From assembly GCA_035295205.1 (NCBI GenBank), contig DATGJM010000147.1, positions 407 to 64,406 on the forward strand: a stretch of DNA of 64,000 nucleotides, written 5' to 3'. The translations under genes were made by a program, and so were the position numbers. Below are positions 1 through 64,000 of the stretch, piece after piece (the first letter of the stretch is position 1; each line of letters starts with the position of its first letter). Below the pieces are notes generated by a model. That model saw only the letters and a list, made by a program, of their open reading frames with translations. It was not told where the DNA came from and did not search any database. This DNA comes from Solirubrobacteraceae bacterium. Lineage in GTDB: Bacteria > Actinomycetota > Thermoleophilia > Solirubrobacterales > Solirubrobacteraceae.

Positions 1-231
1 CGCGACCGCGGCGTGAAGCTCGTGGGCGCCACCGCCCACTTCGTCACCGAGGAGCTCGACGCCGGCCCGATCATCGAGCAGGACATCGTGCGCGTCTCGC
101 ACCGCGACAGCGCCGAGCGCCTCGTGCAGATCGGCCGCGACGTCGAGCGCACGGTGCTCGCCCGGGCGGTGCGCTGGCAGATCGAGGATCGCCTGCTCGT
201 GGACGGCAACCGCACGATCGTGTTCACCTAG
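1..231 (+). CDS. purU: Formyltetrahydrofolate deformylase, C-terminal part (5'-truncated by the window)
   Basis: Frame is open from base 1: [26 protein letters not shown]...[13 protein letters not shown]...NRTIVF, the typical PurU C-terminus; directly upstream of glyA. Confidence 0.92.
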
Positions 232-233
232 AG

Positions 234-1544
234 ATGCCGGCCACCCCGACCACCCTCCTCGCCGCCGCGCAGCCGGGCGCCGCGCTCGCCGACCCGGCCG
301 CGATCCCGCTGCGCGAGCTCGACCCCGAGATCGCCGCCGTTCTCGAGGCCGAACTGCACCGCCAGCAGTCGACGCTCGAGATGATCGCCTCGGAGAACTT
401 CGTTCCCCGTGCCGTCCTCGAGTGCCAGGGCAGCGTGCTCACGAACAAGTACGCCGAGGGCTATCCCGGCCGGCGCTACTACGGCGGCTGCGAGCACGTC
501 GACGTTTCCGAGCAGCTGGCGATCGACCGGGCGAAGGAGCTCTTCGGCGCCGAGCACGCGAACGTCCAGCCGCATTCGGGCGCCCAGGCCAACGCGGCCG
601 TATACCACGCCCTCCTGCAGCCCGGCGATCGGATCATGGGGCTCGCGCTCGATCAGGGCGGGCACCTCACTCACGGGATGAAGCTCAACGTCTCCGGGCG
701 GCTGTACGAGATCGTCCCCTACGGCGTGCGCCGGGACACCGGAACGATCGACATGGAGGAAGTCGAGCGGCTGGCCCACGAGTGCCTGCCGAAGCTGATC
801 GTCGCCGGGTGGTCGGCGTATCCCCGGCGCCTGGACTTTCCCGCCTTCCAGCAGATCGCCTACGACGTCGGCGCGCAGCTGATGGTGGACATGGCCCACT
901 TCGCCGGGCTGGTCGCAGCGGGCCTGCATCCCAGCCCCGTCCCCTTCGCCGACGTGGTGACCACGACCACGCACAAGACGCTCTGCGGCCCCCGCGGGGG
1001 CATGATCCTGTGCAAGGAGGAGCTCGCCAAGAAGATCGACTCGGCCGTGTTCCCCGGCCAGCAGGGCGGACCGCTCGAGCACGTGATCGCCGGCAAGGCG
1101 GTGGCGCTGAAGATCGCCGCCTCGGAGGCTTTCCGCGAGCGCCAGGAGCGCACATTGGCCGGCGCCCGTGCGATCGCCGATCGCCTCCAGCACGGTGAGA
1201 ACCCGGTCGCGGTGTGGTCCGGCGGCACCGACGTGCACCTCGTCGTCGCCGACCTGCGCGACACGCCGATCGACGGCCGGGAGGCTCAGGAGCGCCTGGA
1301 GCAGATCGGCATCACCGCCAACCGCAACGCCGTTCCGTTCGACCCTCGTCCGCCGATGGTCTCCTCGGGCCTGCGGCTCGGCACGCCCGCGCTGGCCACG
1401 CGCGGGCTTCAGCTCCAGGACTTCCAGGAGCTCGGCGACGTGATCCGGGTGGCGCTCGGTCCCGAGTTCGAGTCCCGACGCGAGCAGCTCCGGGGCCGTT
1501 GTGCGGCAATCGCCGGGCGCTATCCGCTGTATCCGTTCTTGTGA
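234..1544 (+). CDS. glyA: Serine hydroxymethyltransferase
   Basis: Motifs [47 protein letters not shown]-lysine [22 protein letters not shown]. Confidence 0.97.
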
Positions 1545-1702
1545 ACCCCACCGAAATGATTCGCCTGAATGGCACATCCCGGATGACCGCCATGCTGCGT
1601 CCTCGTCGGCTCGCGCAGCGCTGCTGCGCCACGCCTCCTGCGTCCTTGCCTGGCGGCCCCCGGGCCGCACCCTTCAAGTCGAAATATTTCGGCGGAGTCC
1701 AC
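1541..1702. mobile_element. MITE/REP-like element (~160 bp) with imperfect terminal inverted repeats
   Basis: Left end GTGAACCCCACCGAAATGATTCGCCTGAA matches the reverse complement of the right end, GTGGACTCCGCCGAAATATTTCGACTTGAA. Internal TGCGTCCT repeated twice around a GCGCAGC/GCTGCGC hairpin. No ORF of its own. Confidence 0.55.
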
Positions 1703-1707
1703 GCTTC

Positions 1708-2967
1708 ATGACAAGCGCGACGACCAGCGAGCGCCTCTCGTCCGCGGCGCTGGCGGAGGCCCACGAGGGGTCGAGGTCGCTGGTCGCGCGCACCCCGGTC
1801 CTGAGCGCGGGCAGCATCTCGGCACACTGCGGGGGCACGGTCGTCGTGAAGGCCGAGAACCTGCAGCGCACCGGGTCGTTCAAGCTCCGCGGCGCGCTCA
1901 ACAAGCTCCGTCATCTCGAGCCGGGTGTCCACGGTGTGGTCGCTGGGAGCGCCGGTAACCACGCCCAGTCGCTGGCCTACGCCGCCCGCTCGGGGGGCCT
2001 GCGCTGCGAGGTCTTCATGCCCGTGGCCGCGGCCGTCTCGAAAGTGTCGGCCGTGCGCGCGTTCGGCGCGAGCGTCGAGCAGCAGGCCGACTCGGTGGAC
2101 GAGTGCGTCGCCCTCGCGCGGGAACGGGCGCACGAAGCCGGGCTGGCCTTCGTGCACCCGTTCGACGACGAGCTGATCATCGCCGGGCAGGCCGGGGTGG
2201 GGATCGAGCTCGCCGAGGACGTCGCCGAGCTGAGCACCGTGATCGTCCCCGTCGGTGGCGGGGGACTGGCGTCCGGGGTCGCGCTGGCCGTCAAGGCTCG
2301 CCACCCCGGCGTCCGGGTGATCGGAGTCCAGGCCGCGGCATGCGCGCCGTTCCCGGAGTCGCTGCGGGCCGGGCGCCCACTGGAGACCGGGCCGGCGGTG
2401 ACGATCGCCGACGGCATCGCGATCAAGCGCCCGGGGGAGATCACGCTGCCGCTGCTGTCAGAGCTGCTGGATGACTTCGTGACCGTTGAGGAGGCGGCGA
2501 TCGCCGAGGCAATGGTGCTCCTGCTCGAGCGCGCCAAGCTCGTGGTCGAGGGAGCCGGGGCGGCCGGAGTGGCCGCGCTGCTCTCCGGCGCGGTCAAGCC
2601 CGACGCGAACGGCGTGACCGCCGTGATCCTCTCGGGCGGCAACGTCGACGCCGCTCTGCTGGCAGGGCTCGCCACCCGTCACGAGACCGAGGCGGGACGG
2701 CGGATCCGCCTGCTGACGCGAGTCCCCGACCGCCCCGGCGGCCTGGCCGGGCTGCTCACGCTGATCGCCCAGGACGGCGTGAACGTGCTGAGCGTCGAGC
2801 ACGTCCGGGACGGGATGCCGCTGGGGGTGCGCCAGACCGGCGTCGAGCTGATCCTCGAGACCCGCGGCCGCGAGCACGGAGCGGAGCTGCTGGGCGACCT
2901 GCGCCGCCACGGCTACGACCTGGTCGAGGTCCCGTATCCCGAGGTGACCGGGACCCCGGCGCTCTAG
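1708..2967 (+). CDS. ilvA: Threonine/serine ammonia-lyase (PLP fold II) with C-terminal ACT domain
   Basis: KAENLQRTGSFKLRGA, SAGNHAQ, HPFDD, PVGGGGL, SGGN, then ACT-like VPDRPGGLAGLL. ATG 1708 is in frame with track ORF 1501..2967. Confidence 0.9.
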   Translation: MTSATTSERLSSAALAEAHEGSRSLVARTPVLSAGSISAHCGGTVVVKAENLQRTGSFKLRGALNKLRHLEPGVHGVVAGSAGNHAQSLAYAARSGGLRCEVFMPVAAAVSKVSAVRAFGASVEQQADSVDECVALARERAHEAGLAFVHPFDDELIIAGQAGVGIELAEDVAELSTVIVPVGGGGLASGVALAVKARHPGVRVIGVQAAACAPFPESLRAGRPLETGPAVTIADGIAIKRPGEITLPLLSELLDDFVTVEEAAIAEAMVLLLERAKLVVEGAGAAGVAALLSGAVKPDANGVTAVILSGGNVDAALLAGLATRHETEAGRRIRLLTRVPDRPGGLAGLLTLIAQDGVNVLSVEHVRDGMPLGVRQTGVELILETRGREHGAELLGDLRRHGYDLVEVPYPEVTGTPAL

Positions 2968-3758
2968 CCCAGCCTGACCCGCGTGTCGAGGTAGCTCTCG
3001 AGCGGCACCGAGTGGCCGAGCCGGGTCGAGAGCGCGTGAGCCTGCTCGAGCGTCACGCGGCCAAGGAGCCGCAGCCGCTGGGGCGCGAGCCTCAACGAGG
3101 CGCCCGACACGGTCAGCGCGGCGACGACCTCGCCGCCGCGGTCGCGCACGGGCGCGGCCACGGCCGAGAGCCCGGGCTCGAGCTCGTCCACGAGGGTGGC
3201 GTAGCCCTGGTCGCGCACGGCTTCGAGCTCGCGCTCGAGCCGCTGGTGGTCGACGATCGTCGCCGGAGTCATCTGCTCGAGCTCTCCGTCCGGGAGCTCG
3301 GAGACCCCGAAGGCCAGGAACACCTTGCCCGCGGCCGTGCAGTGCAGGCCGAGTTCGTGTCCGATCCAGTTCATCGCGCCCAGCAGGTGGCGGCCGTCGA
3401 CCTGGGCGATGGCATCGATCCCCGCCGGCATCGGCACGAACAGGTTGGCGGTCTCGCCGCTCTCCTCGGCCAGACGTCGCAGGCTCGGCTGGGCCAGCTC
3501 CACCAGGTCCTCGTTGCCGATGCCCGACCGGGCGAAGGCGAGCGCCGCGGCGCCGGGGCGGACTCCGGAGCGATTCGGGTCCCAGGCGATCAGCTTGTGG
3601 CGTTCGAGGCCGCCGAGCAGCGGCGCGAGCTCCACCGCCTGCAGCCCCACGACGTCAGCCAGCTCGGTGAGCGTGCGGGGGGAGCGCTCGAGCACGGCGC
3701 TCAAGACGTGGGCCGTGCGCGCAGCGGTCGTGTCGGCGACATCGGCAAATTCGGTCAC
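2964..3758 (-). CDS. IclR-family transcriptional regulator
   Basis: IclR effector domain: [45 protein letters not shown] start at 3758 is inferred; the N-terminal HTH looks divergent. Confidence 0.85.
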
Positions 3759-3769
3759 GGCGTGATCAC

Positions 3770-3784
3770 CAACTGATATATTAC
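3770..3784 (+). promoter_or_regulatory. Candidate operator/-10 region of betA (CAACTGATATATTAC)
   Basis: AT-rich motif in the IclR/betA divergent spacer; near-identical to 7056-7070 (14 of 15 bases). Confidence 0.55.
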
Positions 3785-3823
3785 CGCACTCGAGAGGTAG
3801 GAGAGAGAGGAAAGGGGTCCGCA

Positions 3824-5551
3824 GTGCGCTACGACTACGTGATCGTCGGCGGAGGCTCCGCCGGCTCGTGCCTGGCCAACCGGCTGAGCGAGGACCCATC
3901 CACACGGGTGCTGGTGCTCGAGGCGGGCCGGCCGGACTACCTGTGGGACGTCTACATCCATATGCCCGCGGCCCTGTCATTCCCGATCGGCAATCGGTTC
4001 TACGACTGGAAGTACGAGTCCGAGCCCGAGCCGCACATGAACGGACGCCGGGTCTATCACGCGCGCGGGAAGGTGCTCGGCGGCTCGAGCTCGATCAACG
4101 GCATGATCTTCCAGCGCGGCAACCCGATGGACTACGAGCGCTGGGCGGCGGACCCCGGGATGGAGAGCTGGGACTACGCCCATTGCCTGCCGTACTTCAA
4201 GCGCATGGAGAACTGCCTGGCCGCCGCGCCTGACGATCCCTGGCGCGGTCACGACGGTCCGCTCAAGATGGAGCGGGGACCGGCGACGAATCCTCTCTTC
4301 AAGGCCTTCTTCGAGGCCGTGCAGCAGGCCGGCTACCAGCTCACCGAGGACGTGAACGGCTACCGCCAGGAGGGCTTTGCCCCCTTTGACCGCAACATCT
4401 TCCGCGGCCACCGGCTGAGTGCCGCCAGGGCCTACCTGCACCCGGTCAAGGACCGGCCGAACCTCGAGGTGCGCACCCGGGTCATGGTCACCAAGGTTCG
4501 CTTCGACGGGACCCGCGCGGTGGGCGTCGACGTCGTCCGCGGCCGCCAGACCGAGTCGATCGATGCCGGCGAGGTGCTCCTCTGCGGCGGTGCGTTCAAC
4601 TCCCCGCAGCTGCTGCAGCTCTCGGGCGTCGGCAAACCCGAGGAGCTTCGCGCCGCCGGCGTGACTCCGGTTCACGACCTGCCCTCAGTCGGGGAGAACC
4701 TCCAGGATCACCTGGAGGTCTACGTCCAGTACGCCTCGAAGCTGCCCGTCTCCGTCGCGCCGGCGATGAAGCTTCGAAACCGGCCCTACGTCGGGGCCCA
4801 GTGGCTGTTCGGCCGCCGGGGTCCGGGCGCGACCAATCACTTCGAGGGCGGCGGCTTCGCGCGCTCCAACGAGGACGTCGCCTACCCGAACCTGATGTTC
4901 CACTTCCTGCCGATCGCGATCCGCTACGACGGCTCGGCGCCGCAGGGCCACGGCTATCAGGTGCATGTCGGGCCGATGTACTCGGATGCCCGCGGGACGG
5001 TGAAGGTCGTCTCGAGCGACCCGTTCCGTCACCCGGCGATCCGGTTCAACTACCTCTCGACCGACCAGGATCGCCGCGAGTGGCCAGAGGCGATCCACGT
5101 CTCGCGCAGGATCCTGAACCAGCCGGCGTTCGAACCGTACAACGCGGGCGAGATCTCGCCCGGCCCGTCGGTGAGCACCGATCAGGAGATCATCGACTGG
5201 GTGGCGCGCGACGCCGAGACGGCGCTGCATCCGTCCTGCACCTGCCGGCTCGGCGTGGGGGAGGACTCGGTGATCGATCCGAAGAGCATGAAGGTGCACG
5301 GCCTCGAGGGCATCCGGGTGATCGACGCCTCAGCCCTGCGCTACGTGACGAACGGCAACATCTATGCACCCACGATGATGCTGGCCGAGAAGAGCGCCGA
5401 CCTGATCCGCGGCAACACCCCGCTGGAGCCCCAGCGCACCGAGTTCTACCGTCACCGCCGCACGCCGGGAGCGGAGTCTGCGGGCGCCACCGAGGAGCAG
5501 CAGCGCCACGCCGAGCCCGGCGTGATCAGCGCCGCCGCGAGCGAGGGTTGA
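3824..5551 (+). CDS. betA: Choline dehydrogenase (GMC oxidoreductase)
   Basis: [15 protein letters not shown] motif, [60 protein letters not shown]; strong upstream RBS-like GGAAAGGGG. Confidence 0.92.
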
Positions 5552-6992
5552 GGACGATCGTCTGCAGCTCGGTGAACGCCTGCATGACGTGATTGCCGCC
5601 GACGCGGCCAATGCCGCTGTCGGTGCCTGAACGCCCGCCGAACGGCAGGTGCGCCTCCCAGTAGTTGCTCGACTCGTTGATGTTCACCCAGCCGGTGTGC
5701 ACGGCGTCGGCGAACTCGAGCCCCTGCGCCAGGTCGGCGGTGAAGATCGCGGCGAGCAGCCCGTAGGGCGAAGCGTTGGTGAGCTCGATCGCGTGCTCGA
5801 GGCTGTCGACGGCGACGACGGGCGCCACCGGCCCGAACGTCTCCTCCGTGGCGACCAGCGCCTCTGCGGGCACGTCGGTGAGGACGGTGGGCTGCCAATA
5901 GAGCGGGGTGGGCATCCCGTCCTTGCGCGCGCCACCGGTCAGCAGCCCGGCGCCGCGCTCCAGCGCGTCGGCGACGTGCCCGTCCATCTTGGCGGCGACC
6001 GGCTCGTTGTTCAAGGGGCCCATCGTGGTGGCGGGATCGAGCGGGTCGCCGAGCACGATCTCGCGCTCCACCCGCTGGGCCAGCCTCTCCACAAACTCGT
6101 CACGCACCGCCCGGTGCACGAGCATCCGCTCGCCCGCCGTGCAGCTCTGCCCCGCGCAGAGGAAGCAGGCGAGCATCGTCGCCTCGACTGCGGCGTCGAG
6201 GTCGGCGTCGTCAAGGACGACGATCGGGCCGTTGCCTCCCATCTCGAGCACGAGCGCTTTGCCGGCCGCGGCCGCGGCCACGTGGCGGCCGGTCGCGGTC
6301 GAGCCGATGAACCCGACCCCGGCGACGGCCGGATGGCGGGCGATCTCATCGCCGACCACCGGCCCTGGCCCGGTGACGAGGTTGAATACGCCGGGCGGCA
6401 GGTCAGCATCGGCGACGCAGCGAGCCAGTTCGATCGCGCACAGCGAAGTGGTGGGCGCGGGCGTCCACACGACCGCGTTGCCGGCCGCGAGCGCCGGGGC
6501 CAGAAGCTCGGCGGGCATCGTGTAGGGCCAGTTCCAGGGGGAGATGATCCCGACGACGCCCCGGGCGCGCCGGGTGAGCAGGACGCGGTTGCCGGACGTG
6601 AACGAATTCGGAAGCTCGCCGCCGAGACGCTTGGCGTCCTCGGCGGCTGCCCGCCAGTACTCGATCAGCTCATCGACCTCGTCGTAGGCCTCGGCGCGCA
6701 GGGGCTTGCCCTGATCGAGAGTCAGCGTGCGGGCGAGCTCGTCGCGGCGGGATTCGATGATGTCGGCGACCGCGTGCATCTTCGCTGCGCGCTCGAACGC
6801 CGTCAGGCGCGACCAGCGACCGAAGGCGTCCACCGCAGCCCCGATCGCCGCGCGCGCGTCATCGCGGTCGCCCTGCGGAACCGTGCCGAGGGACTCCCCC
6901 GTGGCGGGACTCATCGCTTCAAAAGAATCTCCGCTCATGGAGGACTGCCACGTGCCCGCCACGAACATTTCCTGCGCGGTGCCGAGAACCAA
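5526..6992 (-). CDS. NAD(P)-dependent aldehyde dehydrogenase (candidate betaine aldehyde dehydrogenase by context)
   Basis: ISPWNWP, FIGST, LEMGGN, catalytic GQSCTA, EETFGPV, PFGG. Start is TTG 6992 or ATG 6968. 3' end overlaps betA by 26 bp. Confidence 0.85.
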
Positions 6993-7041
6993 AGCTTGCC
7001 TACTTCCGTCGGAGACGCCGCTGAGGGGAGGGGCGAACTCG

Positions 7042-7070
7042 TTGACACAGAACGACAACTGATATATAAC
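7042..7070 (+). promoter_or_regulatory. Housekeeping-sigma promoter of the permease, overlapping the shared motif
   Basis: TTGACA (7042-7047), 17-nt spacer, TATAAC (7065-7070); includes CAACTGATATATAAC. Confidence 0.75.
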
Positions 7071-7167
7071 CACGCGTCAGAGGAGAGGGTCAACGTTTCG
7101 CCCGGGAATCGAGGGGTTGACCGTGATCGAGAAGGCCGCGCCGCAAGCGCGGCGGGGAGGTTGATGG

Positions 7168-8784
7168 ATGGCAACCATGGAGGCGCCTCGAGACTCTCGA
7201 GGTACCGAATCGAATGAGCTGGCAGGCTTCGGCTATAAGCAGGAGCTGCACCGCTCGCTGGGGAGCTTTTCCTCGTTCGCGGCGGGTTTCAGCTACATCT
7301 CGATCCTGACCGGGGTCATCCAGCTCTTCGCGTTCGGGTTCGCGTTCGCTGGTCCGGCTGTGTGGTGGACCTGGCTGATCGTGCTCGGAGGCCAGATGAT
7401 GGTGGCCCTCTGCTTCGCCGAGATGGCGGGGCAATATCCGTTAGCGGGCTCCGTCTACAACTGGTCCAAGCGTGTGGCTGGAGACTTCTCGGCCTGGATG
7501 ACGGGCTGGATCTACGTGATCGGCTCGATCGTGACCGTGGCCGCGGTGGCCGTGGCCTGGCAGGTCGTGCTCCCGCAGGTCTCGACGAGCTTCCAGTTCC
7601 TCGGCAGCACGGCCGACGCCGGTACGTACGTCACGAAGGGCGGGGCGCAGAACGCGCTGCTGCTGGGCGCGATCCTGGTCGTGTTCGGCACGATCGTGAA
7701 CATGCTCGGGGTCAAGATCATGGCCCGGATCAACAACTTCGGCGTGTTCGCCGAGCTGATCGGGTCGACGATCCTCGTCATCCTGCTCCTGTTCCACATC
7801 ACCCGTGGCCCTGGCATCGTCGTCCACAATCTCGGCCTCGGCGCGGGACACAAGTGGGGCTACTTCGGCGCCTTCATCATCGGCGGGATCATGAGCGCAT
7901 ACGTCATGTACGGGTTCGACACCGCGGGGACGCTGGCCGAAGAGACCAGCGATCCGCGGCGCAACGCTCCGCCGGCGATTCTGCGTGCGCTGGGCGCGGC
8001 GGCCCTGATCGGCGGTCTTCTGATCCTGCTCGCGGTCATGGACGTCAAGAACATCCACGATCCGAACATCGGCCTGTTGGGTCTTCCCTACATCCTCAAG
8101 CAGGCTCTTGGCAGCACTGCCGGCAAGGTGTTCCTGGTCGACTCGGCGGTCGCGATCACCGTGTGCACGCTCGCCGTCATGGCCGGCTGCATCCGCCTCA
8201 TGTTCGCCATGGCGCGCGACGGCCGGCTTCCCTTCGGCAGTGCCATCGCCCACGTCTCCGGCCACCGCCGGGTGCCGATCGTCCCCGCGCTCGTGGTGGG
8301 CATCCTCTCCCTGGCTCTGCTTGCCGTGAACATCGGCAACCAGAGTGCCTTCCTGGCCCTGACCTCGGTCGCGATCGTGATGTTCTACATCGCGTATCTC
8401 GGCGTGACGGGCGGCATGCTCCTGCGGCGCCTCCGCGGCACGTGGCCGAAGCCCGACCATGGGCCGTACTTCTCCCTCGGCCGCTTCGGGCTGCTCGTGA
8501 ACGTCCTGGCCGTGGCCTACGGAGCGATCGTGGCGGTGAACATCGCCTGGCCGCGCGCCGCGGTGTATGACGCTCTGGCCGGCACCAAGGACTCGAGCGG
8601 ACACGTCATCCCCGGCCACTGGTACTGGCAGTACATCGCCATCCTGTTCATCGGGATCGTGTTCCTGATCGGGTCCGCGTACTACTTCGCCGTCTACCGG
8701 CGTAAGCCCATCTCGGTGCTGCGCGAGCACGCCGCCGACGTGCCGATGATTCCCGAGACGCCTCTGGCCGAGGCGGCGCCCTAG
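7168..8784 (+). CDS. APC-superfamily amino acid/amine permease
   Basis: GYKQELHRSLGSFSSFAAGFSYISILTG, AEMAGQYPLAGSVY, GFDTAGTLAEET, MARDGRLPF; about 12 hydrophobic segments. Confidence 0.9.
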   Translation: MATMEAPRDSRGTESNELAGFGYKQELHRSLGSFSSFAAGFSYISILTGVIQLFAFGFAFAGPAVWWTWLIVLGGQMMVALCFAEMAGQYPLAGSVYNWSKRVAGDFSAWMTGWIYVIGSIVTVAAVAVAWQVVLPQVSTSFQFLGSTADAGTYVTKGGAQNALLLGAILVVFGTIVNMLGVKIMARINNFGVFAELIGSTILVILLLFHITRGPGIVVHNLGLGAGHKWGYFGAFIIGGIMSAYVMYGFDTAGTLAEETSDPRRNAPPAILRALGAAALIGGLLILLAVMDVKNIHDPNIGLLGLPYILKQALGSTAGKVFLVDSAVAITVCTLAVMAGCIRLMFAMARDGRLPFGSAIAHVSGHRRVPIVPALVVGILSLALLAVNIGNQSAFLALTSVAIVMFYIAYLGVTGGMLLRRLRGTWPKPDHGPYFSLGRFGLLVNVLAVAYGAIVAVNIAWPRAAVYDALAGTKDSSGHVIPGHWYWQYIAILFIGIVFLIGSAYYFAVYRRKPISVLREHAADVPMIPETPLAEAAP

Positions 8785-8869
8785 GCGCTGACCCATCCAT
8801 CGCGCAGGTCCGGCCGCCGGCTCTCATGAGCCGGCGGTCGCGGTTCCGCGCGCGTATCGTGAGGCTCGC

Positions 8870-9067
8870 ATGACCGCGAACTGGCGCCGTTACCGCCCGG
8901 CCATCTGGCTGAGCATGCTCGGGATCGCCCTGATCCTGGTGCTGAACCCGCCGTACATCGGGGCAGCGCTGCTCGGCGCCGGGATCGGCATCGGCCTGCG
9001 AATCTGGCGCCGTCCCCCGGCGAGGGGGGCGGAGCGACCTGCACGACGGCGCCCGCCGGGAGGATGA
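8870..9067 (+). CDS. Small membrane protein (two predicted TM helices)
   Basis: 65-aa ORF with two hydrophobic stretches filling an intergenic gap; TATCGT -10-like hexamer just upstream. Confidence 0.6.
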   Translation: MTANWRRYRPAIWLSMLGIALILVLNPPYIGAALLGAGIGIGLRIWRRPPARGAERPARRRPPGG

Positions 9068-9125
9068 CTCCACCGGGCGCCGAATCAGGCCGCGTCGGAC
9101 GAGTACACCCGCATAAGGAGGGGAC

Positions 9126-9758
9126 GTGAACGAGCCCTACGAGCCGAGCGCGACGCTCGATCAGCCGCGTGGGCGGCGTACAGCAGCCGAGCGCTTCGCG
9201 CATCTGAGTGACCGCCTGTCGCGCTCGTTGCCCCACGCCGGGCGCATCACCGAGCCGGCGGAGCCGGACGATGACTATCCGCTGCAGGACGAGCAGACCG
9301 AGTGGTTCCACGAGCCGCCGCGCTTCCCGATCGTGCGGTCGGGCTATGACTGCGAGGCCGTCGAGGAGCACATCGAGATGCTCGAGCGCGAGCTCTCAGA
9401 GCTCGATCACGAGCTCGCCGAGCTGCGCGCGCGCCCGCCGGCGCAGGACGAGGTCGCCGCCGAGATCCAGCGAGTCGGCGAGCAGACCTCGGCGATCCTC
9501 CTGGCTGCCCACGATCGGGCGCGCGAGACCGCGCGCGAGGCCCAGGAGCAGGCAGACCGCTGCCTGGCCGATGCCGCGAGCAGCGCCCTGTCGATCACCG
9601 AGGAGGCCAATCGAAAGAAGGGCGAAGCCGAGCAGGAGACCCGCCGGCTGATGTCCGAGCGCGAGCGGCTGCTGAAGGACCTCGAGGCTCTGGCAGGAAC
9701 GCTGGCGAGCATCGCGCGCGAGGCCGGCGAGCGGTTCCCGGCGACTTCCGAGAGCTGA
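9126..9758 (+). CDS. DivIVA-domain coiled-coil protein
   Basis: FPIVRSGYDCEAVEEHI resembles the DivIVA F-x-x-x-x-x-GYD motif, followed by a long heptad coil; RBS AAGGAGGG. Confidence 0.65.
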   Translation: MNEPYEPSATLDQPRGRRTAAERFAHLSDRLSRSLPHAGRITEPAEPDDDYPLQDEQTEWFHEPPRFPIVRSGYDCEAVEEHIEMLERELSELDHELAELRARPPAQDEVAAEIQRVGEQTSAILLAAHDRARETAREAQEQADRCLADAASSALSITEEANRKKGEAEQETRRLMSERERLLKDLEALAGTLASIAREAGERFPATSES

Positions 9759-9812
9759 GGTTGAGCCCCCGGCGCCCAGCCGTAGCCGGGCGCCGGAGCG
9801 CATCGTGACGCT

Positions 9813-10292
9813 TTAGAGCTTCGAGAACGTCAGGGTCTCGGTGCAGGACAGGGTCTGCCCGAGGTCAGGCGTGGTGCAGGTGATCTTGCCGGTTCCCTTG
9901 GCGCCCTTGTACTTGCCGGTGCCGCCGGTGATCTTGGCGGTTCCGGTGATCGTGATCGGACCGGTCGTCGACAGCGGGCCGGACGCGCTGTAGGTCGTGG
10001 TGATGGCGCCGTTGTCGCCCCAGCTCTCGGTCTTGCCCTTGGCGGCGATCGTCGAGCTGATCGTCTCGTTGTACCAGACGGCCGTGACGCCCTTTCCGAG
10101 CGGCTTGCCGCAGGTCGAGAAGCCCAGGTCGTAACCCTTCGGGGTGCCCGCCTTCTGCTGGTTCTGCAGGTTGGCCGTGCACTTGACCTTCGTGGTCTTG
10201 GCCGTGGTGGCGGCGCCTGAGCCGGCGGGCACGAGCGCGAGCGCCAGCACTGCGAGCACCGGCACGAAGGCCAGGGTGAATCTACTTCTCAT
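9813..10292 (-). CDS. Secreted hypothetical beta-rich protein
   Basis: Signal peptide, four Cys, ITGGTGKYKGAKGTG motif; RBS AGGAGGA. Confidence 0.75.
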   Translation of the reverse strand: MRSRFTLAFVPVLAVLALALVPAGSGAATTAKTTKVKCTANLQNQQKAGTPKGYDLGFSTCGKPLGKGVTAVWYNETISSTIAAKGKTESWGDNGAITTTYSASGPLSTTGPITITGTAKITGGTGKYKGAKGTGKITCTTPDLGQTLSCTETLTFSKL

Positions 10293-10364
10293 ACGTCCTC
10301 CTAGGTAAGGCTTACTGGTTCGCCCCCGCGCGGCATGGTTGCCGACCGGCGAGCTTACCGTACG

Positions 10365-11948
10365 TCAACGTACGAAAGGCAGCCGGCGCAACAACCGTAG
10401 CGAATAGGTCATCAGCCGCGCCCACCGGCGCGCGCCGATGAGCGCAGGAGGCGCGATCGGCATCAGCCGCTGCACGGAGATGGCCTGGGCCTCGGTGTAC
10501 TTGAGAATGCCGCTCTCTCCATGGCGGCGGCCGAGGCCCGAGTCCTTCATCCCGCCCATCGGCGCATCCACCGACCCCCACGTCGCCACATATCCCTCGT
10601 TGACGTTGACCGTGCCCGCCTGCAGGCGGCTCGCGAGGTCACGGCCGCGGCGCACATCGCGCGTCCAGACGCTGAAGTTCAGGCCGTAGCAGCTGTCGTT
10701 GGCGCGGCGGATCGCCTCCTCCTCGCTGGAGAAGGTCGACAGTGCGACCACCGGCCCGAACGTCTCCTCCGCGAACAGCCGCATGTCCTCGGATACCCCG
10801 GTGAGGACGGTCGGCTCATAGAAATAGGGGCCGAGGTCAGGACGCGCCCGGCCGCCGGTGAGCACGCGCGCGCCCTTGGCCACCGCGTCGGCGACGTGCT
10901 CGGTGACCGAAGCAAGCTGCTGCTCGGAGATCAGCGAGCCCATGTCGAACTCGTAGCTCAGCCCGGGACCGAGCTTCATCTTCCGCACGCGATCGACAAG
11001 GCGGTCGGTGAACTGAGGCGCAACCTTCTCGTGCACGAGCAGGCGCTCGATCGAAATGCAGAGCTGGCCCGCGTTCGAGAACATCGCGCGCTCAGCTCCC
11101 TCGACCGCGCGCTGCAGGTTCGCGTCCTCGAGCACGAGCATCGCGTTCTTCCCGCCCAGCTCCATCGAGCTCGGGATCAGGCGCTGCGCGGCCTGGCTGG
11201 CGACCTGACGTCCCGTGGCAGTGCTCCCCGTGAACATCACATAGTCAACGCGGCCGATCAGTTCGGGACCGAGTTCGGTACCCGCGCCCGTGATGACCTG
11301 GATCAGCTCGGCCGGCAGGCCCGCCTCCTCGAGCAGCGCCGCGCCCTGCAGCGCGCTGAACGGCGTCTTCGAGTCGGCCTTGATGACCACCGCGTTCCCC
11401 GCCGCCAGCGCCGGCACCGAGTCGCTGATGCTGAGGGTCAGCGGATAGTTCCAGGGGGAGATCACGCCCACGACGCCGACCGGGTGGTGGTATTCCCATG
11501 TCGCCGTGAGCAGGGGAAGGGCGCCGCGCCGCCGGCGCGTGCGCAGGTGCCGGTGGGCGGTGTTGGCGTAGTAGCGCGCGACGATCGCGGCATCGAGGAT
11601 CTCCTCGAAGGCATGGCGCCGGGCCTTGCCCGACTCGAGCTGGATCACGTCCAGGAGCTCGTCCTGCCGCTCGAGCACGAGGTCGTGGAAGCGCAGCAGA
11701 ATCGTCCGCCGCGTGCCGAAGTCGGTGCGCCGCCAGCTCTGCTGAGCACTTCGGGCGCGGGCGACCGCCAGCTCCACATCGGCGGCGGTGCAGCGCGGCG
11801 TGCTCGCCAGCTGCTCGCCCGTGGCCGGATTCAGGATCACCATCGGCTCTCGCTCGCCGCCCGCCCGGGGGACGCGGGTGGCCAGCAGCTCGAAGCGGGA
11901 GGGGGTGGCACGCTCAGAGGCGATGCGCGGCTTGACGGTTACGCTCAT
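10365..11948 (-). CDS. Succinate-semialdehyde dehydrogenase-like ALDH (actinobacterial GabD2 type)
   Basis: ISPWNYP, FTGST, MELGGKN, AGQLCISIER, EETFGPV, VNVNEGY..WGSVDAPMGGMKDSGLGRRHG. Confidence 0.85.
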   Translation of the reverse strand: MSVTVKPRIASERATPSRFELLATRVPRAGGEREPMVILNPATGEQLASTPRCTAADVELAVARARSAQQSWRRTDFGTRRTILLRFHDLVLERQDELLDVIQLESGKARRHAFEEILDAAIVARYYANTAHRHLRTRRRRGALPLLTATWEYHHPVGVVGVISPWNYPLTLSISDSVPALAAGNAVVIKADSKTPFSALQGAALLEEAGLPAELIQVITGAGTELGPELIGRVDYVMFTGSTATGRQVASQAAQRLIPSSMELGGKNAMLVLEDANLQRAVEGAERAMFSNAGQLCISIERLLVHEKVAPQFTDRLVDRVRKMKLGPGLSYEFDMGSLISEQQLASVTEHVADAVAKGARVLTGGRARPDLGPYFYEPTVLTGVSEDMRLFAEETFGPVVALSTFSSEEEAIRRANDSCYGLNFSVWTRDVRRGRDLASRLQAGTVNVNEGYVATWGSVDAPMGGMKDSGLGRRHGESGILKYTEAQAISVQRLMPIAPPALIGARRWARLMTYSLRLLRRLPFVR

Positions 11949-12016
11949 CGTCCCAAGTCAAGCATGGGCCAACCGCCCGGGTCGCCACTGGCCTCGGGAC
12001 CCGCGGCGTTACTCGA

Positions 12017-14242
12017 CTAGCCGACGGGCTCGAGCGAAGCCAGCGCGTCGTTCAGGGTCTGGCTCGGGCGCATGACCGCGGCCACCCGGTCGAGATCGGG
12101 GTGGTAGTAGCCGCCAATGTCGGCCGGCGAGCCCTGAACAGCGCCCAGCTCGTCCACGATCGTTCCCTCTTCTTCGCTCAGCCGTTGCGCGAGCGGAGCG
12201 AAGCGCTCGGCGAGCTCTGGATCGGAATCCTGGCCCGCCAGCTCCTGCGCCCAGTACAGCGCGAGATAGAAGTGACTTCCGCGGGTGTCCAGCTCCCCGG
12301 TCTTGCGCGAGGGGGTGCGGTTCTGCTCGAGCACGCGACCCGTGGCGCGGTCGAGTGTCTCCGCCAGGATCGTGGCGCTGGGGTTCTCCGTCTTCTCGGC
12401 GAGCAGCTCGAGTGACGGGCCCAGGGCCAGGAATTCACCCAGCGAGTCCCAGCGCAGGTGGTTCTCGCGCAGCAGTTGCTGGACGTGCTTCGGCGCCGAC
12501 CCGCCGGCCCCGGTCTCGAACAGGCCGCCGCCGGCCAGCAGAGGCACGATCGAGAGCATCTTGGCGCTCGTGCCGAGCTCGAGGATCGGGAACAGGTCGG
12601 TCAGGTAGTCGCGAAGCACGTTGCCGGTGACCGAGATCGTGTCCTCGCCGCGGCGGGCGCGCTCGAGGGTGAACGAGGCCGCCGAGGCCACGTCGCGGAT
12701 CTCGATCTGCAGGCCGTCGGTGTCCTGCTCATCGAGTGCGGGCCTCACCTTCTTGAGGAGCTCGGCGTCATGAGCTCGCGTCTCGTCCAGCCAGAACACG
12801 GCCGGGGCTCCCGTGGCCCGCGCCCGCGCCACCGCGAGTCGCACCCAGTCGCGGATCGGCGCGTCCTTGGTCTGGCACATCCGCCAGATGTCGCCGCTCT
12901 CCACCTCGTGCTCGAGCAGGGTGTGACCGTTCCGATCGACGACCCGCACGCTTCCGGCCTCGCTGAGCTCGAACGTCTTGTCATGGGAGCCGTATTCCTC
13001 GGCCGCCTGGGCCATCAGCCCTACGTTGGGGGTCGTCCCCATCGTCGCGGGGTTGAACGCGCCGTGCTCGCGGCAGTGCTCGACGGCGGCGGCATAGACG
13101 GGGGCGTAGGAGTGGTCGGGGATCACGAACTTCGTGTCCTGCTGCTCGCCGCGCGCGTTCCACATCTGGCCCGAGGAGCGGATCGCCGCCGGCATCGAGG
13201 CGTCGATGATCACGTCGCTCGGGACGTGCAGATTCGTGATGCCGCGCTCGGAGTCGACCATCGCCAGCGGCGGACCGTCTTCGTACGCCTGCTGGATGGA
13301 TTGCTCGATCGCCTGGCGATCGGACGCGTCCAGGCGCTCGATCGACCGCAGGAGCGCCGCCAGTCCGTCGTTGGGGTCGACGCCTGCCGATGTGAGCTCC
13401 GCCCCGTGCTCGGCGAACACGCGGGCGAAGTAGGCCTTCACGGCATGGCCGAAGATGATCGGGTCCGAGACCTTCATCATCGTCGCCTTCAGGTGCACGG
13501 AGAACAGGACGCCCTGCTCCTTGGCCTCGGCCACCTGCTCGGCCAGGAACGTCTCGAGCTGCGCGCGGCGCATCACCGCGGCGTCGAGCACCTCGCCGGC
13601 CTGGATCGCGAGGCCCTCCTTCAGCACCGTGGAGGTGCCGTCCGAGCCGACGTGCTCGATCCGGACCTCGGTGGCCTCGGGGACGGTCACCGAGCGCTCG
13701 GTGGAGCGGAAGTCCCCGTCGCTCATCGTGGCCACGTGCGAGCGGGAGTCGCTCGACCAGTCGCCCATCGAGTGCGGATGGTTGCGGGCGAACTGCTTGA
13801 CCGAGGCCGGCGCCCGGCGGTCGGAGTTGCCCTGGCGCAGAACGGGGTTCACAGCGCTTCCCTTGACCCGGTCGTAGCGGGCGCGGATCTCCCGCTGCTC
13901 CTCATCAGCGGGATCCTCCGGGTAATCCGGGACCGCGAAGCCCTGCTGCTGCAGCTCGGCGATCGCCGCCTTCAGCTGCGGCGCTGAGGCGCTGATGTTC
14001 GGCAGCTTGATGATGTTCGCGTCGGGTGTCTTGGCCAGCTCGCCGAGCTCCGCCAGAGCGTCCGCGACGCGCTGATCATCGCTCAGGCGGTCGGGGAACT
14101 GGGCCAGGATGCGTGCCGCCAGTGAGATGTCGCGGACCTCGATCTCGGTCCCGGCGGCGGCGCAGAAGGTGCGGATGATCGGCAGCAGCGAGGCGGTGGC
14201 CAGCGCCGGGGCCTCATCGGTGAGCGTGTAGACGATCTTCAT
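12017..14242 (-). CDS. icd: NADP-dependent isocitrate dehydrogenase, monomeric type
   Basis: [73 protein letters not shown]; about 741 aa. Confidence 0.95.
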
Positions 14243-14276
14243 GTCCGGCTGGAAACTACCCGAGCCGGGACCGCGG

Positions 14277-15173
14277 TCACGTCTCGGCGGGCGCGAGACG
14301 CGGTGCGGGGGCGGGCCGCACTCGCACGGCGGACGTGACGAGCGCGAGCCCCGCAAGCACCACCAGCGCCCCCGCGAGCTCGGCCGCCCCCGGCCGCTCG
14401 CCGAGCGCGATCCAGGCGGTGGCGATGCCGACCGGCGGCACGAGCAGCGTGAACGGCGCCACCCGCGAGGCCGGATGGCGGCGCAGCAGCCAGGTCCAGG
14501 CGCCGAATCCGAACGCCGTCGAGACGATCACCACATAGAGCAGCGCGAGGATGCCGCCGGGCTGCAGATGGCCCAGCGCGTGGCCGATCCGGTGGGAGCC
14601 CTCGAAAATCAGCGAGAGGCCGAACAGCGGCACGGGGGCCACGAGGCTCGACCAGACGAGCAGCGCGAAGGCGTCGGGGGACTTCGCCTGGCGGTTGCAG
14701 ATGTTCCCGACGCCCCATGATCCGGCGGCCGCGATGCACAGCAGGAGCGCGCCGATCGGCACTCCGTGCGCGCGGCCGGCGCCGATCACCGCGATCCCGG
14801 CCACGGCCACTCCGGCGCCCGCGAGCTGCAGCGGGCGCGGGCGCTCGCCCAGGAAGGCCATCGCGAGCGCGATCGTGAACAGGGCCTGAAGCTGGAGCAC
14901 GAGCGAGGCGAGACCTGCGGGCATGCCTCGGTTCATGGCCACGAACAGCAGCGCGAACTGCCCGGTGCTCATGAACAGGCCAACGCCCAGCAGCCACCGC
15001 AGGCGCACCGGCGGGCGGCGCACGAAGAGGACGGCCGGGAACACGAGCAGCGTGAAGCGCAGGCCGGCGAACAGCAGGGGCGGGAATGAAGCCAGCCCGA
15101 CGTGGATGATCACGAAGTTGATGCCCCAGACGATCGTCACGGCGACGGCGAGGAGCACGTGGCGGGTGGGCAT
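14277..15173 (-). CDS. EamA/DMT-family exporter
   Basis: [16 protein letters not shown], two EamA repeats, VAPFTLLVP; divergent from a LysR gene. Confidence 0.9.
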
Positions 15174-15245
15174 CGACAGACAGACTAGGCGCAGATCGCT
15201 CCAGAGCAACTAGACCTTCTTGACCGAACCCGTAAGCTCAGCTTC

Positions 15246-16163
15246 ATGATCGAGCTGCGCCGCCTGCGCGCCCTGCGCGAGCTCTCGGACCGGGGCACGA
15301 TCGCCGCCGCCGCGGACGCGCTCCACCTCACCCCGTCGGCCGTCTCTCAGCAACTTGCCGCGCTCGAGCAGGAGGTCGGCCAGGCGCTGCTCCAGCCCAA
15401 TGGCCGCTCGGTGCGGCTCACCCCGGCGGCTGAGGCGATCCTGGCCCACGCCGACGCTGTCTTCTCAGAGCTCGAGCGAATGGACGCGACGCTCGCCGCC
15501 CTGGCCGCGGGCGAGCGGGGGACGGTGCGGATCGGATCTTTCGCCACCGGCATCCGCGGTCTGATCGTCCCGGCGGTGGGCTGGCTGCGCGAGCGCGCGC
15601 CGGAGATCGTGCTGCGCGTGGTCGAGTCCGAGGCCCCCGAGGTGTTCCACCTGCTGGCGCGGGGAGATCTCGACGCGGCCATCTCGATGGAGTCAGACAG
15701 CGCTCCCCGCGGCAACGACGAGCGCTTCGTCCGCATCGAGCTGATGGCCGACATACTCGACATCGCCCTGCCCTCGGGCCACCCGCTGGCCGATCGCCAG
15801 GCCGTGCCACTGGCCGCATTGGCCGCAGAGCCGTTCGTCGCCCCGCCGCGCGGCTGGTCCTGCGACGACGTGATCCGCGTCGGCTGCGCAGCAGCCGGCT
15901 TCGCCCCGGCCGTCGCCCACCGCTCGGCCGACTGGACGGCCGTCATGGCGATGGTCGGCGCCGGACTCGGCGTGGCCTGCGTGCCCCGCCTGGCTCAGGA
16001 CGAGCCGCCGCCCGGCGTCACCCTGCGCCCGATCGCAGGCGAGCCGCCGTGCCGGCACCTGTTCGTGGCCTGCCGCCGGGGAGCGGAGGAGCACCCGGCG
16101 CTCAGACTCGTGATCGAGGCCCTCCAAGCGGTCGCGGGACCCGTCGCGCGTTCGCGAACGTAA
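15246..16163 (+). CDS. LysR-family transcriptional regulator
   Basis: HTH GTIAAAADALHLTPSAVSQQLAALE, RSVRLTPA, substrate-binding domain VGAGLGVACVP. Confidence 0.93.
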   Translation: MIELRRLRALRELSDRGTIAAAADALHLTPSAVSQQLAALEQEVGQALLQPNGRSVRLTPAAEAILAHADAVFSELERMDATLAALAAGERGTVRIGSFATGIRGLIVPAVGWLRERAPEIVLRVVESEAPEVFHLLARGDLDAAISMESDSAPRGNDERFVRIELMADILDIALPSGHPLADRQAVPLAALAAEPFVAPPRGWSCDDVIRVGCAAAGFAPAVAHRSADWTAVMAMVGAGLGVACVPRLAQDEPPPGVTLRPIAGEPPCRHLFVACRRGAEEHPALRLVIEALQAVAGPVARSRT

Positions 16164-16170
16164 GCGGGTA

Positions 16171-17001
16171 GTGGCAGGTCGAAGGTGGGTCACCGCTGTC
16201 TGTGCGTTGACGCTGGCCGGATGTGGCGCGAGCGCCGGCCGGCGGCCGACGGGACCCCGGCCGTTCGCCGTTGGGACACCGGTGGCGCCGCGCAAGGTCG
16301 AGGTCATGGGCATCCCCGGCACGCTCGAGCTCCGGGTCTACGACCCCGCCCGGGCCGAACAACCGCCGGTGCTCGTAACGCTCGGCCGCCATCTGGCGCG
16401 CGAGCCGCGTGACGTCTGCTTCGGCGATTGGGTCGCGAACCAGAGCCCCGAGGACGGCGACGTCTCCTGCCAGGTCCGCGGCCCGGAGCCCCTGATGCTC
16501 ACCCTGGGCTCCGGCGCCATCCCGCACTCGAGCCCGGTTGCACGGTTCACGACGCTGTGGGGGCAGGCTGCCACCTCGGTCACGAGCATCGCCCTGGTCC
16601 GGTCGCGCGGCCAGCCCACGCCGCTTCCGCTGTCCGCCCACCGCATGTTCCTGGTCGCCTTCTCGCCCTGGGTGCGTGGCGCTTTCACGCTCGTCGCGCG
16701 GCTCGCCGGCGGCGGCTCCTTCGGCCACGCGTTCACGCTCCCGCTCACCCGCGGCGAGTCCGGAGCGTGGCCGCGCGTGAGCCGGCGCGGCGCGGTCTCG
16801 AACTCCGGCATCGGCGAGAACATCGTCCAGGAGTCCTACCGCCAGCTCGTGCGCCAGTTCGGCCCGCCACTGAGGAGCTTCAAGCGAGCCCATGGGGTGC
16901 GCTGCATCTACTACGACATCGTCGGCTACGCGAACGGCTGGGAGTTCTGCTTCCACGGCCAGGTCATGACCGCCGCGCAGGGCAACACGCCGGCGCCGTA
17001 A
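16171..17001 (+). CDS. Hypothetical lipoprotein
   Basis: Lipobox LAG-C after a basic/hydrophobic leader; fills the gap between LysR and the ABC operon. Confidence 0.6.
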   Translation: MAGRRWVTAVCALTLAGCGASAGRRPTGPRPFAVGTPVAPRKVEVMGIPGTLELRVYDPARAEQPPVLVTLGRHLAREPRDVCFGDWVANQSPEDGDVSCQVRGPEPLMLTLGSGAIPHSSPVARFTTLWGQAATSVTSIALVRSRGQPTPLPLSAHRMFLVAFSPWVRGAFTLVARLAGGGSFGHAFTLPLTRGESGAWPRVSRRGAVSNSGIGENIVQESYRQLVRQFGPPLRSFKRAHGVRCIYYDIVGYANGWEFCFHGQVMTAAQGNTPAP

Positions 17002-17054
17002 AACGCGGTCCGGGGCGACCGCAGAACGGCCGCCCCGGACCTCACCCAGGAGGG

Positions 17055-18110
17055 CTAGCTGGTGTAGCCCTCGAGCTTGTTGGCCGCGATCGCGAACGAG
17101 TTCGTGTACGTGGCGGCCAGGTTGACCGGACCGGTGACGTTGCCGACCAGCTTCTCCACCGCCAGCGACGTGGCCGGACCGGAGGGTGGCATCAGGCCGT
17201 TCGGCAGGAACTGGCCCTTGTCGGTGGCCAGCTCCGAGATGTACGCGGCCTTCGTGGTCAGACCGTTGGACACGAACGCCGGCGGCATCGCGTCGGCGAT
17301 CTGGGCAGCGCTGTGCGTGGCGATCCAGTGCATCGTGGCCACCAGCGCGTCGACGACCTTCTGGACAACCGCCTTGTGCGATGCCACCCAGTCGGCGCGT
17401 GCAAGCACGCCCGCCGCCGGATACGCGCCGCCGAGCCACTTCTGAGCGCCCGCGGTCGTGGCCAGGTCGATCGCCGAGTAGCCCACGCCGCGGCTCTCAA
17501 CCGCACCCGCCGTCGGCTGGGAGGTCATGCCGCAGACGATGCGGTTGTTCTGCAGGGCGGCCAGGAACGTCGGGCCGGCGCCGACGGCGGCGCGGTTGAA
17601 GTCCTTGGTCGTCAGCCCGGCGCGCGTGGCCAGGTACCGGGTGAGGCTGTCAGTGCCTGAGCCGATGTCGGTGACGCCGACCGTCTTGCCCTTCCACTGC
17701 GCGGCCGAGGTCACATTCGAGCCCTTCGTGCACATCTCCCGCTCGCCGGGCGCGCCTGAGAGCTGAACCACGTCGATGACGTCCTTGCCCTTGGCCTGGA
17801 AGTCGATCGTGTGGTTGTACCAGGCGCCGGCCATGTCGACCTGCCCTGAGGCCATCGCGTCCTCGGCCCCGACGCCGCCGTTCTGCTCGGTCGACAGCTG
17901 CACGTTCACGCCGTACTTCTTGTAGAAGCCGAGATCCTGCGCGAGCTGGTAGGGCAGGTAGATCTGCTTGTCGATGCCGCCGACCATCAGGCTGACGGTT
18001 GGCATCCCGGTGGTACCGGCGGTGGCCGAGCCGGAGCTCGATCCGCCGCAGGCGGCCACGCCGGCGGCCAGTGCGGTTGCGCACGCGAGCGCAAGCATTC
18101 GCTTGAACAT
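17055..18110 (-). CDS. ABC transporter substrate-binding lipoprotein (NitT/TauT family)
   Basis: Lipobox VAAC; VGGIDKQIYLP, GKTVGVTDIGSGT. Confidence 0.88.
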   Translation of the reverse strand: MFKRMLALACATALAAGVAACGGSSSGSATAGTTGMPTVSLMVGGIDKQIYLPYQLAQDLGFYKKYGVNVQLSTEQNGGVGAEDAMASGQVDMAGAWYNHTIDFQAKGKDVIDVVQLSGAPGEREMCTKGSNVTSAAQWKGKTVGVTDIGSGTDSLTRYLATRAGLTTKDFNRAAVGAGPTFLAALQNNRIVCGMTSQPTAGAVESRGVGYSAIDLATTAGAQKWLGGAYPAAGVLARADWVASHKAVVQKVVDALVATMHWIATHSAAQIADAMPPAFVSNGLTTKAAYISELATDKGQFLPNGLMPPSGPATSLAVEKLVGNVTGPVNLAATYTNSFAIAANKLEGYTS

Positions 18111-18138
18111 GGGTGTTTCTCCTCCGATGGGTGTGTTG

Positions 18139-18936
18139 TCAGACGCCGCTGGCTTCGGTGACGGGGGCCGGCCGCCAGGCCAGCACCCGCCGCTCGAACG
18201 CGGTTATCAACCCCTCCGCGGTGAGCGCCACGACCGCGATGATCAGCATCGCTGCGAAGACACCGTTGGGGTTGAAGTTGTTCTGGGCGGTGATGATCAC
18301 CAGCCCGAGACCGTGCTGGGAGCCCAGGATCTCGCCCACGATCGCCCCGATGATCGAGAAGCCGAAGGCGACGTGGAGGCTCGCGATGATCCACGTGAGC
18401 GCCGAGGGCAGAACCACGTGGCGCACGATCGCCAGCCGCGAGGCGCCCATCACGCGGGCGTTGGCGACCAGGTTGCGGTCCACTTCGCGCACGCCCTGGA
18501 AGGCGTTGAAGAAGACCACGAAGAACACGAGCACTGCGGCCAGCAGGACCTTCGAGCTGGTGCCCAGCCCGAACGCGACCGTGAAGATCGTGCCCAGCAC
18601 GATGCGCGGGATCGCGTTGACGATCTTGATGTACGGCCCGAGCACTTCGGCCAGGAACCGCACCTGGCCGAGCAGCACGCCGCAGGCCACACCGGCCAGC
18701 ACCCCGTAGACGAACCCGAGCAGGGCCTCCTTCATCGTGACCCAGAGCTGGTACCAGATCGATCCGTACTCGGTCCCGTGCGAGATCCAGTCACCGAGCT
18801 GCTTGACGATGCCGGTCGGCTGGCCGTAGAAGAACGGGTCGACGATCTTCAGGGCCGTGAACAGCTGCCAGCCGCCGACCACGATCACGAGCGTGGCCGC
18901 GCGGGCGGCCCAGATGAGGGCGCGACGGCGCGTCAT
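18139..18936 (-). CDS. ABC transporter permease (NitT/TauT family)
   Basis: NAIPRIVL, EAA-like ANARVMGAS..RHVVLPSA, GAIVGE..GLG; coupled to the ATPase stop by an ATGA overlap. Confidence 0.9.
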   Translation of the reverse strand: MTRRRALIWAARAATLVIVVGGWQLFTALKIVDPFFYGQPTGIVKQLGDWISHGTEYGSIWYQLWVTMKEALLGFVYGVLAGVACGVLLGQVRFLAEVLGPYIKIVNAIPRIVLGTIFTVAFGLGTSSKVLLAAVLVFFVVFFNAFQGVREVDRNLVANARVMGASRLAIVRHVVLPSALTWIIASLHVAFGFSIIGAIVGEILGSQHGLGLVIITAQNNFNPNGVFAAMLIIAVVALTAEGLITAFERRVLAWRPAPVTEASGV

Positions 18937-19790
18937 GACTGCCTCCCTTCGGCTTGGCGGGCGTAGGCGCGCTGCACCTCTTCGCGCAGCGACTCCCAGA
19001 TCTGCTGGTGGAGCTCCAGGAAACGGGGCTCGAAGCGGATCTCCTGCACGGCGCCACGGGGCCGCGGCAGATCGATCTCGTAGGAGGCCTTGACCGTGCC
19101 CGGCCCGGCGGTCATAACCACCACGCGGTCGGCGAGCGCCACCGCCTCTTCGAGGTCGTGGGTGACGAAGATCACCGACGGCCGCGTCTGCTCCCAGAGG
19201 CCGAGCAGCTCGTTGGACATGATCGCCTTGGTCTGCACGTCGAGCGCGCCGAAGGGTTCGTCCATGAGCAGGATCGAGGGATCGTTTATGAGGGCCGCCG
19301 CCAGGCTCACGCGCTTGCGCATGCCGCCCGAGAGCTGGTGAGGATGGCGATCCTCGAAGCCGCTGAGGCCGACCCGCCGCAGCCAATCGCGCGCCTGGGT
19401 CTGAGCCTCCTTCTTCGCCACTCCGCGGAACACCGGGCCCATGGCCACGTTGCCGAGCACCGACTTCCACGGCAGCAGGGCGTCGGCCTGGAACATGAAG
19501 CTCGTGTCGCGCACGATCCCCGTGATTGGACGACCGCCCACCTGCACCGTGCCGGCGCTCGGCTTCTCGAGCCCCGCGACCATCGTCAGGGTCGTCGACT
19601 TGCCGCAGCCCGTGGGCCCGACGACAGCGCAGAACTGGCCGGGCTCGATCTCGAGGTCGACATCTCGCAGGGCTGTGAACGTGTCGCCGGACGGCGTAAT
19701 GAAACGTTTGCTGACTCCCGTGAGCTCGATTCGAAGGGCTCGGGATGCCGAGCGCTCGCGCCGGAGCTCCGGGACGCTGGTGACCAACAT
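18933..19790 (-). CDS. ABC transporter ATP-binding protein (NitT/TauT family)
   Basis: Walker A GPTGCGKST, signature LSGGMRKR, Walker B LLMDEPFGALD, VTHD; RBS CAGGAGGAG. Confidence 0.93.
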   Translation of the reverse strand: MLVTSVPELRRERSASRALRIELTGVSKRFITPSGDTFTALRDVDLEIEPGQFCAVVGPTGCGKSTTLTMVAGLEKPSAGTVQVGGRPITGIVRDTSFMFQADALLPWKSVLGNVAMGPVFRGVAKKEAQTQARDWLRRVGLSGFEDRHPHQLSGGMRKRVSLAAALINDPSILLMDEPFGALDVQTKAIMSNELLGLWEQTRPSVIFVTHDLEEAVALADRVVVMTAGPGTVKASYEIDLPRPRGAVQEIRFEPRFLELHQQIWESLREEVQRAYARQAEGRQS

Positions 19791-19893
19791 GTGTCTGCTC
19801 TCCTCCTGGGTGAGTTCACACACCAGCTAAGAGGCCGCGGCGCCGCGCGACAAGGCTTCTGCCGCTTACCCGACTAAGCCGCGTTTCCGGGGG

Positions 19894-19911
19894 TTTTGCG
19901 CATTTTGTGCA
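19894..19911. promoter_or_regulatory. Tandem 9-bp repeat, candidate response-regulator binding site
   Basis: TTTTGCGCA TTTTGTGCA in the divergent spacer between the ABC operon and the CitAB-type system. Confidence 0.45.
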
Positions 19912-19946
19912 CGGCTTCCGGGGTTACACTCGGCTGTCGTACGCGC

Positions 19947-21542
19947 ATGAGACGCACGCGCCAGCTCTCCAGCCGGATCCTGATCAGCGTCGTCGCCATC
20001 CTGACGGTGACCATTGCGATCGGCTTCGGGCTGGTCGTCCTCGAGCAGCGCCGAGGGCTGGATCACCAGTACCAGCTGCGGGCGCTGGCCATCGCCAACA
20101 CGTTCGCGGCAACCCCGTCGATCCGCACCGCCATGAGCCGCCTCGACGCGTCGGACCGGCGCCTGATCCGCACGCTGGCCGACCAGGTCCAGCAGGAGAC
20201 CGGTGCCAGCTACATCGTGGTCATCGGACCCAACGAGGTGCGGTACTCGCACCCCAATCCGAAGCTGATCGGAAAGCCGACAGGAGAGCCCGTGGTGGCG
20301 CTCGACGGCCATAGCCACCTGCGGGTCGACCACGGGAGCCTCGGGTTGTCGGCAAACGCCAGGGTGCCGATCTGGGCGCCGGGGGGTGGGCGGGTGATCG
20401 GCGAGGTCTCGGCCGGCATCCCCGAGCGACAGGTGTCAAACCAGCTGCTGTCCCAGCTCCCGACGCTCATCCTGTACTTCGCGTTCGCGCTCGGGATCGG
20501 GCTCGTCGCCTCGCTCACGCTGGCCCGCCGGCTGAAGCGAACCACGTTCGGCCTCGAGCTCGAGGAGATCGCTGCTCTGGTTCAGGAGCGCGAGGCGATG
20601 CTTCACGGGATCCGCGAAGGGGTCATTGCGCTCGACCGCGCCGGCCGTGTGACGTTGATCAACGACGAGGCACGGCGCCTGATTCCAGTCGGCGACGAGA
20701 TCGTCGGCCATCACCTCGGAGAGCTGATTCCCGAGGGGCGGCTGCGCGATCTCCTGGTCGGGAGCCTGCCCGGCGAGGACCAGCTGGTGTTGACCGACGA
20801 GCACATCCTGGTGGTCAATCGCATGCCCGTATCCCGAGATGGCCGTGACCTGGGGGCGGTGATCACTCTGCGCGACCGCACCGAGCTCGAGGCGTTGCTC
20901 CGGGAGCTCGACGGCGTCGACGCGCTGACAAATGCCCTCCGTGCTCAGCAGCACGAGTTCGCCAACCGTATGCACACGCTGGCCGGGCTGATCGGCCTGG
21001 GCGAGCACGATGCCGCTGCTCGCTACGCGCTCGATGTCTCGAGCTCGAGCGGGGGGCTGGCCGAAGACCTGCGTGCCAGGATCGAGCGGCCGGAGATCGC
21101 CGCCATGCTCCTGGCCAAGACGACGATCGCCGCGGAGCGTGACGTCGAGCTGCTGGTCACGGACGAGTCGCGGCTGGCCGACGGTGGCGTCGAGACGAAC
21201 ATGCTCCTGACGATCGTCGGCAACCTGATCGACAACGCCATCGACGCCGCCGCCGGCGGCGCCCAGCCGGCGCGGGTGACGGTCGGACTGGTGTCCGGCG
21301 AGGACGGGGTTGCGATCACGGTCAGCGACAGCGGTCCCGGGGTGCCGCCCGGCGTCGCGGCGCAGATCTTCGCCGATGGCTTCACGACCAAACCGGCCGA
21401 GGGCGCGCGCCACCGCGGACTCGGCCTGGCGCTCGTGCATCGCCTCGTGCATCGAGCGCACGGCACCATCTCGGTCGAAGGCTCGACCTTCGCGGTGCGC
21501 CTGCCCGTCGCGGCCCCCGGCCGAGTCGAGGTGGGCGCGTGA
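19947..21542 (+). CDS. CitA/DcuS-family sensor histidine kinase
   Basis: Extracellular Cache with RYSHP and GSLG, PAS (IREGVIALD), H-box LRAQQHEFANRMH, GNLIDNAID, DSGPG, GFTTK, GLGL. Confidence 0.92.
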   Translation: MRRTRQLSSRILISVVAILTVTIAIGFGLVVLEQRRGLDHQYQLRALAIANTFAATPSIRTAMSRLDASDRRLIRTLADQVQQETGASYIVVIGPNEVRYSHPNPKLIGKPTGEPVVALDGHSHLRVDHGSLGLSANARVPIWAPGGGRVIGEVSAGIPERQVSNQLLSQLPTLILYFAFALGIGLVASLTLARRLKRTTFGLELEEIAALVQEREAMLHGIREGVIALDRAGRVTLINDEARRLIPVGDEIVGHHLGELIPEGRLRDLLVGSLPGEDQLVLTDEHILVVNRMPVSRDGRDLGAVITLRDRTELEALLRELDGVDALTNALRAQQHEFANRMHTLAGLIGLGEHDAAARYALDVSSSSGGLAEDLRARIERPEIAAMLLAKTTIAAERDVELLVTDESRLADGGVETNMLLTIVGNLIDNAIDAAAGGAQPARVTVGLVSGEDGVAITVSDSGPGVPPGVAAQIFADGFTTKPAEGARHRGLGLALVHRLVHRAHGTISVEGSTFAVRLPVAAPGRVEVGA

Positions 21543-22216
21543 TCGGCACGCTGATCGTCGAGGACGACTACCACGTCGCCACCATCCACGCCGCATACGT
21601 GCGGAAGGTCCGCGGCTTCGGCGTGGCCGGCCATGCCTCCACGGCGGCCAGCGCTCGCGCGGAGATCCGGCGGCTCTCGCCGGATCTGGTCCTGCTCGAT
21701 CTCTACCTGCCCGACGGCCACGGCCTCGATCTGCTGCGCGAGATCTCCGAGGAGAAGGGCCCGCGGCCGGATTTCCTCGTGATCACCGCCGCGCGCGACA
21801 TGGCCACGGTGCGCGCCGCGATGCAGCTGGGGAGCGTGCACTACCTCGTCAAGCCGTTCAGCTTCGAGCAGCTCGAGGAGCGGCTGCTGGCCTACCGCGA
21901 CCTGCGCGGACGGCTCGAGCGCATCCAGGAGGCAGAGCAGCACGAGGTCGACGCGCTGTACGGCCTGCTCCGGGCGCCGGCGCCTCTGGCCAAGGGGCAG
22001 TCCGGACCGACGATGAGCCGCATCCGCGAGCTGGTCCAGACGGCGCCCGAGGATCTCTCGGCTTCCGAGATCGCCGAGCAGATCGGGATCAGCCGTTCGA
22101 CCGCCCAGCGCTACCTGGCGGAGCTGACCCGCCGGGGCAAGCTCGAGCTGCGCCTTCACTACGGCGCGACCGGCCGCCCGGAGCACCGCTATCGCGTGGC
22201 GCCGGTGCAGGACTGA
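21539..22216 (+). CDS. CitB/DcuR-family response regulator
   Basis: IVEDD, LLDLYLPDGHG, YLVKPF, C-terminal ISRSTAQRYL...YGATGRPEHRY. Confidence 0.92.
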   Translation: MIGTLIVEDDYHVATIHAAYVRKVRGFGVAGHASTAASARAEIRRLSPDLVLLDLYLPDGHGLDLLREISEEKGPRPDFLVITAARDMATVRAAMQLGSVHYLVKPFSFEQLEERLLAYRDLRGRLERIQEAEQHEVDALYGLLRAPAPLAKGQSGPTMSRIRELVQTAPEDLSASEIAEQIGISRSTAQRYLAELTRRGKLELRLHYGATGRPEHRYRVAPVQD

Positions 22217-22439
22217 CTCGGCCGAGAAGCAGCGCCAGATCGCGTTGCACGTCGGCGTCGGTGATCGGTCGCCTCACGTAGACACCCCAGCCGTCGAGCA
22301 CCACCGCGATCGCCCAGGCCACCGAGGCCCAGGCCGGCCATGGATAGCCGGCGCCGGTCACGGCCCAGACGATCCAGAGCACGGCATTCACGATCACACA
22401 GCCGGCCTTCAGACAACGGCGCCGCTTGACGCTTCTCAT
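22089..22439 (-). CDS. 2TM-domain small membrane protein, possibly decayed
   Basis: VNAVLWIVWAVTGAGYPWPAW...RRPITDADVQR is typical of 2TM proteins, but the frame runs about 128 bp into the convergent regulator. Confidence 0.5.
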   Translation of the reverse strand: MRSVKRRRCLKAGCVIVNAVLWIVWAVTGAGYPWPAWASVAWAIAVVLDGWGVYVRRPITDADVQRDLALLLGRVSPAPAPRDSGAPGGRSRRSEGAARACPGGSAPPGSAGRSNG

Positions 22440-22514
22440 GTAGGGAACATCGGGTCGGGCGCGCCGCAACAGATCCGGAGCGCCGACCGGCAGGCGTGAG
22501 GTTTTCTACGGAGG

Positions 22515-22586
22515 TGGCCCGGGCTGGATTCGAACCAGCGCGCGACGGATTATGAGTCCGCTGCTCTACCGCTGAGCTACCGGGCC
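22515..22586 (-). tRNA. tRNA with CAT anticodon, most likely tRNA-Ile2
   Basis: GGCCCGGTAGCTCAGCGGTAGAGCAGCGGACTCATAATCCGTCGCGCGCTGGTTCGAATCCAGCCCGGGCCA folds as a cloverleaf. G1-C72, A73 and GACTCATAATC resemble Ile2 rather than initiator Met. CCA end not fully encoded (ACCT). Confidence 0.93.
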
Positions 22587-22646
22587 GTCTCGGCGGAGCG
22601 ACGCTAGCACCGCCGGCGGCCTGCGCTTTCGATACGCTGCCCGGCG

Positions 22647-22802
22647 ATGTTCGTCCTCGCCGACGCTGCCCTGGGTCAGACGCTGGCCCTGCTCGCGACA
22701 TTCCTCGGCGTCGGCGTGCTCGTGAACTTCCTGGTTCTGTACATCGTGGCCCAGGTTCTGGGCGAGCGGAAGCAGAACCAGGAGTATCGCGACGGAGTCT
22801 GA
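22647..22802 (+). CDS. Small single-pass membrane protein (51 aa; absent from the ORF track)
   Basis: MFVLADAALGQTLALLATFLGVGVLVNFLVLYIVAQVLGERKQNQEYRDGV; GC3-rich codons; TACGCT -10-like hexamer 8 nt upstream. Confidence 0.7.
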   Translation: MFVLADAALGQTLALLATFLGVGVLVNFLVLYIVAQVLGERKQNQEYRDGV

Positions 22803-22854
22803 GGACCTCGCGTAGAAGGAACGGGACCCGGCAGCGTCGAATCTGACGCTGCCC

Positions 22855-23721
22855 ATGAAGCCATCCATCGCCACCGCGGAATCGCCCCAGGGACATCAGG
22901 CTCTCTCCGCCTACATCCGCTCCCGCTTCGACGAGTTCTCCCGCTCGCAGAAGGACGTCGCCCAGTACATCGTCGACCACCTGGACGAGGCCGCATTCCG
23001 GACCGCCGAGGAGCTCGCGCGCCGGGCCAGCACCTCCTCCAGCACGGTCGTGCGCTTCTCGCAGGCGCTCGGCTTCGAGGGCTTCCCCGAGCTCCAGCAG
23101 GCCGCCCGCGACGAGTACAGACGCAGGCCGAACGGGACAGCCGATCCACTGGCCGGGGCCGCGCCGCTGTTCAGCCTCGACCACACCGAGTTCGAGGCCG
23201 CGCTGGCTGCCGACCACGTCAATGTCCAGGACACGGCATACAAGCTGAGCCGGCCCGACATCGAGAAGGCGATCGACGCGATCGTCAGCGCCGAGAAGGT
23301 GCTGATCGGCGGGACCGACCAGATGGCGTTCTTCGCCAGCTACATGCGCCACCTGCTGATGCTGCTCGACCTCAGAGCGGAGATCGTGGCCGGCCCCTCG
23401 CAGGAGGCGCTGGGCCGCCTGAGCCGGATCGACGAGCGCACGCTCGTGATCGGGCTGTCCGCCGGCCGCCCGCATCCGCTGATCACCCGGACGATGAAGC
23501 TCGCGCGCCACCGCAAGGCGGGCACGCTTGCGATCACCGACGCGACGCTGTCCGAGGTCGCGCGGCTGGCCAAGATCCGCCTCTACTACTCGAGTAACAC
23601 CCCCGCGTTCGTGCGCTCGCACACGGCGCTGCTGAGCCTGATCCAGGCCCTGGCCTACGGCGTATACGCCCGCGACGCCCAGCAGTACGACGTGCGCATC
23701 AAGGCGTTCCGGCTGAAATAG
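22855..23721 (+). CDS. MurR/RpiR-family transcriptional regulator (HTH + SIS)
   Basis: SQKDVAQYI, ELARRASTSSSTVVRFSQALGFEGFPEL, SIS motif LAITD..SEVA. Confidence 0.9.
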   Translation: MKPSIATAESPQGHQALSAYIRSRFDEFSRSQKDVAQYIVDHLDEAAFRTAEELARRASTSSSTVVRFSQALGFEGFPELQQAARDEYRRRPNGTADPLAGAAPLFSLDHTEFEAALAADHVNVQDTAYKLSRPDIEKAIDAIVSAEKVLIGGTDQMAFFASYMRHLLMLLDLRAEIVAGPSQEALGRLSRIDERTLVIGLSAGRPHPLITRTMKLARHRKAGTLAITDATLSEVARLAKIRLYYSSNTPAFVRSHTALLSLIQALAYGVYARDAQQYDVRIKAFRLK

Positions 23722-23728
23722 CCGGCTG

Positions 23729-24511
23729 CTAGCGAGGCGCGATCAGCAGCGACTGCAGCGCGCGTCCGACGCGGCCGCGCACGTCGTAGAGCACGCTCTC
23801 GGCCAGTCCGACCCCTTCCGGAGCGATTCTGGTCGTCGCCTGCAGGCAGACCCACTCGCCCACCGGTTCGCGCTCGATGTAGATCGTGAGGTCCGGGTTG
23901 ATGAACATGTACTCGTCCCAGGACAGGCTCGAGCTGATCCCGTTGCCGAAGTCCGCGGCGGCGGCCAGCGTCTGCAGCGGGCTCGGCTCCTCGCCGTCGA
24001 CGACGGGCACACGCAGGCGGAACCACGCGGTCGAGTCGCCGCCGCCGAAATGGCCGCCGACGAACCGGATCTCGACTCCGTCGGGGGCGAACATCGGCCG
24101 GATCTCGGGCATCAGGTCGTTGTAGCGACCGAACTCCGGGGCACGCGGCACGACGCCGAGGCCGGTATCCCGGCCGCGCGAATTGGCCAGGCGCACCGCC
24201 AGAGCCCGCGCGCGCACCACCTCGGTTCCGGTGCCGTCGCGCATCGTCGCCTCGAACAGCTGCACCCGACGCCCAGGGCGCACCACGGCGGCCTCGACCG
24301 AGACCTCGCCGATCGGTATCGGGCGCACGAACTCGAAAGTCACCCGCGCGAAGGAGAGATCCTCGTCGAGGTCGCGCAGGGGTTCGAAGGCCCTCATCAG
24401 GACTGCCGCGGCGGCTCCGCCGTGCTGAGCGTCGGGGTCCCACGGCCCCCGGGTTACGTCGCTTGCTACGAACCGACCACCTTGTCGCTCAAATAGGGCC
24501 TCACTGGACAT
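23729..24511 (-). CDS. Acyl-CoA thioesterase-like (double hotdog) protein
   Basis: [38 protein letters not shown]. Confidence 0.85.
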
Positions 24512-24550
24512 GGCGGCGTACGGTACAGCCTGGCTACACTCAGCCTCCGA

Positions 24551-25456
24551 ATGAGCGAGCACCCGCGGACACAGCGCGACGAGGCGACCTTCACCGTAAA
24601 GGCCGGACTGGCCGAGATGCTGAAGGGGGGCGTGATCATGGACGTGGTCACGCCCGAGCAGGCGAAGATCGCCGAGGATGCGGGCGCCGCGGCCGTGATG
24701 GCGCTGGAACGCGTGCCGGCCGACATCCGCCGCGACGGCGGGGTGGCCCGGATGTCCGATCCGGCGATGATCCGGGGCATCCAGGAGGCGGTCTCGATCC
24801 CGGTGATGGCCAAGGCCCGCATCGGCCATTTCGCAGAGGCTCAGGTGCTCGAGGCGCTCGAGGTCGACTACATCGACGAGTCCGAGGTCCTGACGCCGGC
24901 CGACGAGGCCAACCACATCGACAAGTGGGGGTTCAAGATCCCCTTCGTGTGCGGCGCCACCAATCTCGGCGAAGCCCTGCGCCGCATCGGCGAGGGCGCG
25001 GCCATGATCCGCTCGAAGGGTGAGGCGGGCACCGGCGACATCGTCGAGGCGGTCCGGCATCTGCGGGTGATCCGCTCCGAGCTCCGCCGGCTTGCCACAC
25101 TCGACGAGGCCGAGCTGGCGACCGCGGCCAAGGAGCTGCAGTCGCCACTGGCGCTGGTCCGCCAGGTGGCCGCCGACGGGCGCCTGCCCGTGGTGATGTT
25201 CTGCGCCGGCGGGATCGCAACCCCGGCCGACGCCTCCCTGGTCATGCAGCTGGGCGCCGAAGGTGTGTTCGTGGGCTCGGGGATCTTCAAGTCCGAGGAT
25301 CCGGAGCGCCGCGCCCGCGCGATCGTCGAGGCGACCACCCACTTCCAGGACGCCGCCCGGGTGGCCGCGGTCTCGACCGGGCTCGGTCAGCCGATGCTGA
25401 GCCTCGAGAGCTCGAAGCTCGAGCCCGAGAAGCTGCTCGCCTCCCGCGGTTGGTAG
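24551..25456 (+). CDS. pdxS: Pyridoxal 5'-phosphate synthase, lyase subunit
   Basis: [57 protein letters not shown]-terminal RGW. Confidence 0.97.
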
Positions 25457-26088
25457 AAGGCTCTGGGAATGGCCGCGATGTTTCGCCGCAGGCGAAGCGC
25501 GCAGACGGCCGCGTAGCGCTCGTAGGCATCCTGGCGCTCCAGGGCGACTTCGAAGCCCACGCGAAGATCATCGAGGCGCTCGGGCACCAGCCTCGCGAGG
25601 TCCGCGTACCCGCGGACCTGGAGGGGCTCGATGGGCTGATCATGCCCGGCGGGGAGTCCACGGTCATGACCCTGGGGATCGAGCGCGAGGGGCTCGCCGA
25701 GCCGATCCGCGAGCTCGTCGGCCGCGGCACGCCAGTTCTCGGCACCTGCGCCGGGCTGATCATGCTCGACCGCAACCATCTCGGCGTGCTCGACGTCGTC
25801 GCCGCCCGGAATGCCTTCGGCCGCCAGCTGCACTCCTTCGAAGCCGATCTCGAGATCGAGGGCATAGAGGGAGGTCCGGTGCACGCGGTGTTCATCCGCG
25901 CGCCATGGGTGGCCGAGCACGGGGCCGGCGTCGAGGTCCTGGCCAGAGTCGACGATCACCCGGTGGCGATCCGCCAGGGCAACGTCGTGGCGATCTCCTT
26001 TCACCCCGAGCTCAGTGGCGAGACCCGCCTACACGAGCTGGCGCTGGCGCTTCAGACGCCGACCGGGCGGCCGGTGCGCGCCACGTAG
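25450..26088 (+). CDS. pdxT: Pyridoxal 5'-phosphate synthase, glutaminase subunit
   Basis: [39 protein letters not shown]. Start uncertain (TTG overlapping the pdxS stop). Confidence 0.93.
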
Positions 26089-26435
26089 TCGCGCAGGTCA
26101 CGCTCGAACTTCTCCCAGTCCGGCTCGGGATCCAGCGGGGACGGCGGGTCCTCGGGCGGCGGGTCGCCGAAGTCCGAGCCGCCACGCGACAGCCACGCTG
26201 CCAGGGCGGCGGTGGCGATCCCTGCGGCATACACGACGACGGCCAGAGCCAGGTGGTGGGTCAGCCAGGCGGCGCCGCCGGCGACATACAGGAACAACGC
26301 CGAGGCGACGAGCCGGTGCAGATCGCCGCCGTGCAGCCCCCGGCGAGGCGCCCGCGCGCGCACGCTGAGCACGATCACGCCCAGAAGCGCGAGGCCCAGC
26401 ACGGCCTTCGACGCGAAACTCACGGACACCGACAT
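26052..26435 (-). CDS. Hypothetical membrane protein
   Basis: Three hydrophobic segments, then a Pro/acidic linker and [12 protein letters not shown] tail. Confidence 0.65.
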   Translation of the reverse strand: MSVSVSFASKAVLGLALLGVIVLSVRARAPRRGLHGGDLHRLVASALFLYVAGGAAWLTHHLALAVVVYAAGIATAALAAWLSRGGSDFGDPPPEDPPSPLDPEPDWEKFERDLRDYVARTGRPVGV

Positions 26436-26475
26436 CGCTACGCCTTATCGGCAGGATAGCTCCGGCGCCAAAGGG

Positions 26476-27078
26476 CTACCTGCGGGTCCCGAGCATGCGA
26501 GCCCCGGTGACCGGCAACGAGCCGGCGGCGATCAGCCGCTCCTCGACATCGCGCAGCGCGAGAGACTCCGTGAAGCGGTACAGATACGGGCCGCGGACCG
26601 TCTCTGTCAGCTCGAACCACGGTTCCAGCGCGAGCCGAAGCTCGCTCAGCGGATGGCAGTGGTGGCGCAGATCGGCGATCACATCGGAGGGCTGCCTTCG
26701 CTCGTGCCCGTCGACGTGCGAGAGCACCCAGCCGGCAGCGCGTTCGTCCACCCGGTCGACGTCGAACTCATCGAGCACGAGTCGCCCACCGGGCTCGATC
26801 AGCTCGGCCAGACGCCGGCAGGAGTCGGGCAGTGGCCTGACGTGGTGCATCGAGACGACCGCCACCGCGGTGTCGAACGGAGCTTCCTCGAGCTCGTGCA
26901 GCTCCACGGCCCGAACGGGCCCATCGGCGGCAGCCGCGGGGTCGATCGCCACCACCTCATACCCGGCCTCGGCCAGGGCGCGGGCCAACTCCCCATCGCC
27001 GGCGCCGACCTCGAGCACCCGCGCCGGCGCCGGCGGGAGCGACTCGAGTACGAAGCCCAGGACGCCCGGGTCCAGCAC
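26476..27078 (-). CDS. Class I SAM-dependent methyltransferase
   Basis: RVLEVGAGDG, VVAIDP, FDTAV...MHHV, PGGRLVLDE. Confidence 0.82.
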   Translation of the reverse strand: MLDPGVLGFVLESLPPAPARVLEVGAGDGELARALAEAGYEVVAIDPAAAADGPVRAVELHELEEAPFDTAVAVVSMHHVRPLPDSCRRLAELIEPGGRLVLDEFDVDRVDERAAGWVLSHVDGHERRQPSDVIADLRHHCHPLSELRLALEPWFELTETVRGPYLYRFTESLALRDVEERLIAAGSLPVTGARMLGTRR

Positions 27079-27082
27079 CCCG

Positions 27083-28648
27083 TCAGACCACGAGCCCGTG
27101 GCGCATCGTGTTCTCGGTCAGCGCCCGGGGTTCGACGAAATGGTGCAGGTAGTCCGGTCCACCAGCCTTGCTGCCCGTGCCCGACAGCCGGTTCCCGCCG
27201 AATGGCTGGCGGCCGACCATCGCGCCGGTGATGCCGCGGTTGACGTAAAGGTTCCCGACAGGGGTGCGGGAGGTCACGTAGCGCACGGTGGCCGGGTCGC
27301 GCGAGAACAGTCCGCCGGTCAGCGCGTAGGGCAACCCATCGACGATGTCGCACGCCTGCTCGACGCTGCGAACGCGCTCGATCGCCAGCAGCGGGCCGAA
27401 GATCTCCTCCCCCAGGACCGCCGAGCCGGGCGGGAGGTCGACGGCCACGGTCGGCGGGCAGAACCACCCCGCGTCCGGGACGTCATCCACCTTCGCCACG
27501 ATCCGTCCCTCTCGGGCCGCCACCTCTCCATAGCGCAGCACGCGCTCCTGGGCCTCGGCCTCGATCACGGCGGGCACATCGCTGGTCAGGTCGCTGGCCT
27601 GTCCGACCACGAGCACCTTCGCGGCCCCGGCGACGCGCTCGATCAGCTGGTCGGCGATCGCCTCGTGCGCGAGCACGCGGGCCGCGGCCGAGCACTTCTG
27701 CCCGGCGTAGCCAAAGGCCGAATAGACGATCCCGGGCACGGCCTCGTCGAGGTCGGCGTCGGAATCGACGATCACGCAGTTCTTGCCACCGAGCTCCGCG
27801 ACCACCCGCTTGATCGTCAACTGACCGGGCTGGGTGTCGGCGGCCGTGCGCACGATCTCGAGCCCGACCGGCAACGACCCCGTGAAGGCGATCGTCGCCA
27901 CCCCGGGATGGCGCACCAGGGCCGCGCCCACATCGCCGAACCCGGGCAACAGGGCGATGGCGTCCCGCGGCACGCCCCCGGCACGCAGCGCCTGGACGAT
28001 CATCAGGGCGCAGGCCGGAGACTGCTCGGCCGGCTTCAGGATCGCCGTGTTCCCGGTGGCGAGCGCGGCCGCGGTCATCCCGCAGGCGATGGCGATCGGG
28101 AAGTTCCACGGGGCGATCACGCCGACGACGCCCCGCGGGACGTAGCGCAGCTCGTTGCGCTCGCCGGGCACCTGCACGAGCTCGGGACCGCGCTCCAAGT
28201 CGATCGCGCCGCGGGCGTAGTACTCGAGAAAATCGATTGCCTCACACACGTCGCCGTCCGCCTCCCGCCAGGGCTTGGCGCATTCCCGGACCTCGAGCGC
28301 GGTCAGCTCGAGCCGGCGCTCGCGCATCCATGCCGCGGCTTCACGCAGAGCCGCCGCCCGCTCGGCCGCCGGCTTCGAGCTCCAGGGACGAAAGCCGCGC
28401 TCGGCTGCGGCCACGGCGGCGTCGACATCGGCCTCCGAGGCGCGCGCCGACCAGGCGACGAGCCGCTCGGGATCTCCGGGGTCCGTGCTAGGGAAATCCT
28501 CACCCCGGCGCTCCTGGCCGGCGATGATCACCGGAACGTGCAGCGGCAGCTTGCGGTCGAGGGCTCCGAGCGCCTCGGACAGGCCGGCGCGCGCTGAGCT
28601 GCGGCGGAGCTCGAGGATGGGCTCGTTGGCAAACGGCGGCAGGGCCAC
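27083..28648 (-). CDS. pruA: Delta-1-pyrroline-5-carboxylate dehydrogenase (PutA C-terminal-type)
   Basis: PFANEP, EAIDFLEYYA, IAPWNFP, FTGS, ELGGKN, FGYAGQKCSA, EEIFGP, GNLYVNRGITGAMVGRQPFGG, KAGGPDYL. Confidence 0.92.
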   Translation of the reverse strand: MALPPFANEPILELRRSSARAGLSEALGALDRKLPLHVPVIIAGQERRGEDFPSTDPGDPERLVAWSARASEADVDAAVAAAERGFRPWSSKPAAERAAALREAAAWMRERRLELTALEVRECAKPWREADGDVCEAIDFLEYYARGAIDLERGPELVQVPGERNELRYVPRGVVGVIAPWNFPIAIACGMTAAALATGNTAILKPAEQSPACALMIVQALRAGGVPRDAIALLPGFGDVGAALVRHPGVATIAFTGSLPVGLEIVRTAADTQPGQLTIKRVVAELGGKNCVIVDSDADLDEAVPGIVYSAFGYAGQKCSAAARVLAHEAIADQLIERVAGAAKVLVVGQASDLTSDVPAVIEAEAQERVLRYGEVAAREGRIVAKVDDVPDAGWFCPPTVAVDLPPGSAVLGEEIFGPLLAIERVRSVEQACDIVDGLPYALTGGLFSRDPATVRYVTSRTPVGNLYVNRGITGAMVGRQPFGGNRLSGTGSKAGGPDYLHHFVEPRALTENTMRHGLVV

Positions 28649-28676
28649 GGCCGCCAGCCTAGCGGTTAGCAGAGCC

Positions 28677-30188
28677 CTAGAGCCCGCGGCGTCCGAGCAC
28701 GTGGGCGACCGTGCGCAGGATGATCTTCACGTCGGTCCAGAGCGACCAGTTGGCGGCGTACAGGTAGTCGGTCTTGACCATCTCACCGAGCGGCGGCCGG
28801 TGCGGGCCGAGCACCTGCCACGGACCCGTCATCCCCGGGGCGAGCTGCAGCCGCGCGCGGTGGCGCCCCTCGACCAGGCGGTCCTCGTCACTGATCAGCG
28901 GACGGGGTCCGACGAGGCTCATCTCTCCCCGCAGCACGTTGACCAGCTGCGGCAGCTCGTCGATCGAGGTGCGGCGCAGCCAGCGCCCGACCCGCGTCAC
29001 CCGCGGATCCTCGCTCATCTTGAACACGCCGCTGGTCTCGTTGCGCTCGGCCAGCGCGGCCCGCTCGGCGTGGGCGCCGTCGACCATGCTCCGGAACTTG
29101 AGCATCCGGAACGGGCGTGCGTCGCGTCCGACGCGCCGCTGGCAGTAGAACACCGGACCCGGGGAGTCGAGCTTGATGGCGAGCGCGGCCAGCGCGCCCA
29201 GCGGCGCGAGCACGATCAGCCCGGTCAGGGCGCCGGCGATGTCCATCAGCCGCTTGACCGCCTGTGAGGAGCGGGTGAGGCCGGCCCGCCGGACCCCGAG
29301 CAGCGTCACGCCGCCCACCGAGTCGAACTCGACCGCGGAGCCGATCACCTCGAACAGGCGGGGGATGATCGAGACCTTCACCCCCAGGCCGGTGGTGCGA
29401 CGCACGGCCTCGAGCATCAGCTCCGAATCCGCGCTCGTGGGCAGCAGCATCACCCGGTCGATCTGCTGATCGCGTACGACCGCCTCGAGATCGTCGAACC
29501 CGAGCGAGCGCCGGCGGCGGGAATGCCCGATCCACCCTCGGTCGTCCCGGCGCTCGTCCTCGAGCGGCAGGAACCCGGCGACCTCGACGTGGGCGCCGGG
29601 ATCGCAGGCGATCGACCGAGCCACGCTGGCGCGGGCTGCGGCGCTCCCGACGATCAGCGCCCGCTCGGCGGGCGCCGAGAGCTGGCCGAGCGTGCGCGCG
29701 CTCAGCCGCAGGACCACGAGCAGAGCCGCGGTGGAGCCCCACAGCACGACTGCCTCGCCTCCCCCGAGCCCGCCGTGCAGCTGCGCGACGAAGGCCACCA
29801 GCGACCAGGCGAGTGTGAATGCGCCCGCCAGGGTCAGCAGCGACGGGATCTCGTCCAGCGTCGACTTGCGGAGCACCACGTCGTCGTGGTCGTAGCGCCC
29901 GTTGGCCTTCGCGATCACGACGATCAGCGGCACGCACAGCAGTCCGGCTGCCGAGAGACGGCTGCGGCTGACCGCAGCGAGGACCGCCAGGCCGCCGGTT
30001 GCCGCGCAGATGTCGGCCGCGGCCAGCAGCCGCCTGAACATCGCGTCGCGGGGGTTCGGGATCGAGGGCTGATCGAGGGCCATCGCAGCCGCCACCGCCG
30101 GCCGCAGAGCCTGCGGATCAGGAGCCGTGGCGTCGGCGCGCACGGCCTGGCCAGCCAGCGCTGGCTGGAGTGTCGTTGCTTCGTTCAC
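28677..30188 (-). CDS. Polyprenyl-phosphate sugar phosphotransferase (WcaJ/CpsE type)
   Basis: N-terminal TMs, CoA-binding-like middle part, KRLMDI, IKLDSPGPV, KFRSM, DPRVTRVG..LRRTSIDELPQ, GEMSLVGPRP, PGMTG. Confidence 0.9.
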   Translation of the reverse strand: MNEATTLQPALAGQAVRADATAPDPQALRPAVAAAMALDQPSIPNPRDAMFRRLLAAADICAATGGLAVLAAVSRSRLSAAGLLCVPLIVVIAKANGRYDHDDVVLRKSTLDEIPSLLTLAGAFTLAWSLVAFVAQLHGGLGGGEAVVLWGSTAALLVVLRLSARTLGQLSAPAERALIVGSAAARASVARSIACDPGAHVEVAGFLPLEDERRDDRGWIGHSRRRRSLGFDDLEAVVRDQQIDRVMLLPTSADSELMLEAVRRTTGLGVKVSIIPRLFEVIGSAVEFDSVGGVTLLGVRRAGLTRSSQAVKRLMDIAGALTGLIVLAPLGALAALAIKLDSPGPVFYCQRRVGRDARPFRMLKFRSMVDGAHAERAALAERNETSGVFKMSEDPRVTRVGRWLRRTSIDELPQLVNVLRGEMSLVGPRPLISDEDRLVEGRHRARLQLAPGMTGPWQVLGPHRPPLGEMVKTDYLYAANWSLWTDVKIILRTVAHVLGRRGL

Positions 30189-30284
30189 CCTGCTTTCCCG
30201 TGCCGCCGCGGCTGGCCTGGAATTCCGGCCGCGATGGGTGAGTCACGTTAACCTACTGCTGCGTCGGTTCGCAAATGGGAACCG

Positions 30285-31640
30285 TCAGGGGGCAGCCAGG
30301 AGCTCCTCCAGCGACGCCCCCTCGCTCATCCGCAGCAGGAACGACTCGTTCGAGGTGTTCTCGAGCAGTCGCCGCACGAGGTATGCCATCCCGGCGACGA
30401 GGTCGCCGATCGGGCTGTAGGTGCGCACCCGGTAGCCGCGGGTCGCCAGTGCGTCCTGCAGCTCGTCGCCGAGCCCCCGGAGCACCTGCAGCTCGAGATC
30501 CGCGACGTCCATGCCCGAGGCGCGGTTGATCGCGATCGCGTGCGCGACCGAGCGCAGGTTGTGCGAGGCGATCGCCACGCGCACGGCCGGCCGGGCGGCG
30601 AGCAACCGCCGGGTCAGCGTCTCGAAGTTCCGATCGCACTCGGCCTTGACCTCGAACACGGGGACCGACCAGCCGTGCTGGCGGGCCTCGACGAGCTCGT
30701 GGTCCCAGTAGGCGCCCTTGACCAGGCGGACCGTGAGCGGCGTGGTCCGCTGCGAGCGCTGCGCCCAGGCCAGCACCTGATCGAGCTGGTCGGGCGAGTC
30801 GCGCAGGTATGCCTGGAGCACGAGCCCCGAGGACGGGCCCTCGCGGAACTCGTCGTCTCCCAGGACCTCGAGGACGAGATCGAGCACGGCCTCGCGGGAG
30901 TCGAGGGACTCCATGTCGATGTGGATGTGGGCGCCGAGCTCGTGGGCGCGGCGCAGCAGCGGGCGCAGTCGCTGTCCGGCGTCGCGGCGTCCGAGCTCGG
31001 GGGCGTCGGGCCGGAGCATCGGCGTCAGGGCTGAGATCTTCACCGATACGTTGGCGCGCGGTAGGGGACCAACGGAGTCGTGCTCAAGCAGCTGCCGCTC
31101 CGGCCACTTGGCCGACGCCTTGACCAGCTCCTCGAGCGCCTCCAGGCAGCGCGCGGCGTACCGGTCGGCCTCGCCCACCGTGACCGTTGCCTCACCCAGC
31201 AGGTCGACCGTGCTGGCCACGCCATGCTGCCACAGCTCACGCAGGCCTCCCACCGCGTGGGCGGGGCTCTCGGCGACGATGAAGCGATGGGCCATGCGCC
31301 TGACCCCCGCCGCGGCGGCCGCGCCGAGCGCGGTGCGCCCGGCCCGGGTGTGGGCGATCTTCATGGCGGCGGTGATCGGCTGCGGAGGCTCGGGAACCTC
31401 CTCGAGGAACTCGCGCAGGTGGCTCGCCAGATCGTCCAGCGAGCGGCAGGCCGGGGTCACGTCCACGAACCTGAACAGCGCCGCGCGAAGCTCGCGGTCG
31501 CCCGAGGCCATTTCCATGGCGCGGGCGTCGAGGTTCTTCAGCGGGTTCCGCGAGACGCCGGGGAAGGCGGCTGCCAGATCCGCGCCGATCTCGCGAATCG
31601 AGCGCTCGAGAGCCTCATCCGCGGGAGCGACCGTGGTCAT
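30285..31640 (-). CDS. Proline dehydrogenase (long, PutA N-terminal-type)
   Basis: LFRFVDVTP, DLLGE, SVKISAL, IDME, QAYLRD, RLVKGAYWD, ASHN, YLVRRLLENTSN. Confidence 0.92.
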   Translation of the reverse strand: MTTVAPADEALERSIREIGADLAAAFPGVSRNPLKNLDARAMEMASGDRELRAALFRFVDVTPACRSLDDLASHLREFLEEVPEPPQPITAAMKIAHTRAGRTALGAAAAAGVRRMAHRFIVAESPAHAVGGLRELWQHGVASTVDLLGEATVTVGEADRYAARCLEALEELVKASAKWPERQLLEHDSVGPLPRANVSVKISALTPMLRPDAPELGRRDAGQRLRPLLRRAHELGAHIHIDMESLDSREAVLDLVLEVLGDDEFREGPSSGLVLQAYLRDSPDQLDQVLAWAQRSQRTTPLTVRLVKGAYWDHELVEARQHGWSVPVFEVKAECDRNFETLTRRLLAARPAVRVAIASHNLRSVAHAIAINRASGMDVADLELQVLRGLGDELQDALATRGYRVRTYSPIGDLVAGMAYLVRRLLENTSNESFLLRMSEGASLEELLAAP

Positions 31641-32488
31641 GCGGGGAGCGCCGCCGCAGGCGTGGCGCGCTCGATCGCCTCCCAGCTCATGTCCGCTGCG
31701 CGTAGGCGCTCATCCACTCTCCCGCCTCCGCGCAAGCCGAACAGGCGCTTGGCCAGCAGGAGATAGATGACGACGGCGAGGTTGATGATGAACCCGATCA
31801 CCTTCAGAGCGGTCAGACGGCTGGTGAGCTCGTAGACCTCGAGAGGAAGCAGAACCGTCGTGGCCAGGAACGTAAGGTACTCGGCCCAGCGCTTGGTCAG
31901 CCACAAGCCCACGGCCTCGACCCCCTCGAGCACGCCGTAGGCCAGCAGCGCGAAGCCCACCTCGCGCAGGCGGCCTGACTGCAGCGAGAACAGCTTGTCG
32001 AGCTCGCCGGCGATGCCGACGTGCCCCGATTGCTGCACCGGTCCGCCCCCAACCCCCCGCTGCAGCGCCGCGAGCACGCGGTAGAACTCGCCTCGCAGCG
32101 AACTCTCGTGAGCCGCCACGAACAGCACGGCGATGCCGAGCACGACGAGCACCACGAAGTGAAACGCCCGGTCGACGGCGATCAGGCGCAGCACGAAGCG
32201 GTCGCGCAGCGCCTTTCCGCGCAGCGGGACCACGATCGCTTCCCGGTCGGGAGGATTCTCCCTGACCGGCGCGTCCGGGGGAGCGAGCGCCACCCAGGTG
32301 TCGCAGCGCAGGCAGCGGTACCACCGCAATCCATCCTGCACGCGCACGACCATCCGGTCCTCGGGCCGCACCTGAGCGGCGTCGGTGCCGATCAGGTAGT
32401 GACCGCGAAACCCACAGGAGATGAGCTCCCAGTCGATCTTCCGCCGGGATCGGCGTTCGATGTCGGTGCCAGGAGCCGGCTGGTGCAC
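31637..32488 (-). CDS. DUF2127-like membrane protein with N-terminal Cys/His cluster
   Basis: EAVGLWLTKRWAEY, LPLEVYEL, NLAVVIYL; N-terminal C..GH and RCLRC. Confidence 0.75.
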   Translation of the reverse strand: MHQPAPGTDIERRSRRKIDWELISCGFRGHYLIGTDAAQVRPEDRMVVRVQDGLRWYRCLRCDTWVALAPPDAPVRENPPDREAIVVPLRGKALRDRFVLRLIAVDRAFHFVVLVVLGIAVLFVAAHESSLRGEFYRVLAALQRGVGGGPVQQSGHVGIAGELDKLFSLQSGRLREVGFALLAYGVLEGVEAVGLWLTKRWAEYLTFLATTVLLPLEVYELTSRLTALKVIGFIINLAVVIYLLLAKRLFGLRGGGRVDERLRAADMSWEAIERATPAAALPA

Positions 32489-32497
32489 CGGAACACC

Positions 32498-33166
32498 CTA
32501 ACTGAGGATGTTCACGGCGCGTGCGACGACCAGCCCGACCGTCACCAGCGACGAGACGGCCTGGGATCCCATCAGCCACTTCGCAGTTGCGGTGAGCGGC
32601 ATCGTGTCCGTGGGGCTGAACGCGGTGGCGTTGGTCAACGACACGTACAGGTAGTCGACCAGCTGGGGGGCCCAATCGGTGGGGGCCCACTTCGGGTCGG
32701 TCATCTGGGGGAACAGGAAGTCAGGCGCGCGGTCCTCGGTCAGCCGGCGGGATACGGGGCCGCCACGGTCGATTTCCCAGTACCACAGTCCGAACAGCAG
32801 CACGTTGGTGATCCACAGCGCGGACCCGGCCAGGATCAGCGAGTGACCGCTGATCGGTGTGCGATGCACGGGCTGCAGCAGAAAGTGCACGAGCAGCCCG
32901 AGCGAGACGAGGTTGACGGCACTGACCACCGCGGTCAGGGCGATCGCGAGCCGGCGGCGGAGCATCGAATGGTGCACTCGCGGGTGCGGCGAGGACATCG
33001 AGGACGTGAGCAGCCCGACCAGCAGCGCTCCCTCGAGCGCGGGCAGCAGCCATTGGGGGTGCAGCGGGCTCAGTTTGTCGGGCAGCGTGATGTCGATCAC
33101 GATCGCCAGCAGGACGACGAACAAGGGCTCCCAGAACGGCAGTCGCTGCTCGATCCGCGCGCGCAC
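32498..33166 (-). CDS. DUF1345-like membrane protein
   Basis: WYWEIDRGGP, DFLFPQM, DYLYVSLTNATAFSPTDTMPL; TAGTCT -10-like hexamer 7 nt before the GTG. Confidence 0.8.
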   Translation of the reverse strand: MRARIEQRLPFWEPLFVVLLAIVIDITLPDKLSPLHPQWLLPALEGALLVGLLTSSMSSPHPRVHHSMLRRRLAIALTAVVSAVNLVSLGLLVHFLLQPVHRTPISGHSLILAGSALWITNVLLFGLWYWEIDRGGPVSRRLTEDRAPDFLFPQMTDPKWAPTDWAPQLVDYLYVSLTNATAFSPTDTMPLTATAKWLMGSQAVSSLVTVGLVVARAVNILS

Positions 33167-33176
33167 GCCCGGCAGA

Positions 33177-35399
33177 CTAGAACGAGCTGCGGCCAGGCTC
33201 GATCCAGCTCGGCCCTTCCTGCAGCATCGCCGTGACCTCCTGGGCGCTGACGGGCGGCGAGAAGAAGAAGCCCTGGGCCATTTCGCAGCCGAGGCGCAGG
33301 AGCTCGACCGCCTGATGTTCCTGCTCGACCCCCTCGGCCACCACCGACAGCGACAGCGCTCGCGACATGGCCACGATCGCCTCGGTGATCGCGGTGTCGT
33401 GCGCCTCCACTCCGAGGCCGTCGATGAACGAGCGGTCGATCTTGAGGATGTCGAGCGGCAGCTGGGGGAGGTAGGAGAGCGACGAGTAGCCCGTGCCGAA
33501 GTCGTCGAGCACGAGCCGGACCCCGAGTGCACCGAGGGCCTGGAGAGCCTCGCTGACGGCCTCTGGCTCGCGAAGCATCGCCGTCTCGGTGATCTCCAGG
33601 CACAGCGATCCGGGGTCGAGCCCGCTGGCCTGCAGCGCCGCCTGCACGGTGTCGGCCAGTCCGGGCTTGGCCAGCTGGACCGCTGAGAGGTTGACCGACA
33701 TCTCGAGCGGGCGGGCATCCGGACGGTCGGCGTTCCAGTGGGCGGCCTGGCGGCAGGCCCGTTCGAGCACCCAGCGGCCGATTGGCTCGATCAGCCCGTT
33801 CTCCTCGGCCACGGGGATGAACTCCGTGGGCGAGATCAGACCACGCTGGGGGTGGCGCCAGCGCAGCAGCGCCTCGACTCCGAGAATCGAGTGATCCCGC
33901 AGCGAGACGAGCGGCTGGTAGTCGAGCCTCAGCTCGCCGCGCTCGATGGCCCGGCGCAGGTCGTTCTCGATCCGCAGGCGCGCCAGCGCCCGGCCGCGCA
34001 TCGCCTCGTCGAAGACCTCGTAGCGGGCGCGGCCCCGCTCCTTGGCCCGGTACATGGCGGCGTCGGCGTCGCGGATCAGCTCGATCGGCAGCTCGCCGCC
34101 GTGCGCGAGCGCGATGCCGACGCTGGCGGTCATGAAGTGCTCGGAGCCGGCGATCACGAACGGGCGGGCGAACAGAGCGGCGACCCGCTCGGCCATCTCG
34201 ATCGCATCCGACTCGCCTGCGATCTCCTCGAGCAGGATCGCGAACTCGTCGCCGCCCAGGCGAGCGACGGTGTCGGTGGCCCGAACTGCGTGCTTCAGGC
34301 GCGGCGCGACGGCGGCCAGCAGCTCGTCGCCCACCTGGTGGCCGAGGCTGTCGTTGACCACCTTGAAATGGTCGAAGTCCAGGAACAGGATCGCCGCCAG
34401 GCCCTTACGCCGTCGCAGACGGGCAAGCGCCTGCTCGATGCGGTCCAGGAACAGGACGCGGTTGGGCAGGCCGGTGAGCGGGTCGTGCAGGGCGCGATGC
34501 CGGATGTCGTCCTCGATCGCCTGGCGCTCGAGGGCGTCGGCCAGCACGTTGGCGAGCGCCTGGAGGAAGTCGACCTGCTCGGCGCCATAGTCCCGTGCCA
34601 TGCGCGAAGCCACCGAGAGAACCCCGAACGTCCCATGCGCGCCCTCGATGAGCACGCTCACACCGCTGCGCAGGCGTTGCTCGGGCGGCGGCCGGAGGAA
34701 CCGCTCCTCGGTCTCCCAATCCTCGACGACGACCGGGACGCGAGTGAGCATCGTGTAGCCGGGCTGGGTGTCGGCGGAGGCCGGCATGCGCTCGCGGCCG
34801 ATTTCTGGGTCGTCGCCGTGGTAGGCCCGCACGGCGAACACGTCCTCATCGGGGATGTACTGCGCCATCGACGCAAGCTCCGTGCCCAGGAGCGTGGCGG
34901 CGACGCTGACCGCCTCCTCGAGCAGATCGCTCGTGCCGGCGCCCTCGAGAGCGTGCTCGCCCAGCTTGGCCACCGCGGCCTGCTGGGCCGCGCGCCGCTC
35001 GAGCTCGGCCTCGACCTGCTTTCGATGCGTGATGTCGGTGAGCACGCCGTGCCACAGCTGGTTATCTCCGCCCGAGACCAGCTGAGCCTCATCGCGGAAC
35101 CAGATCGCGGTTCCATCGCGGTGCAGGAGGCGATACTCCTGGGAGCTCACGCCGACGGCCTTGGCCTCCTCCTCATGAACGCGGGCGCGATCCTCGGGAT
35201 GCAGGCGAGCGGCCCAGAGCATCGGATCCGCGCACCATTCGGCGGGCGAGTACCCGAGGATCGTCTCGATCTGAGGGCTTACCCAGTGCCATCGACCGGT
35301 CTCGCCCCAATCGGCGATATACAGGATGGCGGGTACCCGGTTCAGCAGCTCCGGGATCAGCTGAACGATCTCGGGAGGAGACGGTGGCTCTGAGCTCAT
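33177..35399 (-). CDS. PAS-GAF-GGDEF-EAL c-di-GMP signalling protein
   Basis: PAS (WAARLHPEDR), GAF, HDPLTGLPNR, intact GGDEF, EALLRW, DDFGTGYSS, AEGVE. Confidence 0.95.
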   Translation of the reverse strand: MSSEPPSPPEIVQLIPELLNRVPAILYIADWGETGRWHWVSPQIETILGYSPAEWCADPMLWAARLHPEDRARVHEEEAKAVGVSSQEYRLLHRDGTAIWFRDEAQLVSGGDNQLWHGVLTDITHRKQVEAELERRAAQQAAVAKLGEHALEGAGTSDLLEEAVSVAATLLGTELASMAQYIPDEDVFAVRAYHGDDPEIGRERMPASADTQPGYTMLTRVPVVVEDWETEERFLRPPPEQRLRSGVSVLIEGAHGTFGVLSVASRMARDYGAEQVDFLQALANVLADALERQAIEDDIRHRALHDPLTGLPNRVLFLDRIEQALARLRRRKGLAAILFLDFDHFKVVNDSLGHQVGDELLAAVAPRLKHAVRATDTVARLGGDEFAILLEEIAGESDAIEMAERVAALFARPFVIAGSEHFMTASVGIALAHGGELPIELIRDADAAMYRAKERGRARYEVFDEAMRGRALARLRIENDLRRAIERGELRLDYQPLVSLRDHSILGVEALLRWRHPQRGLISPTEFIPVAEENGLIEPIGRWVLERACRQAAHWNADRPDARPLEMSVNLSAVQLAKPGLADTVQAALQASGLDPGSLCLEITETAMLREPEAVSEALQALGALGVRLVLDDFGTGYSSLSYLPQLPLDILKIDRSFIDGLGVEAHDTAITEAIVAMSRALSLSVVAEGVEQEHQAVELLRLGCEMAQGFFFSPPVSAQEVTAMLQEGPSWIEPGRSSF

Positions 35400-35466
35400 C
35401 GGCGCCTGCGCTCGAGCATTTCATCCCCCGTATCGGCGTTTTTCCCTTGGTCTCGCACCGGGCTTA

Positions 35467-36507
35467 CTACGGAGTGGCTTCGAACAGCGAGCGCTCTCCG
35501 TCGTCCCGCTCCGTAACGAGCCCGTCCTCGATCAGCAGGTCGAGATGACCGAGTACTTCCGAGATCGTCAGATATGCCTGCGTAACCGCAACATTACCCC
35601 ACATCCTGACCGCGACCTCGTAAGCGCTCAGCGGGCCCTCGGAAACGATCCCGAGGATCTTCTGCGCCCGGCGATCGTGCATGCGCAGCCGCTCCCCGAT
35701 CAGCGCCACGTGGTCGAGGATCGGCGCGCCGTGACCGGGGAGCACGAGCGTCGCTGGAAGCTCGCGCGTGCGGCGCATCGAGGCGATGTACTCGACCAGC
35801 GCACGCGGGCGGGTCCCCGGCGCGGCCGGGTCACCGCTGATGCCCTCGGCGGAGCCGTCGAGCGGACGGGAGATCAGCGGGTTGCTCGAGATATGCGCGA
35901 GCAGGTGGTCGCCGCCGAGCAGCATCCCGCGCCGCTCGTCGTAGAACAGCGTGTCAGTGGGGCTGTGGCCAGGGCGGTGGAGCACGCGCAGCGTGCGGTC
36001 CCGCAGCTGCAGCGTGTCGCCGTCGCGCAGCGGCCGCGTCACGCTCCCGCTCGAGCCGAAGGCGCGGAAGGCCAGGCCGACCGTGCCGAGCACGGTCGCC
36101 AGATCGGGCGGGACGCCGTGGCGTCGCATGACCGCCTGTGAGAAGGCGTCGTCGGCGGTCGCCGAAGCCCGGAAGTCGGCGAGGTAGGGACGCAGCAGGT
36201 CGAGCGCGGCGACCTCGGCGCCGGAGCGCCGGGCGACGATCTCGAGCAGGCCCAGATGGTCCATGTGCTGATGGGTGATCACGATCAGCTCGAGGTCCTC
36301 GATCCGTCGGCCGTGGTCGCGCAGCGAGCTCTCGAGCTCGTCGAGCGACTTACCGGAGTTCGGGCCGGTGTCGACGAGCGTCAGCGGGTCGTCGTCGATC
36401 AGATAGCAGTTGATCCGCCCGACCAGGAAAGGGGTCGGCACGGCCAGCGTGTAGATGCCCACGCGCGCGGCGAACGGTCCGCCTGCGGCCTCGGGCTCGA
36501 TCGTCAC
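35467..36507 (-). CDS. Metallo-beta-lactamase-fold hydrolase
   Basis: LVDTG, THQHMDH, PGHS, GDH, PGHG; GTG start overlaps the phosphomutase stop. Confidence 0.88.
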   Translation of the reverse strand: MTIEPEAAGGPFAARVGIYTLAVPTPFLVGRINCYLIDDDPLTLVDTGPNSGKSLDELESSLRDHGRRIEDLELIVITHQHMDHLGLLEIVARRSGAEVAALDLLRPYLADFRASATADDAFSQAVMRRHGVPPDLATVLGTVGLAFRAFGSSGSVTRPLRDGDTLQLRDRTLRVLHRPGHSPTDTLFYDERRGMLLGGDHLLAHISSNPLISRPLDGSAEGISGDPAAPGTRPRALVEYIASMRRTRELPATLVLPGHGAPILDHVALIGERLRMHDRRAQKILGIVSEGPLSAYEVAVRMWGNVAVTQAYLTISEVLGHLDLLIEDGLVTERDDGERSLFEATP

Positions 36508-37877
36508 GAGCGGATGACCGCGAGCACCTCGTCGCGACGGCGCTCCATGTCCTCCCGGGAGCGCAGCGACTCCAGGCACAGGCGCAGCAGCGGTTCGGTG
36601 TTCGAGGGGCGCACGTTGAAGTGCCAGTCGTCGTACTCGACCGAGAGCCCGTCGAGCTGATACTGGCGACCGTCCCGGTAGCGCGCGGCGAGCTCCTGCA
36701 TCTTGCCCTGTTGGTCGGCGACCTCGGAGTTGATCTCCCCCGAGATGAAGTAGTGGGAGCGGTAGGGCTCGAGCAGCTCGGACATCCGAGCGGTCCGCGT
36801 GGAGAGCAGCTCGAGGATCAGCAGCGCCGGAATCGTCCCCGAGTCCGCGCAGTAGAAGTCGTGGAAGTAGTAGTGGCCTGAGACCTCGCCGCCGAAGACG
36901 CCGCCCTCCTCCCGCATCCGGGTCTTGAAGAACGCGTGGCCCACGCGGTTCATGAGCGCCTTGCCGCCGTGACGCTCGACGGTGTCGGCCACCGCGTGGC
37001 TGGCGCGGACGTCATAGAGGATCGTGGCGCCGGGATGCTTCTCGATCATCGACTCGGCCAGCAACGCGGTCAGGAAGTCCCCGTCGACGAACTCGCCGCG
37101 CTCATCGATGAAGAAGCAGCGGTCGGCGTCGCCGTCCCAGGCGATGCCCAGGTCGGCACCACGCTGGACGACCTCGCGCATGATGAACTCGCGGTTCTCC
37201 GCAAGCAGCGGGTTCGGCTCGTGGTCGGGGAAGTTCCCGTCAGGCGTCCAGTAGGCGGTCTCGAGCTCGAGTCCCAGCTGTTCGAGCAGCGGGCCGACCA
37301 TCGGGCCGGCCATGCCGTTGCCGCCGTCGACGACGACCCGCAGCGGCCTGACCGCCGCCGGATCGATGAACTCGAGCGCGGCGCGCTGGAACTCCTCGTA
37401 GATCTCCACGGACTCGATGCTGCCGCCGTGTGGAGCCTCCGCGAGGCCGTGCTCGAGCTTGCGGGCGATGTCGCCGATGCCGGCGTCGCCCGAGAGCGCG
37501 ACCGCTCCGCGCTTGACGAGCTTGGCGCCGGTGTAGCGCTTGGGGTTGTGCGACGCGGTGCACATCAGTCCCCCGTCGAGGTCGCGCGAGCCGACGAGGA
37601 AGTAGAGCATCTCGGTCCCCACCTGCCCGGCGTCTAGCACGTGGGCGCCCTCGGCCTGCATGCCCTCGGCGTAGCGGTCTGCCAGCTCGGGGGCGCTGAG
37701 GCGCATGTCGCGGCCGAGGCCGAGGCGCAGCTCGTGGGTGGATTTGCCCTCGAGCTCGGCGATCACCTGCGCGTACGCCCGGCCGATCTCATATGCGATC
37801 CCGGTGTCGATGTCCTCGCCGTAGACGCCGCGGATGTCGTAGGCCTTGAAGATCTCGGGCTTGGGGGCGACGCTCAT
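36504..37877 (-). CDS. Phosphomannomutase/phosphoglucomutase
   Basis: FKAYDIRG, TASHNP, DGDADR, GEVSGHYYF, RPSNTEPLLR. Confidence 0.95.
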   Translation of the reverse strand: MSVAPKPEIFKAYDIRGVYGEDIDTGIAYEIGRAYAQVIAELEGKSTHELRLGLGRDMRLSAPELADRYAEGMQAEGAHVLDAGQVGTEMLYFLVGSRDLDGGLMCTASHNPKRYTGAKLVKRGAVALSGDAGIGDIARKLEHGLAEAPHGGSIESVEIYEEFQRAALEFIDPAAVRPLRVVVDGGNGMAGPMVGPLLEQLGLELETAYWTPDGNFPDHEPNPLLAENREFIMREVVQRGADLGIAWDGDADRCFFIDERGEFVDGDFLTALLAESMIEKHPGATILYDVRASHAVADTVERHGGKALMNRVGHAFFKTRMREEGGVFGGEVSGHYYFHDFYCADSGTIPALLILELLSTRTARMSELLEPYRSHYFISGEINSEVADQQGKMQELAARYRDGRQYQLDGLSVEYDDWHFNVRPSNTEPLLRLCLESLRSREDMERRRDEVLAVIRS

Positions 37878-37920
37878 GGGCGCCGGATGCTACCCCGGCT
37901 CGAACTAGACTTCCTTCGCA

Positions 37921-38670
37921 ATGTCAGGTCATTCCAAGTGGCACTCGATCAAGCACAAGAAGGCCGTCGTCGACGCTCGGCGCGGACAGCACTTCACCAA
38001 GCTCGCCCGCGCGATCACCGTGGCCGCGCGGGAGGGCGGCGGAGATCCGGAGGGCAATCCCGCCCTCGCGCTGGCGATCCAGAAGGCCCGGGACGCCTCG
38101 ATGCCGAAGGACAACATCGAGCGCGCGATTGGCAAGGGCACCGGCGAGGGCGTCGACACCGAGAACATCGAGACCGTCCTCTACGAGGGCTACGGCCCCG
38201 GCGGGGTGGCCCTGCTCGTCGAGGCCCTCACCGACAATCGCAACCGCACCGGCGCCGACGTCCGCCACGCCTTCAACAAGCACGGCGGCAGCCTCGGCGA
38301 GCCCGGCTCCGTGGCCTACCTGTTCGACAAGTGCGGGGTGATCGTCGTCGACGCCTCGCGCTACGACGAGGACGACCTGATCGTTGCCATCGACGCCGGC
38401 GCCCAGGACATCGCGCTCGACGAGGACGTCTACGAGGTGATCACCGAGCCCGCAGACCTCGTGCCGGTCCGCGACGCGCTGCGCGACGGCGGGATCGAGT
38501 TCGAATCAGCCGAGCTCACGCAGCGCCCGAAGAGCCGGGTCCCGGTCGGCGAGGCCGACGCCCCCAAGCTGATGAAGCTGATCGACGCTCTGGAGGACTC
38601 CGACGACGTCGGTGCAGTCCACGCGAACTTCGACGTCGACGCCGCGGTGCTCGAGAAGATCGCCTCGTAG
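37921..38670 (+). CDS. yebC: YebC/PmpR-family protein
   Basis: MSGHSKW..IKHKK, MPKDNIERAI, YEGYGPGG, TDNRNRT. Confidence 0.96.
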   Translation: MSGHSKWHSIKHKKAVVDARRGQHFTKLARAITVAAREGGGDPEGNPALALAIQKARDASMPKDNIERAIGKGTGEGVDTENIETVLYEGYGPGGVALLVEALTDNRNRTGADVRHAFNKHGGSLGEPGSVAYLFDKCGVIVVDASRYDEDDLIVAIDAGAQDIALDEDVYEVITEPADLVPVRDALRDGGIEFESAELTQRPKSRVPVGEADAPKLMKLIDALEDSDDVGAVHANFDVDAAVLEKIAS

Positions 38671-38709
38671 CGCCCTCGCTTACGCTCGCCCGCTACCCTC
38701 CGCGACTCG

Positions 38710-39234
38710 ATGAAGCGCCCGATCTCCATCTGCCTGGCCGCGGTTGCCTGCGCCGTGGCGCTGGCCGCCTGCGGGAGCTCCAAGGCCTCCGGGGTGCAGC
38801 AGGCGCCGTCGGCGGGCCTGACCCAGGCGGCGATCCCGGCCCCGATCAAGCCGCCGCCGGACCTGGCCACCAAGCCCACCGTGACAGTGCCGAGCGGAGC
38901 TCCGCCGACGAAGCTGGTGACCAAAGACCTGATCACGGGAACGGGCAAGACCGCCTCGGCCGGCCAGTCGATCACCGTCAACTACGTCGGCGTGCTCTAT
39001 AAGACCGGCAAGGAGTTCGACTCCTCCTGGAAGACGGGCCAGCCGTTCACGACCACCCTCAGCGCGTCGAGCGTGATCCCGGGCTGGGTGCAGGGCATCG
39101 CCGGGATGAAGGTCGGTGGTCGGCGCGAGCTGATCATTCCACCGTCGCTGGGCTACGGGGCGGCCGGGAGCCCGCCGACGATCCCGCCGAACTCGACGCT
39201 GATCTTCGTCGTCGACCTGCTCTCGGTCTCGTAA
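38710..39234 (+). CDS. FKBP-type peptidyl-prolyl isomerase, lipoprotein
   Basis: Lipobox LAAC; VNYVG, EFDSSW, VIPGW, GMKVGGRRELIIPPSLGYG, IPPNSTLIFVVDL. Confidence 0.93.
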   Translation: MKRPISICLAAVACAVALAACGSSKASGVQQAPSAGLTQAAIPAPIKPPPDLATKPTVTVPSGAPPTKLVTKDLITGTGKTASAGQSITVNYVGVLYKTGKEFDSSWKTGQPFTTTLSASSVIPGWVQGIAGMKVGGRRELIIPPSLGYGAAGSPPTIPPNSTLIFVVDLLSVS

Positions 39235-39346
39235 GAATCTCTGAAGCCGCCTTTAGGCGCTGCTAGCGTCGGCCGAAGAAGCTTTCGGGGCTGTCCACGA
39301 GACTCGGGGACATCACGGGCTCACACACGACAAAGGAGCTCCGCGC

Positions 39347-40294
39347 ATGATCGCGGTTGAGCGCGTCACCAAGCGCTACGGGGAGAAGGTCGCTGTCGAC
39401 GACCTCACCTTCACCGTCAAGCCGGGAATCGTCACCGGCTTCCTCGGGCCCAACGGCGCGGGCAAGTCGACGACGATGCGGGTGATCCTTGGCCTGGACC
39501 GGCCGAACGCGGGCCATGCCACGGTCAACGGCAAGGCCTATCGCGAGCTGCAGGCTCCATTGCACGAGATCGGCGCGATGCTCGAGGCCCGCGCGATCCA
39601 CACCGGGCGCTCTGCCTACCACCACCTGATGGCGATGGCCCAGACCCACGGCATCGGGCGCGCACGCGTGCTCGAGGTCCTCGAGCTCGTCGGCCTGACC
39701 GAGGTCGCGCGCAAGCGGGCGGGTGGCTTCTCGCTCGGCATGGGCCAGCGGCTCGGGATCGCCTCGGCCCTGCTCGGAGACCCCGCGACGTTGATTCTCG
39801 ACGAGCCGGCCAATGGCCTGGATCCCGAGGGCATTCGCTGGATCCGCAACCTTCTGAAGGGTCTCGCCGCCGAGGGGCGCACGGTGTTCGTCTCCTCGCA
39901 CCTCATGGCCGAGATGTCACAGACCGCCGAGCATCTGATCGTCATCGGGCGCGGACGCATGATCGCCGACACCTCGGTCGCAGACTTCGTGGCCACGGCA
40001 TCCCACGGAGCCGCGGTCCTCGTCCGCTCTCCGCAGGCCACCGAGCTGCGCGAGGAGCTGACCGGCCCGGATGTGACGGTCACCAGCCGCGAACCGGGTC
40101 TGCTCGAGGTGTTCGGCCTCACCAGTGCCCAGGTCGGCGAAGCCGCCGCCCGGGCCGGGATCGTCCTGCACGAACTGATCGCCCAGCGGGCCTCGCTCGA
40201 AGAGGCGTTCATGCAGATGACCGGGGGCGAGGTCGAGTATCACGCCGGCACCGTTGGTGCCGACGAGCGCGAGCAGGTAAAGGAGATGGCATGA
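39347..40294 (+). CDS. ABC-2-type exporter ATP-binding protein
   Basis: GPNGAGKST, FSLGMGQRLG, LILDEPANGLD, SSH; RBS AAAGGAG. Confidence 0.93.
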   Translation: MIAVERVTKRYGEKVAVDDLTFTVKPGIVTGFLGPNGAGKSTTMRVILGLDRPNAGHATVNGKAYRELQAPLHEIGAMLEARAIHTGRSAYHHLMAMAQTHGIGRARVLEVLELVGLTEVARKRAGGFSLGMGQRLGIASALLGDPATLILDEPANGLDPEGIRWIRNLLKGLAAEGRTVFVSSHLMAEMSQTAEHLIVIGRGRMIADTSVADFVATASHGAAVLVRSPQATELREELTGPDVTVTSREPGLLEVFGLTSAQVGEAAARAGIVLHELIAQRASLEEAFMQMTGGEVEYHAGTVGADEREQVKEMA

Positions 40295-41109
40295 GCGCGA
40301 TCGCATCCGCACCCCCTGCGCGCACGGGCCGGGTGACCCAGCTTGGCGTCCTGCGCTCCGAGTGGACGAAGCTCTGGACGCTTCGTTCCACCCGCTGGTC
40401 GATGCTCGTCGCCTTCGTGGCGATGGCCGGCCTCGGCCCGCTGATCGCCGCTATCCAAATGGGCCGCTGGGATCAGCTCCAGGCGCATGACCGCTTCACC
40501 TACGACGCCGTCAACACCGGCGTCGGCGGCTGGCACCTCGCACAGCTGGCGATCGGTGTGCTCGGCGTCCTCGTCATCTCCGGCGAGTACACGACCGGGA
40601 TGATCCGCTCGAGCCTGATGGCGGCGCCCAAGCGCCTGCCCGTCCTGTGGGCGAAGCTGGGAGTGTTCGCAGCCGTCACGTTCGTCGTCATGCTCGTGGC
40701 CTCGCTGATCTCGTTCTTCGGGGTGCAGGCGATCGTGACCCAGCACCACGTACAGCGCTCGCTGGGCGACCCAGGCGCGCTGCGCACCGTGATCGGGGTG
40801 GCGCTGTTCCTGACTGTGCTGAGCGTCCTGTGTGTGGGCCTCGGCACGATGCTCCGTAACACCGCTGGCGGCATCGCCTCCTTCGTGGGCCTGCTGTTCG
40901 TCCTGCCTGGGATCAGCGCGATCCTGCCCAGCAGCGTCAACGACTCGATCTCGCCCTATCTGCCGCTGAACGCCGGCACGACTGTCGCATCGCACACCTT
41001 CGACAACCCGCATCACCTCTCCACCTGGGGAGGATTCGCGATGTTCTGCCTCTACGCGGCGATTGCCGTGGCGGGGGCGGCGGTGGTGCTGCTGCGCAAA
41101 GACGCCTGA
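40291..41109 (+). CDS. ABC-2-type exporter permease
   Basis: LRSEWTKL..LRST, GEYTTGMIRSSL..PKR..AK, about six TMs, C-terminal RKDA. Confidence 0.88.
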   Translation: MSAIASAPPARTGRVTQLGVLRSEWTKLWTLRSTRWSMLVAFVAMAGLGPLIAAIQMGRWDQLQAHDRFTYDAVNTGVGGWHLAQLAIGVLGVLVISGEYTTGMIRSSLMAAPKRLPVLWAKLGVFAAVTFVVMLVASLISFFGVQAIVTQHHVQRSLGDPGALRTVIGVALFLTVLSVLCVGLGTMLRNTAGGIASFVGLLFVLPGISAILPSSVNDSISPYLPLNAGTTVASHTFDNPHHLSTWGGFAMFCLYAAIAVAGAAVVLLRKDA

Positions 41110-41129
41110 GCTGATCCGCGTGCGCCGGC

Positions 41130-42221
41130 TCACGCCCGGCGCCGGCGCGCGCGGTGAAGCGGCACCGGCTCCTTGACGCCCTTCAGCCGGTGGCGCCCGG
41201 CGAACGACCAGTCGAATTCCTCACTGGCGCTGTCCCGAACCTCCTGCGTGCAGAGCACGCTGTCGGGCCGGGCGAGGCCGGTCACGCGGCTGGCAACGTT
41301 GACCGAGTGCCCGTAGAAGTCTCCGGCTCGAAGGAGCGCCGGACCACTGGCGATTCCCGCCCGGAGGCTTGGCATGTCGTCCTCGCGCACCGCCTCCACC
41401 AGGTTCAGGGCGACCGCGACGAGAGGTCCGGGCTCGGGGCTGACGAACATGGCAGCGTCCCCGATCGTCTTGATCAGCCGAACGGGTGGCTCGGTGAGTT
41501 CGTTGGCCACCTCGGCCAGCCTCCGCGCCAGGCCCCCAAGCTCCTGGGGGTCCACCTGGACGCCCATGCGCGTGAAGCCGACCAGGTCGGCGAAGCAGAC
41601 CGTCAACTCCTGGGCGTCCGGCACGAAGCCGGCTTCGAGCTCGGCCCGGCCGAGAACGGCGCGCCGGACGGCCTCGCGCAGATGTGCGGCGTAGGCGGCG
41701 GTGAGCACGGGTTCCATGGCGGGCGCCAGAGCCTTCGCGAGCTCGGCGAAGCGCATGGCCACGTCGTGCTCGTTCTCGCCGGGCGCCAGGAAGCTCTCCA
41801 CGAAGGTCGAGGAGGTGGTGGTGGCCAGGCGGCTCATCGACTCGCCCAGCACCCGAGTCATCTCGGCGATCGCGCTCTCGTTCAGCCCGGCGTCGAGGAA
41901 CAGGCGAGTCGAGTTGGCCATCGCCACGTCCTCCTCGCCGAACACGGGATCGTCCGGGCCGACCTCCGACAGCCCGAGCATTCGCCGGAGCCGAATCAGC
42001 ACGTGCGCGGGCAGGCCCGTGCGCTGCTCGATCTCCGAAGCCGTGAAGCAGGCTCCGAGAGCGCGCTCCACGGGCAGCAGGACCAGCCGATCCTCGGCCG
42101 CCGCACGCTTTAGATCATCGAGCTCGTAGCCGTCGGCGACCAGCTTCTCGAGCAGGCGCCGGCGCGCGTCGCGCTGCTCGCCCTCGAGCCCGTCGAGCAG
42201 ACCTGAGGCCTCGAAGTCCAC
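41130..42221 (-). CDS. Class III adenylate cyclase with N-terminal regulatory domain (Rv1264-like)
   Basis: FADLVGFT, IKTIGDAAM, DFYGHSVNVASR; the ATP-specifying Lys/Asp and catalytic Asn/Arg are present. Confidence 0.9.
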   Translation of the reverse strand: MDFEASGLLDGLEGEQRDARRRLLEKLVADGYELDDLKRAAAEDRLVLLPVERALGACFTASEIEQRTGLPAHVLIRLRRMLGLSEVGPDDPVFGEEDVAMANSTRLFLDAGLNESAIAEMTRVLGESMSRLATTTSSTFVESFLAPGENEHDVAMRFAELAKALAPAMEPVLTAAYAAHLREAVRRAVLGRAELEAGFVPDAQELTVCFADLVGFTRMGVQVDPQELGGLARRLAEVANELTEPPVRLIKTIGDAAMFVSPEPGPLVAVALNLVEAVREDDMPSLRAGIASGPALLRAGDFYGHSVNVASRVTGLARPDSVLCTQEVRDSASEEFDWSFAGRHRLKGVKEPVPLHRARRRRA

Positions 42222-42358
42222 CCGGACATCCTCGCGTATGAGCCGGTTCTCAGGGGTCGATCGGCTACCATCGACCGCCCTCGCGGTGCCTTCGCGGCCA
42301 GCTTGCGCTCGCCCGGCCGCGGCGCCCTCCACGTCCCGACCCAAGCCCTCCACGTCAC

Positions 42359-43045
42359 ATGCTCTCGATCTTGATGCCGGTCTACAACGAGCGTGAGCGC
42401 GTTGAACGCGCGATCGCCGAGGTGCTCCGCACCGAACTGCCCTCCGAATTCGAGCTCATCATCGTCGATGACGGATCGACCGACGGGACGCGCGAGATCC
42501 TGCGCTCCGGCGACTGGGACGGACGGGTGCGGCTGTTCGAGCACGCCGAGAACCAGGGCAAGGGCGCGGCAGTGCAGACCGCGCTGCACGAGGCCCGAGG
42601 TGAGTTCGCGGCCATCTTCGACGCCGACCTCGAGTACGACCCGGCCGATCTCGGAGTTCTCATGCCGCCGCTGATCGACGGGCGCACGAACGCCTGCTTC
42701 GGCGTGCGAGCCTTCGATGGCTACACCAGCCACTCGTTCCTGTTCGTGCTCGGTAACAAGGGCGTCACGCTGGCGTGCAACGTGCTGTTCAACGTGTACC
42801 TGCACGACATCATGACCTGCCACAAGATGATCCGGACCGACCTCTTCCGCAGCCTTCCGTTGCGCGAGGCCGGGTTCGCCATCGAGCCCGAGATCACAGC
42901 CCGCCTGGTTCAGCGCCGCGAGCGGATCTTCGAGGTGCCGGTGCACTACCACGCCCGCGCCACGGACGAGGGCAAGAAGCTGACCGCCGTTGACGGCTTC
43001 CGGGTGCTGCGCACTCTGCTGCGCTGCAGGTTCTCGACCGCGTGA
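42359..43045 (+). CDS. GT2 glycosyltransferase (polyprenol-phosphate sugar synthase-like)
   Basis: MPVYNE, VDDGSTDGT, NQGKGAA, DADLEY, EVPVHY..R. Confidence 0.92.
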   Translation: MLSILMPVYNERERVERAIAEVLRTELPSEFELIIVDDGSTDGTREILRSGDWDGRVRLFEHAENQGKGAAVQTALHEARGEFAAIFDADLEYDPADLGVLMPPLIDGRTNACFGVRAFDGYTSHSFLFVLGNKGVTLACNVLFNVYLHDIMTCHKMIRTDLFRSLPLREAGFAIEPEITARLVQRRERIFEVPVHYHARATDEGKKLTAVDGFRVLRTLLRCRFSTA

Positions 43046-44523
43046 TGGCGCTCCAGACCGCAGCCCGAAGCCCCGGGCGGGGTCTCGCTGGCGGTCTGAG
43101 CCCTGCCCGGCGCGAGTGGCCACCCCGCTCGTTGGTCCTCATCGTGGGCGCGTGCGTCGGATTGGCGGCGCTGTCGGCGGCGCTGCTGCCGACGGTGCCG
43201 AGCTACGACCCCTGGTCGTGGATCGTGTGGGGCCGGGAGGTGTTCGACCCCCATCTGAGCTTCGCGGTCAGCGGGGGCCCGTCGTGGAAGCCCCTGCCCG
43301 TGTGCTTCACGGCGGTGTTCGGGCTGTTCGGCGGTGCGGCGCCGACCCTGTGGGTGATCACCGCGCGCGCCGGCGGGCTGCTGGCGGTGGTGGCCGCCTA
43401 CCGCCTGGGGGGGCTGCTGGCGGGTCGCCTCGGGACGCACGGGTGGGCTGCTGTGGTGGCGGGCGTGATCTCCGCTCTCGGGGTCGCGCTGACCAACCAG
43501 TTCTTCTACTACATGTTCCGGGGCACCTCGGAACCGATGCTCGTTGCGGCGTCTCTGTGGGCTGTGGACCGGCATCTGGCCGGCCGGCGGGGCTCGACGT
43601 TCGTGCTGCTCGTCGCCGCGTCGCTGATCCGCCCCGAGGCCTGGCCGTTCCTGCTCGGCTACGGGGTCTGGGTGTGGCGCCGCGAGCCCGCGCTTCGCGG
43701 GCTGGTTCTCGTCGGCTGGCTGTCGGTGCCGTTCTTCTGGTTCGTGCCGCCCTGGGTGGGCTCGGGCCAGCCCTTCCTCGCCGCCTCGCACGCGAAGTCC
43801 TACAACGGCCACCTGGGCTCGAACCCGTTCGCCACCGTGATGAGGCGCGGGGCCACGCTCCAGATCGTGCCGGCGCTGATCGCCGGTCTGATCGCGGTCG
43901 CCTTGGCGTGGTGGCGCGATCGCGATCGCATCGTGCTCGGGCTGTTCGGCGCAGTTGTCGGCTGGTGGGTGCTGGTCGTGGGGATGACGCTCGACGGCTA
44001 CCCGGGGCTGGATCGCTTCTTCCTGCCCGCCGCGGCTCTGACCTGTGCACTGGCTGGGGCGGGGGTGGTTGCGCTCGCCTCGCTGGCGCCGCGGTGGATC
44101 GCGCCGGTGGTGGTCGTGGCGGTGCTCGGGGTGTCGGCGCCGTTCGCAGCCGGCCGGGTGTCGACCGGCTGGAAGCAACGCGGGATCGCCGCCCAGGCGG
44201 TCACGCGCCTGAATCAGCTCACGGCCGCCGTCGCCGCGGTCGGAGGGCACCGCGGCGTGTTTCCGTGCTCGTCCAGCTTCTCGGCCGTCAACCACGGCGT
44301 CCAGACCGCGCTGGCCTGGAAGCTGCACGTCACGCTGGGCCGCGTGGGCACCTCGATGCGCCACCAGGGCGTGATGTTCGTGGGACCCTGGGACACGATC
44401 GACGGCCAGCCGGCCCCGATCTCGCACCGCCTGACCCAGTCCGTGCTGATCGCGCGGGTCGGCGCCTGGCGCGTGTATCGGGTGACCGCCTCGGGCGCCG
44501 ACACCCGCTGCGTCGGGCGCTGA
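43045..44523 (+). CDS. Multi-pass membrane protein, probably GT-C-fold glycosyltransferase
   Basis: About 10-11 TMs; acidic first loop SYDPWSW; SEP and RPEAW motifs; coupled to the GT2 gene by a TGATG overlap. Confidence 0.65.
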   Translation: MALQTAARSPGRGLAGGLSPARREWPPRSLVLIVGACVGLAALSAALLPTVPSYDPWSWIVWGREVFDPHLSFAVSGGPSWKPLPVCFTAVFGLFGGAAPTLWVITARAGGLLAVVAAYRLGGLLAGRLGTHGWAAVVAGVISALGVALTNQFFYYMFRGTSEPMLVAASLWAVDRHLAGRRGSTFVLLVAASLIRPEAWPFLLGYGVWVWRREPALRGLVLVGWLSVPFFWFVPPWVGSGQPFLAASHAKSYNGHLGSNPFATVMRRGATLQIVPALIAGLIAVALAWWRDRDRIVLGLFGAVVGWWVLVVGMTLDGYPGLDRFFLPAAALTCALAGAGVVALASLAPRWIAPVVVVAVLGVSAPFAAGRVSTGWKQRGIAAQAVTRLNQLTAAVAAVGGHRGVFPCSSSFSAVNHGVQTALAWKLHVTLGRVGTSMRHQGVMFVGPWDTIDGQPAPISHRLTQSVLIARVGAWRVYRVTASGADTRCVGR

Positions 44524-44703
44524 GCGCCCGCCTTGGCGCGCGGCCAGGCGCGCCGACCCCGATCTCGCACCGCCTGAGCCAGTCCGTGCTGATCGCGCGG
44601 GTCGGCGCCTGGCGCGTGTACCGGGTGACCGCTACGGGCGCCGACACCCGCTGCGTCGGGCGTTGAGCGCCCGCCTTGGCGCGCGGCCAGGCGCGCCGAC
44701 CCC
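44414..44703 (+). repeat. 143-bp tandem duplication spanning the 3' end of the membrane protein gene
   Basis: Copies start at 44414 and 44557 (CCCCGATCTCGCACCGCCTGA...); about 5 mismatches. Confidence 0.95.
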
Positions 44704-44800
44704 CGCGGCCGGTTGGGGGTCGCCGCGTATACCCGCGCATGGCGCGGCTCACCGCGCCCACCTGGGTGAAGGGGCGAGGGTGGGCGCGTCCTGCCGCGCT

Positions 44801-44878
44801 CTGGCACGCCGGGCTGGCACGTCGGTCTGGCACGCCGGGCTGGCACGCCGGGCTGGCACGCCGGGCTGGCACGCCGGC
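44801..44878 (+). repeat. 13-bp tandem repeat x6 (CTGGCACGCCGGG)
   Basis: Units at 44801, 44814 (variant), 44827, 44840, 44853 and 44866. Confidence 0.93.
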
Positions 44879-45054
44879 GAACACAGGCGCGCCCACCCCC
44901 AGCTTGAACCCGGGGTGCGCACGTCTGGGTGCGTCTGGCGAACATGGACGCGCGGACCCTGCGGTGGGCGCCAGGGGTGCGCGCGCCTGCGTCCACCGCG
45001 GGGCCGGCCCACACGCGAGGGAGGCGTCCGGGCCGCCACGCAGAATGGTGCTCC

Positions 45055-45555
45055 ATGGTCGTCCTCGGCATCGATCCCGGCACCGCCAGCACCGGCTTCG
45101 GAGTGGTGGCCGGCGAGGGTTCCCGTCTGCGGGCGCTCGAGCACGGCGTGATCTCGACGCCCGCAGGGCTCCCGCTCGAGCGCCGTCTGGCCGATATCCA
45201 TGCTTCGGTGTGCGCCCTGCTCGAGCGCCACGGCGCCGACGCGCTGGCCATCGAGGAGCTCTACTTCGGGGTCAATGTCCGCACTGCCTTCGCCGTCGGC
45301 CAGGCCCGCGGTGTCGTCCTGCTGGCCGCCGGCCAGCGCGGTGTCCCGGCACGCTCCTACACCCCCCAGCAGGTCAAGAGCGCGGTCTGCGGGCAGGGAC
45401 GTGCGGCCAAGGACCAGGTCGGGCGGATGGTCGCCCGCCTGCTCGGTCTTCACGAGGAGCCCAGGCCCGACCACGCCGCCGACGCGCTGGCCGTGGCCGT
45501 GTGCGACCTGAACCGGGCCCCGCTGTCCCGGGCGCTGGCCGAGGCGCTCGGATGA
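45055..45555 (+). CDS. ruvC: Holliday junction resolvase
   Basis: VLGIDPG, AIEELYF, VGQARGV, YTPQQVK, AAKDQV, DHAADALAVA. Confidence 0.96.
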   Translation: MVVLGIDPGTASTGFGVVAGEGSRLRALEHGVISTPAGLPLERRLADIHASVCALLERHGADALAIEELYFGVNVRTAFAVGQARGVVLLAAGQRGVPARSYTPQQVKSAVCGQGRAAKDQVGRMVARLLGLHEEPRPDHAADALAVAVCDLNRAPLSRALAEALG

Positions 45556-46130
45556 TCGCGCTCGTCTCGGGCACCGTAGCCGTGCGCCGGGCCGACCACG
45601 TGGTCGTCGACTGCGGCGGTGTCGGCTACCGGCTGTCGGTCTCGAGCGAGACTCTCCGTCGCGTGCCGTCGGTGGGGGAGCAGGTGATGCTCCACGCGCA
45701 CATGGTCGTGCGTGAGGACGCGCTCTCGCTCTACGGGTTCGCAAGCGAGCAGGAGCGCGAGCTCTTCCTGATGCTGCTCGGCGTGCAGTCGGTGGGGCCG
45801 AAGGTCGCCCTCGCGGTCCTGTCGGCCGCTCCACCGCGCGAGCTCCTGCGCGCCCTGGCCGCCGGGGACGCGCACCGGCTTCAGGCCGTGCCGGGGATCG
45901 GAAAGCGCACAGCCGAGCGGATCATCGTCGAGCTGCGCGAGAAGGTCGGCGTGGAGCTGCCAGAGCGGGCGATCTCGGTCACCCGCAGCGACGACCCGCG
46001 CACGCTGGCCCGCGACGGGCTGCTCGGCCTCGGCTACAGCGCCACCGAGGTCGACGAGCTGCTCGACGGGGCCGACGGGGACTCGCCCGAGGACCTGATC
46101 GCCTACGCGCTGAAGGCGGCCCGGTCGTGA
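45552..46130 (+). CDS. ruvA: Holliday junction branch-migration DNA-binding subunit
   Basis: [49 protein letters not shown]. Confidence 0.96.
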
Positions 46131-46192
46131 GCTCGCTCGAGAACCTGATCGCCTACGCGCTGAAGGCGGCCCGGTCGTGAGCTCGCTCGAGG
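46093..46192 (+). repeat. 50-bp tandem duplication of the ruvA-stop/ruvB-start junction
   Basis: ACCTGATCGCCTACGCGCTGAAGGCGGCCCGGTCGTGAGCTCGCTCGAG at 46093 and 46143. Confidence 0.95.
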
Positions 46193-47196
46193 ACCGCATC
46201 TACGTGCCCGACGAGCTCCCCGAGGACGAGTTCGACCGCTCGCTGCGCCCGCGCCGACTGGAGGACTTCGTCGGACAGGAGGCGGTCAAGGACCAGCTGG
46301 CGGTGTCGATCGCCGCCGCGGCAGCGCGGGGCGAGGCGCTCGACCACGTGCTGCTGGCCGGACCGCCGGGGCTGGGGAAGACGTCACTGGCCCAGATCGT
46401 TGCCGCGGAGCTGGGCGTGGCGTTCGTTCAGACGGCCGGCCCGGCGCTCGAGCGCAAGGCCGACATCGCCGCCTTCCTGACCTCGCTCGAGCCCCGGGCG
46501 GTGTTCTTCGTGGATGAGATCCACCGGCTGCCGCGGGCGATCGAGGAGACCTTCTATCCGGCGATGGAGGACGGCTGCCTGCCGATCACGGTCGGCCAGG
46601 GGGCGGGCGCGCGCGTGGTCACGCTCGATCTGCCGCCGTTCACGCTGATCGGCGCCACCACCCGGGCCGGCCTCCTGACAACCCCCTTGCACGACCGCTT
46701 CGGCATCCAGCATCGCCTCGAGCACTACGACGCCGATCACCTGGCGACGATCGTGCGGCGCTCCGCGCGGCTGCTGGGCGTGGCCATCGAGGACGAGGGG
46801 GCGCGGGCCGTCGCCGGCCGCAGCCGTGGGACGCCACGCGTGGCCAACCGCCTGCTCAAGCGCGTGCGCGACTACGCGCAGGTGCGCGGTGGCGGGGTGG
46901 TCACGGCCGAGATCGCGGAGGCGGCGCTCGACCTGCTGCAGGTCGACCACGAGGGACTCGACCGCCTGGACCGGGAGATCCTGCGCGCGATCTGCGAGAA
47001 GTTCGCCGGCGGGCCCGTCGGACTCTCGACGCTGGCCGTGGCCGTGGGGGAGGAGAAGGACACGATCGAGGATGTCTATGAGCCCTATCTGCTCCAGCGC
47101 GGGCTGCTCGAGCGCACCCCGCGCGGGCGCGTCGCGACCCGCCGCGCCTTCCGCCATCTCGGGCTCGAGGCGCCGGGACCTCCGACACTTCTGTAG
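46177..47196 (+). CDS. ruvB: Holliday junction branch-migration ATPase
   Basis: [57 protein letters not shown]. Confidence 0.97.
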
Positions 47197-47229
47197 CTCT
47201 TCATTTGGCGTGGCTATCCTCCCGCGCGG

Positions 47230-47697
47230 ATGAGCCGCGAGCACTACTTCATCTGCCCCCACTGCGGCCACCGCTCGATGGCCACCGACCGGAACGCCGG
47301 TTTCCGGCGAGAGTCCCGCGGCTGCGAGAAGTGCGGCTTCGCTTACCTGTTCGAGCTGCTCGACGACTACTACCCCGCGCCCAACGCCGCCTTCTTCGCC
47401 TGCGACCGCGAGGCACGGATCGTGGATTGCGGCCGCGGGTCCTTCGAGCTCACCGGGCTGAAGACCGAGCAGGTGATCGGCCGGCCCATCACCGAGGTGC
47501 TCGGACTGCGGTTCGACGATGGCACCGACCACGTGGCGACCGCGCTGGAGTGGGAGGTTCGCGTCAAGGGCAAGCCGGTCGCGGTCCATGCCGAGCGGGA
47601 CCTGCCGGCCCGGGCGGTGGCCGACATCTTCCCTGCCTACGACGATGAGGAGGGCGGCCTGCTCGTGGTGCTCACACCGAGTAACAACCACCACTGA
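47230..47697 (+). CDS. Zn-ribbon + PAS-like domain protein
   Basis: CPHC...CEKC, then PAS-like FFACDREARIV..FELTGLKTEQVIGRPITEVL. Confidence 0.72.
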   Translation: MSREHYFICPHCGHRSMATDRNAGFRRESRGCEKCGFAYLFELLDDYYPAPNAAFFACDREARIVDCGRGSFELTGLKTEQVIGRPITEVLGLRFDDGTDHVATALEWEVRVKGKPVAVHAERDLPARAVADIFPAYDDEEGGLLVVLTPSNNHH

Positions 47698-47749
47698 GGC
47701 CCGTCTAACCGCAACCTCACGCGGCCCGCTCTAGCATCCAACCCAAGCG

Positions 47750-50700
47750 ATGACCGACCGCCAGCGCAACGGCTTCATCCTGCTGCTCGTCCTCGGGCTG
47801 CTCGTCGTGTCCGGGGTGATCATGACCCAGGACAAGACCCGGCTCGGGCTTGACCTGAAGGGCGGCGTCGAGCTCACCTACCAGGCTGAGCCGACCGTGC
47901 AGACGCCGAAGGTGACGCCGGACGCGCTTCAGCACGCGGTCGACATCATGCGCTCGCGCGTCGACCAGATCGGCGTATCCGAGCCTGACATCCGCACCTC
48001 CGGCGGCAGCATCGTCGCCGCGCTCCCCGACGTCCAGGACATCAGCCGCGCCGAGCGGATCGTGGGCACGACCGCTCAGATGGCCTTCTACGACTGGGAG
48101 GCCAACCTGATCATCCCGGGCAGCAAACCGCTGATCACGGTCGCCCAGGGGCTGAAGACCCAGGATCAGACGGCGATCGAGATGAGCCAGGGCTCGGGCG
48201 CGCCGGGGGCCGGCAGCCAGTCGCTCTACGACGCGGTCAAGCTGGCCTCCCAGCAGCCACCCCAGGCCTCGTCGGACAACTCCCATACCTTGCCGATCTA
48301 CTACCTGTTCGGGACCCCCGGCAGCCCGGCCTGCGCGGCCGCGGCCAAGTTCTACGGCGTACCGAACGTCGTCGGCGCCCACTGCCTGCTCTCGGGACCC
48401 GACGACAACACGACCGATCTCTACACGGGCCTGCCGACCGGCGTCACCAAGGCCGAGGCTCAGAGCTCGGGTCAGGTCCTGGCCGTGCCGCGCGGAACGG
48501 TCGTGCTCCAGGCTGCGAACGCGAGCGCCACCAAAAAGGTCTCGTTCGAGGACCCGAGCGCTCAGTTCTACGTGCTCCACGACCACGTGGCCCTGTTCGG
48601 CAACGAGATCTCGAACCCGCAGCAGAGCACGGACCCGAACACCGGCGAGCCGGACGTCACCTTCGGCTTCAACGGGAAGGGCAAGAACGAGTTCCAGAAG
48701 ATCACCGCGGCGATCGCACTTCGCGGCGAGCTGGTCAGCACCGGCACCACTCAGCTCAAGCAGCACTTCGCGGTGGCGCTCGACAACCAGCTCGTGACCG
48801 TCCCGCTGATCGACTACAAGCTCTACCCAGACGGGATCCCCGGCGACACCGGCGCCGACATCACCGGCGGCTTCACGATCCAGCAGGCGCAGGACCTGGC
48901 CACACAGCTGCGCCTAGGCGCCCTGCCGGTGAAGCTCAAGCTGATCTCCTCGTCGCAGGTCTCGGCCACGCTCGGCAAGCAGGCACTGAACCAGGGCCTG
49001 CTCGCGGGCCTCGCGGGCCTACTCATCGTGGTCATCTTCCTGCTCGTCTACTACCGCGTGCTGGGCGCGATCGCCACTGTCGGGCTGATCGTGTACGGCG
49101 CCTACTTCTACGCGCTGATCAAGCTCATCCCGATCACGCTCACGCTGCCGGGCATCGCGGGGCTGATCCTGACGATCGGCGTGGCCGCCGACGCCAACAT
49201 CGTGATCTTCGAGCGTGTCAAGGAGGAGATCCGGGCGGGCCGCTCGATCCGCCAGGGCATCGCCATCGGCTATCGGAAGGGCCTGACCGCGATCATCGAC
49301 GCGAACGTGGTGACAATCATCACCGCTTTCATCCTGTTCGTTCTCGCGACGGCCGACGTCCAGGGCTTCGCGTTCACGCTCGGGATCGGCACCTTCGTCT
49401 CCCTGTTCACGGCCGTGATGGCGACGCAGGCGATCCTCACGAGCATGGGCAGCTCGCGGCTCATCGCGAGCCCGAGCGCGCTCGGCGCGGGTGGCAAGAA
49501 GCGCGTCTGGCGCTTCGACTTCATGGGCGCCTCGCGCTACTTCTTCTCGATGTCGGGCGTGATCCTGCTCGTCGGGGCGCTGGCCATCGGCGGGCGCGGC
49601 CTGAACCTGGGCATCGACTTCACCTCGGGCACACGGGTGACGCTGGGCCTCCAGCATGCCGCGACCGAGGCGCAGGTGCGCTCGATCGTGAGCGCCGCTG
49701 GCGGCACCGACGCGATCATCCAGAGGGTGAGCGGCGATCCGACGCTGGGTCCCTACGGGTTCCAGATCGAGTCCAAGAAGCTTCAGCCCTCGAGCGTCAC
49801 CCAGGTCCGCACGAACCTCGACACCCGCTTCGGTCTGCGGGCGAACACCACCGGTGGCCAGGACTTCAGCTTCTCGTCCGTCGGCCCGTCGTTCGGCAAG
49901 ACCGTCGCTAACAGCGCCCTGGTCGCGATCATCGCCTCGCTGGTCGTGATCTCGGTCTACGTGGCGCTGCGGTTCGAATGGAAGTTCGCCGTGCCAGTCC
50001 TTATCGCGCTGATGCACGACCTGCTGATCACCAGCGGCGTGTACTCGCTCACCGGCCGGGAGGTGACGACAGCGACTGTGGCCGCGCTGCTGACCATCTT
50101 GGGCTACTCGCTCTACGACACGATCATCGTGTTCGACCGCGTGCGCGAGAACATCCCACGCATGCCGCGGGCTGCGTTCTCGCAGATCGTGAACCGGTCG
50201 ATGTCCGAGGTGCTGACGCGGTCGCTGGCGACGACCTCGTGCACGCTGCTGCCGATCCTGTCGCTGCTGCTGTTCGGCGGTTCGACGCTGCAGGACTTCG
50301 CGTTCGCGCTGCTGATCGGCGTGGCCTCGGGCGCATACTCGTCGATCTTCATCGCTTCGCCGGTGCTGACGCACTGGAAGGAGCGCGAGGCCGGATTCCG
50401 CCACCGCCGCGAGCGGATCGAGGAGGAGTTCGGGCACGTGCCGGCGTACGCCTCGGCCGCGGCCGACATCGAGCCCGAGGCCCGGCGCCCGCGCCGCGCC
50501 GGGCGTCTGACCGCCCCCGAGCCCGAAGGCGTCTCTGCGGCCGAGTTCGAGCAGATGAAGCGCGAGCTCGGGCTCGAGGAGGAGCGGCGGGCTGCCCGCC
50601 AGACCTCCACGCTGACCAAGCGCCTCTCGCACTCTCCCGAGGCCGAGGCTCCCCAGCGCGACCAGACGGCCGATGGCGGCGATGGCGCCGCACGCGAGGT

Positions 50701-50803
50701 CACCCCCGCGCCGGACATCGCCGAGAACGAGGGCGTTGCGCCCACGGCGCCGTCCAAGCGTTCGCCCAAGGGCCGTAACCGCCGTCACGGGAGGCGTCGC
50801 TGA
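47750..50803 (+). CDS. secDF: Fused protein translocase subunit SecDF
   Basis: LGLDLKGG, LRLGALP, DANIVIFERVKEE, LGIDFTSG, GYSLYDTIIVFDRVREN; charged C-terminal tail. Confidence 0.95.
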   Translation: MTDRQRNGFILLLVLGLLVVSGVIMTQDKTRLGLDLKGGVELTYQAEPTVQTPKVTPDALQHAVDIMRSRVDQIGVSEPDIRTSGGSIVAALPDVQDISRAERIVGTTAQMAFYDWEANLIIPGSKPLITVAQGLKTQDQTAIEMSQGSGAPGAGSQSLYDAVKLASQQPPQASSDNSHTLPIYYLFGTPGSPACAAAAKFYGVPNVVGAHCLLSGPDDNTTDLYTGLPTGVTKAEAQSSGQVLAVPRGTVVLQAANASATKKVSFEDPSAQFYVLHDHVALFGNEISNPQQSTDPNTGEPDVTFGFNGKGKNEFQKITAAIALRGELVSTGTTQLKQHFAVALDNQLVTVPLIDYKLYPDGIPGDTGADITGGFTIQQAQDLATQLRLGALPVKLKLISSSQVSATLGKQALNQGLLAGLAGLLIVVIFLLVYYRVLGAIATVGLIVYGAYFYALIKLIPITLTLPGIAGLILTIGVAADANIVIFERVKEEIRAGRSIRQGIAIGYRKGLTAIIDANVVTIITAFILFVLATADVQGFAFTLGIGTFVSLFTAVMATQAILTSMGSSRLIASPSALGAGGKKRVWRFDFMGASRYFFSMSGVILLVGALAIGGRGLNLGIDFTSGTRVTLGLQHAATEAQVRSIVSAAGGTDAIIQRVSGDPTLGPYGFQIESKKLQPSSVTQVRTNLDTRFGLRANTTGGQDFSFSSVGPSFGKTVANSALVAIIASLVVISVYVALRFEWKFAVPVLIALMHDLLITSGVYSLTGREVTTATVAALLTILGYSLYDTIIVFDRVRENIPRMPRAAFSQIVNRSMSEVLTRSLATTSCTLLPILSLLLFGGSTLQDFAFALLIGVASGAYSSIFIASPVLTHWKEREAGFRHRRERIEEEFGHVPAYASAAADIEPEARRPRRAGRLTAPEPEGVSAAEFEQMKRELGLEEERRAARQTSTLTKRLSHSPEAEAPQRDQTADGGDGAAREVTPAPDIAENEGVAPTAPSKRSPKGRNRRHGRRR

Positions 50804-51069
50804 TGGGCCTGCTCGCCTGGGTATGCATGGGTCTCGCCCTCTGGCACTTCACGATCTGGCTGCCCGACCGCCACTGGGGCGGGATCGTGGGCGCCTTCCT
50901 CGGGGCGCTGATCGGAGCGGCCCTGTTCGGCTGGGTCGTAAACGGCCTCCACATCCCGGGGCGACACGCCACCACGGTCGGGACCGCGCTCGAGGCGATC
51001 CCAGGCGCCCTGATCGGGATGGCGATCGTGTACTTCGTGGGCATGCGCCGCGAACAGCCCGAGGCCTAG
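50803..51069 (+). CDS. Small membrane protein (transglycosylase-associated/GlsB-like)
   Basis: MGLLAWV..GLA...GAFLGALIG...GALIG; coupled to secDF by a TGATG overlap. Confidence 0.7.
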   Translation: MGLLAWVCMGLALWHFTIWLPDRHWGGIVGAFLGALIGAALFGWVVNGLHIPGRHATTVGTALEAIPGALIGMAIVYFVGMRREQPEA

Positions 51070-51070
51070 T

Positions 51071-51189
51071 CCGGCGCGGGGTCTGGCCGGGGTTGCGGTC
51101 TGCCCCGGTCACGGGCCTCGTTCGCGGTCGCGGCCTGGCCGGGGTCGCGGTCTGCCCGGGGTCGCGGTCTGCCCGGGGTCGCGGTCTCC
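51071..51189 (+). repeat. Degenerate 17-bp tandem repeat (CCGGGGTCGCGGTCTGC)
   Basis: Three near-perfect units at 51139-51189 plus decayed units upstream. Confidence 0.85.
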
Positions 51190-51241
51190 CCGGCCGCGCG
51201 GCCTAACCCCGCACGCCGCCTTCCCAGGCCCTCCCGGCCCC

Positions 51242-51349
51242 GAAAAAGTGCAAATCGGGTCGCGCGCTCCGACGATTTGCACCTTTTGTGCCCTGAGAGC
51301 ACGGAACGTGAGAACCGATCCGGGTCGCTGACAGGTTTGCGCGTTTTTC
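51242..51349. repeat. AT-richer inverted-repeat (REP/MITE-like) element
   Basis: AAAAAGTGCAAATCG (51243-51257) pairs with CGATTTGCACCTTTT (51273-51287); a second decayed arm pair AACGTGAGAACC/GGTTTGCGCGTT follows. Confidence 0.6.
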
Positions 51350-51361
51350 ATCGGGGAGTGA

Positions 51362-51469
51362 GGCCGCGGGGTTGGAGCCGCCCACCTGGGCCGCGGGGTT
51401 GGGGCCGCTGACCTGGGCCGCGGGGTTGGGGCCGCCGACCTGGGCCGCGGGGTTGGGGCCGCCGACCTG
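51362..51469 (+). repeat. 27-bp tandem repeat x4 (GGCCGCGGGGTTGGGGCCGCCGACCTG)
   Basis: Units at 51362, 51389, 51416 and 51443. Confidence 0.93.
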
Positions 51470-51513
51470 GGTCGCGGGCCCGGGGTCGCGGAGGGCGGGT
51501 CGCTCCGGCGGGC

Positions 51514-51578
51514 CGCGCGGCGGGGGAACCAGCGCGCGGCGGGGGAACCACAGCGCGCGGCGGGGGAACCACAGCGCG
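51514..51578 (+). repeat. About 21-bp tandem repeat x3 (GCGCGCGGCGGGGGAACCACA)
   Basis: Three GCGCGGCGGGGGAACCA cores; the first unit is 2 bp shorter. Confidence 0.88.
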
Positions 51579-51655
51579 GGGCGGGCCCCAGGGCGAGGCC
51601 GCTCCCGGACGCGTGCCGGCGGTTTTCCGTCGGGAGCGGGCCATACGCTGCCGCC

Positions 51656-54190
51656 ATGGCCCAGGCCGCCCTCGCGTTAGCCGAACCACTTCCCGACGCG
51701 CCCGCTCTCGAGCTTGTCCACGCCTCGGCGAAGCGCCGGGCACTGCCGCGTCTCGAGCTCCCGGCATATGACCTGCGAGACGCGCTGAACCTTCGCCGCG
51801 AGCTGGGCATCAGCCACGTGCTTGCCCAGGTGCTGGCCCGCCGAGGCCTGGCGGATCCCGCCGCGGCGCGCGACTTCCTGCATCCGAGCGAGCGCCACGA
51901 CCCGAGCCGCTTTGCCGGGATCGAGGGCGCGGTCGCCGTCATCGAGCGCCACATCAAGGCCGGGACGCGCATCACCGTGCACGGCGACTACGACGTCGAC
52001 GGTGTGTGCGCCACCACCGTGCTCGTCCGTGCCCTGCGAGCCCTGGGGGCCAACGTCGGCTGGTTCCTGCCCGCCCGCATCGACGACGGCTACGGGCTCT
52101 CGCTCGACACGGTCCGTCGCCTGGCCCAGCGCGGGACCGAGCTGCTCGTGACCGTCGACTGCGCGATCACGGCAACGCAAGAGGTCCAGGCGGCGCGCGA
52201 CCTCGGGCTCGAGGTGGTCGTCACCGACCACCACGCTCCCCGCCCCGACGGGCGCCTACCGCCCTGCCCGATCGTGCACCCGGCCGTGTGCGGCTATCCG
52301 TGCGAGAGCCTGTGCGGGACCGCCGTGGCCCATAAGCTGGCCGAGGCCCTCGGGGCGCCCACAGTCGCCGACGACCTCGAGCTCGTGGCGCTGGCCACGG
52401 TCGCCGATCTGATGCCGCTGCAGGGCGAGAACCGCCGGCTCGTCCGCGAGGGCCTGCACGCGCTGGCCAACACCGCCCGCCCCGGCCTGCGCGCGCTGAT
52501 GGAGGTCTCGCGCTGTGACCCGAGCGAGCTCGACACGCACGCGCTGGGGTTTCGCCTGGCCCCGCGGATCAACGCCGCCGGCCGGCTGCGCCGGGCGGAT
52601 TCCGGCGTGGAGCTGCTCCTCACGGAGGATCCCCGGCGGGCGGCTGAGATCGCCGCCGAGCTCGACGCGATCAACACGGAGCGCCGTGCCGTCGAGCAGC
52701 GGATCACCTGGGAGGCTGAGGCCCAAGTCGCCGAGCTGGGCGAGCGCTTCGGGTACGTGCTCGCCTCAGAGGACTGGCACCCCGGCGTGATCGGGATCGT
52801 GGCCTCGCGGATCGTCGAGCGCCATCACCGCCCGACCCTGCTCGTGGCGCTGGACGGCGAGCTCGGCACCGGCTCGGGGCGGAGCATCCCCGGCTTCGAC
52901 CTGCTCGGGGCGCTGCAATCTGCCGCCGGCCATCTCGACCGTTACGGCGGCCACCGCGCTGCGGCGGGGCTGACCGTCCGCCGTGATCGGCTGGACGACC
53001 TTCGCAGCGCGTTCGAGGCGCACGCCGAGCACGTTCTCACCCCGGACCTGCTCGAGCCGGTGGAGCGCGTTGACGCGGTGGTGTCCGGGGCTGAGCTCGG
53101 TCTCGAGCTGGCCGAGGAGCTCGCGGCCCTGGAACCCTGTGGGCTGGGCAACCCGCGCTGTCGCCTGCTCGTCCCCGGGGCGCGCATCGAGGACATCCGG
53201 ACGATGGGGGAGGGCAGGCATGCCCGGTTCTCGGTCGTCTCCGGGGGTGCTCGGGCGCGGGGGGTTGCCTTCGGCTGCGACGGCGATCCCGGGGCGACGG
53301 CGGGCGAGCCTGTCGACGCCACCTTCCGCCTCGAGCGCAACTGCTGGAACGGTGCCGTCGAGCCGCGGCTCGTCCTCGGGCACGCGCGCGCGTGCCGCCG
53401 CGCGCCGATCGCCGTCCTCGGCGAGCCCGAGCGTTATCTGGCCGGGGTGCTCGCCGAGCTCGACGCGCCACTGACCGCCGCCACCGTCGACGCCCCCGCC
53501 GCCCGGCGCACGATCCTCGACGCCACGGGCCCCCGGCGCACGATCCTCGACGCAGCCGCCCCCCGGCGCACCATCCTCGACCGCCGCGGCGAGAGCCCGC
53601 TCGCGGTTCTGGCTGATGCGCTCGCCACCGGCGAACCGGTGCTGGCGCTGTGCGCGGACGTCTCCCGCCGGCTGCCGGGCCTGGCCTCCCGCACCGGCGG
53701 CTTCGCGCTCGCCGCCTATCACGCACTCGAACGCTCGCCCGAGCTCGCGCAGGCATATACCCACATCATCGCCCTCGATCCGCCGGCCGCGCCCATCGTC
53801 ACGGACGGGCCCGGGTACGCCCATCTGTGCTGGGGCGAGGCTGAGCTACGCTTTGCTCAGCAGATGCACGAGCTCGAGTACGGTCTCCGCACTTGGCTCG
53901 CGACCCTCTACCGGGTGGTCAGAACCCGCGCGAGGGTGGCCGGCGAGGAGCTCGAGCGCCTGCTTCGCGGCGACGCATCGCAGCCACGCCCGGCACGGAT
54001 CGGGGGCCGGCTCGTCAGGGTCCTCGCGGAGCTGGAGCTCGTCAGCCTCGACCGCGAACTGCCGGCCCTGGCGTTGGCGGGCACGGCGCAGACAGCGCTC
54101 GATCGCTCCGCCGCGTTCAGGGCGTACAGCCAGAGACTCGAGGACGGACGCACATACCTGAGCAGCCTGGATCAACTGGTTCCCAGCTAG
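51656..54190 (+). CDS. recJ: Single-stranded DNA exonuclease RecJ with C-terminal extension
   Basis: HGDYDVDG, DGYGL, TVDC, TDHH, ATVAD, APRINAAGRL, GSGRS, GGHRAAAG; TACGCT 6 nt before the ATG. Confidence 0.95.
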   Translation: MAQAALALAEPLPDAPALELVHASAKRRALPRLELPAYDLRDALNLRRELGISHVLAQVLARRGLADPAAARDFLHPSERHDPSRFAGIEGAVAVIERHIKAGTRITVHGDYDVDGVCATTVLVRALRALGANVGWFLPARIDDGYGLSLDTVRRLAQRGTELLVTVDCAITATQEVQAARDLGLEVVVTDHHAPRPDGRLPPCPIVHPAVCGYPCESLCGTAVAHKLAEALGAPTVADDLELVALATVADLMPLQGENRRLVREGLHALANTARPGLRALMEVSRCDPSELDTHALGFRLAPRINAAGRLRRADSGVELLLTEDPRRAAEIAAELDAINTERRAVEQRITWEAEAQVAELGERFGYVLASEDWHPGVIGIVASRIVERHHRPTLLVALDGELGTGSGRSIPGFDLLGALQSAAGHLDRYGGHRAAAGLTVRRDRLDDLRSAFEAHAEHVLTPDLLEPVERVDAVVSGAELGLELAEELAALEPCGLGNPRCRLLVPGARIEDIRTMGEGRHARFSVVSGGARARGVAFGCDGDPGATAGEPVDATFRLERNCWNGAVEPRLVLGHARACRRAPIAVLGEPERYLAGVLAELDAPLTAATVDAPAARRTILDATGPRRTILDAAAPRRTILDRRGESPLAVLADALATGEPVLALCADVSRRLPGLASRTGGFALAAYHALERSPELAQAYTHIIALDPPAAPIVTDGPGYAHLCWGEAELRFAQQMHELEYGLRTWLATLYRVVRTRARVAGEELERLLRGDASQPRPARIGGRLVRVLAELELVSLDRELPALALAGTAQTALDRSAAFRAYSQRLEDGRTYLSSLDQLVPS
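53487..53581 (+). repeat. In-frame 30-bp tandem repeat x3 inside recJ
   Basis: Encodes APAARRTILD ATGPRRTILD AAAPRRTILD. Confidence 0.9.
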
Positions 54191-54297
54191 ACCCCGAAAT
54201 CTCGGGGACGGCTCCGGACGTCCCTGTCCCTGTCCGTAAGCGCAACGGGCCGGCGAAGAGCGGGCCGGCCGGCCGCCACGCCCGCCAGGCGGGACTG

Positions 54298-56589
54298 GTG
54301 ACCCGTGCGCCCGTCGATCGTCTCGAGCATCCCGAGGCCCGCCGCGAGGTCGAAGACGTCAAGCTCACCGCCAACGAGCGGCTGCTGCTCTCGGACCTGT
54401 TCGCGATCGTCGAGGAGCACGCGCACGAGGCGGCGGCGCCGATCGACCGCGAACGGGTCCAGCACGCGTTCGTGTTCGCCTGCCTCCACCATGCCGATCA
54501 GCGCCGCCGGTCCGGCGAGGACTTCATCATCCATCCGGTTGGCGTGGCCAAGATCTGCGCCGGGATGCGGCTGGACACCGAGACCCTCTGCGCGGCGCTG
54601 CTGCACGACACGGTCGAGGACACCTCGGCCTCGCTGGAGGAGGTCACGAGCGAGTTCGGCGAGGAGGTCGGCGGGCTCGTCGACGGCGTGACCAAGCTGA
54701 CCGGGCTGACGTTCCAGTCCCGCGATGAGGCCCAGGCCGAGAACTACCGCAAGATGATGGTTGCGATGGCCTCGGACATCCGGGTCATCCTCATCAAGCT
54801 GGCCGATCGCCTGCACAACATGCGCACGATCGCCGCCATGCCCAAGCAGAAGCAGATCGACAAGGCGCGCGAGACGCTCGACATCTACGCGCCGATCGCC
54901 CACCGGCTCGGCATCCACGCGATCAAGTGGGAGCTCGAGGACCTCGCCTTCCAGACGCTTCACCCGCGCAAGTACAACGAGATCAAGGAGCTCGTCGCCC
55001 AGCAGCGCGCCGAGCGCGAGCGCTACATCAACCAGGCGGGCGACTACCTGGACAAGGAGCTCGACGAGATCGGCGTCGAAGCCGAGATCTCCGGCCGCGC
55101 CAAGCACTTCTACTCGATCTACTCGAAGATGACCAAGAAGGGCCGCGAGTTCAACGAGATCTACGACCTGACGGCGCTGCGGGTGATCGTCGCCTCGACG
55201 AAGGACTGCTACGGCGCCGTGGGCGTGATCCACTCGCTGTGGAAGCCGCTGCCCGGGCGGTTCAAGGACTTCATTGCGATGCCCAAGTTCAACATGTACC
55301 AGTCGCTGCACACGACGGTGATCGGGCCCGAGGGCAGGCCGCTGGAGATCCAGATCCGCACCCGCGAGATGCATGACCTGGCCGAGTTCGGGATCGCCGC
55401 GCACTGGATGTACAAGGAGGGCGCGCCGCGTAACGCCGTGCTCACGAGCGATGGCGACGGCAAGTTGAAGTGGCTGCGCTCGCTGCTGGACTGGCAGCAG
55501 GAGGAATCGGACCCGCGGGAGTTCATGGATGCCCTGAAGGTCGACCTGTTCGAGGACGAGGTCTTCGTGTTCACCCCGAAGGGCGAGGTGAAATCGCTGG
55601 CGGCAGGCGCAACCCCACTGGACTTCGCCTACGAGATCCACACCGACGTCGGTCACCGCTGCGTGGGCGCCAAGGTCAACGGAAAGATCGTGCCGCTGTC
55701 GTATCAGCTGCGCTCCGGCGACATCGTCGAGGTGCTGACCTCGAAGCGGGAACGCGGGCCGAGCCGCGACTGGCTGGCGCTGGTGAAGACCACTCGCGCG
55801 CGCAACAAGATCAAGGCCTGGTTCAAGGCCGAGAACCGCAAGGACACCGAGCACTCCGGCCGCGAGCTTCTCCAGGACCACCTGCGCAAGCAGGGGCTGC
55901 CGGCCCAGAAGATCGTCGGCTCGACCCTGCTGGCCGACGTCATCCGCGAGATGGGCTTCCGCAAGGCGGACGACTTCTACATCGCCCTCGGCGGGGCCAA
56001 GATCTCGGCCAAGGTCGTCGTGAACAAGGTCATGCAGCGCCTGAAGGAGGGCGAGGCCGCCGACTCCGAGCCCACCGCCACCGACGACCTGCTGCAGACG
56101 CGGCGGCGCCGCTCGCGCCCGACCACCTCGAGCTCGAAGTACGGGATCACGGTCGAGGGCGTGGACGACGTGATGCTCCGGATGGCGAAGTGCTGCCGTC
56201 CGGTGCCCGGCGACCCGATCGTGGGCTACATCTCGCTTGGGCGCGGGATCACGATCCACCGCTCGGACTGTCCGAACGTGGCTGTGCTCAAGCGCGATCC
56301 GGACCGCTTCACCGCCGTGTCGTGGGACGGCGACGCCGAGACGTCGTTCCGGGTCGAGATCCAGGTCGACGGCTGGGACCGCCATCGCCTGCTCGAGGAC
56401 ATGTCACGCACGTTCGCCGAGGCCGGCATCAACATCGTCGAGGCCCGCTGCACGGTCAACCACCCGATGGTCAAGAACCGCTTCGTGGTCGAGGTGGGGG
56501 ATACGCGCACGCTCGACCAGACGATCAACCGCCTGCGCAATATCGACGCGGTGTTCGACGCCTACCGGGTGACCCCCGGCGCCGGCTGA
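54298..56589 (+). CDS. rel: Bifunctional (p)ppGpp synthetase/hydrolase (long RSH); start uncertain
   Basis: HD domain AALLHDTVEDT, IKLADRLHNMRT, APIAHRLG, GRAKHFYSIY, YQSLHT, EIQIRT, TGS, CC (AKCCRPVPGD), ACT. The first canonical start after recJ is GTG 54298. Confidence 0.95.
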   Translation: MTRAPVDRLEHPEARREVEDVKLTANERLLLSDLFAIVEEHAHEAAAPIDRERVQHAFVFACLHHADQRRRSGEDFIIHPVGVAKICAGMRLDTETLCAALLHDTVEDTSASLEEVTSEFGEEVGGLVDGVTKLTGLTFQSRDEAQAENYRKMMVAMASDIRVILIKLADRLHNMRTIAAMPKQKQIDKARETLDIYAPIAHRLGIHAIKWELEDLAFQTLHPRKYNEIKELVAQQRAERERYINQAGDYLDKELDEIGVEAEISGRAKHFYSIYSKMTKKGREFNEIYDLTALRVIVASTKDCYGAVGVIHSLWKPLPGRFKDFIAMPKFNMYQSLHTTVIGPEGRPLEIQIRTREMHDLAEFGIAAHWMYKEGAPRNAVLTSDGDGKLKWLRSLLDWQQEESDPREFMDALKVDLFEDEVFVFTPKGEVKSLAAGATPLDFAYEIHTDVGHRCVGAKVNGKIVPLSYQLRSGDIVEVLTSKRERGPSRDWLALVKTTRARNKIKAWFKAENRKDTEHSGRELLQDHLRKQGLPAQKIVGSTLLADVIREMGFRKADDFYIALGGAKISAKVVVNKVMQRLKEGEAADSEPTATDDLLQTRRRRSRPTTSSSKYGITVEGVDDVMLRMAKCCRPVPGDPIVGYISLGRGITIHRSDCPNVAVLKRDPDRFTAVSWDGDAETSFRVEIQVDGWDRHRLLEDMSRTFAEAGINIVEARCTVNHPMVKNRFVVEVGDTRTLDQTINRLRNIDAVFDAYRVTPGAG

Positions 56590-56594
56590 GGCGC

Positions 56595-58022
56595 CTAGAG
56601 CGACGGACCATCGCGCTGGCGGCGCGCGGCCACCCGCATCACCCGCACGCGCATCGACGGGAGCTTCGTGATCGCCACGGCCTCGCCGGTGCGCAGCGAC
56701 TTGATCGTGTTCGGGTGCACGACCGGCTGCTCGACCTGTCGGCGGCTGCCGCGCGAGCCGCGAAGCCCTGCGTACCCGAGATTCCGGGTCTCGAGCCATC
56801 CCCATTCGGTCCCGGTCATCTGAGCCACCGCCTGGGCCGAGGCGGGCACGTCCTGGCGGTGGACGATCTTGACTGCGGTGTTGCCGAGAACCTGCTCCCG
56901 GACTCCCGGCGCCGCGCGGTCGAGGTCGGCCAGCTCCTGGGTCGCCAACAGCGCGCTGACCCCGGACTCGCGGCCGCGGGCGAGCAGGCCGACGACGTGA
57001 TCGGCGGCGAGCGCGGAGAACTCGTCGATTGCGACCACGGCCGGAGCCGGACCCCCGGTGGATGTGGTGAGCCGCTCCCCGGCGGCCGAGATCAGGTCCT
57101 GCACGACCATCGTCCCGATCTGGGCCGCGAGCTTGCCGTAGCTGCTCGAGTTCAGGCTGAACACGACCACCGCCTCCCCGCGGAGCGCCGCGCGCAGATC
57201 GATCTCGGGCTCACCCGGGCCGCCGCCGCCCAGGTAGCGGCCGGCGTGTGACTCGGTGAGGATCGCCAGCCGGGTGCCGAGCCCGCGCGCGGCGCTCGCC
57301 TGGTCGGGCGTGAGTCCTGACAGGTACTCATGCACGTGCGTCCGCAGCGGGTCGGGGGCGCGCTGGGCCAGCCGGGCGAGGCGGCGGGGCTCGCTCAGCC
57401 TCACGACCTCCTCGAGCGTCGGCGAACGCTCTGGGTGCACGCTCGCGAGCACGCTCAGCACCGTCTGCAGGTAGCGCTCCGCCGCACGCTGATAGTGGGG
57501 CTCGCTGAAGCGCTCGGTCGCGATCAGCTTGTCCTTGAGCTCGGTCGGGTTGCCGTGGGCGAGCGGGTTCCAGCGCGCCGGCCCGTCGGGGCTCCACACC
57601 ATGAACGGCCGTCCCGCCCTCTCGGCCGCGTCCGCGAGCGCCCGCGCGAACGCGGGCGAGCCCTTCAGGTCGAGCGCCACCACGGGCAGGCCCCGGGCGA
57701 TCCGGTCGCCGAGCACCGTGAGCAGGGTGGTCGACTTGCCGGCGCCGCTGGCGCCGAGGATCAGCGCGTGGGCGCCGAGCTCGTGGTCGGCGACGAGCAC
57801 CCGCCGGCCCGAACGGTCGTGGCCAAGCAGGAGGCCGCCGCCTGCCGAGTTCCGGCTTTCCGCGCGCCGGGCGCGCAGCAATCGGACAGCGCGCACGGCC
57901 AGCCGCGCGGCCGCGAGCGCTACGAGGACGGTGAGCGCCGCCCCGGGCGGCGCCATCAGCGCCAGCGCCAGGGCCGCGAGCGTCCACCAGGGCGTCCGCG
58001 AGCGTCTCTCAGGCGGGCTCAT
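56595..58022 (-). CDS. VirD4/TraD/TrwB-like type IV coupling ATPase
   Basis: N-terminal hydrophobic anchor; HALILGASGAGKST (Walker A); VVALDLKG; WNPL; VVAIDEF (Walker B); ARGRESGVSALLATQELADL; VLGNTAVKIVHRQ; VHPNTIKSLRTGEA. Confidence 0.88.
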   Translation of the reverse strand: MSPPERRSRTPWWTLAALALALMAPPGAALTVLVALAAARLAVRAVRLLRARRAESRNSAGGGLLLGHDRSGRRVLVADHELGAHALILGASGAGKSTTLLTVLGDRIARGLPVVALDLKGSPAFARALADAAERAGRPFMVWSPDGPARWNPLAHGNPTELKDKLIATERFSEPHYQRAAERYLQTVLSVLASVHPERSPTLEEVVRLSEPRRLARLAQRAPDPLRTHVHEYLSGLTPDQASAARGLGTRLAILTESHAGRYLGGGGPGEPEIDLRAALRGEAVVVFSLNSSSYGKLAAQIGTMVVQDLISAAGERLTTSTGGPAPAVVAIDEFSALAADHVVGLLARGRESGVSALLATQELADLDRAAPGVREQVLGNTAVKIVHRQDVPASAQAVAQMTGTEWGWLETRNLGYAGLRGSRGSRRQVEQPVVHPNTIKSLRTGEAVAITKLPSMRVRVMRVAARRQRDGPSL

Positions 58023-58774
58023 CTGGCGATCTGCCTGGTGCGGCGGCGCGCGGGGGCGCGCGGCGAGGCCGCCTGGCGGGTCGGATCGGCCATCGCCACC
58101 CGCTGGACCTGGACCATCGGTGTGATCCCCAGCCGGCGCGCCGAGGCCTCGATCTGGGCGCCAACGCGGCCGTCGCGGACCAGGTAGAGCACGACATCGA
58201 GGTTCGGGTCGCAGGCGTACCCCTCGAGGATGCGCTCGCGTCGCGCCTTCCCCTTCCCGGTGAGCTCGAGCTCGACCGCGATCCGGTGCCCCTGCGGGGT
58301 GACAAGGAGCAGGTCGGGATAGTGCAGCCGCTCCTGGCCGCCCGGGCCGAAACCGCCGAGCCGGACCGCCAGCTGGGGCTCCGAGCGCCGTCCCGGCCCG
58401 TCGCGCGAGCGCAGCTCGCGCTCGCCGATCACCTCCCGCAGCTCTCCGAACGCCCCGTCGCGGGCGGCCAGCCACAGCCAGGCCGCTCCCACGTCGTGCG
58501 CGTAGGTCCGCAGGTCGCGCTTGGGCACGGGCAGGGAGCTCCCGATCGCCGCCAGCCCGTCACGGGTGATCTGGTGGGTGGCCGGCGTGCGGTGGAAGAC
58601 GACGTCCCGCCGCACGAGCCCGGCGCGCCGCAGCGCCCTCAGCCTGGCGTGGGCCACGGGGGCCGACACGGCCAGGAAGATCTGGACATGGTCGGCCCGC
58701 ACGAACCGATGCGCGGCCACGAACCCGAGCAGCTCGCGGTCGCGCTCGGTGATCTGCAGGGAATCTGGCTCCAC
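58019..58774 (-). CDS. Replication-relaxation (Replic_Relax/MOBC-like) protein: wHTH + PD-(D/E)xK nuclease
   Basis: ITERDRELL..RF...RLRALRRAGLV (wHTH); AHD; PDLLL...IAVELELTGK...R..ILEGY; coupled to the ATPase gene by an ATGA overlap. Confidence 0.78.
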   Translation of the reverse strand: MEPDSLQITERDRELLGFVAAHRFVRADHVQIFLAVSAPVAHARLRALRRAGLVRRDVVFHRTPATHQITRDGLAAIGSSLPVPKRDLRTYAHDVGAAWLWLAARDGAFGELREVIGERELRSRDGPGRRSEPQLAVRLGGFGPGGQERLHYPDLLLVTPQGHRIAVELELTGKGKARRERILEGYACDPNLDVVLYLVRDGRVGAQIEASARRLGITPMVQVQRVAMADPTRQAASPRAPARRRTRQIAR

Positions 58775-58817
58775 ATAGTTAAGAGCCCCGAGCGACCCCG
58801 AATTCACCCCCCCACAG

Positions 58818-58850
58818 AAAAACGAGTGCGGGGCCGCCAAGGCCCCGCAC
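58818..58850 (-). terminator. Intrinsic terminator-like hairpin
   Basis: Perfect 10-bp stem GTGCGGGGCC/GGCCCCGCAC, followed on the minus strand by TCGTTTTTCT, 17 nt after the stop of the secreted-protein gene. Confidence 0.7.
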
Positions 58851-58867
58851 CCCTCGATGTCAACGGG

Positions 58868-59377
58868 TCAGGATGCCGGGACGGCAGCGCTGCCGGTGAG
58901 CACGGTCCGGACGTACACGGCGCGCGGCGGGGCGCTGCGGCCCTCGCAGGCTCCGCTCGCCGAGCGCGCGCCGATCAGCTTGCGCACGGTCACGTACGTC
59001 CCCCCGCCGGTCGTATGCCGGTAGCCCCGGGTTCCCCCGACGATGCGGAACGTGCCCTTCTCGGTGATCGTCGCCGAGCATCGGCGCGTGTCGAGGCGAG
59101 CCCTCAGCGAGGTCGTCTTGTTAGTCACGAACACCGACCCCGCGTGCAGGTTGATCGTGAGCACTCCCGATCTCTCGTTGTCCTCGGCGGTCCCGCGCCC
59201 GTGGATCGGGCCGGCGGCGATCACATGGATCGGCGTGTCGACGCCGTGGACGGTCGCGCCCCGCAGCGTGAGGCGCTCGGGGCGCGACTGGGCCGACACC
59301 GCGGCGCCGGCCGTCGCGACGGTCAGGATGAATGCGGCGAGGCACAGCGCCATCGAAGCGGTGAACCTTGAACCCAT
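58868..59377 (-). CDS. Secreted hypothetical beta-rich protein
   Basis: RBS AAAGGAG; signal peptide; FRIVGGTRGYRHTTGGGTY motif; two Cys in the mature part. Confidence 0.75.
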   Translation of the reverse strand: MGSRFTASMALCLAAFILTVATAGAAVSAQSRPERLTLRGATVHGVDTPIHVIAAGPIHGRGTAEDNERSGVLTINLHAGSVFVTNKTTSLRARLDTRRCSATITEKGTFRIVGGTRGYRHTTGGGTYVTVRKLIGARSASGACEGRSAPPRAVYVRTVLTGSAAVPAS

Positions 59378-59539
59378 CTGTGGCTCCTTTCGAAGAGCGG
59401 AAGAACTGACGCTCAAGCTAAGTCCGGTGCCTCGCGTTGTCGCCTGGCTGAGGTGGGATCTTCGGTCTGCCTTCAGAGGGATTCGAAGATCTGCCGGATG
59501 GCCGATGCCGGGGCGCCGGAGCGGCAGTAGCGTTAGCCC

Positions 59540-60658
59540 ATGCTCAGCCGCGCTCGTCGGCTCACGGATCCTCGGATCGTGGATGCGGCAGTCGCGCTCG
59601 TCCTCGGGGTGGTCGCGGAGACGAGCGTGTTCGTCGGGTCGGGCTGGCGCGGTCCGGCGCCGCTGAATGCGGCCGGCACGGCCTTGGTGGCGGTCTCGTT
59701 GCTGTGGCGGCGCAGCCGCCCGATGGTGGTCCTCGGCCTCTTTGCCGCAGTGATGTCGGCGCTCGCACTCGCCTTCGGCTCGTCGGATTCGCCCACCGGG
59801 CTGTTCCTGCTGATGGTGGCGCTGTACTCGGCGGGGGCCTATGGGTCGCGCCCGATCGTCGGCGTCGCCCTGCTTGGGTTGATCGCGACCGTTCACCTTG
59901 TCCGCGACAGGCAGGTCACCTCCTTCGGTGACGCCGTGTACCTGTTCGCCGTGCTCGGCTTGGTGTTTCTGGTCGGAATGGGGATGCGGGCCCGAGTCGC
60001 GCGAACCGCCGAGGTGGAGCGGCAGCGCGACACGGTCGCCGCGATCGCGGTCGAGGAGGAGCGGCGCCGGATCGCTCGCGAGCTCCACGACATCATCTCG
60101 CACAGCCTTGGGGTGCTCGTGCTCCAGGCCGGGGCCGTCGAGCAGGTGCTGGAGCGCGATCCGGAGCGCGCACGGGAGGCGTTGCGCTCGATCCGGGCAA
60201 TCGGCCAGGAGGCGATCGCCGAGATGGGCACGCTCTTGTCGCTCGTTCGAAGCGAGGCGGAGAGCTCCCGCCAGCCTCAGCCCTCGCTGGCCGACCTCGA
60301 CGCGCTCGTTCAGCGGACTCGGGACGCAGGGCTCGGCGTGAAGTTGCAGATCGAGGGCGAGCCCTGCCAGCTGCCCGCGCCGCTGGAGCTATCCGCATAC
60401 CGGATCGTCCAGGAGGGCCTCACGAACGCGCTCAAGCATGCCGGGCGGGCGCAGGCCCGGGTGACCGTCCGCTATGGCGACGATCGTCTGGAGGTGGAGG
60501 TGATCGACGACGGGGCGGGCGCGGGCAACGGCGCCGGGACACGGAGCGGGCTGGCCGGGATCGGGGAGCGAGTGGCCGTGTTCGGGGGCCGGTTCGAGGC
60601 CGGACCGCAGCCTGACGGAGGCTGGGGCGTGCGCGCGGCGCTGCCCCTGGCGCGATGA
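59540..60658 (+). CDS. HisKA_3 (NarX/DesK-like) intramembrane sensor kinase
   Basis: About five TMs; EERRRIARELHDIISH; YRIVQEGLTNALKHA; DDGAG; GLAGIGERV. Confidence 0.92.
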   Translation: MLSRARRLTDPRIVDAAVALVLGVVAETSVFVGSGWRGPAPLNAAGTALVAVSLLWRRSRPMVVLGLFAAVMSALALAFGSSDSPTGLFLLMVALYSAGAYGSRPIVGVALLGLIATVHLVRDRQVTSFGDAVYLFAVLGLVFLVGMGMRARVARTAEVERQRDTVAAIAVEEERRRIARELHDIISHSLGVLVLQAGAVEQVLERDPERAREALRSIRAIGQEAIAEMGTLLSLVRSEAESSRQPQPSLADLDALVQRTRDAGLGVKLQIEGEPCQLPAPLELSAYRIVQEGLTNALKHAGRAQARVTVRYGDDRLEVEVIDDGAGAGNGAGTRSGLAGIGERVAVFGGRFEAGPQPDGGWGVRAALPLAR

Positions 60659-61317
60659 TCCGGGTCCTCGTCGTGGACGATCAGGGCGTCGTTCGCGCGG
60701 GTCTACGCATGATCCTCGAGGCCCAGCCCGACCTCGAGGTCGTGGGGGAGGCCGGGGATGGCTCAGCCGCGATTTCGCTGGTCGGCGCGCTCGAACCGGA
60801 CGTCGTGCTGATGGACATCCGCATGCCAGCCCTGGACGGGATCGAGGCGACCCGACGGATCGCGGCCGCAGGCAGCCCCGCGCGGATCCTCGTGCTGACG
60901 ACTTACGCCCTCGACGAGTACGTCTACGAGGCGCTGAAGGCCGGGGCCGCCGGGTTCTTCGTCAAGACGGAGTCACCGGAGCGTCTGGTCGACGCCGTCC
61001 GCGTGGTGGCCGCCGGCGAATCGCTGCTGGCGCCGGAGATAACCAGGCGCCTGATCGACCACTTCCTTCTCGGCTCGCCCCCCGACGCTGCGCCGCCGCC
61101 GGAGCTCGCGGAGCTCACCAACCGCGAGCTCGAGGTCCTGCGGCACCTGGCACGTGGCCTGTCGAACAGCGAGATCGCCTCCGGCCTGTACATCAGCGAA
61201 GGGACGGTGAAGACCCATGTCGCGCGGATCCTGCTCAAGCTCGGTCTGCGCGACCGGGTACAGGCGGTCGTCTTCGCGTATGAGCACCGGCTCGTTCAGC
61301 CCGGGCAGGCGGCCTGA
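60655..61317 (+). CDS. NarL/LuxR-family response regulator
   Basis: VVDDQ, LMDIRMP, LTNRELEVL..GLSNSEIA..TVKTHV..KLGLRDRVQAVV. Confidence 0.95.
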   Translation: MIRVLVVDDQGVVRAGLRMILEAQPDLEVVGEAGDGSAAISLVGALEPDVVLMDIRMPALDGIEATRRIAAAGSPARILVLTTYALDEYVYEALKAGAAGFFVKTESPERLVDAVRVVAAGESLLAPEITRRLIDHFLLGSPPDAAPPPELAELTNRELEVLRHLARGLSNSEIASGLYISEGTVKTHVARILLKLGLRDRVQAVVFAYEHRLVQPGQAA

Positions 61318-61324
61318 GCCCTGA

Positions 61325-62251
61325 CTACGGGCTGGGGTGCGGCAGCGAGCTCGTGTCCACGACCTCGAAGTCGCTGCCGTGAAGCTCATTGAGGAGGTGC
61401 AGCGCGCTGTCGCTCCAGCGACCGTCGGGCGCGCCCGAGATGTACCAGGGAGAGCCGTTGTCGGCCAGGATCATCCCGTAGCGCTTGAGCGCCTGGGCGA
61501 CGATCCGCGCCTGGTAGGGCAGCCGGGAGATGTCGATGCCCGCCTTCAGGCGCACCCGCAACCCCATCGGCGGACAGGAGCCGCCTCCCGTGGCCGCGAA
61601 GTGACGGGCCGGATAGAGATAGCGGGCCGAGGTGCACGGCGCGGTGAAGCGCAGGGCGTGGTCGATCGACCCGCGGGCGACCTCGTCGTAGCGGGCCAGG
61701 CCGGGCAGAATCGGCAGCCCGGCGGCGTCGGCCGAGGTCCAGCCGGCTGGACGCAGATGGTTGGAGCGCAGGTTGAAGATCGCACCCGACCCGGCGTGCC
61801 AGCCGCCCCTGACCGGACGGGCGTCAAAGAGCTCATAGTCGCGACAGTTCGAGCGGTCGAGCAGGATCACGTGGCGGTCGCCGGTGCCATTCGGGCCGCC
61901 CTCGATCTTCGGATGGCGGGGGATGGGGTACGCGGCGTGGTCGGACTCGTCGGAGTAGTCGAAGCTCACGTGCACGCGTGGGGTCCGGCTTGAGACGATT
62001 GTGATCGGGATGCCGTTCGGCGCGCCGTCCCACACCGTGCCGAAGTCGGGATGCACCGGCGTGCCGGCGCCGATGACGGCGATCAGACGGGCTGAGTCGG
62101 AGGCCACGGGGAGCTGGTCGACCCGCTGGTTCCACGGGTTGTTCGAGGGGAAGATCGGGCAGTTGGCAGCGCCCGGGACCGGGTGGGCGCTGCCAAGCCC
62201 GGGCACGAGCACCGCCCCGAGGACGGCCAGCCCGAAGAGGATGCGACGCAT
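61325..62251 (-). CDS. Secreted hypothetical protein
   Basis: Signal peptide MRRILFGLAVLGAVLVPG; GDRH, WTSADAAGLP, DHALRFT, MGLRVRLK, YGMILADNG; TAGGCT 7 nt before the ATG. Confidence 0.8.
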   Translation of the reverse strand: MRRILFGLAVLGAVLVPGLGSAHPVPGAANCPIFPSNNPWNQRVDQLPVASDSARLIAVIGAGTPVHPDFGTVWDGAPNGIPITIVSSRTPRVHVSFDYSDESDHAAYPIPRHPKIEGGPNGTGDRHVILLDRSNCRDYELFDARPVRGGWHAGSGAIFNLRSNHLRPAGWTSADAAGLPILPGLARYDEVARGSIDHALRFTAPCTSARYLYPARHFAATGGGSCPPMGLRVRLKAGIDISRLPYQARIVAQALKRYGMILADNGSPWYISGAPDGRWSDSALHLLNELHGSDFEVVDTSSLPHPSP

Positions 62252-62322
62252 CTCGCAGAGCCTAGCCGCCGCCCCCGGCGACTCGGCCCGCCCGCGGACG
62301 AATGATCGGTGTGGCAGTGGCT

Positions 62323-63309
62323 CTACGCCACGACGGTGAGGCTGCGCGGGCTGACCGTGAACACGGCCTCCGGCGCCTCGCCGATGTAGTCGCCGTCGAC
62401 CTGGAGCGGCAGCGCGCGCTCGTCGCGCGAGCGCACCCTCACCTCCTGGGCGCCCGCGAACGGGTGCACGTGGCGGTGGTTGACCAGGTGGGCGCGTCGG
62501 GAGAGCATCCGCCAGGTCATCGTCGCCAGATCCAGAGGCGTAGCTCGCCTGAGCACGACGCCGGCCAGGTCGCCGCTCTCGAGCGTCGCCCCTTCGCCGA
62601 CGCCCACCGGACGGTTGCCGAAATACGTGTAGGGCTCGGCGTTCTGGACGACCGTCGTCACCCCGGCCACGACCTCCTCGCCGATCTCGGTCTCCAGACG
62701 CGGCGGGCGAACGAGGTAGCGGCGGTTGAACGTCCGGATGCCGACCGATGCGTAGTACCACTCGCCGATCCGCGCCTTCAGCCGGGGATGGGCGTCGACC
62801 CGCTCGACCACGCTGGCGTCGAGGCCGACGCCGGCGGAGAAGGTGAAGTGACGCCCGTTCACGACGCCAGTGTCGACCTTCCGCGGCCGCCAGTCGTCGG
62901 CCAGGCTCAGCAGGTGCTCGGTGGCGTCGACGATGTCGACCGGGATCCCGAGCAGGCGGCAGTAGACGTTGGCTCTTCCCCCCGGCAGGCAGGTCAGCGC
63001 GGTGTCGGTGCCGATCAAGCCGTTGGCGGCCTCGTTGACCGTGCCGTCTCCGCCGAACGCGACCACCACGTCGTAGCCCGAATTGGCCGCCTCGCGGCAC
63101 AGCTCGGTGGCGTGGTCGCGGGCCTCGGTGTCGATCGCCTCGACCTGGTAGCTGCCCCGCAGCGCGTACACGACGAGGTTCTTCAGGCGGTCGGAGACCG
63201 TGCTCGCGTATGGGTTGACGATCACGAGCATGCGCCGGCTCGGCGGTGTCTCGCCGATCCGCAGGACCGCCTCGAGGCGCGAAAGTGGATCTGAGGAAGT
63301 GGCGCCCAT
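62323..63309 (-). CDS. Diacylglycerol-kinase-family (YegS/BmrU-like) lipid kinase
   Basis: VIVNPYA, FGGDGTVNEAANGL, LPGGRAN, GVGLDA, LQVDGD. Confidence 0.9.
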   Translation of the reverse strand: MGATSSDPLSRLEAVLRIGETPPSRRMLVIVNPYASTVSDRLKNLVVYALRGSYQVEAIDTEARDHATELCREAANSGYDVVVAFGGDGTVNEAANGLIGTDTALTCLPGGRANVYCRLLGIPVDIVDATEHLLSLADDWRPRKVDTGVVNGRHFTFSAGVGLDASVVERVDAHPRLKARIGEWYYASVGIRTFNRRYLVRPPRLETEIGEEVVAGVTTVVQNAEPYTYFGNRPVGVGEGATLESGDLAGVVLRRATPLDLATMTWRMLSRRAHLVNHRHVHPFAGAQEVRVRSRDERALPLQVDGDYIGEAPEAVFTVSPRSLTVVA

Positions 63310-63437
63310 GGCGGAGTGGCCGAGCCGCGTCTCGGCCGGTGCCCACACGAAACACCGCCTACGCGGCGGCGTTACTCCCTAAAGCTAGCGTCAGAAGCTG
63401 CCGAGGACTTTGCGTATACTGCAGGACCACATAGCTG

Positions 63438-63548
63438 TACGCATCCAGAGGGGTGGAGGGATATGGCCCTACGAAGCCCCGGCAACCTCCCGTTAGGGAA
63501 CGGTGCCAATTCCATCAGGCTCCAACTACAAGGCCTGGGAGATGTGGA
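63438..63548 (+). ncRNA. SAM-I (S-box) riboswitch aptamer
   Basis: ATCCAGAGGGGTGGAGGGATATGGCCCTACGAAGCCCCGGCAACC...GGTGCCAATTCC...GGGAGATG; P1 GCATC/GATGT; TATACT -10-like hexamer at 63415-63420. Confidence 0.93.
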
Positions 63549-63564
63549 TAGGGCGGTTTCACCG

Positions 63565-63598
63565 AACCTCCGACCACTGACCCCGGCGGAGGTTTTTT
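63565..63598 (+). terminator. Riboswitch expression-platform terminator
   Basis: AACCTCCG...CGGAGGTT stem running into a T tract, just before the ATG at 63602. Confidence 0.85.
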
Positions 63599-63601
63599 CA
63601 T

Positions 63602-64000
63602 ATGCCGCCAGAGTCGCTCAGCTGCAAGGAATGCAAGACCCCATACCCGCTTGACGCGCGGTACGTGTGCGAGCGGTGCTTCGGCCCGCTCGAGGTGAGC
63701 TACGCGCCGCGCGCCGGCGCGGACGCCGAGGAACTGAGGCGCCGGATCCAAGCCGGTCCTCACTCGCTGTGGCGCTACAGCGACTTCCTCCCGGTTCAGG
63801 CGCCCCCGAGGAACGCGCTGATCGCGGGCTGGACCCCGCTGCTGCGCGCCGACCGGCTCGCGCAGGAGCTCGGTCTGCGCGAGGTGTGGATCAAGAACGA
63901 CGCCGCAAACCCCACTCACTCCTTCAAGGATCGTGTCGTATCGGTGGCGCTCGCCCGCGCCCGCGAGCTCGGGTACACCACGATCGCCTGCGCCTCGACC
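63602..64000 (+). CDS. Threonine-synthase-like PLP enzyme (3'-truncated; absent from the ORF track)
   Basis: MPPESLSCKEC...CERCFGPLEV...SLWRY.DFLP...GWTPL...KNDAANPTHSFKDRVVSVA...ACAST. Confidence 0.9.
   Translation, partial: MPPESLSCKECKTPYPLDARYVCERCFGPLEVSYAPRAGADAEELRRRIQAGPHSLWRYSDFLPVQAPPRNALIAGWTPLLRADRLAQELGLREVWIKNDAANPTHSFKDRVVSVALARARELGYTTIACAST

Follow-up and report, generated by a model that had tools for sequence, protein, structure and literature searches.

What is a relaxase-like nuclease, with a coupling ATPase encoded directly behind it, doing in a chromosome where no mobile element surrounds the two genes? The pair lies on contig DATGJM010000147.1 of a Solirubrobacteraceae genome (GCA_035295205.1), in a stretch of 64,000 nucleotides that was analysed as a whole and is called the window below. 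An earlier note on this DNA had described a wHTH plus PD-(D/E)xK protein translationally coupled to a membrane-anchored VirD4/TraD-like ATPase, and the domains, the anchor and an ATGA overlap of the two genes were all recovered. The features to which the text refers are the following:

54298..56589, forward strand: gene that we take, from its sequence features, to be rel (RelA/SpoT); convergent fixed neighbour, a host gene outside the module
56595..58022, reverse strand: type IV coupling protein-like ATPase (TraD/TrwB/DotL type), 475 aa, translationally coupled to the nuclease
58019..58774, reverse strand: MOBC/Replic_Relax-like nuclease, 251 aa counted from a putative leaderless GTG; wHTH (about residues 1-80), PD-(D/E)XK domain, disordered basic tail
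58775..58812, reverse strand: promoter-like element A, GGGGGGTGAAT-N13-GGGCTCT-N7-GTG, a putative leaderless alternative-sigma promoter
58816..58850, reverse strand: hairpin and T-run read directly from the sequence, terminator-like, 3' of the upstream secreted-protein gene
58868..61317, unstranded: insertion of a secreted hypothetical gene, a histidine kinase and a response regulator; lineage-specific, outside the system

The gene pair and its surroundings

The end of the nuclease gene (58019) overlaps the start of the ATPase gene in the tetranucleotide ATGA, an arrangement kept in 48 of 51 loci, and the ATPase stop lies 5 bp from that of rel (56589), as the earlier note had read it and as the ORF coordinates bear out. 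A GTG at 58774, 7 nt behind the conserved promoter-like element, is a likelier start of the nuclease gene than 58840-58850 and probably gives the 251-residue protein. Both C-termini are indeed Arg-rich (fractions of 0.24 and 0.22 in the last 15 residues against a background of 0.11), but the tail sequence is not conserved, and the final arginine of the nuclease is largely imposed because the end of its gene overlaps the ATPase start. The composition is host-like, as had been claimed, with a GC content of 0.70-0.75 inside the window range of 0.64-0.76 and a GC3 of 0.92 at the 65th-74th percentile of the genome. Equally, the view that no mobile element surrounds the pair stands: gene calls over the whole contig, read by eye, include no obvious integrase or tra gene, no tRNA was found near the module, and no exact repeat flanks it among the 20 largest repeat families listed. 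Excised junctions skipping the module were likewise absent among 15 of 109 joints listed, in data that are shallow and mixed. The insertion at 58868..61317 was absent in the 40 relative loci fetched and separates the module from its usual upstream neighbours (61325-63231).

Affinities of the two proteins

The ATPase possesses a Walker A (GASGAGKST) and a Walker B (IDEF) motif, whose K, D and E are intact in 45 of 45 ATPases, and an N-terminal hydrophobic segment (Kyte-Doolittle 2.08), the membrane anchor being present in 43 of 44 full-length copies. The window protein passes both of the Pfam models that had been named as a check, TraG-D_C (35.2 bits, cut-off 22) and TrwB_AAD_bind (27.7 bits, cut-off 20.5), whereas HerA_C and DUF87 both stay under their cut-offs. 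Among solved structures, the family profile has its best relative in the coupling protein DotL (E 3.8e-11). The ATPase falls short of every NCBIfam equivalog cut-off, the best score being 88.8 of 366 with SXT_TraD, and therefore we assign no named subfamily. By its domains, membrane anchor and intact Walker motifs the ATPase is predicted to be a type IV coupling protein. Frameshifts or interruptions affect its gene in 4 of 49 loci, compared with 5 of 44 for VirD4 and 1 of 47 for Rel, where sequencing error is possible. A predicted nuclease-ATPase complex scored 0.20 against a mark of 0.32.

In AlphaFold models (pLDDT 86.7 and 91.6) the N-terminal domain of the nuclease adopts a MarR-like wHTH fold (structural matches of Z up to 10.5), and the matches of its C-terminal domain are mostly restriction-type PD-(D/E)XK nucleases, the best being LlaBIII with a middling Z of 8.5 (rmsd 3.7 over 113 residues). 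A Foldseek search with the whole protein gave no match at E<=0.001, and a sequence search of the PDB matched the wHTH and nothing else. The MOBC/Replic_Relax catalytic signature has the form D-x(6-17)-E-x-E-(R/L)-x2-K-x3-R-Y. A comparison of motifs showed that: 1) the nucleases share an invariant H-x-PD...E-L-E-L-x-x-K motif with a downstream tyrosine; 2) the catalytic D/E/E/K are unchanged in all 46 nucleases; 3) D-x13-E-L-E-L-x-x-K is likewise found in 46 of 46, followed by the arginine in 44; 4) the final tyrosine of the signature is replaced in the core nucleases, and the invariant tyrosine sits eight residues past the arginine. The NCBIfam model NF041423 (MobC_subf) matches every one of the 38 aligned members (best E 2e-12), all far under its 200-bit cut-off, with 31 bits for the window nuclease. 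Pfam Replic_Relax, which the earlier note had suggested as a check, gave no match to the window nuclease, and a family search with Replic_Relax found 0 of 5, with no control matching either. In the nearest Atlas cluster (score 0.97) PF13814 is present on 21% of members. The T4CP-Replic_Relax fusion of genera g14 and g36 was found in none of 5 closed genomes of the present genus. Judging from the modelled folds and the motifs, the nuclease is a predicted MOBC/Replic_Relax-like enzyme combining a wHTH with a PD-(D/E)XK domain, which standard relaxase profiles overlook.

Distribution, inheritance and origin

In one Solirubrobacteraceae genus the pair belongs to the core genome and is inherited vertically. 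In a panel of 150 Solirubrobacteraceae genomes of this genus, each at least 85% complete and 97 of them high-quality, a nuclease profile matches 148 (96 of the 97), both misses being genomes that also lack rel. The ATPase was found in 22 of 24 genomes and adjoins the nuclease in 78 of 80 loci, the other two being interrupted by contig ends; among the main copies, 37 of 39 have it convergent with rel, as do 69 of 73 in an overlapping set of GTDB loci with room. Trees of 26 genomes, for which 0.17 shared splits are expected at random, have 9 well-supported splits in common between the module and Rel+DAGK with no conflict, and 10 with one conflict between the module and the unlinked T4SS. Median dN/dS (up to 10 close pairs) is 0.25 for the nuclease and 0.15 for the ATPase, compared with 0.28 for RecJ, 0.14 for DAGK and 0.07 for VirB4. 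A widespread, host-congruent pair, which had been put forward as the thing to look for, is hence what we recovered.

The nearest relatives outside the core clade are integrase-associated; such mobile copies adjoin integrase/excisionase genes and some carry restriction cargo. A plasmid homolog of the nuclease, 26.5% identical with an E of 1e-4, is the first gene of a T4CP-tra operon, and repeats lie upstream of two mobile copies but are absent from the core loci. It is likely that the module was captured from an integrative mobilizable element. These relatives, together with the interrupted ATPases in 4 of 49 loci, might suggest that the pair is itself what remains of a mobile element that inserted recently or is decaying. 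This is contradicted by the prevalence, the synteny, the congruent trees, the purifying selection with dN/dS values like those of RecJ and DAGK, the host-like codon use and the presence of a host regulon promoter, and we consider such a remnant, which the earlier note had weighed, very nearly dismissible.

A channel operon at a separate site

That the channel might be encoded elsewhere had been surmised from the window, and relatives indeed possess a T4SS operon at a separate fixed chromosomal site, comprising an ECF sigma, a pilin, a VirB6-like protein, SCO6880, VirB4 and VirD4, with the sigma gene divergent from the rest. Its VirB4 occurs in 146 of 150 genus genomes, and the order of the six genes is identical in 45 of 45 loci fetched. 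The core VirB4 type is found in 9 of 11 genus genomes versus 14 of 239 other family genomes, the same range as that of the core nuclease clade. The SCO6881/VirB6-like and VirB4 profile matches sit below cut-offs, and the label "VirB8-like" is a guess, prompted by a gene in the tra region of an ICE with 44% identity and with no Pfam match to back it. A further hydrolase locus is present in 87 of 100 genomes. The source assembly is 62% complete and the T4SS operon was not seen in it; its place would lie in a gap between contigs, both T4SS-flanking genes stopping at contig ends, and the assembly does contain the hydrolase locus. In metagenomes, the source T4SS flank gene has its best relative at 81% identity, and in G176, a relative with the pair, no sigma or pilin match occurs in the 3.2 kb past the usual flank.

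MOBF relaxases are patchy (25 of 80) and MOBP is present in 1 of 5 closed genomes, so that no core relaxase-like gene other than the nuclease was found. Rate covariation of the module with the T4SS (mean rho 0.10) is close to that with host genes (0.09), the highest module-T4SS values being nuclease-sigma (0.39) and ATPase-sigma (0.34), both uncorrected. Since the operon has a VirD4 of its own and MOBF relaxases serve the related ICEs, what ties the module to the channel is confined to co-distribution and motifs.

A chromosomal channel retained almost universally would also fit a housekeeping role with no transfer of DNA, in which the nuclease and the ATPase process the chromosome of their own cell or relocate it for segregation, dormancy or differentiation; deletion of the Streptomyces cmdABCDEF operon, in the available text of its description, disturbs septation and chromosome segregation (PMC2782261). 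Here a pilin, VirD4, the hydrolase locus and an intact relaxase-like enzyme have all been kept, the same available text describes cmd with no relaxase, coupling protein or hydrolase partner (PMC2782261), and the system is confined to one genus; we judge a role of this kind to be quite unlikely.

Shared regulatory elements

The interval 58775-58867, earlier proposed as a nicking or oriT region, instead comprises element A and the terminator-like hairpin of the upstream gene, which from its sequence would insulate the module; no conserved oriT-like sequence was found beside the core copies. Element A is common to the nuclease, a core response regulator-kinase operon and some AbiEi/DUF559 genes, and it also precedes Gp49-type genes. 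In the source genome the six top sites score at least 24.5 bits, the next 19.0. An initial, stricter pattern matched in 0 of 5 genomes; element A precedes the regulator in 23 of 30 loci, and in 27 of 30 it exceeds the best of 20 shuffles. Within the T4SS locus it appears, weakly, in 1 of 45 loci. A second element, the 10-bp direct-repeat motif B, occurs ahead of the sigma/T4SS operon and of the hydrolase locus, reaching at least 16 bits before the latter in 24 of 29 loci. RecD2 was rejected as a conserved helicase of the system (element A in only 2 of 30 loci), and the case for DNA-damage control via recA is weak, since no more than 5 of 30 genomes have a motif-B-like site of at least 15 bits there.

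In the source genome motif-B-like sites do lie ahead of recA and a RecQ-like gene, ComEC was found in none of 5 closed genomes (it was detected in 10 of 14 controls), so that another uptake route may be needed, and the archaeal Ced system, in the available text, is a domesticated homolog of conjugation machinery (PMC9905601). These points would suit a domesticated system that is no chromosomal donor, and either imports DNA for repair in the manner of Ced or helps resident plasmids and islands to move. A relaxase and a coupling protein are, against this, donor-side equipment, and the recA and RecD2 counts given above speak against repair; we find such a function unlikely.

The sharing of promoter A with AbiEi/DUF559 and Gp49-type genes, the restriction cargo on mobile copies, the basic C-terminal tail and partial PADLOC matches (mad8, E 8e-18; HerA, E 8e-5) could be read as signs of defence or antagonism, in which the two proteins form a HerA-like nuclease-ATPase anti-phage pair, or the nuclease is an effector exported by the T4SS via a dedicated adaptor. 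A gene pair with 99% prevalence that keeps one fixed position amid housekeeping genes does not resemble a defence island, the ATPase is membrane-anchored with coupling domains rather than HerA_C or DUF87 above cut-off, the nuclease has no PADLOC match, and an immunity gene is absent, rel lying directly next to the module. Repurposing for defence, to which the earlier note had given room, fares poorly at best, and we hold this alternative to be distinctly improbable.

A possible mechanism

The core pair and a chromosomal conjugation-type channel together imply that these bacteria likely have their own host-controlled transfer of chromosomal DNA between cells. We consider it reasonably probable that they belong to a conjugation system which has become domesticated, with its parts at four loci, and which likely exports chromosomal DNA. 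The divergently encoded, dedicated ECF sigma would fire promoter A and thereby the nuclease-ATPase pair and an OmpR-type regulator-kinase pair; this regulator, or another factor, would bind motif B before the sigma/T4SS operon and the hydrolase locus, and such wiring could form a switch-like loop. The wHTH may then bind, and the PD-(D/E)XK domain nick, one or more chromosomal oriT-like sites, with the ATPase passing the DNA to the pilin/VirB6/SCO6880/VirB4 channel, as proposed for MOBC+VirD4 mobilizable elements, and from there, Hfr-like, to a neighbouring cell. A bolder version, to which we give somewhat less than an even chance, is that of a host-owned sexual system assembled from two different mobile elements (its channel from an ICE, its MOBC relaxase-coupling pair from an IME), with four core loci under a sigma/two-component switch, in which programmed Hfr-like exchange replaces natural competence, selfish AbiEi/DUF559 genes use the same promoter during mating, and a parallel system evolved independently in other genera of the family.

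We found no publications on this system. If the proposal is true, regulated, host-encoded chromosomal conjugation exists in a soil genus that is large (150 or more species-level genomes) and uncultured, which bears on recombination in such lineages without ComEC. With a defined promoter, a candidate sigma and motif B, the circuit is testable in heterologous reporters with no culturing.

Comparison with known systems

To our knowledge, known domesticated T4SSs have for the most part lost the relaxase and are interpreted as machines for protein or for import; those of the archaeal Ced and Patescibacteria are, as far as we know, relaxase-free and serve import or host attachment. Unlike them, the present lineage has retained a relaxase-like enzyme in intact form along with two coupling ATPases. 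What they share, in the available accounts, is conjugation-derived machinery kept as host genes (Ced, PMC9905601; Patescibacteria, PMC12102498, PMC12857230).

A close parallel to the pair is with the MOBC + VirD4 modules (CloDF13 MobC, pAD1 TraX and the streptococcal MobC/VirD4 IMEs), which the available text describes as a wHTH plus restriction-like nuclease with its own coupling protein adjacent and no channel in cis, a helper's channel being thought to be borrowed (PMC12857230, PMC5704250). The core pair likewise sets a nuclease beside a coupling protein with no channel in cis. It differs from these modules, as far as they are described there, in having no integrase/excisionase and no oriT found in cis, in being fixed, vertical and under a host promoter, and in that the helper channel is a core chromosomal operon. 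In the Neisseria gonococcal genetic island a chromosomal relaxase, coupling protein and T4SS move chromosomal DNA; as described in the available text, it is contiguous, its relaxase is of the MOBH class and its T4SS is F-type, the oriT lies inside it, and the DNA is secreted for competence uptake (PMC12857230). Here, in contrast to that account, the parts are spread over four loci, in a genus with no ComEC in its 5 closed genomes.

The Streptomyces cmdABCDEF cluster (SCO6871-6884) is, in the available description, a chromosomal operon that encodes a short VirB4-like ATPase together with membrane proteins resembling SCO6880 and SCO6881; it has a sporulation/segregation phenotype, gave no support to plasmid transfer and did not replace plasmid transfer genes (PMC2782261). 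The core channel is similarly a chromosomal SCO6880-type operon, and no relaxase-coupling module is described for cmd in that text. Actinobacterial T4SS ICEs, again from the available text, carry TrwC/MOBF (PMC3429521). ICEs in two relatives (G383 and G410) have pilin, VirB6, SCO6880, VirB4 and VirD4 in the same order as the core operon, and one of them also bears homologs of the regulator, hydrolase and sigma. These ICEs are mobile, patchy and integrase-bearing, with MOBF where a relaxase is seen, whereas the core channel is paired with a MOBC-like module of separate origin.

Identity and fold of the nuclease and ATPase

The window corresponds to contig C147 of the source genome (G000), which is 62% complete; its relatives are uncultured Solirubrobacteraceae/Solirubrobacterales, all 80 of the 80 records listed being MAGs. 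Both open reading frames of the module are present as the earlier note had described them:

58019..58774, minus strand: MOBC/Replic_Relax-like nuclease
56595..58022, minus strand: type IV coupling ATPase

The nuclease is likely to start at 58774, and a conserved promoter-like element (promoter A) lies immediately upstream. From their sequences we take the neighboring genes to be rel, recJ, secDF, a DAGK-like gene and thrC. In the profile searches suggested earlier, the ATPase scores above threshold with the Pfam models TraG-D_C and TrwB_AAD_bind, and no Pfam model matches the nuclease. The ATPase falls below every NCBIfam cut-off, and its top solved relative in a family-profile search is DotL. 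The nuclease shows a sub-threshold MobC_subf match common to all 38 of 38 aligned homologs; structure prediction gives a winged helix, and the C-terminal domain, folded separately, matches mainly restriction-type nucleases with middling Z-scores. The window also contains the following:

22513-22586: tRNA-Met call
43868-43964: tRNA-Ala call, of unusual length (97 nt)
51109-51600: ~27-bp tandem repeats between a small membrane gene and recJ, which appear as repeated peptides in spurious ORFs

Prevalence, descent and selection

The nuclease and ATPase are a core gene pair of the source organism's genus. In a first draw of genus genomes each was found in 22/24, and the nuclease profile matches 148 of 150 genomes of at least 85% completeness (145/147 without three genomes flagged as unpublished), in line with the wide distribution that the earlier note had asked about. 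The two negative genomes also lack rel, so the entire locus is unassembled there. G286 gives a weak match cut off at a contig end. Forty fetched loci include 39 main copies, with rel convergent with the ATPase in 37; of the other two, one reaches a contig end and one has no rel inside the fetched stretch. In 80 GTDB loci, drawn in part from these genomes, the ATPase is next to the nuclease in 78 and rel is present in 69 of the 73 with room for it. G002 and G006, from the first draw, have the pair, with no rel in their short loci. In L109, L133, L134, L138-L141, L146-L148 and other loci the 3' end of the ATPase overlaps that of the opposite-strand rel, with a tail that ends in PGVTR. Among 26 genomes with all eight genes intact and clear of locus edges, trees of the module and of Rel+DAGK shared 9 well-supported splits with no conflicts, the congruence with the host that had been proposed as a check; module and unlinked T4SS trees shared 10, with 1 conflict.

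The relaxed selection expected of a decaying remnant was not found. By a counting method on up to 10 close pairs, dN/dS was 0.25 for the nuclease and 0.15 for the ATPase, comparable to RecJ (0.28) and DAGK (0.14), all being upper estimates owing to high GC3, and the catalytic and Walker residues show no variation. Counting against this, interrupted genes, possibly sequencing errors, occur in 4/49 ATPase loci versus 1/47 for Rel, 2/37 for RecJ and 2/44 for DAGK; three nucleases were flagged for stops within over-extended matches, two of which are intact when read from the promoter. We regard decay as extremely improbable and domestication of the module as almost certain.

A conserved channel operon

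A search for VirB4 partners, also suggested earlier, found a VirB4-type match at one conserved locus in 5/5 closed genomes, comprising an ECF sigma gene divergent from genes for a pilin (DUF6112), an SCO6881/VirB6-like protein, SCO6880, VirB4 (domain of 412 aa), VirD4 and a small protein. This operon and two further core loci are placed as follows:

L149-L153, L156-L195, e.g. G374:C1 2.171-2.177 Mb: core T4SS operon across the genus; the spacer to the divergent ECF sigma gene holds an AT-rich direct-repeat motif
G000:C9:16336-17954 (L241:2337-3955): hydrolase locus, adjoining a DnaJ-TPR gene; motif B upstream
G000:C180:6113-6425 (L242), L420-L449: core pair of an OmpR-type regulator and a short histidine kinase, preceding mraZ; predicted promoter A

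VirB4 occurs in 146/150 genomes (143/147 without the three unpublished); absent flanks or contig ends account for three of the four misses, and G176 may represent a genuine loss. The order of the six T4SS genes is unchanged in 45/45 fetched loci, and their trees are congruent with the host, with purifying selection. The operon was not found in the G000 assembly (62% complete), where its two usual flanking genes run out at contig boundaries (C1, start; C185, end), between which it is expected to lie. Of genomes drawn from the whole family, 9/11 in the genus have this type of VirB4 versus 14/239 outside it, genera g14 and g36 mostly lacking it. The hydrolase locus, with genes for a putative wall hydrolase and for a protein homologous to one from the tra region of an ICE, is found in 87/100 genomes including G000. 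Related ICEs have the gene order of the core operon, and one unites regulator, hydrolase and sigma homologs in a single piece. A part in chromosome handling like that of the Streptomyces cmd operon (PMC2782261), which is of the SCO6880 type, is unlikely. In a search for relaxases of the MOBF and MOBP types, MOBF is patchy (25/80 genomes) and MOBP occurs in 1/5 closed genomes. ComEC was found in 0/5 closed genomes; an import or helper function is a minor possibility.

Regulatory links

Because the model of promoter A was derived from 49 nuclease loci, its occurrence there is circular. As independent evidence, six sites in G000 stand clearly above the rest, each 7 nt ahead of a start codon, preceding the nuclease, the OmpR-type regulator and four further genes, three of AbiEi/DUF559 type. 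The strict pattern gave 22 sites versus 2 with the reversed control in 5 genomes. The regulator-kinase pair is present in 56/60 genomes, with promoter A in 23 of the 30 best loci, and the regulator is 41-44% identical to one directly adjoining the coupling protein in g14 and g36. Motif B is a 10-bp direct repeat. Its model was built from the spacer between sigma and pilin genes in 45 loci, and it precedes the hydrolase locus in 24/29 loci. We infer which proteins read promoter A and motif B. Rate covariation between module and T4SS was uninformative, and candidate links to RecD2 and recA failed to hold.

The recA upstream regions (L278-L307) carry a strongly conserved promoter element, GTCTTGTTCCGTTGCAG-N8/9-CTAG, preceded by loose repeats, for which no matching regulator was identified. 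G000 also has multi-copy AbiEi_4 and DUF559/REase genes (C125:1778-2803, C40, C32, C144, C176, C99, C197 and others), some with promoter A and others with a motif-B-like site, and C40 and C32 begin with an identical 141 bp; these are possibly a selfish family capturing host promoters.

Mobile relatives and a parallel locus

Tyrosine integrases, excisionases and restriction cargo adjoin additional copies within the genus, as well as homologs from other genera. In an ATPase tree (48 rows, quick search) the 28 core copies with G002 and G006 fall on one side of a branch with support 97, the integrase-associated copies being their neighbors. A distant plasmid homolog is the first gene of an operon that also holds a coupling protein gene and tra genes. 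Two mobile copies have direct repeats in common ahead of the nuclease, perhaps an oriT or operator; the repeats are absent from core loci, where promoter A occupies that place. Integrase-bearing elements in L068 (G021) and L237 (G329) combine the nuclease-ATPase pair with a divergent HTH-DUF5919 regulator, GGACGAT repeats and type III restriction cargo, and form a candidate IME family with a candidate oriT.

Other genera hold a distant pair, in reversed order, at a different fixed site (g14, 11/12; g36, 10/11), whose ATPases form a separate branch of the same tree together with other mobile copies:

L052-L059, L460, L461 (g14, g36, g20, g45): second fixed locus, before hrcA-dnaJ

Its genes encode a ~1200-aa coupling protein-Replic_Relax fusion, an unknown protein, a regulator, a coupling protein, the nuclease and SSB; the fusion and SSB are present in g14 and g36.

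Functional implications

The most economical reading, which we favor with some reserve, is donor-side conjugation of host DNA, wherein the relaxase and its cognate coupling protein would plug into a host-owned channel and export host DNA. Defence or antagonism as the role of the module is distinctly unlikely. According to PMC5704250, some MOBC elements bring a coupling protein with them and use a borrowed channel; MOBC enzymology is reviewed in PMC12857230 (section 17). A literature search, covering neither supplements nor most subscription papers, found no publication on the system. Known parallels are: 1) the gonococcal island and the chromosomal transfer of Streptomyces and mycobacteria (PMC12857230, section 21); 2) domesticated T4SSs without a relaxase (PMC3158045); and 3) actinobacterial MOBF ICEs (PMC3429521).
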